NCBI RefSeq assembly: GCF_000284115.1
Contig: NC_017080.1
Span: forward strand, 300,001-332,000
Source of the DNA: Phycisphaera mikurensis NBRC 102666
GTDB taxonomy: Bacteria; Planctomycetota; Phycisphaerae; Phycisphaerales; Phycisphaeraceae
Length of the DNA: 32,000 bases
Direction of reading: 5' to 3'
Shown here: positions 1 to 32,000 of the stretch, piece by piece
How the letters are laid out: every line of letters starts with the position of its first letter
How positions within the stretch are numbered: the stretch's first letter is position 1
Translations under genes and position numbers: made by a program
The notes under the pieces: model-generated
What the model was told of the DNA's origin: nothing
Seen by the model: only the letters and a program-made list of their open reading frames with translations
Database searches by the model: none

Positions 1-563
1 AGACCGCCCACCTCGCCGACGACGGCTTCTGCGTGAGCTACCTCCGCAATTCCACCGCTTACGGCCACAGCCCGATGCTCCGCATCGACCTGGTCGTCAA
101 CAACCTGCTCGCCTCGGCGCTGTCCTACGGCGAGATCCGCATCAAGAGCGACGGCAGCCCCTGGCGCCCGCTGATCCACTGCGCCGACATCGCCCGGGCG
201 TTCGTGGCCTTCTGCGACGCGGACGCGGGGGCCATCAACGGCCAGGCGATCAACATCGGCGGCAACGACGAGAACTACCGGGTCAAGGACGTCGGCGACG
301 GCGTGGAGCGGCTCATCCCCGAAGCGAAGGTCGTCTACACCGGCGAGCACGGCGAGGACTCCCGCGACTACCGCGTCAACTTCGACAAGCTGGCGGAGCT
401 CGTGCCGGGTTTCCGGCTGGGCTACAACCTCCGCTCGGGCATGGAAGAGCTGCACAAAGCGATGGTCGATCACGGTTTCAACGCGGAGATGTTCGAGAGC
501 GACCAGTTCGTGCGGCTCAAGACCCTGCGCAACCGCTTCGACCGCATCGGCGTGAGCGCGTAG
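1..563 (+). CDS. NAD-dependent epimerase/dehydratase family protein, C-terminal fragment (5' end lies outside the window)
   Basis: The reading frame is open from the window edge to TAG at 561-563. The C-terminal substrate-domain pattern (WRPLIHCADIARAF..., INIGGN..NYRV) is typical of SDR-type sugar epimerases, and the gene sits next to rmlC. Confidence 0.7.
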   Translation, partial: TAHLADDGFCVSYLRNSTAYGHSPMLRIDLVVNNLLASALSYGEIRIKSDGSPWRPLIHCADIARAFVAFCDADAGAINGQAINIGGNDENYRVKDVGDGVERLIPEAKVVYTGEHGEDSRDYRVNFDKLAELVPGFRLGYNLRSGMEELHKAMVDHGFNAEMFESDQFVRLKTLRNRFDRIGVSA

Positions 564-665
564 GGCGGGCTTGCCAGCCCGCCGGCATCACGCGATCAAC
601 CGGCTTTCACTCGAATCCCACACGCTGCCGCCTGCGGCGGCACGGCAGGCAAGCATGCCTGCCCG
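561..665 (+). repeat. REP-like structured intergenic repeat, copy A (three hairpins)
   Basis: It has three hairpins: GGCGGGCT/AGCCCGCC (564-583), TGCCGCC/GGCGGCA (626-642) and GGCAGGCA/TGCCTGCC (644-663). The 5' and 3' modules are closely similar to 6689-6818. Confidence 0.55.
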
Positions 666-695
666 ACGGCTCCCGCGCCATGTCATCGGCCCGCC

Positions 696-1241
696 ATGAA
701 GTTCCACGACACCCCCCTCCAGGACGCCAAGCTCATCGAACTCGAGAAGCGAGGCGATGAACGCGGCTTCTTCGCCCGCGCCTTCTGCACGAAGGAGTTC
801 GCCGCCGCCGGCCTGCCCACCGCGTTCGTCCAGGTGAACAACTCGGACAGCGCCGACGCCGGCACCCTCCGCGGCATGCACTACCAGCTCGGCGACGACG
901 CCGAGACCAAGCTGGTCCGCTGCATCAAGGGCAGCCTCTGGGACTGCATCATCGACCTGCGGCCCGACTCGCCCACCTTCAAGAAGTGGTACGGCGTGGA
1001 GCTCTCCGCCGAGAACCGCCTGATGCTCGCCGTGCCCCGCGGCTTTGCCCACGGCTTCATCACGCTCGAGCCCAACACCGAGGCCTTCTACTTCGTCGAC
1101 AACTTCTACGCCCCCGACGCCGAGCGTGGCATCCGCCACGACGACCCGGAGTTCGGCATCCAGTGGCCCCGCGAGCCCGCCGTGCAGAGCGACAAGGACA
1201 AGTCCTGGCGCGACTTCGACCCCGCCTGGCACCTGAATTGA
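696..1241 (+). CDS. rfbC: dTDP-4-dehydrorhamnose 3,5-epimerase
   Basis: The 181-aa product carries the RmlC cupin signature (ERGFF.R.F..., GTLRGMHYQ, KLVRCIKGSLWDCIIDLR, VPRGFAHGF). Confidence 0.9.
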   Translation: MKFHDTPLQDAKLIELEKRGDERGFFARAFCTKEFAAAGLPTAFVQVNNSDSADAGTLRGMHYQLGDDAETKLVRCIKGSLWDCIIDLRPDSPTFKKWYGVELSAENRLMLAVPRGFAHGFITLEPNTEAFYFVDNFYAPDAERGIRHDDPEFGIQWPREPAVQSDKDKSWRDFDPAWHLN

Positions 1242-1295
1242 TCCCGCACCGCGTCCCGCCGGAGCGGTGGATCCGGTGGCGTCGGGCCGGGTGGT

Positions 1296-2540
1296 TCACC
1301 GCGGCTGGATCGCCGCCCGCTGCGGGTCGTACCGCACCTCGCCCAGCGTGCCCGCGATCAGCCGCTCCACCGCTTCCTCGATCAACGGGAGCGGGACCAG
1401 GAACCACTCGCGGGGCTCGACAGCCGAGCCGAAGCGGTCCTGGAGCTGCACGTCCAGCCGGGCCTCGGCGAAGAAGCCGTGCAGCAGGTGCTCGAGCTTG
1501 TGGCGGTGCAGGTTCGCCAGCTCCCATCCGGCGACCTGCTCCACGCCGGCCAGCAGGAACGTCGGGTCCTTGGCGGCGTTCGCCAGCCGCTTCTTCACGT
1601 CCCCGCCCGTGACCCCGATCTTGTGGAGCACCTCCCGGTGCTCCGCCACGAAGGGGTCGCTCGAGAGGCTGCGGACCACGTACACGCGGCCGCTGGCGAC
1701 GTCCCCGTCCGCGGCCTCGCCCGAGAGCACCGCCCCCCCCGGACCCCGCTCCTTGACGAACAGCGGCCCCGCATCGTCGTCGCGCGGCAGGATCCGCCGG
1801 CTCGCGTCGTCCTTGTTGAGCGCCCGCCGCAGCGAGCGCATCAGGAGGTCCGACTCGGTCGCGTTGTCGAACACCACGCGCAGCCGCCGGTCGTTCTCGC
1901 CGTGCTCGGCCTTGAAGACCGACCCCGCCGAAGCCACGCAGGCCTTGTGCCCGTCGAGGACGAACCAGTCGCCCACCGCGATCCCCTCCTCGTCGCGCCC
2001 GTCCTTGCGGAAGCGGGCGGTCCGCCGCTCGCCGGCGTCGAGCTCCGCCTGCACCGCGGCGAAGGCCCCCGCAAAAGCCCGCTCGAAATCCGCGCACGGC
2101 TTCCGCTTCGCCACCTCCTCGGGGCTCCTCCGCTCGGCGGCGAGGCGGACGTGCCGCATCGTGGAGACGTCGTCGGCTCCGCCGACGCCGAGCTCGTCGA
2201 GCGCTTGCTCGTCGGAGAGCCCGTCGGCCGCGCCGCCGCCCGCGGCATCCGGCCCCAGCAGCCCTCCGGCGTCCAGCGGCCCCAGCAACGCCCGGCACGC
2301 CGGCAGGCTCCGCATGCGGTCCAGCCGCACCGCGTAGAGCCGCTCGAAGATGTCGCGGTCGGCCCCGTGCCGCGGGGCCCGGCCGTGCTCGGCGGCGAAG
2401 CGCTGCACCTCCTCGAAGCCGGCGAGCATCCGCTCCTCCTCGGCCGTGTAGGCGCGTTCGGGCTCGGGCTCCGCGGAGACCCCCAGCTCCGCGAGCATCG
2501 CCGCGTCGTCATCGGTGAAGCCGGCGTCAGGCGGTGGCAC
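1296..2540 (-). CDS. GIY-YIG/T5orf172-domain nuclease-family protein with a roughly 270-aa N-terminal region of unknown function
   Basis: The C-terminal roughly 120 aa match the T5orf172/MUG113 pattern (GRVYVVRS..., HKIGVTGGDVKKRL, KLEHLLHGFF, PREWFLVPL). A GTG start at 2540 overlaps the helicase stop (2527-2529) by 14 nt. An alternative ATG lies at 2498. Confidence 0.7.
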   Translation of the reverse strand: MPPPDAGFTDDDAAMLAELGVSAEPEPERAYTAEEERMLAGFEEVQRFAAEHGRAPRHGADRDIFERLYAVRLDRMRSLPACRALLGPLDAGGLLGPDAAGGGAADGLSDEQALDELGVGGADDVSTMRHVRLAAERRSPEEVAKRKPCADFERAFAGAFAAVQAELDAGERRTARFRKDGRDEEGIAVGDWFVLDGHKACVASAGSVFKAEHGENDRRLRVVFDNATESDLLMRSLRRALNKDDASRRILPRDDDAGPLFVKERGPGGAVLSGEAADGDVASGRVYVVRSLSSDPFVAEHREVLHKIGVTGGDVKKRLANAAKDPTFLLAGVEQVAGWELANLHRHKLEHLLHGFFAEARLDVQLQDRFGSAVEPREWFLVPLPLIEEAVERLIAGTLGEVRYDPQRAAIQPR

Positions 2541-4515
2541 GGGCTCTCTCCCTCTGCAGCCGCGCCATGAACGCCACGCCCTCGGCCATCCGCCGCTCCC
2601 ACGGGTCCGGTGAGGTCGCCGACGGCGGCACGCCCCGCTGCTTCTTGAACGCGACCGCCCGCTGCATCAGCGCACGCGCCTCCTCCTCCGAGAGCGAGCT
2701 CTTCTTCGCCGTGATCGCCGCTTTCACCCGCGTGAGCGTCCCCTCGTTGAGGCTCTTGGCGAGCACCTCGTAGGCCTGCCGGAAGGGGTTGATGGCGTCC
2801 ACCAGGTCGATGTCCAGGTCCTTCACGTCCACCGCCAGCTTGCGGAGGCCGTCGATCAGCGCCGTGTTCGGCGTCTCTTCGCCGCTCGCTTCTCCAGCCG
2901 CCTGCCGCCCCCGCCGCTTGCCCTCCTGCAGCAGGTTCAGCGCCGCCACCGCCTGCTGCCGCACCGCCTCCTGGTCTCCCGCGTCCAGCTGCGGGTAGCG
3001 CTCGCGGACGATCTTGCCCTGCCGCAGCTGCGTGATCTCCTCGGGCACCAGCTCCTCGTCGAACATCCCGCGCTCCACGCTCTCTCTGTCCTGCACGAAG
3101 GCGGCGATCAGCTCGTGCACGTCCTCCCGGCACACCCGCTTGGCCTCCTTGGAGGCCGGCTCCTTGAGCCCGGCGATCTCAATCTGCACCGCCCCGGTGG
3201 TCGGGTCCACGCCGATGTTGTTGCCGCCCTCCGCGTAGCCGCGCTCGCCGTAATCCAGCCCGTCCACCGGCCCGCTGTTCTTGGGCCTGAACTCGAACTT
3301 CGGCGCCAGCACCTGCTCCATCAGCAGGCTCGCCGCGATCGCCTTGAGCGTGTCGTTGACCGCCTCGATCACCGCCACCTCGCTGGCGTCGGGCTCGGCG
3401 ATCAGGTTCGTGAAGCGGGCGCGGGCCTTGCCGGGGGCGTCGCGGGTGGCCCGCCCGATGATCTGCACCACCTCGGTCAGGCTCGCCCGGTACCCGATCG
3501 TCAGCACGTGCTCGCACCAGATCCAGTCGAAGCCCTCCTTGGCCATGCCCAGGGCGATGATGAGGTCCACGAAGTCGCGGTCTCGGATCCGCTCGCTCGC
3601 CAACGCCGCCGCCACGCGGTTGCGTCTGGCGGGGTCGTCGTCCACCAGGTCGGCCACGCGAAGCACCCGCCCGTCCGGCCGCTTCATGAGCAGGAAGCCG
3701 GTCGCGGGGTCGACGCCGTCGAATTCGCCCAGCTCCGAGAGGATGTGCTCCACCTCCTTGACCTTGTCGCCCATCGATTCCCGCGCGTTCACGTTGGGGA
3801 TGTGGACGATCGTCTTCTTGTCCGGGTCCAGCACCGCCGCCACGTCGTCCGCGTAGCGGCCGGTGTAGAAGCAGAACCCGATGTCCAGGTGCTTCAGGTG
3901 CGTGTACCCGGCGAGCTGCTCGTGGTACGTGTAGGTGACCGTTTCGAACCTCGCCTCATCCTCGGGCGTCAGCACCGCCGCCGCGTCCCCCCGGAAGTAA
4001 GAGCCCGTCATCGCGACGAGGTGGGCCTCGTCGCGCTCGATCAACGCCCGGACCTGCTCGCCCAGCCGGTTGTCCGGGCTCGCCGAGACGTGGTGGAACT
4101 CGTCCACCGCCACCAGCCGCCCGTCCAGCGCCTCCACCCCCAGCTTGTCGACCGCGAAGCGGAACGTCGCGTGCGTGCACACCAGCACCCGGTCCTCGCT
4201 GGCGAGGAACGCCCCGAACGCGTCGACCTTGCCCCCGCTGTCCTCCGGCCCCGGCGCGTCGCACAGGTTCCACCGCGGCCGCACCTCCCAGTCCGCGAAG
4301 AACCCATGCGCGGACAGCGGGACGGAGCCGAACGACGCCCCGATGTCCCGCGTGGGCACCAGCACGATCGCCTGCTTGAGCCCCTGCCGGTGCAGCTTGT
4401 CGAGCGCGACGAACATGAGCGCCCGGCTCTTGCCGCTGGCCGGCGGGCTCTTGATCAGGAGGTACGGCTCCCCGCGCCGCTGCCACACCTTCTCCTGCAT
4501 CGGCCGCATCCCCAT
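2527..4515 (-). CDS. SF2 DEAD/DEAH-box (Res/HsdR-like) helicase-ATPase with a roughly 250-aa C-terminal extension
   Basis: Walker A is SPPASGKS, motif II is VAVDEFHH and motif VI is QIIGRATR. I place the start at ATG 4515 (MGMRPMQEKVW...). The longer ORF reaching 4776 would run into the divergent gene and has no helicase-like sequence. Confidence 0.85.
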   Translation of the reverse strand: MGMRPMQEKVWQRRGEPYLLIKSPPASGKSRALMFVALDKLHRQGLKQAIVLVPTRDIGASFGSVPLSAHGFFADWEVRPRWNLCDAPGPEDSGGKVDAFGAFLASEDRVLVCTHATFRFAVDKLGVEALDGRLVAVDEFHHVSASPDNRLGEQVRALIERDEAHLVAMTGSYFRGDAAAVLTPEDEARFETVTYTYHEQLAGYTHLKHLDIGFCFYTGRYADDVAAVLDPDKKTIVHIPNVNARESMGDKVKEVEHILSELGEFDGVDPATGFLLMKRPDGRVLRVADLVDDDPARRNRVAAALASERIRDRDFVDLIIALGMAKEGFDWIWCEHVLTIGYRASLTEVVQIIGRATRDAPGKARARFTNLIAEPDASEVAVIEAVNDTLKAIAASLLMEQVLAPKFEFRPKNSGPVDGLDYGERGYAEGGNNIGVDPTTGAVQIEIAGLKEPASKEAKRVCREDVHELIAAFVQDRESVERGMFDEELVPEEITQLRQGKIVRERYPQLDAGDQEAVRQQAVAALNLLQEGKRRGRQAAGEASGEETPNTALIDGLRKLAVDVKDLDIDLVDAINPFRQAYEVLAKSLNEGTLTRVKAAITAKKSSLSEEEARALMQRAVAFKKQRGVPPSATSPDPWERRMAEGVAFMARLQRERARATA

Positions 4516-4657
4516 CGCGTTGGCCGCGGTCGTGGCCCCCGTGGCGGGGAAGGCGACGGAGACGGCGGGTTCGGGGTTTCGCGGGCTGATCAGATGAGCG
4601 TACCGACCGCTGTCAGGCGCCGGTCTCCACGGATCGGTAATAGATCGGACGTGATCC

Positions 4658-4686
4658 TTGACACGTCGGTCGGGCGATGTCAGGAT
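4658..4686 (+). promoter_or_regulatory. Putative sigma-70-type promoter (TTGACA, 17-nt spacer, CAGGAT) for the unknown/XRE-ImmA operon
   Basis: There is a perfect -35 hexamer at 4658-4663, a 17-nt spacer and a weak -10 at 4681-4686. The ATG at 4694 lies about 7 nt after the -10, which would imply a leaderless or near-leaderless mRNA. Confidence 0.3.
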
Positions 4687-4693
4687 CCTCTTC

Positions 4694-5410
4694 ATGGACC
4701 CGTTCGACCACCGCGATCCCCAACAAGTCCTCGAGACACTCGGCCCCACCGCCCCGATCGTGCTCCGCGAGGCCATGGACGCCGGCCTTCATCGCTACCG
4801 CTTCAGTCGTGAGAGGGATCCCGATGCGGCTCCTGACTACAGCGACGCGACGAGGGCGAACATGCTGGTCGACCGGATGTACCCGGTGATGTCCGCGCTG
4901 GTGGCGGTCGCCGATCCCGAAGGCCGGCACCTGTGCACCCACCGCACCGCCAACCAGCGGGCGTTGGAGCTCTACAGCGGCTTGTTCCTCATGGCGAAGC
5001 TCAAGAGGACCAAGGACCGGCTCCGGCAAGCCGATCCCGGCGAATTCCCGGAGCTGGAGGACGACGTGGACGTCGAACTCTTCGATCCCGGCATGCCGCA
5101 GAACGTGCCGACCGGCCGCGTGCTCCGGCAGCGGACACCCGGTGGCTTCCACGCCTACCGTCAGCTCCCGCTGGGCAACGTGCCGCCGGCGAGCATCCCC
5201 GACGACGGCCGCGACCGGCTCTGTCTGATCGCCGGCTTCGACCTGGACCTCGCCGAGGACCAGATCGAGCGGCCCCGGCTCGGGCTCTACGGCAGACGTG
5301 AGCCGATCTGGACCGTTCCGCTCCCAGAGTTGCCGGTCGACGCCATTGCAGCAATCCACCCCGCTTTGGCCGATCGGGTCGGTGAGCTGCGGCGCATGCG
5401 CGGCGCCTGA
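4694..5410 (+). CDS. Hypothetical protein (238 aa, no recognisable domain), first gene of the XRE-ImmA module
   Basis: The ORF has GC-rich third codon positions. It ends 21 nt before the same-strand XRE-ImmA gene. I saw no motif I can assign. The TTG at 4658 is an alternative start. Confidence 0.5.
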   Translation: MDPFDHRDPQQVLETLGPTAPIVLREAMDAGLHRYRFSRERDPDAAPDYSDATRANMLVDRMYPVMSALVAVADPEGRHLCTHRTANQRALELYSGLFLMAKLKRTKDRLRQADPGEFPELEDDVDVELFDPGMPQNVPTGRVLRQRTPGGFHAYRQLPLGNVPPASIPDDGRDRLCLIAGFDLDLAEDQIERPRLGLYGRREPIWTVPLPELPVDAIAAIHPALADRVGELRRMRGA

Positions 5411-5431
5411 CGCACCCCCGCCCCCGCGATC

Positions 5432-6598
5432 ATGAGCCCGCGTTCCCAAGGCCAGACCCCGGCGAGTCCCGGTCTCTCACCTGACGAGATGGAAGGCTTC
5501 AGCGGCTTCAACCCCGCCATGCTCACCGCTGCGCGGGAGGCGCAGCGCCTCACGCAGACGGCGCTGGCCCGTCTCCTCGGCGTGAGCCAGCCGCTGGTCG
5601 CCCGCTGGGAGGCCGCCGGGCACACCGAGGCGGGTGATCGGGAGCCGGACCTCGTCCAGCGGCGGGCGCTCGCCGAGGCGTTGCGGGTCCACCCCCGCCT
5701 CTTCGCCCAGCCCGGCAGCGCCGCCCGGGCCAGCGAGAGCGAGTACTTCCACCGAGCCTTCGCCAAAGCGCGTCGGACCGACGTGAAGGCCGCGCACGCC
5801 CGCTGCGGCCTCATCGAGCTGCAGGCCGACCGCCTGCTCGACCTTGAGGGAGCCCCCGAGGACCGGATCCCCGAGATCGACCCCGAGAACCACGCCGGCG
5901 ACGCCGAGAAGATCGCCGGCTGGGCCCGCACCCGCATGGGCCTGGCCCCCGGCCCGGTCGACAACCTCGTCCGGACCGTCGAGGACTGCGGCGGCCTGGT
6001 GATCGACCACGACCTGGAGATCGACAACGTCGACGCCCTGTGCCACTGGCGGCCCGGCCTCCCGAAGCTCTTCTTCCTGAACGGCAACCGGCCCGGCGAC
6101 CGGATGCGGCTGAGCCTCGCGCACGAGCTGGGCCACACCGTCATGCACCTGGGCCGCGACACGGAGTTGAAGCTGGCCGAGGAGCAGGCGCAGCGTTTCG
6201 CCGCTGCCTTCCTCCTGCCCTCCGCCGACTTCCGGCCGGACCTCACCTTCCGGCTGGACCTCTCGCGGCTGATGACGCTCAAGCGGAAGTGGCGGGTGTC
6301 GATGCAGGCGATCGCGTACCGAGCCCACCAGCTCGGCGCCATCGACCAGACCCGCTTCCGCTCGCTCTTCCAGCAGATCTCCCGCAAGGGCTGGCGGAAG
6401 ACCGAGCCGGTCGAGGTCCGGCGGGAGTCGCCGATGGCCTTCAAGCGGCTGCTGCGCGCCCACGTGGACGCCGGCTTCACCCGCGAGGATCTCGCCATGC
6501 TGCTGCTCGTGCCCCCGGCCCGGGTGGACGAGATGCTCGTGGACGCCTCCTCGCCCGACTGGGAGGATGGCGGCGTCCGGTTGCGGCTAGCACGCTGA
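5432..6598 (+). CDS. Fused XRE-family HTH regulator / ImmA-IrrE (M78, COG2856) zinc metallopeptidase
   Basis: The N-terminus has an HTH (LTQTALARLLGVSQPLVARWE). The central region has an HEXXH zinc motif (LAHELGHTVMH) followed by an AAAFLLP segment typical of ImmA/IrrE. Confidence 0.85.
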   Translation: MSPRSQGQTPASPGLSPDEMEGFSGFNPAMLTAAREAQRLTQTALARLLGVSQPLVARWEAAGHTEAGDREPDLVQRRALAEALRVHPRLFAQPGSAARASESEYFHRAFAKARRTDVKAAHARCGLIELQADRLLDLEGAPEDRIPEIDPENHAGDAEKIAGWARTRMGLAPGPVDNLVRTVEDCGGLVIDHDLEIDNVDALCHWRPGLPKLFFLNGNRPGDRMRLSLAHELGHTVMHLGRDTELKLAEEQAQRFAAAFLLPSADFRPDLTFRLDLSRLMTLKRKWRVSMQAIAYRAHQLGAIDQTRFRSLFQQISRKGWRKTEPVEVRRESPMAFKRLLRAHVDAGFTREDLAMLLLVPPARVDEMLVDASSPDWEDGGVRLRLAR

Positions 6599-6688
6599 AG
6601 CGCCGCGGACTGACGGCCCTGTGGGCGGAAAACGACGACGGTCCGCGGGATCGGATCACCTTCCAAGCCGATCCGGAGGCTTGAACCG

Positions 6689-6818
6689 TAGGGCAGGCTG
6701 GCCAGCCTGCCATTGTGCCCGGAGGGCACAAGCGTGGACGTGGTCCGGCCCGCGGCAAGGTCCGGCACTCGACGCTGCCGCCCCTTCGGGGCGGCACGGC
6801 AGGCAGGCCTGCCTGGCC
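6689..6818 (+). repeat. REP-like structured intergenic repeat, copy B
   Basis: It contains a perfect 20-nt palindrome GGCAGGCTGGCCAGCCTGCC (6692-6711), a hairpin TGCCGCCC/GGGCGGCA (6776-6796) and the palindrome CAGGCAGGCCTGCCTG (6800-6815). It matches copy A at 561-665. Confidence 0.6.
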
Positions 6819-9616
6819 TACGGGTTGGATTCCGCGGCGGTCATCTCGGTGTAGCGGGCGAAGAGGTGTTCGAGGCGTTCGGTGTCGTTGCGGAAGCGGC
6901 GGCCGAGGTAGATGCGTTCGAGGGTTTCGTCGTTGCGGTCGTGGGCTTGGCGGAGGTCGGGGTAGTCGCGGTCCATGGCCTCGGGGTCGTACATCTGCGC
7001 AATCGTCGCGGGCCAGTGGGCCTCGCGGGCGAGCAGGATGGCCTCGGCGCAAGCCGTGAGGTCGGCCTTGTTCTGCTCCGTCAGCTCGGGGACGGGGAAG
7101 GTGTTCCAGCCGAGGTCGTTCGAGTAGCGGTAGTCGATCTTGAACTTGCCTCCAATTGCTGCGACCCAGGCCAGGTGAAGGCGTGAATTGATGACGCTCA
7201 GCGCCCACGTTCCCGCGTCATGCAGCGCAAATGCTTGGCTGGAGACGACCGTCTTGGCGGGCAAGATTCCCGCGGGGATGTACTGCCTCTTCTCTGATGT
7301 ACTGATGGGAACGATGATGGTAGATTCCGTGGACGATACATGTTCGCGCATTTGGTGTGGACGCTTGGCGAGCTGCCGGTTGGAAGAGTCCTTGAACGCG
7401 AGCCGCTTCTTTCTGCAGAGCTCAATCCGTGATCCGATAGCTGAGCATGTGAGAGCATCCTCGAGATCAGCGTCGTCTACCCAGATCGAGTAGTTGACCA
7501 CGCCGCCATTGAACTCGTCCGATCCGTAGAAAGGACGCAGAAAGCCGTCGGCTGCGGCGTCTGCACTTATCACTTCGCGGCGGGATGCTGCGCTCACCCG
7601 CAGCGCTCTTCCATCGTTCGGCTTGTTGCCGAGAATCATCGTCGGAAGATCACTAGAAAGAGTATCGCTCCGGGCCGTGACTAATGGCGCATCGCCCGCG
7701 GTGAGATAGTGAGAGATCGCTTCGACGTGCCTTTCCTCGTCGTTATTGTAGAGGATGCACGGCGTGTCATCGTTGCTCGCAAGCCCCACGATGACGACGC
7801 TGACTGCGGCATTTCTGGCAGCCATGTTCGACCACCAGAAGCTCTCGTAAGCAAAATGAATCTTGACACCTTCGGCGAGCACGGCAGGCCACAGGTCGGC
7901 AGCTTGCCGTCCCATTACGACGGAGTTGGTTGAGACCAATGCAGCTGCCGAATCAACTCTGCGGCAGTAATCGGACGCCTTGATGAACCAAGCTCCGACT
8001 AGATCGATATAGCCAAAGTTTCGGATGCGGCCTTGGAAGATATTCCGAAGATCCTCGCGGTTGCTCGCGGAGAGCTTGCCCTTGCCCAGATACGGCGGAT
8101 TCCCGCAGATGTACGTCTCCCCGCCCTCGTTCTCGAAGTCGATCTCCCCGCCCTCGGCCCGCGACAGCAGGTCGGTCGGCGAAGCCGACGCCTCCTGCCC
8201 GCTCGGCGGGCAGACGCGCTGCCAGTCCAGCCGCAGCGCGTTCCCGTGGACGATCCAGTTCTCCTTGCCCAGGGGCAGGAAGTCGGCGAGGGCGAGCAGC
8301 TGGCCGCGGTGGAGGACGTCGGCCTGGTACTCGGCGATGATCAGCGCGAGGCGGGCGACCTCGGCGGCGAAGTGGCGGATCTCGATGCCGCGGAAGTTCG
8401 TGAGTGGGATCTCGCTTTGGCGCTCGGCTTCGCCGAGGTTTTCGTTGATCTTCGCCTCGATCTCGCGGAGCTGCTTGTAGGCGATGACGAGGAAGTTGCC
8501 GCTGCCGCAGGCGGGGTCGAAGACGCGGATCCGCGACAGCCGCTTGCGGAGCCACCGCAGCGCCTGCGGCCGGACCTTCGGCTCGGTCGCGTCCTTCAGC
8601 TTTTCGCGGAGCGAATCCAAAAAGAGCGGGTTGAGCACCTTCAGGATGTTGGGCACGCTGGTGTAGTGCATGCCCAGCCGGGCCCGGTCCTCCTCGCCGG
8701 CGACGGCCTGGATCATCGAGCCGAAGATGTCCGGGTTGATCTTGGTCCAGTCCAGCCCGCCGATGTGCAGGAGGTAGCTGCGGGCGGTCTGGCCGAAGCG
8801 GGGCACGGAGTCGGGGTCGCCGCCGCCGGCGAACAGGCCGCCGTTCACGTACGGGAAGCCCATGGCGTACGGCCGGACGCCGGCGGCCCGGCGGGCCTCG
8901 GCGTCCAGCGGAGAGTCCATCGCGAGGAAGCAGTTCGCCAGCACCTCGTGCACGTTGGAGCCGTCCCGCTCGCTCAGGGTGCGGACGGCGCCGGTGAACT
9001 GGTCGTCGCCGAAGATGCGGGTGTCCTCGGCGAAGAAGCAGAAGATCAGGCGGGCCATGAAGTGGTTCATGTCCTCGCGGCGGGCTTCCTCGCCCCAGTC
9101 GGGGTTCTCGCGCAGCAGCTCGACGTAGAGCTTGTTCAGCCGCCCGGTGGCCTTCACGTCGAAGGCGTTCTCGCGGATCGCCGGCACCGTGCGGATGCCC
9201 GCGAGCTCCAGGAAGAAGCCAAATCGCTCCGGCAGCTCCGCGAGCGGGCAGGCCAGGGTCTCGCCCGCGCCGTCCGGCGTGAGGCTTTCCGCTTCGACCG
9301 TCTCGCCGTCGGTGGCGAGCACGAACTTGCAGTTGCGCTTGGCCGTCTCGGGCGAGTCCAGCAGCTCCTGAAGCTTCTCCGCCGTCTCCCACGGCGCAGC
9401 CGTTGCGAGGTGGATGTTCTTGGTCTGCAGCACGCCGCCGGGCACGTCGCTGCGGTTGGTGGAGCTCTTGCCGCCGGCCCGCAGCCGGTCGATCGTGGTC
9501 CGCGGGTTGCCGAAGGCCTCCAGGAACTCGAACGGGAACGCCTCCGCGTCGAACCCCTCCGCGGCGATCCGCTCCACCAGCTGCTCGACGGCTTCCTCGA
9601 TCTCGACGGCGTTCAT
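6818..9616 (-). CDS. MmeI-family (Type IIL/IIG-like) N6-adenine DNA methyltransferase with TRD; N-terminal nuclease motif apparently degenerate
   Basis: It is collinear with my recollection of MmeI over the full length: LIFCFFAEDTRIF, FPYVNGGLF, LDWTKINPDIFGSMIQ, LGMHYTSVPNILKVLNPLFLD, VFDPACGSGNFLV (motif I), ICGNPPYLGKGK (motif IV), and C-terminal YRYSNDLGWNTFP and MYDPEAM. I place the start at ATG 9616 (932 aa); the upstream extension to 9895 overlaps glbO. Confidence 0.9.
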   Translation of the reverse strand: MNAVEIEEAVEQLVERIAAEGFDAEAFPFEFLEAFGNPRTTIDRLRAGGKSSTNRSDVPGGVLQTKNIHLATAAPWETAEKLQELLDSPETAKRNCKFVLATDGETVEAESLTPDGAGETLACPLAELPERFGFFLELAGIRTVPAIRENAFDVKATGRLNKLYVELLRENPDWGEEARREDMNHFMARLIFCFFAEDTRIFGDDQFTGAVRTLSERDGSNVHEVLANCFLAMDSPLDAEARRAAGVRPYAMGFPYVNGGLFAGGGDPDSVPRFGQTARSYLLHIGGLDWTKINPDIFGSMIQAVAGEEDRARLGMHYTSVPNILKVLNPLFLDSLREKLKDATEPKVRPQALRWLRKRLSRIRVFDPACGSGNFLVIAYKQLREIEAKINENLGEAERQSEIPLTNFRGIEIRHFAAEVARLALIIAEYQADVLHRGQLLALADFLPLGKENWIVHGNALRLDWQRVCPPSGQEASASPTDLLSRAEGGEIDFENEGGETYICGNPPYLGKGKLSASNREDLRNIFQGRIRNFGYIDLVGAWFIKASDYCRRVDSAAALVSTNSVVMGRQAADLWPAVLAEGVKIHFAYESFWWSNMAARNAAVSVVIVGLASNDDTPCILYNNDEERHVEAISHYLTAGDAPLVTARSDTLSSDLPTMILGNKPNDGRALRVSAASRREVISADAAADGFLRPFYGSDEFNGGVVNYSIWVDDADLEDALTCSAIGSRIELCRKKRLAFKDSSNRQLAKRPHQMREHVSSTESTIIVPISTSEKRQYIPAGILPAKTVVSSQAFALHDAGTWALSVINSRLHLAWVAAIGGKFKIDYRYSNDLGWNTFPVPELTEQNKADLTACAEAILLAREAHWPATIAQMYDPEAMDRDYPDLRQAHDRNDETLERIYLGRRFRNDTERLEHLFARYTEMTAAESNP

Positions 9617-9664
9617 GGGGGCATTGTGCCGCGGCGGGCTTCCGGCGCGGCGTAGCCTCGGCGC

Positions 9665-10042
9665 ATGCCTCTGGGCGAAGCCGAAGTTTTCGACGCCCTG
9701 GGCCCCGGGGGCTTCGGCCCGCTGGTCGCGGCCTTCTACCGGCGCGTCCGCGCGGACGACCTGCTCGGGCCGATGTACCCGCCGGGCGAGTGGGCGCAGG
9801 CCGAGTGGCGGCTGAGGGCGTTCCTCGACCAACGCTTCGGCGGGCCGATGGCGTATTCCGAGCGGCGGGGCCACCCGCGCCTGCGGATGCGGCACGCGCC
9901 CTTCGCCATCGGCGAGCCCGAGCGGGACCGGTGGCTGGCGCTGATGGCGGCGGCCATGGAGGAGGTCGCCGTGAGCGACGCGGTGACGGAGGTTGTCGCG
10001 CCCTTCTTCCTGATGGTCGCCGAGGGCATGCGCAACCGGTGA
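9665..10042 (+). CDS. glbO: Group 2 truncated hemoglobin
   Basis: The block GHPRLRMRHAPF plus ERLR.FL.Q..GGP..YSE is, as I recall it, near-identical to mycobacterial GlbO. Confidence 0.85.
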   Translation: MPLGEAEVFDALGPGGFGPLVAAFYRRVRADDLLGPMYPPGEWAQAEWRLRAFLDQRFGGPMAYSERRGHPRLRMRHAPFAIGEPERDRWLALMAAAMEEVAVSDAVTEVVAPFFLMVAEGMRNR

Positions 10043-10069
10043 ACGCCGGCCCCGCCGCCGCCGCGACGC

Positions 10070-10564
10070 TCAGCCGTCGCCGGGGTAGGGCTTCAGCGGG
10101 CCGGAGGCCTCGGCCCCGGGGATGTCCAGGGTCGGAGCGTCGCCCCAGAGCATCTCCAGGTCGTAGTGGGCCCGCGTCTCCGGCTCGAAGAGGTGCACCA
10201 CCACGCCCACGAAGTCGGCGACGACCCACGTGGTCAGCTTGTCCTCCTCGCCGCCGTAGCGCTCGAAGCCCCGGTCTCTGCCGAGCTGCTGGAACTCGGC
10301 CGCGACCGTCCGCATCTGGCGGTCGGAGGTGCCGGTGGCGACCACCACGAAGTCGGTCAGCGCCGACTGCCCGCGCACGTCGAAGCAGATCACGTCCTCG
10401 CAGCGGCGGTCGTGGGCGAGCGTGGCGGCCTCGAGGGCGAAGGCCCGGGCTTCGGCGGTCTCCTCGTCGCTCCGCTTGAGGATCGGCTGCGGGTCGGAGG
10501 GGATCTCGTCGTCGGCCACGGCGGGGCCTTCCTCCGCGGCGGTGGTGAATCGGGGTGCGGGCAT
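10070..10564 (-). CDS. rsfS: Ribosome silencing factor RsfS (iojap family)
   Basis: It carries LTDFVVVATGTSDRQ, WVVADFVGVVVHLFEPETRAHYDLEMLW. Confidence 0.85.
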   Translation of the reverse strand: MPAPRFTTAAEEGPAVADDEIPSDPQPILKRSDEETAEARAFALEAATLAHDRRCEDVICFDVRGQSALTDFVVVATGTSDRQMRTVAAEFQQLGRDRGFERYGGEEDKLTTWVVADFVGVVVHLFEPETRAHYDLEMLWGDAPTLDIPGAEASGPLKPYPGDG

Positions 10565-10573
10565 GGTTCGAGA

Positions 10574-10888
10574 CTACGCCGCGGCCCCGGCGTCGCCCCG
10601 GCCCTCGCCCCCGCCCTCGCCTTCGTCCGGCCCCCCGGGGAAGCCCGGCAGCGTCGTCCGCTGGACCCGCACCCCGAAGGTCTCCCCGACCTTGACGGCG
10701 GTGCCCTCGGCCACTTGCAGGCCGTTGATCCGCAGCTCCAGCTCCTCGTCGGCGGCCTTGGGCAGCTCGATCATCGTGCCGGGCTTCCACTCGAGCACGT
10801 CCTGCAGGGCGACCCGGACGCGGCCGATCTCGACCATCACCGGGACCTCCAGGGCGAGCAGCGTGCGGGGCGAGGGCGAAGCGGTCAT
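10574..10888 (-). CDS. FliN/SpoA-domain (flagellar switch / T3SS C-ring-like) small protein
   Basis: The sequence LEVPVMVEIGRVRVALQDVLEWKPGTMIELPK...ELRINGLQVAEGTAVKVGETFGVRV fits the FliN C-terminal (SpoA) fold pattern. Its ATG overlaps the trpE TGA (ATGA at 10885-10888). Confidence 0.6.
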   Translation of the reverse strand: MTASPSPRTLLALEVPVMVEIGRVRVALQDVLEWKPGTMIELPKAADEELELRINGLQVAEGTAVKVGETFGVRVQRTTLPGFPGGPDEGEGGGEGRGDAGAAA

Positions 10889-12513
10889 GCGGCCGGGTCA
10901 TCGGCCGGTGGCGGGTCGCTCCCGCCGAAAAGGCGCTCCGCCAGCCGCACGGCCTCGAGCAGGCCGGCGGCCTTGTTGAGGGTCTCCTGGTGCTCGGCGT
11001 CGGGGTCGGAGTCGGCGACGACGCCGCCGCCGGCCTGCAGGTGCACGCGCCAGGGCCCCCCCCGACGCCGCGGCGGCAGCACCACCATCGTCCGCAGGGC
11101 GATGCAGGTGTCCAGGTCGCCGTTGAAGCCGGCGTGGCCGACGGCCCCGCCGTAGGGGCCCCGCTTCACGGGCTCGAGCTCGTCGATGATCTGCATGGCC
11201 CGCACCTTGGGGGCCCCCGAGACCGTGCCCACCGGCAGCGACACGCGCAGCGCCTCCCACGCGTCGACGCCTTCGCGCAGCCGGCCGCGGACCTCCGAGG
11301 ACAGGTGCATCACGTGGCTGTACCGCTCGACGGCCATCAGCTCGGTGAGCCCGACGCTGCCGGGCTCGGCGACGCGGCCGATGTCGTTGCGGTGCAGGTC
11401 GACGAGCATGCTGTGCTCGGCGGTGTCCTTGGGATCGGCCCGCAGCTGGGCCGACAGCTCGTCGTCCTCGGCGGCGTCCCGCCCGCGCGGGCGGGTGCCC
11501 GCGAGCGGGCGGGAGGCGGCGACGCCGCCCACGACCTTCACGAGGATCTCCGGCGAGCTGCCGACCAGGACGGCCCCGCCCGCCTGGAGGTAGAAGAGGT
11601 AGGGCGAGGGGTTCACCGCCCGCAGGGCCCGGTAGACGTCGAAGGGGTCGGCCGCCGTCTCCACCTCGAAGCGCTGGCTGGGCACCACCTGGAAGGCGTC
11701 GCCGGCGGCGACGTACTCCTTCACGCGGCGGACCGCGTCCTGGTAGCCCCCCGCCCCCAGCGACGACGGGCCCAGGTCCGGCGCGGCGTGGCCGCCACGC
11801 CGGCCGGCGGCGTGGCGTGGCGGGGTGGCGACGGGCTCGGGCTCTCCGCCGAGCAGGCGCTCCTGGAGGGCGTCCAGCCCGCGGACCGCGGCCGAGAACG
11901 CCTCCGAGGCGTCGCGGTCCGCGGGGAGCGCGGCGGAGCCGATCAGCAGCAGCGTGCCCTCGGCGTGGTCGAAGGCGACCAGCTCGGGGTAGAGCTGGAA
12001 GTGCAGGTCGGGGAGGTCCCGGTCGTCCGGCGGGCCCGGCCCGAGCGCGTCGGGCTCGGTGTAGCGGACCGTGTCGTAGCCGGCGTAGCCGACCCAGCCC
12101 CCGGCGAAGGGCGGGAGGCCGGCGGGCGCGACCCAGCGGCCCGGGGCGAGCTGCCGGGTCAGCGCCGGCATCGCCCGCAGCGGGTCGTCGCACGGCCGGG
12201 ACGCGGAGGTGCCCGCGGCGTGGTCCCGCACCTCCAGCACCGGCCCCCGCGCGATCACCTCCGCCACGGGCCGGCTGCCCAGGAAGCTGTACCGCCCCAC
12301 GGTGTCCCCGCCGGTCACCGAGTCCAGCAGGAAGCTCGGGGCCAGGCGGCGCTCGCCCCGAACCAGCCGCCGGTAGGCCAGCACCGGCGTCAACGCGTCG
12401 CCGAGGAGGCGGCGGACCACCGGGAGGCGGAGTGCAACGCCGGGCGTCCGGCCGCGGGCCGCGGCGGCGGCGGCCTCGAAAGCTTCGGCGTCGGGCTGGC
12501 ACGTGGCGGTCAT
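10885..12513 (-). CDS. trpE: Anthranilate synthase component I
   Basis: It carries LLDSV...GRYSFLG, PSPYLFYL, SSPE, HSMLVDLHRNDIG, GTVSGAPKVRAMQII.ELE, RGPYGGAVG and ALRT. I place the start at ATG 12513 (542 aa). Confidence 0.9.
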   Translation of the reverse strand: MTATCQPDAEAFEAAAAAARGRTPGVALRLPVVRRLLGDALTPVLAYRRLVRGERRLAPSFLLDSVTGGDTVGRYSFLGSRPVAEVIARGPVLEVRDHAAGTSASRPCDDPLRAMPALTRQLAPGRWVAPAGLPPFAGGWVGYAGYDTVRYTEPDALGPGPPDDRDLPDLHFQLYPELVAFDHAEGTLLLIGSAALPADRDASEAFSAAVRGLDALQERLLGGEPEPVATPPRHAAGRRGGHAAPDLGPSSLGAGGYQDAVRRVKEYVAAGDAFQVVPSQRFEVETAADPFDVYRALRAVNPSPYLFYLQAGGAVLVGSSPEILVKVVGGVAASRPLAGTRPRGRDAAEDDELSAQLRADPKDTAEHSMLVDLHRNDIGRVAEPGSVGLTELMAVERYSHVMHLSSEVRGRLREGVDAWEALRVSLPVGTVSGAPKVRAMQIIDELEPVKRGPYGGAVGHAGFNGDLDTCIALRTMVVLPPRRRGGPWRVHLQAGGGVVADSDPDAEHQETLNKAAGLLEAVRLAERLFGGSDPPPADDPAA

Positions 12514-12646
12514 GGGCGGGCACCGCGGCGGTGCGTCCGGCCGAAGAAATCCGAAATCTCCGGCTAGAGTGCGGCGGACCTTACCGATCCGGCCGTTCCT
12601 GCCCGACTGCGCCGCAGGCGGGCGGGAACCCCCAAGGCGCCCCGTC

Positions 12647-14290
12647 ATGAACATCCAGAGCTTCCTCCGACACCACGGCCTCGAAGAGAACCCCTTCAAC
12701 GCCGAGGAGGCCCGGCTGGACCCGGTCCTCGAGCGCCTCGAGTCCGGCGGCCACAACCTCGAGCACCCCGAGTTCCAGAAGATCCTCGGCCGCCTCGACC
12801 AGCCCTCCACCGCCGTGGTCTTCGGCGAGAAGGGCTCGGGCAAGACCGCGATCCGCCTCGACATCGAGCGCCGCATCGCCGCCCACAACCAGACCAGCCC
12901 CGACAAGAAGGTGCTCGTCGTCGCCTACGACGACCTCAACCCGGTGCTGGACCGGCTCCAGCGGGCCCTGCGGGTCGACGGCCCCAAGGTCCTCGACGCG
13001 ATCCGCCTCGAGGACCACCAGGACGCGATCCTCGCGCTCGCGACGACCAAGCTGCTCAACGCGCTCACCGGCGGCGCCGGGCCCGACGCCGGCGATCCCT
13101 CCGTGCCGCTGCCGCCGGACACGCTCAAGAGCCTCAAGAAGCTGCCCGTGGAGCAGCGCCGCGACCTCGCCACGCTCGCGACGCTCTACGACCAGCCGGC
13201 CTCGGCCGATCCGGTCACCCGGCTCGCCCGGCTCCGCAAGCGGCTGCGGCTGGGGGTCAACCTGCACCCGAACTTCTGGCTGTGGGTCGCCGTGCTCGGC
13301 GGCATCGCGGCGCTCGTGCTCGGCGGCTGGTGGTGGCTCCAGTCGGAGGACCCGCCGGCGTGGCTGCTGCCCGCGGGCGTGCTGGCTCTGGCCGCGCTGC
13401 TGCTGGGCCTGGGCGTCTGGACCTGGGAACGCGTCCGCATCTGGAGCCTCGCGCGCAGCATCCTCAAGGAGATGCCCGCCACCCAGCGGACCCACGAGCA
13501 GCTCAAGCACATGCTCGCGGACACGCCCTCGCGGACCTTCGCCGATCAGCCGCTGCCCAGAACCGCCGGCCCCGACGCCGGGCCCCGCGACGACCGCTAC
13601 CAGCTCACCCGCCGGCTCGTGTCGCTGCTGAGGGGGCTTGGGTACGCCGGGATCCTGGTGCTGGTCGACCGCATCGACGAGCCGACGCTGGTCTCCGGCG
13701 ACGAGGACCGGATGAAGAAGATCGTGTGGCCGATGTTCGACAACAAGTTCCTCAAGCAGGATCACTTCGGCCTGAAGCTGCTGCTGCCCGTGGAGCTGTC
13801 GTACCTGCTCAAGCGCGAGAGCAGCCAGTTCTTCCAGGAGGCCCGCCTCGACAAGCAGAACATGGTCGAGCGGCTGAGCTGGTCGGGCTCCACGCTCTAC
13901 GACCTCTGCAGCGCCCGCCTGCGGGCGGTGCGGTCGTCAACGGCGTCGGCGTCGGCGTCCGCGCCGGCCGCGGGCGAAGGCGAAGGCGGAGGCGAGAGGG
14001 AGGGCACGCAGGCGCCAGAGGGCGCGGCGGCCGGGCCGACCGGCGGGGAGATCTCCCTCACCGACCTCTTCACCGACGACGTCGACCGGGTCCAGCTCAT
14101 CGACGCGCTCGACCAGATGCAGCAGCCGCGCGACGCCTTCAAGTTCATGTACCAGGTGGTGCAGGAGCACTGCCGGCTGATGCCCGAGGAGAGCGCCGAG
14201 TGGCAGATCGCCCGGCTCACGCTGGACTCGGTCCGCCGCGACCAGAGCCAGCGCGTGCAGGAGCTGCACCGCGGCCGCCAGCCCGCCTGA
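12647..14290 (+). CDS. P-loop NTPase with two transmembrane helices between Walker A and Walker B (KAP-like architecture)
   Basis: Walker A is GEKGSGKT (about 12824-12847). Two hydrophobic helices, FWLWVAVLGGIAALVLGGWWWL and AWLLPAGVLALAALLLGLGVWTW, lie at about 13271-13430. Walker B-like ILVLVDRIDEP lies at about 13655-13685. I place the start at ATG 12647. Confidence 0.65.
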   Translation: MNIQSFLRHHGLEENPFNAEEARLDPVLERLESGGHNLEHPEFQKILGRLDQPSTAVVFGEKGSGKTAIRLDIERRIAAHNQTSPDKKVLVVAYDDLNPVLDRLQRALRVDGPKVLDAIRLEDHQDAILALATTKLLNALTGGAGPDAGDPSVPLPPDTLKSLKKLPVEQRRDLATLATLYDQPASADPVTRLARLRKRLRLGVNLHPNFWLWVAVLGGIAALVLGGWWWLQSEDPPAWLLPAGVLALAALLLGLGVWTWERVRIWSLARSILKEMPATQRTHEQLKHMLADTPSRTFADQPLPRTAGPDAGPRDDRYQLTRRLVSLLRGLGYAGILVLVDRIDEPTLVSGDEDRMKKIVWPMFDNKFLKQDHFGLKLLLPVELSYLLKRESSQFFQEARLDKQNMVERLSWSGSTLYDLCSARLRAVRSSTASASASAPAAGEGEGGGEREGTQAPEGAAAGPTGGEISLTDLFTDDVDRVQLIDALDQMQQPRDAFKFMYQVVQEHCRLMPEESAEWQIARLTLDSVRRDQSQRVQELHRGRQPA

Positions 14291-14612
14291 AACTTGCGGC
14301 GGGGCCGCCCGGCGGCGCGGCGGCCAGCCCGGGCATCTGCGGCGGGGCGGATGCGGCGGGCGGGAGGCCTCCCGAAACGCACGCCCGGGGAGCCCCGTGC
14401 CACCGCGATCAGCGGCCCGCGCCCACCGCATCGAGCGCTGCGATCGTGCGCAGCCGGTCGGCGGCGACGCTTCCGATAATTCCCGCCGCGTGCGGGTGGT
14501 GCATCCTTGCACGGTTTTTTCTACTGTGCCGCCTGTTCGGGCTCCCACCGCGGGGCCGACGCCGGAGCCGGTCGCGTGGACCGGCCCCGACCCCACCCCC
14601 GAAGGAACCCCC

Positions 14613-15488
14613 ATGGCCTCTCTCACGAAGCTTCCTCTCCTGAGCGGCGCTGCCGCCGCCGCCGTCGCCGCCGCCCTCACCTCCACCGGCGGCGCCGCCG
14701 CGCAGGAGACCGAGATGGTCGAGGACATCAACAACGGCGCCATCAGCTGGACGCTGGGCAGCGACATCGTGTCGAAGTACGTCTTCCGGGGCTACGAGAT
14801 CCAGGAGGACGGCATCATCGTCCAGCCCTACGCCGAGTTCACCGCCGGCATCGCCGACGGCATCGACGTCTACGCGGGCATCTGGAACTCCACCGGCACC
14901 GAGACCAACGGCGACAACAACGAGCACTGGCTCGAGGCCGACATCTACGCCGGCGTGAGCATCGGCGAGGCGGTCCTGGGCGCGCCGATCGCCATCGACG
15001 TCTCCTACGTCAACTACACCTCGCCCAACGACACCTTCGGCCAGTACGAGGAGCTCGACTTCTTCGTCGGCTACGACGACAGCGACAACCCCATCAGCGT
15101 CGCCCCATACGCGCTGCTCGCCATCGAGTTCGACACCGAGGCCGCCGGCGACGACGACAACATCTACCTCGAGCTCGGCGGCGAGTTCGAGATGCAGGTC
15201 GTCGACAACGCGCAGTACCCCGTCGGCCTCACCGTGCCCGTGAAGCTGGGCCTCTCGCTGGACGAGTACTACGTCGACGACGAGGGCGACAACGAGTTCT
15301 TCGGCTACCTCTCCGTCGGCGCCAACGTCGGCGTGCCGCTGTCTTTCATCCCCCGCGAGTACGGCCAGTGGTCGGCCGCGGCCGGGCTCACGCTGTTCCT
15401 GCTCAACGACAACGCCGTCGGCCTCGACGACGGCGAGAACGAGAACTTCAACATCGTCGGAAGCGTCGGCTTCGCCCTGGAGTACTGA
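14613..15488 (+). CDS. Secreted beta-barrel protein, TorF/Gcw_chp-like putative porin
   Basis: It has a signal peptide (MASLTKLPLLSGAAAAAVAAALTSTGGAAAQE), an SKYVFRGYEIQ motif, an alternating beta-strand pattern and a terminal aromatic residue (ALEY). A GAAGGAA Shine-Dalgarno-like sequence lies 6 nt upstream of the ATG. Confidence 0.55.
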   Translation: MASLTKLPLLSGAAAAAVAAALTSTGGAAAQETEMVEDINNGAISWTLGSDIVSKYVFRGYEIQEDGIIVQPYAEFTAGIADGIDVYAGIWNSTGTETNGDNNEHWLEADIYAGVSIGEAVLGAPIAIDVSYVNYTSPNDTFGQYEELDFFVGYDDSDNPISVAPYALLAIEFDTEAAGDDDNIYLELGGEFEMQVVDNAQYPVGLTVPVKLGLSLDEYYVDDEGDNEFFGYLSVGANVGVPLSFIPREYGQWSAAAGLTLFLLNDNAVGLDDGENENFNIVGSVGFALEY

Positions 15489-15677
15489 AGCGGCCCGACG
15501 CCTCCGGGCGGCGATCCGGAGACCTCCGGAGACGCTGGGTGCGGGTCCCGGTCGGATGATCGGGTCCGGCTCGTCCGTGCGCGGCGGCGGCCGTCGTGCC
15601 GCGTCACCGGCGGCGGCGGCCGCCCGCTCCCACGGACCGTCGGCCCCCGCCGCCGAAGACCGCGGCGGTCCGCGGCG

Positions 15678-16688
15678 TCAATCGACGCCGGGCAGCCACA
15701 GGTAGCACGGCCCCGCCGACACCAGCGCCGCCGCGGCCTCCAGCCGCGCCAGCGCCGCCCCGGGCTTCGCGGCGGCGGCGGACGCACCCGGCTGCGCCGC
15801 CAGCACGCCGCGGACCGGCGCCGACGCGGGGTGGTAGCGCACCACGTCGACGCTCCGCCGGGCGAGGCCAGCCCGCCGCCGCGCCTCCGCCAGCGCGTCC
15901 GCGATCCCGCCCGCCGCGTCGGCGTAGCCCCACGCCGCCGCCGTCGCGCCCGTGAAGACGCGGCCGTCGGTGGCTTCCTCGGCGTGGGTCGCCTCGGGCC
16001 GCGCCGCCCGCACGCGCCGCTTGAAGCGGTCCGCGTACTCCGCGACCAGCGCCTCGAAGGTCTCCCGCTGGGCGGGCTGGAGCGTCGAGAGCGGCGACCC
16101 GGCGTCCTTGTTCGGCCCGGAGGTGATCGCGTCGGTGGAGATCCCCCAGCGCCCGAGCGCCTCCGCCGCCGAGACCGTCTGAAAGATCACCCCGATCGAG
16201 CCCGTCACGGCGGTCGGCTCCGCGGTGATCCCGTCCGCCGCGGTCGCCAGCAGGTAGCCGCCCGAGGTCGCCACCGCCCCCAGGTGCGCCACCACCGGCT
16301 TGCCGGTCGTGCGGCGGAAGCGTGTCAGCCGGTCCGCCATCAGCTCCGACGCGGTGACGGTGCCGCCGGGCGAGTTGATGCGGACCACCACCGCCGCGAC
16401 CGCCGGATCGGCCGCCGCCATGGAAAGCTCCGCGTCGAAGCGGGCGACCGGATTGGGCCCGGCGCCGTTGAGCAGCCCGGCGCCCGGGGCCCCGTCGGCG
16501 AGCGTGCCGGTCACGTCGATCAACGCGAGCTTCGGCGAGTTCCAGCGGCCGTCGTCCACGACCCGCGTCTGGATGCTCCCGGTCCGGCCGCCGGACAGGT
16601 CGACCACGACCTGCGAGGGGATGCAGCCGGGGAGCAGCAGCAGGTTGAGCAGCAGCAGGGGGAGCAGCAAGCGGAGACGCGGCCTCAT
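15678..16688 (-). CDS. sppA: Signal peptide peptidase SppA (S49 family, 36K type), lipoprotein
   Basis: It has a lipobox (LLLPGC) and the motifs VVVRINSPGGTV, ATSGGYLLA and TGSIGV. Confidence 0.85.
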   Translation of the reverse strand: MRPRLRLLLPLLLLNLLLLPGCIPSQVVVDLSGGRTGSIQTRVVDDGRWNSPKLALIDVTGTLADGAPGAGLLNGAGPNPVARFDAELSMAAADPAVAAVVVRINSPGGTVTASELMADRLTRFRRTTGKPVVAHLGAVATSGGYLLATAADGITAEPTAVTGSIGVIFQTVSAAEALGRWGISTDAITSGPNKDAGSPLSTLQPAQRETFEALVAEYADRFKRRVRAARPEATHAEEATDGRVFTGATAAAWGYADAAGGIADALAEARRRAGLARRSVDVVRYHPASAPVRGVLAAQPGASAAAAKPGAALARLEAAAALVSAGPCYLWLPGVD

Positions 16689-16917
16689 CGTGCGAGGGTA
16701 CGGAGCGGGGTGGACGCCGCCCGGCGTCCGCGCCGTGCGTGCGGGCCCGGCACGGCACGGGATGCCGCAACCCTTCTCGCGCCCGCGACCTCACGCCCGC
16801 GACCCGATCGGCAGGCCGGGCTCTGCGCCCGGTCCCGGGCGGATCGGTCGGCGGTTGCCCGCTTCGTTCCGGCCGACGCCGGCCCGCCACCCGCGGCTAC
16901 CGTCGCGGTCCCTCTTG

Positions 16918-16990
16918 GGGGGTGTAGCTCAGCGGTTAGAGCGCGGGACTCATAATCCTTTGGTCGCGGGTTCGAATCCTGCCACCCCTA
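16918..16990 (+). tRNA. tRNA with anticodon CAT (elongator Met or lysidine-type Ile2; not initiator-like)
   Basis: A 73-nt cloverleaf was folded by hand. Its parts are: acceptor GGGGGTG/CACCCCT, D-arm GCTC-AGCGGTTA-GAGC, anticodon loop CTCATAA, variable loop TGGTC, T-arm GCGGG-TTCGAAT-CCTGC and discriminator A, with no encoded CCA. It lacks the 1:72 mismatch and the three G-C pairs of initiator tRNAs. Confidence 0.85.
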
Positions 16991-17001
16991 AGCACGGACT
17001 G

Positions 17002-17162
17002 GCAGGCCGCTGCAGAACCTCGCGTCAGGCGAGAGCGCGGCAGAATCGTGTCTCGCGAGGAGAGCGGGACCCGCGTAGCCGTCTACTACGTGGGTTACGC
17101 TCGACGAAGCGAGACGCGATTCTGCCCGCTCGCAGCCCCGATGGGGTTCTGCAGCGGCCTGC
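17002..17162. repeat. 161-nt imperfect palindrome (long hairpin) between the tRNA and the guaD stop codon
   Basis: The outer arms are perfect for 18 bp (17002-17019 vs 17145-17162). The inner arms match 17/18 (17039-17056 vs 17109-17126), and there are further partial pairings towards the centre. Confidence 0.65.
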
Positions 17163-17644
17163 TAGTACTCGACGCGGCCCGCTCGCGCGGCCCAGGCCTC
17201 GAACGGCCGCATGGCCCGGTCCGCCGCCAGGTGCCGCGTCGGCTGCTCGCGTTGCGCCGGCGGCAGCGCCACCTGCTCGTGGAAGTTCTGGTCGTCGAAA
17301 CCGCCCGCCGCCGCATCCGCGGCGCTGGCGGCGTAGTAGCACGCGTCCAGCCGGGCCCAGGCGATGGCCCCCACGCACATCGGGCAGGGCTCGCAGCTCG
17401 TGTAGAGCACGCAGCCGGAGAGGTCGTGCGTGCCGAGGCGCTCGGCCGCCCGCCGGATCGCGACGACCTCGCCGTGGGCGGTCGGATCGGCCGCCACGGT
17501 CACGCGGTTGAAGCCCTCCGCGACCGCCTCACCCCCCCGCGTGACCACCGCGCCGAAGGGACCGCCCCCGCTGGCCACGCTCTCCACCGCGAGGTCGATG
17601 GCGCGTTCGATCCAGGCACCATGGTCGGCGGCTCGGGTTCCCAT
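17162..17644 (-). CDS. guaD: Guanine deaminase (CDA-fold nucleoside/nucleobase deaminase)
   Basis: GGPFGAVV, DPTAHGEV, LYTSCEPCPMCVGAIAWAR, GFDD and PFEAW are, as I recall it, collinear with B. subtilis GuaD. Confidence 0.8.
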   Translation of the reverse strand: MGTRAADHGAWIERAIDLAVESVASGGGPFGAVVTRGGEAVAEGFNRVTVAADPTAHGEVVAIRRAAERLGTHDLSGCVLYTSCEPCPMCVGAIAWARLDACYYAASAADAAAGGFDDQNFHEQVALPPAQREQPTRHLAADRAMRPFEAWAARAGRVEY

Positions 17645-17671
17645 GGGCAGACGCTACGCGGAGCCGCCGCC

Positions 17672-18139
17672 TCACCGCGTCTCCAGCCAGGCGATCAGCC
17701 CGGCGACGTCCTCGACGCCGAGCACGTGGGCGTAGCGGCTCATCCGGGTCGTCTCCTCGAAGCCTTTCACGTGCGCGGCCTGCGAGTGGACGATCGACTC
17801 CCAGAGGTAGGCCCGGTCGGCGGTCACCTCGCGGACGCCGCCCGCGGCGGCGGGGTCCGCGAGCCGCACCGGCTGCCCCGCGACGCCGGCGAGGCTCGGG
17901 CCGGTGGCGGGGCGGTCGTCGAAGCGGTGGCAGGTCCCGCACTCCATCTCGGCGAAGGTCTCGCGGCCGCGGACGATGAGCGCCGCAAGCGATTCGGGGT
18001 CGCGGTCCGCGGCCTCGAGGCGGGCGAGCACCAGCGCCTCGGGGGCCCGCGGCGGCGCGTCCGCCGGCGGGCCGCAACCGGAGCCGGCCGCCGCCACCCA
18101 CAGCGGCGCGAGCCGGATGCATCGTCGGGTCGGCTTCAC
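17672..18139 (-). CDS. c-type cytochrome, lipoprotein
   Basis: It has a lipobox (AAGSGC) and a single haem-binding site CGTCH, with a distal Met candidate (TRMSRY). Confidence 0.7.
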   Translation of the reverse strand: MKPTRRCIRLAPLWVAAAGSGCGPPADAPPRAPEALVLARLEAADRDPESLAALIVRGRETFAEMECGTCHRFDDRPATGPSLAGVAGQPVRLADPAAAGGVREVTADRAYLWESIVHSQAAHVKGFEETTRMSRYAHVLGVEDVAGLIAWLETR

Positions 18140-18459
18140 GGCGGATTCCTAGGACAACCGGCGGCGCGCCGGTGGAAAACCTGGCCGTGCTTGTCGCCGC
18201 TCACGCCGCTTGAAAGTTCTTCTCATGCTCCCTGAACACGGTTTTTCGGGTTCAGGGAGCCCCCGAGGGGCCTTCCGCTCTCAAGCAGGCCCCCAGGGAG
18301 CGGGCGTGACCGCTTTTCCGCGTTTGCCACCCCCATATGTAGTGGCTAACGTTGCTTCGCCCCACCACCCGATGTGGTGGAGGACTCACCCGCTCCCACG
18401 CACCGCCGCGTGGCGACGCCGTTCGATCGGCCCGCGCCACCCTTTTTCTGCGCCCGCCC

Positions 18460-19032
18460 ATGCCCGTGCTCAGCGACACCCAGATCCGCGAACAGGTCGG
18501 CATCGAGCCCTTCGCCGACGCGGCGAAGCGGCCGGGCTCGATCAGCTACGGCGTGTCCAGCTACGGCTACGACGTCCGCGTGGGCACCCTCTTCAAGATC
18601 TTCACCGCCACGCCGCCCTCGGGCCGGCAGGCCGTGGTCGATCCCAAACGCTTCAACGAGGAGTGCTTCGTCACGGTCGACACGGCCCACCACCAGGCCG
18701 ACCACGTCATCGTGCCGCCGAACTCCTTCGCCCTCTGCGAGACCGTCGAGGTCTTCGACATCCCCCGCGACGTGCTGGCGATCTGCGTGGGCAAGAGCAC
18801 CTACGCCCGCTGCGGGATCATCGTGAACGTCACGCCGCTGGAGCCGGAGTGGCGGGGCAAGATCACCATCGAGATCAGCAACACCACGCCGCTGCCGGCG
18901 AAGATCTACGCGAACGAGGGCATCGCCCAGCTGATCTTCCTGAAGGCGGACGACGTGTGCGCGGTGTCGTACGCCGACAAGGCCGGCAAGTACCAGGACC
19001 AGACGGGGCTCGTGCTCCCGAAGGTGGATTGA
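18460..19032 (+). CDS. dcd: dCTP deaminase
   Basis: It carries [52 protein letters not shown] and [11 protein letters not shown] place the start at ATG 18460. Confidence 0.9.
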
Positions 19033-19096
19033 GCGGGGTCGCGCCTCTGGGGGCCACTGGGGATCGGATCTACGTGTGTTTCCTGCAGATCTTCTC

Positions 19097-19390
19097 ATGA
19101 CCGACACGCCCCTCCCCGACGACGAGCTCCGCGGGTTCCTCCGGGAGATGGTTGAGGCCCAGCAGAGCGGGAAGCACGAGCCCGTGATGGGCTTCGCCCC
19201 CGCCCGCGGCCGCCGGGTCTGGGTGAAGGCCGCCGAGGGCGGCGAAGAAACCCCGCTCTGCGAGGGCATCACGCCCAAGCAGCTCCGCGCCCTCGCCGCC
19301 GCGGGCCTGATGTCCGTGACCACGCCCCGCTCGTACTGGCGCCTCCGCCTCCGCCCCGCCGCCTTCGACGCCGTGTCCGGAACGATTTAG
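19097..19390 (+). CDS. Hypothetical small protein (97 aa)
   Basis: The ORF has GC-rich third codon positions and lies between dcd and the nrdJ leader. It has no recognisable motif. An alternative GTG start lies at 19076. Confidence 0.4.
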   Translation: MTDTPLPDDELRGFLREMVEAQQSGKHEPVMGFAPARGRRVWVKAAEGGEETPLCEGITPKQLRALAAAGLMSVTTPRSYWRLRLRPAAFDAVSGTI

Positions 19391-19400
19391 CCAGAAAAGG

Positions 19401-19450
19401 ACACAGATGGACCTCAATGAAAACAGATGAACACAGATGAATACAGGTCG
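19401..19450 (+). repeat. Five tandem 10-bp units (consensus AnACAGATGA) in a low-GC patch of the nrdJ upstream region
   Basis: The units are acacagatgg / acctcaatga / aaacagatga / acacagatga / atacaggtcg. An inverted imperfect copy lies at about 19541-19570. Confidence 0.6.
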
Positions 19451-19610
19451 AGCGGGTGCGGTCTCGGATCGGCTCGCCTTCTTGCTCCCGCTCGAGCATC
19501 GAAACAAGCCGCCTGCCTGCGTCCAGCTGTGGAGCGGAACACCTCTGTCCATCTGCGTTCATCCGTGGCTCGCCTCCCTCTGATCGCGCCGCAGCACGCC
19601 TCCTGAACCG

Positions 19611-19640
19611 CCCCCGCCCCCGCCCCCGCCCCCGCCCCCG
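19611..19640 (+). repeat. (CCCCCG)5 perfect hexanucleotide microsatellite, 28 nt upstream of the nrdJ ATG
   Basis: Five perfect tandem CCCCCG units were read directly from the sequence. Confidence 0.9.
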
Positions 19641-19667
19641 CACGGAATCCTCCCCCCACCCCGCTCC

Positions 19668-22600
19668 ATGAAGATCTCCCGCCACTTCACCACCGCAGGC
19701 CGCGACGTTTTCGACGACATCGCGTGGTCCACGCGCACCAGCCGGATCTCCGGCACCGACGGCCGCGTGGTCTTCGAAATGAACGACGCCGAGGTCCCCG
19801 CCGGCTGGAGCCAGCTCGCCACCGACATCATGGTGAGCAAGTACTTCCGCAAAGCCGGCGTGCCCCAGCTCGACGAGAACGGCGAGCCGCTGGAGGACGC
19901 CGACGGCCAGCCGGTCACCGGACCCGAACGCTCGGCACGCCAGGTCATCCACCGCCTCGCCCTGTGCTGGACGACCTGGGGCCGCGAGCACGGCTACTTC
20001 GACACGGCCGAGGACGGCGACGCCTTCTACGACGAGCTCTGCCACATGATGCTCCGGCAGATGTGCGCGCCCAACTCGCCGCAGTGGTTCAACACCGGGC
20101 TCAACGCGGCGTACGGCATCCAGGGCCCGCCGCAGGGCCACTGGTACGTTGACCCGGAGACCGGCGAAGCCCGGCAGTCCGAGGACGCTTACACGCACCC
20201 GCAGCCGCACGCCTGCTTCATCCAGAGCGTCGACGACGACCTCGTGGGCGACGACGGCATCATGAGCCTGTGGACCCGCGAGGCCCGGCTGTTCAAGTAC
20301 GGCTCGGGCACCGGCACCAATTTCAGCAGCATCCGCGGCGAGGACGAGCCGCTGGCCGGCGGCGGCCGCAGCTCGGGGCTGATGTCCTTCCTGAAGATCG
20401 GCGACCGCGCGGCGGGCGCCATCAAGAGCGGCGGCACCACGCGGCGTGCGGCGAAGATGTGCTGCCTGGACCTGGACCACCCCGACGTGGAGGCCTTCGT
20501 CAACTGGAAGGTCCGCGAGGAGATCAAGGTCGCCGCGCTGGTCGCCGGCATGGAGCGGCTCGCCGATCAGAAGGCCTCGCCCGACGACCCCGAGACCCTC
20601 GGCGAGACCGCGGAGCGGCTCGGCCTCCAGCTCGACTACGACTTCAACGGGGAGGCCTACGCCACCGTCTCCGGGCAGAACTCCAACAACTCGGTGCGCA
20701 TCCCCAACGCCTTCTTCGAGGCCGTTGCCAACGATGCCGACTGGACGCTGACCCGCCGCACCGACGGCGAGGTCGCCAAGACGCTCGACGCCAACGCCCT
20801 CTGGGACGCCATCGGCTACGCCGCCTGGCGCTGCGCCGACCCGGGCGTGCAGTACGACACGACGATCAACGACTGGCACACCTGCCCCGAGGCCGGCCGG
20901 ATCAACGCGAGCAACCCCTGCTCGGAGTACATGTTCCTGGACGACACGGCGTGCAACCTCGCGTCGTTGAATCTCCTGACGTTCTTCGACGAGGAAACCG
21001 CCACCTTCGACGCGGCGTCCTTCGAGCACGGCGTCTCGATCTGGACGATCGTGCTGGAGATCTCGGTGCTCATGGCCCAGTTCCCGAGCCGGGCGATCGC
21101 CGAGAACAGCTTCCGCTTCCGCACGCTGGGGCTGGGCTACGCCAACCTGGGCGCGATGCTCATGCGGGCCGGCATCCCCTACGACAGCGACCGCGGCCGC
21201 GCGATCGCCGGCTGCGTCACCGCGATCCTCACCGGCCGCAGCTACGCGACCTCCGCCGCGATGGCGGGCGAGCTGGGCGCGTTCCCCGCGTACGCGGAGA
21301 ACCTGTCCGCAGACCCCGCGGGCGGCGGCAACATGCTCCGCGTCATCCGGAACCACCGCCGGGCCGCGTACGGGATCCCGTCCCACGCGGACGAGGCGAC
21401 CAAGAGCGAGCTGGGCGACTACGAGCGGATCGGCGTGCGGCCGGTGCCCATCCAGGGGGCGGACCTCACGAGCGACCACGAGGCCTGCGGCAAGCTGAGC
21501 AACGGCGAGGACCTGCTGGCCCGGGCCCGCCGCGCCTGGGACGACGCGCTCGCGGGCGGCGAGGCCCACGGCTTCCGCAACGCCCAGGCGACCGTGCTTG
21601 CGCCCACCGGCACGATCGGGCTGCTGATGGACTGCGACACCACCGGCGTCGAGCCGGACTTCGCGCTGGTCAAGTTCAAGAAGCTCGCCGGCGGCGGGTA
21701 CTTCAAGATCGTCAACCAGAGCCTCCCGCCCGCGCTCAAGTCGCTCGGCTACGGCGAGGCCCAGGTCAACGCGATCCTGCAGCACGTGCTCGGCACGCTG
21801 CACCTGGACGTGCCGCTCACGCTCGACGGCAAGACCGACAGCACGCGCAGCTTCCGCGAGTGGCTCACCGAGCGTGGCTTCACCGCCGAGGACCTCGAGA
21901 AGGTCGAGGCCGGCCTGCCAAGCGTCTTCGAATTGGGCATGGCTTTCTCGGCGTGGACGCTCGGCGACGAAGCCCTCGCGCGTGTCGGCCTGGACCCCGC
22001 CGCGGCGCAGCAGGCCGGCTTCTCCGTGCTCGAGCAGCTGGGGCTCCGCCGGAAGGACGTCGCCGCGATGAACGCCATCGTCTGCGGCACGCAGACCGTC
22101 GAGGGCGCGCCGCAGCTCAAGGACGAGCACCTCGCCGTGTTCGACTGCGCGAACACCTGCGGCCCGACCGGGGAGCGCTTCATCTCGGCCGAGGGCCACA
22201 TCCGGATGATGGCCGCGGCCCAGCCCTTCCTCTCCGGGGCGATCTCCAAGACGATCAACCTCCCGCACGACGCCAGCGTGGCCGACATCCAGGACGCCTA
22301 CCGCACCAGCTGGGAGCTGGGCATCAAGGCCAACGCGCTCTACCGCGACGGCTGCAAGCTGAGCCAGCCGCTGAACACCTCGTCCTCCGACGTCCAGGAG
22401 GATGCCGACGACGACGCCGACGTGCAGGAGGCCCTCGAGGAGGTTGCCGCCGGCGTCGCCGCGGCGGCCGGGGCCGCCGTGGCCGGTGCGGACGGCGAGG
22501 CGGTCGGGGGCATCGTGGAGCGGGTGGTCGAGCGTCCCCTGCGTCGCCGCCTGCCCGACACGCGGCTCTCGCGGACCCACAAGTTCAACGTCGCCGGCAA

Positions 22601-23171
22601 CGAGGGCTACCTGACCGTCGGCCTCCACGACGACGGGAGCCCCGGCGAGCTGTTCATCACGATGGCCAAGGAGGGCTCGACCATCGGCGGCCTGATGGAC
22701 ACGCTGGGCACGGCCGTCTCGGTCGCGCTGCAGTACGGCGTCCCGATCGAGAGCCTGGTGACCAAGTTCAGCCACCAGCGCTTCGAGCCCGCGGGGATGA
22801 CCCACAACCCCGACATCCCCTTCGCCAAGAGCCTGGTGGACTACATCTTCCGCTGGATGGGCATCGAGTTCGTCGAGGGCTACCGCGAGCAGGTCGTGCC
22901 GCGGCGGGCCGCCGCGGTGGCGGCCCCGACGCCGCCGGCCCAGCACCCCGGTGCCGCCGTGGTCGGGCGTGCGGCGGCCGCTCCGCGGAACCCGCGGACC
23001 GCCGGCGGACACGCCGCCGAACCCGCGCGGTCCGCGGACTCCACCCTCTCCGAAGCCATGAGCTCGCTGCAGAGCGACGCCCCGGCCTGCGACGGCTGCG
23101 GCTCGATCACCGTCCGCAACGGCACCTGCTACCGCTGCCTCAACTGCGGCGCCTCGATGGGCTGCAGCTGA
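19668..23171 (+). CDS. nrdJ: Adenosylcobalamin-dependent ribonucleoside-diphosphate/triphosphate reductase (class II)
   Basis: It carries SPQWFN, CFIQSV.DDL, KYGSGTG.NFS.IRG, SGGTTRRAAKM, SNPCSEY, TVLAPTGTI, GAISKTINLP and a C-terminal zinc ribbon CDGCGS...CYRCLNCG. Confidence 0.95.
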   Translation: MKISRHFTTAGRDVFDDIAWSTRTSRISGTDGRVVFEMNDAEVPAGWSQLATDIMVSKYFRKAGVPQLDENGEPLEDADGQPVTGPERSARQVIHRLALCWTTWGREHGYFDTAEDGDAFYDELCHMMLRQMCAPNSPQWFNTGLNAAYGIQGPPQGHWYVDPETGEARQSEDAYTHPQPHACFIQSVDDDLVGDDGIMSLWTREARLFKYGSGTGTNFSSIRGEDEPLAGGGRSSGLMSFLKIGDRAAGAIKSGGTTRRAAKMCCLDLDHPDVEAFVNWKVREEIKVAALVAGMERLADQKASPDDPETLGETAERLGLQLDYDFNGEAYATVSGQNSNNSVRIPNAFFEAVANDADWTLTRRTDGEVAKTLDANALWDAIGYAAWRCADPGVQYDTTINDWHTCPEAGRINASNPCSEYMFLDDTACNLASLNLLTFFDEETATFDAASFEHGVSIWTIVLEISVLMAQFPSRAIAENSFRFRTLGLGYANLGAMLMRAGIPYDSDRGRAIAGCVTAILTGRSYATSAAMAGELGAFPAYAENLSADPAGGGNMLRVIRNHRRAAYGIPSHADEATKSELGDYERIGVRPVPIQGADLTSDHEACGKLSNGEDLLARARRAWDDALAGGEAHGFRNAQATVLAPTGTIGLLMDCDTTGVEPDFALVKFKKLAGGGYFKIVNQSLPPALKSLGYGEAQVNAILQHVLGTLHLDVPLTLDGKTDSTRSFREWLTERGFTAEDLEKVEAGLPSVFELGMAFSAWTLGDEALARVGLDPAAAQQAGFSVLEQLGLRRKDVAAMNAIVCGTQTVEGAPQLKDEHLAVFDCANTCGPTGERFISAEGHIRMMAAAQPFLSGAISKTINLPHDASVADIQDAYRTSWELGIKANALYRDGCKLSQPLNTSSSDVQEDADDDADVQEALEEVAAGVAAAAGAAVAGADGEAVGGIVERVVERPLRRRLPDTRLSRTHKFNVAGNEGYLTVGLHDDGSPGELFITMAKEGSTIGGLMDTLGTAVSVALQYGVPIESLVTKFSHQRFEPAGMTHNPDIPFAKSLVDYIFRWMGIEFVEGYREQVVPRRAAAVAAPTPPAQHPGAAVVGRAAAAPRNPRTAGGHAAEPARSADSTLSEAMSSLQSDAPACDGCGSITVRNGTCYRCLNCGASMGCS

Positions 23172-23248
23172 GCCCCCCCGACCACCACGGACGTCTGGAA
23201 AGCGGGTGAACCCCGCACCACGGACGGACCGTCAGGGAAGACACACGG

Positions 23249-23283
23249 CACCGCCCCGGCCTCGACCCCGGGGCGGTGTTGTG
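23249..23283 (+). terminator. Candidate nrdJ terminator hairpin
   Basis: An 11-bp perfect G+C stem, CACCGCCCCGG/CCGGGGCGGTG, is followed by TTGTG (a weak U-tract). Confidence 0.45.
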
Positions 23284-23512
23284 CGCGGACCCCGGCCGGG
23301 ACGGTCGGCCTTCTGCACGTCTTCCGGAAGCGGCCGATGTCCGGGTGCTAGGCCTCTTGCGGGATGGGGAGCACGGGAGGTCGTCGCGGCGCGGCCACCC
23401 CCCGAGGGGCGTGGCACCTGGGAATCGCGAAAGAGCGAGAGTCTCGGGTGCCACGCCGCTTGCGGGGTGGCCATTGGGGCATCGGCCGCCCGGAGGTCGA
23501 CCGGATCGCATC

Positions 23513-24658
23513 TCAGGCGTCCATCGCGCACCGGAAGCCGCTGTTGGTCGTGCCCGAGTCCGGCGTGTTGCCGGTGCGTGCGCCGAGGCGGTAGCGGTTG
23601 CAGTAGCTGGCGTGGCAGAGGTAGCTGCCGCCTTTCTGCACGCGGTGGGTGAAGCCGCCGTGAACCACGCCCGCCCTCCCGTCGGTGCCCGGGCGGCCCC
23701 CGCGGTCGAGGTCGTCGTGGGGGACCGGCCCGATCGGGTCGGTCCGCGTCGCGTCCCGCGCCTCCGCGTGCCACACCGGGCAGAACCAGTCCGCGCACCA
23801 CTCCCAGACGTTCCCGAGCAGGTTGTGGAAGCCGTACGCGTTGGGCGCGTAGGCGTCGACCGGGCACGGCCCCGCGAAGCCGTCGGCCGCCGTGTCCTCC
23901 TCCGGGAAGCGGCCCTGGAAGACGTTGCAGCGGTGCTTCCCGCGCGGCTCCAGCGTCGGTCCCCAGGGGTAACGCTGCTGGGAGGTGCCGCCGCGGGCCG
24001 CGAACTCCCACTCGGCCTCGGTCGGCAGCCGCTTCCCCGCCCACGCCGCGTACGCGGCGGCGTCGTGCCAGGAGATCTGCGTCGCCGGGTGGTTCTGCCG
24101 GTGGCGCACGCCGCTCCGCGGGCCCTCGGGATGGGCCCAGTCGGCCCCGTCCACCGCCACCCACCAGGCCGCGCCGGGCACCTGCCGCCGGGCGGTCACG
24201 CGGCGCACGAACCTCGGCGAGAGGTGCCCCTGGAAGACGAAGCTCCAGCCGAACCGCTCGGCCTCGGTGACGAAGCCGGTCTCCGCCACGAAGCGGGCGA
24301 AGGCGGCGACGGTGACCGCCGTGGCGTCGAGCCGGAACGGCGACAGCGTGACCTCGCGGACGGGCCCCTCCCCGTCCGCGGGGAATCCGTCGGGCTCGTC
24401 GGTGCCCATCAGGAAGGGCCCGCCCGGCAGCGTGATCATCCCCTCCGCCGAGCCCGCCCGAGCGGCCCGCGCGGTCGGCGGGCGGTTCGCGGCCGCGGCC
24501 GCGGGCCGGCGGGCCCCGCAGCAGGCGGGGCGGGCGGTGGGCGTCGCGGCGGGATCGGGCACGGGAGCCAGCGTAGAGGGCCTCGGGCGCTGGATTCCCT
24601 GCCGGCTGCGGTCTAGCGTCGCCGTGGCGCCGGCGAACGGATCACCGGGCCGTTTCAC
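23513..24658 (-). CDS. Formylglycine-generating enzyme family protein (SUMF1/FGE-sulfatase domain)
   Basis: It carries LPGGPFLMGT, VTVAAFARFV..TG, HPATQISWHDAAAYAAWAGKRLPTEAEWEFAARGG, YPWG, GNVWEWCADW, KGGSYLC and RYR. The start is uncertain; ATG 24439 (MITLPGG) is the more conservative option. Confidence 0.85.
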   Translation of the reverse strand: MKRPGDPFAGATATLDRSRQGIQRPRPSTLAPVPDPAATPTARPACCGARRPAAAAANRPPTARAARAGSAEGMITLPGGPFLMGTDEPDGFPADGEGPVREVTLSPFRLDATAVTVAAFARFVAETGFVTEAERFGWSFVFQGHLSPRFVRRVTARRQVPGAAWWVAVDGADWAHPEGPRSGVRHRQNHPATQISWHDAAAYAAWAGKRLPTEAEWEFAARGGTSQQRYPWGPTLEPRGKHRCNVFQGRFPEEDTAADGFAGPCPVDAYAPNAYGFHNLLGNVWEWCADWFCPVWHAEARDATRTDPIGPVPHDDLDRGGRPGTDGRAGVVHGGFTHRVQKGGSYLCHASYCNRYRLGARTGNTPDSGTTNSGFRCAMDA

Positions 24659-24682
24659 CCACCCGACACAAGAAGAGCCACC

Positions 24683-25147
24683 ATGTCAGACCTCAACAAC
24701 GCCACGCTTTCGAAGATCAAGAGCCTCCACCAGATCAACGTGGACTCCATCGAGGGCTGGAAGCTTGCGATCGAGGAGATCGAGCACACCGAGCTGCAGA
24801 CCCTGTTCCGCGGCATCCTCCAGAACCGCGAGCAGCAGGCCGCGGAACTGGCCTCGTACCTGGAGAGCCACGGTGCCGAGGTCGACCACGACACCAGCTT
24901 CCTCTCGACGGTGCACCGGTGGTGGCTGGACGCGAAGGAGTCCATCGCCTCGAAGGACAACACCGCCGTGGTGGAGGAGGCCGATCGCGGCGAGGAGAGC
25001 ATCCTCAAGAAGTACGACGATCTGGTGAACGACGAGGCCGTCCGAGCTTCGTCCCTGCACCCGGTCCTGCAGCGTCAGCACGCGCAGGTCGACGCCGACC
25101 ACAACCGCGTGCACGCGATGAAGGAGCGCCTCCAGGCGGCCCGCTGA
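24683..25147 (+). CDS. PA2169/DUF2383-family four-helix-bundle (ferritin-like) protein
   Basis: The pattern L..L...N.DS..G......E.......LF.........A..L, followed by RGE....KYD, is typical of this family as I recall it. Confidence 0.65.
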   Translation: MSDLNNATLSKIKSLHQINVDSIEGWKLAIEEIEHTELQTLFRGILQNREQQAAELASYLESHGAEVDHDTSFLSTVHRWWLDAKESIASKDNTAVVEEADRGEESILKKYDDLVNDEAVRASSLHPVLQRQHAQVDADHNRVHAMKERLQAAR

Positions 25148-25183
25148 GCGGCGGGCGGCGACGCCCGAGCCTGAACCACGCCC

Positions 25184-25211
25184 CACGGCCGCCGCAAGGC
25201 GGCCGTGTTTT
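25184..25211 (+). terminator. Rho-independent terminator
   Basis: A 10-bp perfect stem, CACGGCCGCC/GGCGGCCGTG, with a GCAA tetraloop is followed by TTTT. It lies 37 nt after the stop at 25147. Confidence 0.8.
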
Positions 25212-25443
25212 CGTGCGCGTGCCCACGGAGGCGGGGCGCCGGGCGTGGGCGCTTTTCCACCACGCAACCCGGGACACTGGAACGATTTGACCGATCTGCC
25301 TCGCCCGCGATCCGAGGGGCGGGGGCCTATGCCGGTGGAACTATCCAAAAGTTGATAGGGTGCGGCGGGGTAGATCGGGGGATCTCCTACTTCCTCTTCC
25401 CCGCGAGTCCGCCTCGCCCGCCTCCTCCCGCTCGAAGCCGATC

Positions 25444-26436
25444 ATGACCACCGCCACCCTCCCCGACGACGCCGCGACCGCCAGCGAGTCCACCCCGAGC
25501 GCCCGCCCCCTCCGCTTCCACGCCGCCTTGTCCGCCGCCGAGCGGGCGACGCTGCGCGAGCTCCTCGCGGGGCCGTACGAGTACATGGAGGATGCGCTGT
25601 ACGACGAGCCGGACGCCGAGGAGCGGATCTTCGACGCCGACGTGCCGATCGGCCGCCCGAGCACCGCCTGGTACGGCCAGCTCGCGTACGAGCCCCGTGA
25701 CACGCCGCGCGGCTCGCGTGCGGAGAAGCTCCCGCTGCTCACGCCCGCCGAGGAGAAGGTCGCCTTCCTCCGCTTCAACTACTGCCGGTACCGGGCGGAG
25801 CGGGCACGCCTCGCGATCGAGGGCACGCACGTGGGGCTCCGCAAGGGCCGCGAGCTGCTGCACTGGCACCGCCAGAGCCACCACTGGCGTGAGCTCATCG
25901 CCGAGTACAACCTCGGCCTCGTGCTGGCGATGGCCCGCCGCCTGCCCTCCGGCCACGTCGACTATCCCGAGATGATCTCCGAGGGCAACATGGCCCTGCT
26001 CCGCGGCATCGACAAGTTCCGCGTCGACAAGGGCTTCAAGTTCAGCACCTACGCCTGCCGGGCCATCCTCAAGGCCTTCAGCCGCACCGGCATCAAGGCC
26101 TCGAAGATCAAGAGCCTCTTCCCGGTCGGCTTCGAGCCGGATTACGAGCGCAGCAACCACTCCGCCGAGAAGAACGCCGCGGAGGAGCGGGCCTGCGTGG
26201 AGGAGGTCCGCCGGATCTACGAAGACAACGCCGCGGACCTCTCCGAGATCGAGCTCTCCGTCGTCGAGAAGCGGTTCTCCTTCGACGACCCCGACCGCGA
26301 GAAGAACCTGACGCTGCAGCAGGTGGGCAAGATGGTCGGGCTCACCAAGGAGCGTGTCCGGCAGATCCAGATCGGGGCGATGGCCAAGATCCGCGAGACG
26401 CTGGAGGAGGAGTACCTGGAGGTCGGCCTGCGGTGA
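25444..26436 (+). CDS. Sigma-70 family RNA polymerase sigma factor with a roughly 110-aa N-terminal extension
   Basis: Region 2 is YNLGLVLAMARR...EMISEGNMALLRGIDKFRVDKGFKFSTYACRAI. The region 4 HTH is LTLQQVGKMVGLTKERVRQIQ. I place the start at ATG 25444. Confidence 0.8.
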   Translation: MTTATLPDDAATASESTPSARPLRFHAALSAAERATLRELLAGPYEYMEDALYDEPDAEERIFDADVPIGRPSTAWYGQLAYEPRDTPRGSRAEKLPLLTPAEEKVAFLRFNYCRYRAERARLAIEGTHVGLRKGRELLHWHRQSHHWRELIAEYNLGLVLAMARRLPSGHVDYPEMISEGNMALLRGIDKFRVDKGFKFSTYACRAILKAFSRTGIKASKIKSLFPVGFEPDYERSNHSAEKNAAEERACVEEVRRIYEDNAADLSEIELSVVEKRFSFDDPDREKNLTLQQVGKMVGLTKERVRQIQIGAMAKIRETLEEEYLEVGLR

Positions 26437-26530
26437 GGGCGCCGCGCGGGTGGCTCGTCGTCGCCGAAGGGCTCGCGGCCGTGCGGGCACTGGCGGCTCG
26501 GGCGGGGGTCGGAGCGCGCTGATTCCGGTC

Positions 26531-26559
26531 GGCTCCTCCGCCCGCGGGGTGGAGGAGCC
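26531..26559 (+). terminator. Stem-loop between the sigma factor gene and purD (terminator or leader structure)
   Basis: It has a 9-bp perfect stem, GGCTCCTCC/GGAGGAGCC, with no U-tract. It ends 18 nt before the purD ATG. Confidence 0.3.
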
Positions 26560-26576
26560 ACCTGTACCTTCCCCCC

Positions 26577-27914
26577 ATGCCCCGCAAGCCCACGCCCGAG
26601 CCGCCCGACGGCCCGCCCAAGACCGGCCCCGTCCACGTCCTTCTCCTCGGCGCAGGGGGCCGGGAGCACGCGATCGGGTGGAAGCTCAAGCAGGCGGAGC
26701 GCTGCGGCAAGATCTGGTTTGCACCGGGCAACGGCGGCACCCGGGAGGTCGGCACCAACGTCGACCTGCCCTTCGACCCGGTCAACACCAAGAACGTCGA
26801 CGCCATCGACCGCTTCTGCCGGGAGAACGGCATCGGCCTCGTCGTGATCGGGCCCGAGGATCCGCTGTGCGCCGGCCTCGCCGACCGCCTCGCGGCCCCC
26901 GGCCGCGCCGTCTTCGGACCCGTGGCCGAGGCCGCGAAGCTCGAGGGCGACAAGGCGTGGGCGAAGGACCTCATGCGGGGGGCGCTCATCCCCACGGCCG
27001 ACTCCCGCACCTTCACCCGCCACGAGCCCGCCCGCGCCTACGCCGAGGCCCGCGAGACGCCGGTGGTCGTGAAGGCCGCCGGCCTCGCCAAGGGCAAGGG
27101 GGTCCTGGTCACCCGCTCGGCCGAGGAGGCGGTTGCCGCCGTCGACGACCTCATGCTCAAGAAGAGCTTCGGCGGGGCCGGCGAGACCGTCATCATCGAG
27201 GAGCGCTTGGCCGGCCAAGAGGTCTCCGTGCTCGCGCTCGTCGACGGCCAGAACCTCCGCGTGCTCGACCCCGCCCAGGACCACAAGGCCGTCGGCGAGG
27301 GCGACACCGGGCCGAACACCGGCGGCATGGGCGCCTACTGCCCCACCCCGGTGCTCGACGAGAAGACCCTCCGGGTCATCGAGCGTGAGGTGCTCGTCCG
27401 CGCCGTCGACGCGCTGCGGCGGGGCGGCGTCGCCTTCCGCGGCGTGCTCTACGCCGGGATGATGCTCACCGCCGGCGGGCCCAAGACCCTCGAGTTCAAC
27501 ACCCGCTTCGGCGATCCGGAGACCCAGCCGCTCATGATGCGCCTCCGGGGCGATCTCCTGGAGCTCATGCTCGCCACCTGCGCCGGCACCCTCGACCAGG
27601 TGCCGCTGGACTGGGACCCGCGCGTGTGCGTGGGCGTCGTCGTCTGCGCCGGCGGCTACCCCGGCGCGTACCGCAAGGACGACCCCGTCGGCGGCATCGA
27701 CGAGGCCGAGGAGGACCCGGACGTCAAGGTGTTCCACGCCGGCACGAGGATCGATCGCGACGGCCTCCTGGTGACCGCGGGCGGCCGCGTGCTCTGCGTC
27801 TGCGCCCTCGCCGACGACCTCGCCACCGCGCGGGAGAAGGCCAACGCCGCCGCCGCGAAGATCCGCTTCCCCGGGGCGTTCTTCCGTCGCGACATCGGCG
27901 GCAGGGTTTCCTGA
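26577..27914 (+). CDS. purD: Phosphoribosylamine--glycine ligase
   Basis: It carries VLLLGAGGREHA, APGNGGT, IGPE.PL, VVKA.GLA.GKGV, GPNTGGMGAY and a RFGDPETQ ATP-grasp signature. Confidence 0.95.
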   Translation: MPRKPTPEPPDGPPKTGPVHVLLLGAGGREHAIGWKLKQAERCGKIWFAPGNGGTREVGTNVDLPFDPVNTKNVDAIDRFCRENGIGLVVIGPEDPLCAGLADRLAAPGRAVFGPVAEAAKLEGDKAWAKDLMRGALIPTADSRTFTRHEPARAYAEARETPVVVKAAGLAKGKGVLVTRSAEEAVAAVDDLMLKKSFGGAGETVIIEERLAGQEVSVLALVDGQNLRVLDPAQDHKAVGEGDTGPNTGGMGAYCPTPVLDEKTLRVIEREVLVRAVDALRRGGVAFRGVLYAGMMLTAGGPKTLEFNTRFGDPETQPLMMRLRGDLLELMLATCAGTLDQVPLDWDPRVCVGVVVCAGGYPGAYRKDDPVGGIDEAEEDPDVKVFHAGTRIDRDGLLVTAGGRVLCVCALADDLATAREKANAAAAKIRFPGAFFRRDIGGRVS

Positions 27915-27946
27915 GGCGCGGGCCGGCCGGGCTCGTACCGTCCGGC

Positions 27947-28666
27947 ATGCCCGAGGACCTCCACCTGCCGATGAGGACCTTCCTGCTGCCGGGGATCGCT
28001 TCGGACGCGGAGCTGCTGGAGCCGCAGGCGAAGCGGCTGGGCCCGGGGCTGGTGGTGCCGCCGTGGATCGAGCCCGAGGGCAAGCACGAGGCGCTGGCGC
28101 ACTACGCGGGGCGCTTCGCGGAGGGCCTGGAACTCCCCGCGGACGGCGGGCCGTACGCGCTGGGCGGGGTTTCGTTCGGCGGGATGCTGTCGCTGGAGCT
28201 GGCGAGGATCCTCGACCCGCAGCCGGCGTGCGTGGTGCTGATCAGCTCGGCGCGGAGCGGCGATGCGATCCCGCGGTCGCTGTGGTACTGGGAGAAGATG
28301 GCGGCGATCCTGGACCCTTGGTGGATGAAGGAGCTGTCGCGGGGCATCGCGCAGCCGCTCACGTGGGGCGGCGGCGAGGCGGCGGCGTCGGCGGAGCGGT
28401 TCCGGGCGATGGTCGGGCGGCTGAGCCCGGCGTTCTTCCAGTGGTCGGTGGAGGCGTGCGTGTCGTGGGAGGGGCCGGGCCCGCTGACGGAGTTTTTCCC
28501 GCCGATCGCGCAGATCCACGGCAGCGACGACGCCGTGGTGCGCTGCGTGCCAGAGCAGTGCGACGAGGTGGTGGAGGGGGCGGGGCACCTCATGAACCTC
28601 ACCCACGAGAGAACGGTGAACCGGTTCGTGTTCGAGGCGGTGAACCGGCGGATCGGCCGCCGTTGA
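27947..28666 (+). CDS. Alpha/beta-fold hydrolase family protein
   Basis: It has a nucleophile elbow GVSFGG and late HG.DD and GH motifs. I place the start at ATG 27947. Confidence 0.65.
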   Translation: MPEDLHLPMRTFLLPGIASDAELLEPQAKRLGPGLVVPPWIEPEGKHEALAHYAGRFAEGLELPADGGPYALGGVSFGGMLSLELARILDPQPACVVLISSARSGDAIPRSLWYWEKMAAILDPWWMKELSRGIAQPLTWGGGEAAASAERFRAMVGRLSPAFFQWSVEACVSWEGPGPLTEFFPPIAQIHGSDDAVVRCVPEQCDEVVEGAGHLMNLTHERTVNRFVFEAVNRRIGRR

Positions 28667-28753
28667 AGGGCCACCGCGTGCGGGGCCGCACCCGCCGGAG
28701 GGCGTTGGAGGGCGGTGGATCGCCGCGCGATCCGGGCGCCCGCTTGCGAAGCT

Positions 28754-30343
28754 TCAGCGGCGGACGGCCTCCTCGTAGGCCTCGACGACCCGCTCGGCGG
28801 CGCCCTCCCAGGTCAGCCCGCGGACCTGCACGCTCGCGTGGGCGCGGAGGGTGGCCCCCAGCGTCGGGTGGTTGAGGACGGCGAGGATCTGGTTGGCGAG
28901 CTCTTCGGTGTCCCAAAAGTCGACCTTCAGGGCGTGGTCGAGCACCTCCGACACGCCGCTCTGCTTGGACACGATCACCGGCACGCCGCGCTGGATGGCG
29001 TCCAGCGGGGCGATGCCGAAGGGCTCGGAAACCGACGGCATGACGTAGACGTCGGCGCGGTCGTACACGGCTTTGACGTCGTCCCCCTTGAGGAAGCCGG
29101 TGAACACGAAGCGGTCGGCGATGCCGCTTTCCTGCACGCGGGCCATCGTCTCGCCGAGGCGGTCGCCGCTGCCGGCGACGACGAAGGTGGTGTCGGGACG
29201 CTTCTCGAGCACGGCCCTCGCGGCGTCGAGGAAGTAGCCGGGCCCCTTCTGCGCGGTCAGGCGGCCCAGGAAGAGCACGACGCGGTCGTCGGGGGCGATG
29301 CCGGCGGTGCACGCGGGGGCGTCGTCGTCTCCGTCGGTCCGGCTCCGGCCGTCGGCGGGCGAGGCGGCGTTGTGGACCACCCGGATGCGGGCCGGATCGA
29401 CGCCGTAACGCCGCTCCAGCGCCTCACGCGTGCGCCGGGAGACGGCGAGCACGCGGGCGGCGCGGGAGAGGCCGATCCGCTCGATGTCGCGGACCGGGCC
29501 CGGGGCGTCGTCGCCCCCGGAGCGGTCGAACGCGGTGCTGTGCACGTGGGCGATCAGCGGGAGGCCCAGCGCATCGGCGACGGCGACCCCGGCGGGGAAA
29601 GTCGTCCAGTCGTGGGCGTGCACGGCGTCGAAACCGGGCTCGCCGGCGGCGGCGGCCTCTTCGGCGAGGCGGGAGGCGAGCTCGACGCAGGCGTCGGCGT
29701 AGCGGCGGGTCTGCCGGACGATCTCGGGGTCGCGGGCGGGGCCGGGTGCGCCGTCGGATTCGCCGGTTGGGCCGGCGGGACCGGCGTTCCCGGGGAGGTC
29801 CACGGCGGCGGCGCCTCCCCGGCCGGCGGCGCCCGGCGCGGAGGCGGAGGCGGTGCCGCCCCAGAGGCGACCACCGGCCTCGCCGGCGACGGTGCCCGCG
29901 CCGTCGGCCGGGCCCGAGGCGGTGTAGGCGGAGGGCAGGGGCGCATCGACACGCTCGACCGTGAGGCCGTAGGGCGCCTCGCGGCCGGCGGCGGCGGGCT
30001 CGCCGGCGGACGCGGGTCGGGGGACGCGCGGCGAGGAAGCGGCGGCCCGGCTGCGGGCGGCGCCGGCGTCGGCGAGGGCGGCGTCGGCAACCCGCAAGTC
30101 CGCCGCGGCGGCGTCGGGCGCGGGAGGTTCGGGAGCGTCGTCGCGGTCCGGCGCGGCGGCGGTCAGCACCGGGCCGCCGGGCCTGCCGACCTCCGCGGCG
30201 TGCTCGGGCAGGACGAAGGTCACGGCGACGCCGGCGTGGGTCAGCGCGCGCGTCAGGCCCTCGCACGCGGTGCCGATGCCCCCGGAGAGGTGGGGGGGAA
30301 ACTCCCAGCCAAGCATGAGAACGCGCATGATGATCCTTTCCAC
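28754..30343 (-). CDS. GT4-family (glycogen-synthase-like) glycosyltransferase with a roughly 180-aa low-complexity insertion
   Basis: The N-terminus reads MRVLMLGWEFPPHLSGGIGTAC. The C-terminal GT-B half has FLGRLT.QKG, VMPS..EPFGI..L(D/E)A. An alternative start lies at 30328. Confidence 0.8.
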   Translation of the reverse strand: MERIIMRVLMLGWEFPPHLSGGIGTACEGLTRALTHAGVAVTFVLPEHAAEVGRPGGPVLTAAAPDRDDAPEPPAPDAAAADLRVADAALADAGAARSRAAASSPRVPRPASAGEPAAAGREAPYGLTVERVDAPLPSAYTASGPADGAGTVAGEAGGRLWGGTASASAPGAAGRGGAAAVDLPGNAGPAGPTGESDGAPGPARDPEIVRQTRRYADACVELASRLAEEAAAAGEPGFDAVHAHDWTTFPAGVAVADALGLPLIAHVHSTAFDRSGGDDAPGPVRDIERIGLSRAARVLAVSRRTREALERRYGVDPARIRVVHNAASPADGRSRTDGDDDAPACTAGIAPDDRVVLFLGRLTAQKGPGYFLDAARAVLEKRPDTTFVVAGSGDRLGETMARVQESGIADRFVFTGFLKGDDVKAVYDRADVYVMPSVSEPFGIAPLDAIQRGVPVIVSKQSGVSEVLDHALKVDFWDTEELANQILAVLNHPTLGATLRAHASVQVRGLTWEGAAERVVEAYEEAVRR

Positions 30344-30361
30344 GGAGCGCCCCGCGGGAGA

Positions 30362-31183
30362 CTACAGAGGCGACGCCCGCTGGGGGGGAAAGCTCCAGCG
30401 GCCGCGGGCGGCGTCGAAGAGCAGCACCGCCGCGGCGGCCGCGGCGTTGAGCGAGTCGACCGGTCCCGGGGCCATCGGGATCCCGATCGCCGCGTCGGCG
30501 GCGGCCGCCCAGGTCGGCGCGAGGCCGCGGTCCTCGGGGCCGATGACCACCGCGACCGGGCCGCCGGTGGCCGGCGCCGGGCCGCCCCCGACCAGCGCTG
30601 CGTGGAGGGCGATGCCGCGGGCACGGAGGAAGGCGATCGCCGCTTCGGGCTCGGCCACGGCAACCACGGGGAGGTGGAAGACGGCGGCGGTGGAGTTGCG
30701 GACGGCCGCGGGGTGGAAGGGGTCGACGTGCGGGCCCACCGCGAGCACGGCGTCGCAGCCCGCGGCCGCGGCGGTGCGGACCATCGCGCCCAGGTTCCCG
30801 GGCTTCTCGGTGCCGACGGCGACGAGGTAGAGGCCGGCGGCGGCCGCCGGCGGGAGGTCGTCGAGCCGGGCACGCGGAGCCACGAACTCGCCGAGCAGGC
30901 CCTCGGGTCGCCGGTGCCAGGCGATCCTCTCGAAGACGGCGGCGGGGCAGGTCAGCCGCTCCACGCCCGGGGGTGCCGCCGGCACCGTTCGGCCGCCGAG
31001 CAGCTGGGGGCACGCCCACCAAGCGGTGCAGACGAGGCCGGCCTCGAGCGCCCGCTCGACCTCCCGCACCCCCTCCGCCAGGGCGACGCCGGCACCGCGT
31101 CGCTCCGCCGGCCGGCTGCGCCAGCGGACCAGCCGCTTCACGCGTGGGTTCGTCGCGGAGGTGATCGGCAGCGGCTCGGGCAT
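30362..31183 (-). CDS. TrmH/SpoU-family RNA 2'-O-methyltransferase
   Basis: It carries NPRVKRL, G.EKPGNLGAMVRTA.AAG, VVIGPE.RGL and IPM.G..DSLN. Confidence 0.8.
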   Translation of the reverse strand: MPEPLPITSATNPRVKRLVRWRSRPAERRGAGVALAEGVREVERALEAGLVCTAWWACPQLLGGRTVPAAPPGVERLTCPAAVFERIAWHRRPEGLLGEFVAPRARLDDLPPAAAAGLYLVAVGTEKPGNLGAMVRTAAAAGCDAVLAVGPHVDPFHPAAVRNSTAAVFHLPVVAVAEPEAAIAFLRARGIALHAALVGGGPAPATGGPVAVVIGPEDRGLAPTWAAAADAAIGIPMAPGPVDSLNAAAAAAVLLFDAARGRWSFPPQRASPL

Positions 31184-31214
31184 GGTTCAGCCGCGGGGCG
31201 GCGTGCCGGCGCGC

Positions 31215-32000
31215 TCAGTAGTGCAGGGCGCGGCCGTCCACCGCGAGCGCGGCCTCCTTCACGGCTTCGCTGAGCGTCGGGTGCGCGTGGACCGCCCGGC
31301 CGATGTCCTCGCTGGTCGCCCCGAAGGACATCGCGGTGGCGACCTCGGCGAGCAGGTCGCCGCCGCCTGGCCCGAGGATGTGGCAGCCGAGCACGCGGTC
31401 GGTTCTCGCGTCGCACAGGAACTTGACCATGCCGGCGGTCTCGTCGATCGCCTTGGCCCGGCCGTTGGCCATGAAGGGGAACTTGCCGGCGCGGTAATCC
31501 ACGCCGGCTTCCTTGAGTTCCTCCTCGGTCTTGCCGACGCTGGCGACCTCCGGGTCGGTGTAGACGATGCCGGGCATGACGTCGTAATCGAGGTGGTGGT
31601 GGCCGGTGGCGATCCGCTCGGCGACGGCGACGCCCTCCTCCTCGGCCTTGTGGGCGAGCATGGGGCCGGCGATGCAGTCGCCGATGGCGTAGATCGTCAC
31701 CCCGTCCTTCTCGGGGGAGGCCGTGAAGGCATCGTCCCCGTCGCCGGTGACGACGCGGCCCTTCTCGTCGCGTTCGACGCCGACGGCTTCGAGATTCAGC
31801 CCGTCGGTGTACGGCTTGCGGCCGACGGCCATGAGCACGCGGTCGCAGAGCACGTCGTCCTGGCCGTCGAGCTTGACGATCAGCGCGTCGTCCGCCTCCT
31901 CCACGCCGGTGACCTTGGCGCCGAGCACGAAGCGGAGGCCCTGCTTCTTGAACTCGCGGAGCGTCGCGGTGGCGAGCTCGCCGTCCATGCCCGGCAGGAT
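31215..32000 (-). CDS. lpdA: Dihydrolipoyl dehydrogenase, C-terminal part (5' end lies outside the window)
   Basis: It carries IYAIGDC..GPMLAHKAEEEG, YTDPEVASVG.TEEE and a HAHPTLSEA dimerisation-domain signature. The frame is open to the window end. Confidence 0.9.
   Translation of the reverse strand: MLPGMDGELATATLREFKKQGLRFVLGAKVTGVEEADDALIVKLDGQDDVLCDRVLMAVGRKPYTDGLNLEAVGVERDEKGRVVTGDGDDAFTASPEKDGVTIYAIGDCIAGPMLAHKAEEEGVAVAERIATGHHHLDYDVMPGIVYTDPEVASVGKTEEELKEAGVDYRAGKFPFMANGRAKAIDETAGMVKFLCDARTDRVLGCHILGPGGGDLLAEVATAMSFGATSEDIGRAVHAHPTLSEAVKEAALAVDGRALHY

Follow-up and report, generated by a model that had tools for sequence, protein, structure and literature searches.

A subgroup of MmeI-like methyltransferases without the PD-ExK motif, always flanked by genes for a DEAD helicase and a GIY-YIG protein, was described by Morgan et al. 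in 2009 (PMC2731913). The authors could not detect endonuclease activity for YeeA by itself and already proposed a split, Type-I-like mechanism for the three proteins. The published functional tests of this DnmA(YeeA)-YeeB-YeeC set disagree (Nye 2020, PMC7261158; Fernandez 2023, PMC9973331; Piel 2021, bioRxiv 10.1101/2021.05.05.442762). In V. crassostreae yeeAB is protective and phage sensitivity returns when it is knocked out, while in B. subtilis the trio neither restricted transformation nor protected against three phages. The B. subtilis trio was called a relic by its authors, and DnmA, which methylates GACGmAG, is regarded there as an orphan regulatory methyltransferase. YeeABC is a known but under-studied family.

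We analyzed a 32,000-nucleotide stretch of the genome of the planctomycete Phycisphaera mikurensis (the window; GC 0.72, host ~72% GC). Five intact accessory genes lie between rmlC and glbO (Table 1), as an earlier note on this DNA had reported, and the window outside this island consists of housekeeping genes. The note had left it undecided whether the trio of methyltransferase, helicase and GIY-YIG genes was already catalogued. This novelty fails because the same invariant set, yeeA(dnmA)/yeeB/yeeC, and the same mechanism were described in 2009. The island is an ordinary new member of this family. This comes close to the case, named in the note as refuting its hypothesis, of a trio that belongs to an already named system, although YeeB and YeeC are not among the PADLOC models. 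New in our survey are the cargo slot between yeeA and yeeB and the rare partner protein encoded in the module that occupies it here.

Table 1. Features of the island and its flanks, with positions in the window
Feature	Position	Strand	Remarks
Palindromic element, second copy	636-669		upstream of rmlC
rmlC	696-1241	+	flanking housekeeping gene; Pfam dTDP_sugar_isom, E 4e-63
yeeC-like, T5orf172/MUG113 protein (GIY-YIG superfamily), 414 aa	1296-2540	-	domain at aa 297-393
yeeB-like, SF2 helicase/translocase, ~661 aa from annotated start	2527-4515	-	ORF open up to 4776 (2527-4776)
Divergent intergenic region, yeeB/inserted module	4516-4693	.	presumed promoters of both
U238, 238 aa, candidate toxin partner (RmrT-like) of the XRE-M78 protein	4694-5410	+	no family match
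rmrA-like, fused XRE HTH and M78 (ImmA/IrrE) zinc peptidase, 388 aa	5432-6598	+	
34-nt palindromic element	6790-6823	+	convergent rmrA/yeeA junction
yeeA/dnmA-like, MmeI-family gamma-class N6-adenine methyltransferase with TRD, 932 aa	6818-9616	-	MmeI subgroup without PD-ExK
TRD-coding segment of yeeA	7082-7690	-	hypervariable among orthologues, low GC
glbO (truncated hemoglobin)	9665-10042	+	flanking housekeeping gene; Bac_globin

The yeeABC genes of P. mikurensis

The island almost certainly contains a member of the YeeA(DnmA)-YeeB-YeeC family, since the published YeeB and YeeC are homologous to the helicase and the T5orf172 protein, respectively, from end to end. The helicase was 44-46% identical to YeeB of V. 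crassostreae and B. subtilis (E ~1e-178), and the T5orf172 protein 30-34% identical to YeeC of the same species (E 1e-42 to 1e-52). YeeB carries the SF2 motifs PPASGKS, VDEFHH, MTGS and QIIGRATR, in agreement with the GKS, DEFH and QxxGRxxR-type motifs read earlier from the sequence; its Pfam DEAD/ResIII matches were weak and no separate nuclease domain was found in it. Motifs I, II, III and VI were invariant, and the identity of 65-72% to orthologues across phyla points to strong purifying selection together with recent transfer. In YeeC, Pfam MUG113 (6e-12) and T5orf172 (4e-09) both matched over aa 297-393, and Y287, K307, R318 and E378 were invariant among 26 sequences. Analogy with ICP1 Gp88/Odn, a T5orf172 protein demonstrated to be a nuclease (PMC8263062), led us to assign Y287, R318 and E378 to the catalytic GIY-YIG positions. 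No solved structures related to YeeB or YeeC were found by sequence or profile, nor did Foldseek return a significant PDB match for the YeeC model.

All five Pfam MmeI domains were matched by YeeA (MmeI_Mtase E 5e-102, MmeI_TRD 4e-66, MmeI_N 8e-30), which also contains DPACGSGNF and NPPY, so that the earlier description of a 932-aa MmeI-collinear protein holds. The PADLOC REase_MTase_IIG model PDLC03598 matched from end to end (E 4e-255), while the phmmer alignment with MmeI (5HR4; E 5e-116) began only at aa 98. No D..ExK/PD-ExK motif (D-X9-ExK) was conserved in the N-domain across 60 orthologues, and the separation of methyltransferase from nuclease proposed in the earlier note fits this subgroup. 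The orthologues were 50-56% identical to YeeA. Among them the TRD had a mean pairwise identity of 0.43 compared to 0.69-0.85 in the other YeeA domains, and the GC content of its coding segment was 0.58 compared to 0.72 for the window. A hypervariable TRD of foreign GC content is expected if specificity is being shuffled, which would be a sign of an active, specificity-driven system.

Two gene starts allow more than one reading. The yeeC start overlaps the helicase stop, as the earlier note had it, only with GTG at 2540; the overlap disappears if translation begins at M15 (2498), the following Met in frame, where the 400-aa NCBI protein P0131 would start. Orthologue alignments favored the overlapping start, and in 78 of 80 loci there is no gap between yeeC and the helicase gene, the two either touching or overlapping. 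For yeeB, the NCBI record P0001 (660 aa) matches the ORF from about 4509-4515, and an orthologue-conserved peptide extends in frame upstream of the annotated start. A start-codon scan found no canonical start codon for this extension before ATG 4695, and the true start may lie inside 4516-4693, a region in which no sigma-70-type consensus was found.

An MmeI-like methyltransferase gene was linked to the helicase/T5orf172 pair in 74/74 informative loci (those with enough upstream sequence) from many phyla, always in the order yeeA, yeeB, yeeC on a single strand. That every surveyed locus has these three genes in this order is more than chance, and the neighborhood survey bears out the suggestion that the three genes form one split restriction-modification-like unit. 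Annotated examples include a P. aeruginosa ICE, B. multivorans and a conjugative Klebsiella plasmid. The 230 plasmids that carry homologues include 118 conjugative ones, and phages are nearly devoid of them; YeeABC is horizontally mobile.

It is unlikely that the system is a relic in which only the methyltransferase functions, as an orphan epigenetic regulator, with yeeB and yeeC as decaying passengers, as for B. subtilis DnmA. Such decay would agree with the negative B. subtilis restriction and phage assays and with the interpretation of S. mutans DnmA as a regulatory orphan. In the window, moreover, an opposite-strand insert separates yeeB-yeeC from yeeA and the yeeB start is ambiguous, both of which speak against a functional system here. 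However, the three ORFs are intact, with a third-codon-position GC of 0.85-0.96 like that of the flanking housekeeping genes, and all conserved catalytic motifs are kept. The conservation of YeeB across phyla also argues against decay, it is normal for the yeeA-yeeB gap to hold cargo (46/74 loci), and it is the B. subtilis YeeB and YeeC that are atypically shortened.

The insert between yeeA and yeeB

The remaining 28 of the 74 loci had no insert in this slot. Cargo found there elsewhere comprised Septu, a GmrSD-like gene, PIN and YafQ/RelB modules, while an XRE-M78 gene occupied the slot in 0/74 loci of the genome survey. In P. mikurensis the insert is opposite in orientation to the operon. 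The earlier note had spoken of XRE-ImmA; both domains are present and fused in one 388-aa protein, and the fifth gene encodes a 238-aa protein (U238) without a family match. The fused protein contains a HELGH motif and matched Pfam Peptidase_M78 (2e-16) and HTH_3 (1e-08), as well as the PADLOC models for RmrA, the RosmerTA antitoxin, over nearly its full length (E 5e-58). No match to U238 was found in Pfam, PADLOC or NCBIfam, the RmrT models included, and no transmembrane segment was found; its structure prediction was poor (pLDDT 57). Only 10 homologues of U238 were detected among 5.8 billion proteins, and a profile search gave 26. An RmrA-like gene or remnant adjoins the U238 gene in every context seen, both inside YeeABC loci and away from them (L087). 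In locus L086 U238 is retained although the RmrA next to it is truncated, not what one would expect of an active toxin. The palindromic element at the rmrA/yeeA junction and upstream of rmlC gave two matches compared to zero expected by chance.

The insert is probably a toxin-antitoxin or defense module. The likeliest reading is that a toxin-antitoxin or abortive-infection module of the RosmerTA type lies in a cargo-prone junction. The earlier note had instead spoken of an embedded XRE-ImmA switch. On such a reading the XRE-M78 protein would be a dedicated sensor of stress or infection, like CapH/CapP or ImmR/ImmA, and would control yeeBC from the divergent promoter region that they share. The module does lie next to yeeB and point away from it in three distinct arrangements (the window, L084/85 and L086) whose YeeB proteins are only 65-71% identical, and there is a weaker match to CapP (E 1e-14). 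Dedicated control is nevertheless improbable: the RmrA models scored about 40 orders of magnitude better than CapP, the pair in L087 has no YeeABC genes nearby, and an XRE-M78 gene is missing from the yeeA-yeeB slot in all 74 loci of the genome survey, where the slot is either without insert or filled with unrelated cargo. The RmrA match and the dedicated upstream partner gene, found also outside YeeABC loci, make the XRE-M78 protein more likely cargo than regulator.

Proposed mechanism

YeeABC is likely to provide methylation-dependent defense against phages or plasmids. The fuller statement, a three-protein, Type-I-like or split-Type-ISP-like restriction-modification system carrying a toxin-antitoxin-type insert, is somewhat less secure but still probable as a whole. 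ATP-driven translocation followed by GIY-YIG cleavage is put forward only tentatively as its mechanism. The N-terminal domain of YeeA would have lost its PD-ExK nuclease, while the hypervariable TRD would read a short asymmetric site at which one adenine is methylated on one strand, as demonstrated for B. subtilis DnmA (GACGmAG) and MmeI-family enzymes. On unmethylated foreign DNA, site-bound YeeA may recruit or license YeeB, a predicted SF2 ATP-dependent translocase without a nuclease domain of its own. DNA would then be cut by the T5orf172/GIY-YIG domain of YeeC, whose translation is presumably coupled to that of YeeB; ATP-dependent cleavage by this protein, also suggested in the earlier note, is what we infer.

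In a different scheme, methylation would guide a BREX-like defense without classical cleavage, with YeeB remodeling unmodified DNA or blocking its replication and T5orf172 serving as a DNA-binding module. T5orf172 was originally described as a DNA-binding domain, and the second (YIG) motif of published YeeC-type sequences contains a K (Gx(I/V)Y-YK(I/V)G), which in P. mikurensis is preceded by H (HKIG). The DnmA motif is also not depleted in Bacillus phage genomes, and the YeeA domains are common to PglX and DrmMI. We regard this scheme as having a low probability, because the Tyr, Arg and Glu assigned to the catalytic positions are invariant, one T5orf172 protein is a known nuclease, and PglZ, BrxC, BrxL, DrmA, DrmB and DrmC were not found in the window. 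The earlier note had likewise seen no BREX or DISARM hallmark genes.

Comparison with known systems

BREX PglX and DISARM DrmMI share distantly related MmeI-like methyltransferase/TRD modules with YeeA, DrmMI matching over the C-terminal half (E 2e-33) and PglX weakly, far below the NCBIfam PglX cut-offs. RosmerTA (RmrT/RmrA; Millman et al. 2022; Ernits et al. 2023, PMC10440598) resembles the insert in its XRE HTH and M78 zinc peptidase antitoxin-type protein, paired with an adjacent protein of no assigned function. U238, however, is a soluble member of a very rare family and does not match RmrT.

Like Type I systems (HsdM/S/R), YeeABC has separate subunits and a predicted ATP-dependent motor, the methyltransferase subunit is probably needed for restriction, and both kinds of locus embed cargo genes such as RhuM. 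In contrast, YeeABC has no HsdS, its specificity residing in the methyltransferase chain, no PD-ExK nuclease is fused to the motor, and it is likely to act at an asymmetric, hemimethylated site. The Type ISP enzymes LlaGI and LlaBIII have the same parts list (nuclease, SF2 translocase, gamma-class methyltransferase and TRD for an asymmetric site), but in one polypeptide with an Mrr/PD-ExK nuclease instead of three with a GIY-YIG-superfamily domain. None of the solved helicases is detectably related to YeeB in sequence. With the single-chain MmeI/Type IIL enzymes (5HR4) YeeA is collinear in helical spacer, gamma-class methyltransferase, TRD and C-terminal domains, and single-strand methylation is expected. 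On the other hand, its first ~100 residues are unaligned and without a conserved D-X9-ExK, its gene is obligatorily linked to the helicase and GIY-YIG genes, and in the 2009 study no endonuclease activity was seen with YeeA by itself.

The closest likeness is to DnmA(YeeA)-YeeB-YeeC of B. subtilis and V. crassostreae, with which the P. mikurensis system shares the three proteins, their order and motifs, a methyltransferase without PD-ExK and the proposed mechanism. It differs from both in its planctomycete host and in the opposite-strand RosmerTA-like insert that splits the operon, and from B. subtilis in its full-length YeeB and YeeC.

Gene content and surroundings of the island

A gene map built from the ORF listing, codon-position GC and Pfam placed exactly five accessory genes between rmlC and glbO, as the earlier note had proposed, since the genes elsewhere in the window are housekeeping genes (among them those for anthranilate synthase, dCTP deaminase, class II ribonucleotide reductase and a sigma factor, and purD). 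NCBI entries from Phycisphaera mikurensis are 100% identical to the helicase, the T5orf172 protein and the 238-aa protein. The motifs previously quoted from these genes (DPACGSGNF, NPPY, GKS, DEFH and QIIGRATR) were all present. The XRE and ImmA elements were likewise both found, but they belong to one fused protein, and the fifth gene encodes a 238-aa protein (U238). No tRNA gene adjoins the island, no integrase domain was detected when the larger ORFs of the window were scanned with Pfam, and no convincing direct repeats flank the island ends.

A GC-rich 34-nt palindromic element (GGCGGCACGGCAGGCA..TGCCTGCC..) occurs in two copies that are 88% identical, with none expected. One lies upstream of rmlC and outside of the island, the other at the convergent rmrA/yeeA junction where it overlaps the yeeA stop codon. 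It is possibly a terminator, or else a REP-like element of the host.

Island genes, their neighbors and further features, in window positions
Feature	Position	Strand	Product length
Palindromic element, first copy	636-669		
rmlC	696-1241	+	181 aa
T5orf172/MUG113 protein (yeeC-like)	1296-2540	-	414 aa
SF2 helicase (yeeB-like)	2527 to about 4515 (ORF open to 4776)	-	about 661 aa
yeeA-yeeB slot	4516-6817		
U238, no family match	4694-5410	+	238 aa
Fused XRE HTH + Peptidase_M78 protein	5432-6598	+	388 aa
Palindromic element, second copy	6790-6823		
MmeI-family protein (yeeA-like)	6818-9616	-	932 aa
TRD-coding segment of yeeA-like gene	7082-7690		
glbO	9665-10042	+	125 aa
rsfS	10070-10564	-	164 aa

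Linkage, distribution and family identity of the trio

For the linkage survey, 80 loci retrieved with a helicase profile from one-genome-per-species contigs were combined with one locus each from Pseudomonas aeruginosa (L001) and Burkholderia multivorans (L002), and the resulting 82 loci were queried with the window proteins. A full MmeI-like methyltransferase (MTase) gene, 50-56% identical to that of the window, was located upstream of the helicase on the same strand in 74 loci. The remaining eight all end less than 2.2 kb upstream of the helicase, and the linkage was therefore counted as 74/74 informative loci, which bears out the association of the helicase/T5orf172 pair with MmeI-like MTases that the earlier note had set as a test of its proposal. 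The T5orf172 gene followed the helicase in every locus extending far enough. In 78 of 80 loci the projected junction fell within -70 to +4 nt, a spacing that suggests translational coupling of these two genes. In the window, the T5orf172 gene is directly downstream of the helicase gene, and the two abut or overlap: the overlap of start and stop described previously holds for GTG 2540, the start favored by orthologue alignments, but not for the following in-frame Met (2498), from which P0131, the 400-aa NCBI version of the protein, would start.

Pfam neighborhoods of a P. aeruginosa ICE and of B. multivorans displayed the same arrangement on one strand, with an MmeI-like gene of about 922 aa, zero to one extra gene, the helicase and T5orf172. 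A conjugative IncF/IncHI1B Klebsiella plasmid carries an annotated example of the trio. Homologues were carried by 230 plasmids, of which 118 are conjugative, and hardly ever by phages. The YeeA(DnmA)-YeeB-YeeC trio (YeeABC) is thus extremely widespread (at least 8000 candidates in each of both database searches, with the helicase about 67% identical between phyla). Despite this spread YeeB and YeeC have no PADLOC or NCBIfam model, neither the window helicase nor its T5orf172 protein being covered by one, and the published phenotypes conflict.

The trio is already described in the literature. Morgan et al. 2009 (NAR, PMC2731913) divided the MmeI homologues into two groups, one of which has a PD-ExK motif (D70/E80/K82) while the other lacks it and is invariably flanked by DEAD helicase and GIY-YIG genes, found YeeA alone to be without endonuclease activity, and proposed a Type-I-like arrangement in which specificity and single-strand modification come from the MmeI-like subunit, to which a separate helicase subunit and a separate nuclease subunit dock. 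In Bacillus subtilis YeeA/DnmA methylates GACGmAG and transformation was not restricted (Nye et al. 2020, PMC7261158). Fernandez et al. 2023 (PMC9973331) repeated the synteny survey, observed no protection against three Bacillus phages, and termed the B. subtilis locus, whose YeeB and YeeC are without C-terminal stretches, a relic; about the surroundings of dnmA they state only that "uncharacterized" families occur. Vibrio crassostreae regained its sensitivity to one clade of phages when yeeAB was inactivated (Piel et al., bioRxiv 10.1101/2021.05.05.442762). No newer system name for the trio was found in the literature. The split restriction-modification trio postulated in the earlier note was right in substance, but had been published in 2009 and partly tested since. 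The window locus, a clean and full-length example of high GC, adds nothing conceptually new to this picture.

Using the published sequences (Fig. S5 of Fernandez et al. 2023, PMC9973331), the window helicase matched YeeB of V. crassostreae and B. subtilis over its full length (44-46% identity, E about 1e-178), and the T5orf172 protein matched both YeeC proteins (30-34% identity, E 1e-42 to 1e-52). Because of this homology, of an alignment to MmeI that holds from residue 98 on and of a 60-orthologue alignment free of D..ExK, the window trio can be securely assigned to YeeA/DnmA-YeeB-YeeC, group 2 of the MmeI homologues.

Relatives of the helicase number at least 8000, reach 65-72% identity across phyla among the matches listed, and span Planctomycetota, Verrucomicrobiota, Acidobacteriota, Proteobacteria, Cyanobacteria, Firmicutes, Chloroflexi and Bacteroidota. 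Such high cross-phylum identity marks a horizontally mobile gene under strong constraint. Since the protein opens almost directly at RecA-like motif I, with a weak ResIII match below the Pfam cut-off, YeeB has no nuclease domain of its own. An N-terminal peptide conserved among YeeB orthologues (..SV.Y...G.S...N..GMR.MQ) persists in frame upstream of the annotated start (window 4509-4776). No canonical start codon for the extended protein was found before ATG 4695, which shares one CATG palindrome with the ATG (4694) of the divergent U238 gene. Translation may begin at a non-canonical codon (CTG 4593 or ATC 4590); alternatively, the insertion may have clipped the N-terminus. A sigma-70 scan, uninformative for a planctomycete, returned no promoters. 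Many YeeB homologues (for example P0087, H2 and H4) bear the name "pseudomurein-binding repeat-containing protein" or have a precomputed PF09373 assignment in the helical C-terminal region, a label that is probably a misannotation on cytoplasmic SF2 helicases of Proteobacteria.

Sequence and profile searches of the PDB returned no meaningful structural relative of either YeeB or YeeC. The window YeeC retains Y287, R318 and E378, assigned as the GIY-YIG catalytic positions by analogy with Gp88/Odn of phage ICP1, a T5orf172 nuclease (PMC8263062). When the YeeC model (pLDDT 81) was compared with the PDB by Foldseek, a GIY-YIG fold was not recovered and only insignificant small beta-barrels of the eIF5A/EF-P kind were returned, so that the nuclease assignment rests on Pfam clan membership and motifs. 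A BREX-like mechanism that operates without cleavage is an alternative; with the catalytic positions retained, we consider it unlikely.

The window MTase is collinear with MmeI (N, helical spacer, MTase, TRD and C domains) and matched all five Pfam MmeI domains. Its alignment to MmeI 5HR4 (phmmer, E 5e-116) begins only at query residue 98. Among 60 aligned orthologues, alongside which MmeI's own N-terminus could not be aligned, no D..ExK is conserved in the N-terminus, where the motifs NAVEIE, FGNK.TT.KRLR, SD..GGVLQ and ATDG are. With DPACGSGNF and NPPY intact, the protein is predicted to carry out the site-specific single-strand m6A methylation expected of the group. The TRD is the variable part of YeeA (mean pairwise identity among orthologues 0.43 vs 0.69-0.85 for the other parts), and the segment encoding it in the window has a GC content of 0.58, below that of the gene as a whole (0.65) and that of the window (0.72). 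A variable TRD with low GC is the pattern that would be expected of specificity swapping in an active recognition system, and for the window it suggests a recent recombinational gain of the specificity domain from a lower-GC donor.

PADLOC model PDLC03598 ("Type IIG restriction enzyme-methyltransferase") matches this nuclease-less protein along its entire length (E 4e-255), so that an automated annotation of defence genes would call it a stand-alone Type IIG enzyme. According to the literature this label is wrong, and the helicase and GIY-YIG partners, which have no models, would be missed. In P. aeruginosa (L001:5879-6079) and B. multivorans (L002:6977-7177) a small HTH_17 gene of the AlpA/excisionase type is found 5' of the MTase gene. 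Its product may be a controller of YeeABC in those hosts; the space between yeeA and glbO in the window is too small for such a gene.

The yeeA-yeeB junction and its cargo

While the yeeB-yeeC junction was always tight and never interrupted, yeeA and yeeB abutted in 28 of the 74 loci and were separated by 0.5-4.4 kb of extra genes in the other 46 (for example L054:7950-9826, L041:8178-9926 and L060:8895-9917 within survey loci L001-L083). This recurrent cargo slot is a new observation of the survey, and the insert in the window fits its general pattern. The cargo includes members of the RhuM family (7 loci), AlbA_2/HATPase_c_4 proteins (5 loci), YhcG/DUF1016 PDDEXK nucleases (3 loci), a GmrSD_N/HEC-05-like protein, a complete Septu pair (PtuA, E 9e-79; PtuB, 5e-43) and Uma2 (one locus each), as well as PIN, YafQ/RelB and DUF3368 toxin-antitoxin-like pairs (several loci) and recurrent unmatched families of 137, about 290, about 344, about 264 and 277 aa (several loci). 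Genes embedded in Type I restriction-modification and BREX loci resemble this cargo. One metagenomic locus (L084:8001-14021) has a slot of about 6 kb containing a U238 homologue (U244) paired with RmrA, a 246-aa protein without assignment, an AlbA_2 protein, a RhuM fragment and a SocA_Panacea-domain protein, a stacking that suggests serial insertion into one junction. The slot could be mined for new defence genes, U238 being one candidate.

The fused XRE-M78 protein in the window slot matched 14 PADLOC models of RmrA (best E 5e-58, positions 2-336 of 363) and, far more weakly, CapP (1e-14), in addition to Pfam HTH_3 and Peptidase_M78 (residues 189-298), and it contains HELGH. RmrA is the HTH and ImmA-type peptidase antitoxin of RosmerTA and pairs with diverse RmrT toxins of unknown function (Millman et al. 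2022; Ernits et al. 2023, PMC10440598). The U238 gene precedes the RmrA-like gene on the same strand with a 21-nt gap. U238 matched no family in PADLOC, Pfam or NCBIfam, hence no known RmrT family, and has no transmembrane segment; its AlphaFold model (pLDDT 57) was too poor for a fold search. Only ten homologues were found in 5.8 billion proteins, and among 1.8 billion cluster representatives, an unannotated library, 26 proteins were recovered with a profile, the weaker ones as partial matches.

U238 adjoins an RmrA-like gene or its remnant in every context recovered. L084/L085 carries the pair within YeeABC in the same place and orientation as the window, and L086 (1924-3202) has a U238 homologue (U243) with a truncated RmrA within YeeABC. 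In L087 the pair lies outside YeeABC and has an Eco57I-like MTase and a PLD-family gene as neighbors. Since it recurs both within and outside YeeABC loci, the pair is a portable two-gene module. The remnant in L086 is the N-terminal portion of RmrA, aligning to residues 22-180 of the window protein, upstream of M78; an intact U243 next to it argues mildly against a potent toxin.

The earlier note had interpreted the XRE-ImmA gene as an embedded switch. Regulation of the divergent yeeB promoter by the RmrA-like protein appears improbable to us, given that the pair is portable and was found outside of any YeeABC locus. The strong RmrA match and the occurrence away from YeeABC are better explained by RosmerTA-like toxin-antitoxin or defence cargo, with U238 as the candidate toxin.

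Proposed mechanism and comparison with named systems

Among relatives, DnmA is a site-specific m6A methylase, and enzymes of the MmeI family rely on single-strand modification to protect the host (PMC2731913, PMC7261158). YeeABC-type defence against phage has been positive in one Vibrio strain, V. crassostreae (bioRxiv 10.1101/2021.05.05.442762), and negative in B. subtilis. In the proposed mechanism, YeeA bound to an unmethylated site would license translocation by YeeB and cleavage by YeeC. The negative restriction and phage results in B. subtilis could also indicate that the locus is a relic in P. mikurensis; the MTase, helicase and GIY-YIG-type motifs here are intact and invariant, and we give this explanation little credence. 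We tentatively propose that YeeABC is a still unclassified restriction-modification type (an MmeI-like subunit for specificity and hemimethylation, an SF2 translocase that stands alone, and a T5orf172 nuclease of the GIY-YIG superfamily), that the yeeA-yeeB junction evolved as a dedicated docking slot for further defence and toxin-antitoxin modules, and that a very rare and new family of RosmerTA toxins, mostly found within YeeABC loci and perhaps cooperating with them, occupies the slot here; that all three hold jointly is possible rather than probable. The remaining value of the locus lies in the absence of YeeB/YeeC from defence-finder model sets, and in two new leads, the slot for cargo and the rare partner family of RmrA.

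Several named systems were considered and rejected. An MmeI-type Type IIL/IIG single-chain enzyme does not apply, as PD-ExK is not conserved and the MTase is obligatorily accompanied by its helicase and GIY-YIG partners. Type ISP enzymes (LlaGI/LlaBIII) combine an Mrr nuclease, SF2 motor, MTase and TRD in one polypeptide, whereas the window has three separate genes and no Mrr/PD-ExK domain. Type I restriction-modification employs a separate HsdS specificity subunit and an HsdR with a fused nuclease; the island has no HsdS/Methylase_S gene, its helicase is without a fused nuclease, and its PADLOC MTase_I match is marginal. For BREX, the NCBIfam PglX models scored 17-31 bits against cut-offs of 400-900, and PglZ, BrxC and BrxL are absent from the window. 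Neither the island nor the rest of the window, as searched by PADLOC and Pfam, contains BREX or DISARM partner genes, which upholds their previously noted absence. No Hma (helicase-methylase-ATPase) model was matched. DISARM consists of the DrmA helicase and DrmB (DUF1998) with or without DrmC (PLD); the window helicase matches no Drm model, and the domains shared with this system are confined to those that the window MTase has in common with DrmMI.

Follow-up and report, generated by a model that had tools for sequence, protein, structure and literature searches.

How does an MmeI-like protein act when the nuclease domain at its N terminus no longer carries the residues that cut DNA, and what do the helicase and nuclease genes encoded nearby have to do with it? 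The question is raised by a 32,000-nucleotide stretch of the Phycisphaera mikurensis NBRC 102666 genome (contig NC_017080.1, positions 300,001 to 332,000 of the forward strand), which is here called the window and whose own numbering is used throughout. An initial annotation made from the sequence alone had claimed that the protein lost the catalytic glutamate of MmeI by a change to glutamine, with the Asp and Lys kept and the spacer shortened, and had linked this loss to the nearby helicase/nuclease pair. Here, we report that this view is partly supported: it is correct in outline, i.e., the PD-ExK motif is absent and the helicase/GIY-YIG pair is present, and its residue-level account fails. 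The locus probably belongs to the YeeA(DnmA)-YeeB-YeeC class, a three-gene, type I-like restriction/defence module in which the N-terminal domain does not cut and the partners would cut in trans. The features that the argument needs are the following.

1296..2540, minus strand: YeeC-like GIY-YIG/T5orf172 nuclease, 414 aa (Pfam MUG113 6.3e-12, T5orf172 3.7e-9)
2527..4776, minus strand: YeeB-like SF2 (DEAD/DExH) helicase (Pfam DEAD 1.9e-6, YeeB identity, synteny)
4658..6598, plus strand: inserted cargo, two genes between the methyltransferase and helicase genes (PADLOC, Pfam)
4658-5410, plus strand: 250-aa hypothetical ORF of the cargo
5432-6598, plus strand: RmrA-like XRE-HTH/M78 peptidase of the cargo (PADLOC RmrA 4.7e-58; Pfam Peptidase_M78 and HTH_3)
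6818..9616, minus strand: MmeI-like (YeeA/DnmA-type) gene, 932 aa, N6-adenine DNA methyltransferase fused to a target recognition domain (translation and Pfam)
7082..7690, minus strand: target recognition domain (Pfam MmeI_TRD, residues 643-845)
7748..8572, minus strand: methyltransferase domain (Pfam MmeI_Mtase, residues 349-623)
9092..9616, minus strand: N-terminal domain, residues 1-175 (AlphaFold2, Foldseek, conservation)
9401..9436, minus strand: predicted beta-hairpin, residues 61-72, GVLQ-TKN-IHLAT (AlphaFold2 strands and global hhalign)

The methyltransferase, helicase and nuclease genes are all full-length and have their catalytic motifs. The MmeI-like gene starts with the ATG at 9616, and the MNAVEIEE N terminus of its product is common to 118 relatives; its methyltransferase domain has intact motifs I (FDPACGSGNF, residues 366-375, nt 8492-8521) and IV (NPPY, residues 506-509, nt 8090-8101). 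A local dip in GC (0.587 at 7001-8000) lies over the target recognition domain. The helicase translation contains PPASGKS, DEFHH and QIIGRATRD; its start codon is uncertain, either ATG 4776 or ATG 4695, with conservation setting in near residue 70, and its stop codon overlaps the nuclease gene by 14 nt.

All five Pfam MmeI domains match the 932-aa protein (MmeI_N 7.6e-30, MmeI_hel 1.3e-22, MmeI_Mtase 4.8e-102, MmeI_TRD 3.5e-66, and MmeI_C 1.9e-14, the last four all well over the Pfam cut-offs), so the claim that the MmeI scaffold is kept holds. These domains, together with the NPPY gamma-class N6-adenine methyltransferase motifs, are common to the window protein and canonical type IIL enzymes (MmeI, PDB 5HR4; DrdV, 7LO5): the helical spacer, the gamma-class methyltransferase and the recognition and C-terminal domains of a canonical MmeI are all present, but not the PD-(D/E)XK residues matching D70, E80, and K82. 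The MmeI_N match is carried mainly by residues ~92-169, the same residues to which local hhalign against the canonical enzymes was confined. Likewise, phmmer against MmeI 5HR4 (5e-116) starts only at residue 98, the phmmer search and a separate 79-sequence profile both make MmeI alignable only from window residue ~89-98 (MmeI 101-110), so that HMMER in either form begins at about residue 98-101, and tblastn matches against 22 canonical loci begin at residue 77-132. HMMER and BLAST gave no alignment of the first ~90 residues to MmeI, and phmmer with the N-terminal domain alone against the PDB did not match MmeI, its sole hit being a chance match with an E of 1.2.

Where, then, do the catalytic positions fall? 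The MmeI motif lies in VDLFWPGILLIEMK, and the spacing D70-X9-E80-X-K82 that the initial annotation gave agrees with PDB 5HR4 and PMC2731913. Translation also confirms the residues it pointed to, i.e., D57, Q64, T65, and K66 in the segment DVPGGVLQTK (nt 9448-9419, minus strand), and its anchor, FPFEFLEAFG here and FLIDFFEVFG in MmeI, was reproduced by MAFFT and hhalign. What does not hold is the pairing of Q64 with E80 and of K66 with K82. Global profile-profile hhalign, with no indel within the hairpin, gives G61 = D70, Q64 = W73, K66 = G75, A71 = E80, A73 = K82, and family G76 = G85, and the strands of the AlphaFold2 models fit this register. In the window model (N-terminal domain pLDDT 86.6), the strands are residues 61-64 and 68-72 with a turn at 65-67; in the canonical model, they are residues 61-68 and 72-76 with a turn at 69-71. 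From these alignments and models, the hairpin of residues 61-72 appears to be the counterpart of the MmeI beta2-beta3 hairpin bearing D70, E80, and K82; G61 and A71 are within it and A73 is just beyond the strand.

Because this ungapped register comes from hhalign and from two AlphaFold2 models, all three catalytic residues are absent, not the Glu alone, and the positions of D70, E80, and K82 are taken by the non-catalytic G61, A71, and A73. The distance between W73 and G85 in MmeI is the same as that between Q64 and position 76 in the window protein; since the hairpin is equally long in both groups, there is no shortened spacer. D70, E80, and K82 are essentially invariant in the canonical set (n = 121), and the window group (n = 118) has none of them. 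The hairpin has no conserved acidic residue or Lys, whether in the 118 close relatives or in the 90 cluster representatives, and in none of four alignments is E80 matched by an acidic residue or K82 by a Lys. On the Asp, the alignments disagree: two of them (MAFFT and narrow-profile hhalign) set D57 opposite D70, and the broader hhalign puts G61 there. The D57 register needs a gap of 3-4 residues inside the hairpin, and we rejected it in view of the broader profile, the equal hairpin length, the variants with W at position 64, and the AlphaFold2 strands.

It is therefore hardly credible that an intact MmeI-type PD-ExK site was killed recently by a single E-to-Q change at position 64, with Asp57 and Lys66 kept and the spacer shortened. 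D57, Q64, and K66 do exist, D57 can be aligned with D70 as just described, and Q64 is invariant in the 118 closest relatives; however, Q64 is the last residue of strand beta2 and K66 falls within the turn, the canonical ExK being on strand beta3, and neither is paired with its supposed counterpart in any computed alignment. Nor are the two residues kept across the family. Position 66 is N in 94/118 close relatives (80%) and K in only 9/90 cluster representatives, and position 64 in divergent members is W, L, H, R, or A, with W, the residue invariant in canonical enzymes as W73, in several of them. The pattern D-x(5-10)-[EQ]-x-K is found in 23% of shuffles of the N-terminal domain and is therefore statistically weightless. 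The divergence of the first ~90 residues is old and family-wide rather than recent, since the divergent version of the domain is common to 460 clusters at 50% identity (matches at E<=1e-10).

Structure comparison points the same way as the register. AlphaFold2 predicts no strand beta1 of the nuclease fold in the window domain, and Foldseek of the window model against the PDB found nothing at E<=1e-3, with DrdV only at rank 15, a result that is informative only beside the canonical control model, for which DrdV came first (E 1.9e-3), followed by HsdR and BpuSI. Taken on alignments and models, the N-terminal domain appears to be derived from the MmeI nuclease domain but to have diverged and lost catalysis.

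The domain has not been left to drift. It is under purifying selection and conserved like the methyltransferase domain (59% identity and 0.84 bits of column entropy versus 57% and 0.99 bits), whereas the target recognition domain varies more than any other part (42%, 1.70 bits). Since it is conserved to the level of the methyltransferase domain, the N-terminal domain is probably functional. Several polar residues are near-invariant in the 90 cluster representatives (H69 in 86, D103 in 85, N54 in 80, S56 in 80, D57 in 77, and E110 in 75), and D103 aligns with the invariant D115 of the canonical enzymes. These six residues, the match of D103 to D115, and the constraint on the whole domain would all suit an enzyme, a nuclease or another, with a rewired site that may work only together with the helicase. 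We regard this as improbable. A protein-protein interface would conserve polar residues equally well; S56 is replaced in some divergent members, and position 57 is K, T, or N in some; the Foldseek search gave no nuclease fold at its threshold; YeeA and MslORFHP expressed alone had no endonuclease activity (PMC2731913); and a dedicated GIY-YIG nuclease accompanies the protein in 62/63 relatives. Most plausibly, the N-terminal domain acts as an adaptor.

The partners are strictly associated with it. Among relatives with at least 6 kb of downstream flank (n = 63), the helicase gene is found in 63/63 and the GIY-YIG gene in 62/63, with order and strand conserved, versus 0/22 canonical MmeI-type loci for either gene, the canonical enzymes being single polypeptides. 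The suggested association of motif absence with a nearby helicase/GIY-YIG pair is thus borne out. Both window partners are homologous to the known ones over their full length: the helicase is 44% identical to YeeB of Vibrio crassostreae and 46% to that of Bacillus subtilis (E about 1e-177), and the nuclease is 34% and 30% identical to the respective YeeC proteins. NCBIfam assigned neither the helicase nor the GIY-YIG protein nor the 250-aa ORF to a family, and PADLOC gave the helicase marginal matches only (HamB at 0.003).

Between the methyltransferase and helicase genes lies a 2-kb gene pair on the opposite strand, which breaks their co-transcription and speaks against a working module, although many relatives show the same. 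We consider this cargo a candidate RosmerTA-like pair outside the core three-gene system. The pair is at the same position in 0/80 related loci, which hold only two weak RmrA-like matches elsewhere, and the same slot holds different cargo in relatives.

What is known of the class fits the locus closely. Morgan et al. (2009) described a second group of MmeI homologues, the YeeA/DnmA type, with YeeB/YeeC-like neighbors, and proposed an adaptor model (PMC2731913). Compared through the published description of this group 2 (PMC2731913; PMC7261158; PMC9973331), the window protein likewise is a full-length MmeI-like methyltransferase/recognition protein, similar to MmeI throughout except for the first ~100 residues and lacking the D70-X9-E80-X-K82 motif in its N-terminal domain, and its gene has a YeeB-like DEAD helicase gene and then a YeeC-like GIY-YIG/T5orf172 gene downstream, both on its own strand. 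It differs in the inserted 2-kb opposite-strand pair of the 250-aa ORF and the RmrA-like gene. The idea of a nuclease-less MmeI relative is therefore not new, because Morgan et al. reported the group, its neighbors, and two members without endonuclease activity; the PD-ExK loss and the helicase/GIY-YIG link have been in print since 2009 and were taken up again in 2020-2023. Our literature search for later functional or structural work on the YeeA-YeeB-YeeC class returned only PMC9973331 and a 2025 review.

The published functional results do not agree with each other: defence was absent in B. subtilis and present in V. crassostreae. In B. subtilis, deletion of dnmA, yeeB, or yeeC left plasmid transformation and three phages unaffected, m6A influences promoter activity, and the authors took the cluster for a relic and DnmA for an orphan methyltransferase (PMC7261158; PMC9973331); in V. 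crassostreae, yeeAB gives protection from some phages (bioRxiv 10.1101/2021.05.05.442762). The window protein could accordingly be an orphan methyltransferase for epigenetic regulation, beside helicase and GIY-YIG genes that are relics without restriction activity. Decay does occur among relatives, as two deletion fusions (P0357, P0312) and a locus with a helicase fragment only (L017) indicate. The window does not look like such a case, however: its three genes are full-length with catalytic motifs, synteny is almost without exception, and the helicase retains the long C-terminal part of V. crassostreae YeeB, which is missing from the shortened B. subtilis YeeB. Across phyla, moreover, the helicase is better conserved than the methyltransferase subunit (60-68% versus 52-61% identity), unlike a relic. 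With the V. crassostreae protection added, we find the orphan explanation unlikely for this locus, and a restriction/defence module of three working genes remains our preferred reading.

Such a module resembles Type I HsdM/HsdS/HsdR systems in that one component carries both modification and recognition, with the SF2 motor and the nuclease elsewhere, and in the variable cargo genes inside the operon; the region preceding the methyltransferase motifs also resembles the HsdM N terminus (Morgan 2009, PMC2731913). It differs from them in that the window protein has a fused single recognition domain and probably methylates one strand only, in that motor and nuclease come as distinct polypeptides, and in that the nuclease is GIY-YIG rather than PD-(D/E)XK. 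BREX PglX and DISARM DrmMI are also MmeI-related methyltransferases without a nuclease of their own and have helicase-containing partners. The PADLOC matches to them are weak (DrmMI 2.3e-33, residues 496-920; PglX 1.5e-8) and limited to the methyltransferase and C-terminal parts, unlike the best PADLOC model, REase_MTase_IIG, which matches over the full length (4.3e-255). We rejected BREX PglX on NCBIfam scores of 17-31 bits versus cut-offs of 400-900; the scanned window ORFs include no brx/pgl genes, the window has no partner genes of BREX or DISARM, and we rejected membership in either.

We propose the following mechanism. The 932-aa subunit would recognize an asymmetric DNA site through its fused target recognition domain and methylate an adenine there, consistent with its intact NPPY and FDPACGSGNF motifs. 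Its N-terminal domain, presumably derived from the PD-(D/E)XK nuclease domain of MmeI, should be unable to cut by that chemistry because it has Gly, Ala, and Ala at the positions of D70, E80, and K82. Unmodified DNA would instead be cut in trans by the SF2 helicase, as a YeeB-like translocase/motor, and the YeeC-like GIY-YIG/T5orf172 nuclease, with the N-terminal domain as an adaptor that may couple the site and its methylation status to both. A complex of the three proteins, the N-terminal domain as its adaptor, and restriction in the source organism are all inferred.

The window carries an intact locus of the YeeA-YeeB-YeeC class that resembles the one in V. crassostreae. The residue map of its N-terminal domain (G61/A71/A73 and the conserved H69/D103/E110) supplies mutagenesis targets for the adaptor idea. 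A further possibility, which we hold to be quite doubtful, is that the domain is a distinct module on the old nuclease scaffold, in which H69, D103, E110, N54, and S56 form a new catalytic or ligand-binding site, or a switch that passes methylation status from the methyltransferase to the helicase and the GIY-YIG nuclease. If that were true, it would establish by what route a type IIL enzyme became a multi-subunit, ATP-driven system.

The MmeI-like protein encoded in the window lacks a nuclease motif of its own, and its partners are a helicase and a GIY-YIG nuclease, as the initial annotation held; the motif loss is in fact more complete than was claimed there, because all three catalytic positions, and not a single Glu, are non-catalytic. 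The genes concerned are as follows.

9616..6818, minus strand: MmeI-like gene (932 amino acids, beginning MNAVEIEE)
4776..2527, minus strand: SF2 helicase, 749 amino acids (Pfam DEAD; motifs PPASGKS, DEFHH, and QIIGRATRD in the translation)
2540..1296, minus strand: GIY-YIG/T5orf172 protein, 414 amino acids (Pfam MUG113, 6.3e-12; T5orf172, 3.7e-9)
within 4658-6598, plus strand: 250-amino acid ORF matching no family, located between the methyltransferase gene and the helicase gene
within 4658-6598, plus strand: 388-amino acid XRE-HTH and M78 peptidase protein (PADLOC RmrA, 4.7e-58; NCBIfam spr1629 antitoxin below the cut-off)
696-1241, plus strand: rmlC (dTDP-4-dehydrorhamnose epimerase), island flank
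10070-10564, minus strand: rsfS (ribosomal silencing factor), island flank

An in-frame GTG lies upstream of the MmeI-like gene at 9895, but it is used by none of 118 relatives, all of which start at MNAVEIEE. All five MmeI domains were found by Pfam (MmeI_N, 7.6e-30; MmeI_hel; MmeI_Mtase, 4.8e-102; MmeI_TRD; MmeI_C), and methyltransferase motif I FDPACGSGNF (residues 366-375) and NPPY (residues 506-509) are both intact. Judged by identity to relatives and column entropy, the N-domain shows no sign of decay in sequence (59%, 0.84 bits) when set against the methyltransferase domain (57%, 0.99 bits) and the recognition domain (42%, 1.70 bits).

D70, E80, and K82, within VDLFWPGILLIEMK, are the putative catalytic residues of MmeI (Morgan et al., PMC2731913), and our reference (MmeI residues 1-205) matches PDB 5HR4 at 100%. 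The initial annotation gave these residues correctly and paired them by eye with D57, Q64, and K66, which together with T65 are indeed encoded at nt 9448-9419. This region proved difficult to align: phmmer of the window protein against MmeI begins only at residue 98 and leaves D57-K66 unaligned, a 79-sequence family profile (HMMER) begins only at MmeI residue 101, and the N-domain alone as HMMER query did not match MmeI. We then compared N-domains of 118 close relatives with those of 120 canonical MmeI-type proteins, i.e., those with the PD-ExK motif, plus MmeI itself. D70, E80, K82, W73, and G85 hardly vary in the canonical set; in the window set, those that are invariant or nearly so are N54, S56, D57, L63, Q64, N67, I68, H69, T102, D103, G104, and E110. 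Position 66 is mostly N (94), S (15), or R (4) in the 118, so K66 is peculiar to the window protein, Lys being found there in just nine of 90 wider cluster representatives. The latter were obtained by searching exhaustively with the N-domain in HMMER (955 representatives at E≤1e-3; 460 at E≤1e-10), and they carry Q (65), L (7), W (6), or R (3) at position 64; their best-kept polar residues are H69 (86/90) and D103 (85/90). There is a small chance that H69, D103, and E110 make up a rewired catalytic site.

D57 was placed opposite D70 both by MAFFT and by the first hhalign run, which were otherwise discordant, the counterparts of E80/K82 being H69/A71 and A71/A73, respectively. With the broader profile, local hhalign covered only residues 92-169, opposite MmeI 104-178 (probability 95%, E 3.9e-8); the global run gave G61=D70, Q64=W73, K66=G75, A71=E80, A73=K82, and, opposite G85, position 76, a Gly in the family. 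In divergent members, ...VLWRRNLHYKLAPKGK aligns ungapped with MmeI ...DLFWPGILLIEMKSRGK, the Trp and Gly-Lys coinciding and the Trp-to-Gly separation being 12 residues in both. Two alignments support the D57=D70 equivalence, and the best-supported one speaks against it. At the E80 position no alignment has an acidic residue, and at the K82 position none has a Lys; the proposed absence of a nuclease motif stands. The by-eye match itself has no statistical weight, since the pattern D-x(5-10)-[EQ]-x-K is present in 23% of N-domain shuffles.

AlphaFold2 modeled the window N-domain (pLDDT 86.6) with strands 61-64 and 68-72 joined by a three-residue turn (65-67), and a canonical domain 79% identical to MmeI (pLDDT 85.1) with strands 61-68 and 72-76 and turn 69-71. 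In the canonical model the Asp is within the first hairpin strand, the Glu on the second, and the Lys one residue past its end. Both models agree with the global hhalign register. Taken with the alignments, these strands put Q64 at the end of the first strand and K66 in the turn, with no shortened spacer; the pairing of Q64 with E80 and K66 with K82 is thus contradicted. Foldseek against the PDB matched the canonical model to restriction-enzyme nuclease domains at the top (DrdV, E 1.9e-3, probability 1.0; HsdR 3H1T; BpuSI), whereas the window model had no match at E≤1e-3, DrdV appearing first at rank 15 (E 0.28). Foldseek supports the view that the predicted fold itself has diverged. The window model also lacks a predicted counterpart of the first nuclease-fold strand (canonical 53-55).

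Two close relatives, P0013 (1155 amino acids) and P0070 (1118 amino acids), carry an extra N-terminal PF04480 (DUF559/Vsr-like endonuclease) before the non-catalytic MmeI_N; the nuclease-less scaffold seems to have acquired a nuclease domain of another kind by fusion.

The helicase and GIY-YIG genes both lie downstream of the MmeI-like gene on the same strand. Of the 80 genomic relatives surveyed, which are 52-61% identical and belong to many phyla, 63 had at least 6 kb downstream; the helicase is present in 63/63 and the GIY-YIG gene in 62/63, in the order and strand of the window. The survey also covered 80 metagenomic loci whose N-domain is canonical (D...ExK); the 22 of them with at least 5 kb downstream had neither gene (0/22 for each). 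The linkage suspected in the initial annotation is complete within our sample. Against YeeB and YeeC sequences machine-read from Fig. S5 of PMC9973331, and hence approximate, the window helicase is 44% (V. crassostreae) and 46% (B. subtilis) identical (E about 1e-177) and the nuclease 34% and 30%. The helicase alignment runs to the last residues of V. crassostreae YeeB, including a C-terminal part absent from B. subtilis YeeB; at 60-68% identity to relatives, the helicase is more conserved than the methyltransferase subunit. Its start is ambiguous (4515-4776, minus strand): conserved sequence begins at about residue 70 of the 749-amino acid ORF, which offers just two standard in-frame starts before that point, the ATGs at 4776 and 4695, and each of these overlaps the 5' end of a divergent plus-strand ORF starting at 4658.

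Two cluster representatives look like deletion fusions, pointing to decayed three-gene loci: a YeeA-type N-terminal part is joined to the GIY-YIG protein's C-terminal end in P0357 (352 amino acids; ...PKEWFLIPLP...) and to the middle of the helicase in P0312 (263 amino acids; ...VTYTYFEQLNGYEHLK...). Many of the database matches to the canonical MmeI N-domain (P0121-P0240) are proteins of 200-360 amino acids with MmeI_N and MmeI_hel only, some on contigs up to 711 kb; truncation or frameshifting of MmeI-type genes, and not cut-off at contig ends, may account for them.

The gap between the MmeI-like and helicase genes is bimodal in the 80 genomic loci (below ~110 bp in 28; 0.5-4.3 kb in ~43); long gaps hold variable cargo, namely a RhuM-like protein (seven loci), a DUF1016/YhcG-like PD-(D/E)XK protein (five), and two unknown families (six each). 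The site is a hot spot for cargo and in this recalls the operons of type I restriction-modification systems. In the window, the 250-amino acid ORF (putative toxin) and the RmrA-like gene are candidates for a RosmerTA-like toxin-antitoxin/defence pair lodged within the three-gene system. The island (~8.5 kb, 1296-9616) sits between the housekeeping genes rmlC and rsfS. Its GC content over the recognition-domain region (7001-8000) is 0.587 against ~0.72 elsewhere, which fits horizontal acquisition or recognition-domain exchange.

Nuclease-less MmeI relatives with such neighbors are not new. Morgan et al. (2009, PMC2731913) divided MmeI homologues into two groups, one with the PD-ExK motif and one without it, which resembles MmeI except over about the first 100 residues and "invariably" adjoins genes for a YeeB-like DEAD helicase and a YeeC-like GIY-YIG protein; endonuclease activity was absent from YeeA and MslORFHP, and the altered N-domain was proposed to contact the helicase and the nuclease as subunits of a type-I-like system. 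The gene cluster was upheld by a synteny survey (PMC9973331). YeeA, i.e., DnmA, is an m6A methyltransferase at GACGAG, with restriction not detected in B. subtilis (PMC7261158), where cluster deletions left three phages unaffected (PMC9973331); yeeAB protects Vibrio crassostreae against one phage subclade (bioRxiv 10.1101/2021.05.05.442762). The main rival reading, argued for B. subtilis, is that the methyltransferase is an orphan and its partner genes are relics; the intact motifs of the window genes and the strict synteny make this less probable here. The window locus is apparently an intact, uncharacterized member of the YeeA/DnmA-YeeB-YeeC class. For Phycisphaera mikurensis we infer an active complex, in which the MmeI-like subunit would use its recognition domain to read an asymmetric site and would methylate adenine, being incapable of cutting DNA by itself, the helicase and GIY-YIG nuclease would provide ATP-driven translocation and cut unmodified DNA, and the N-domain would act as the adaptor coupling them to the site-bound methyltransferase.
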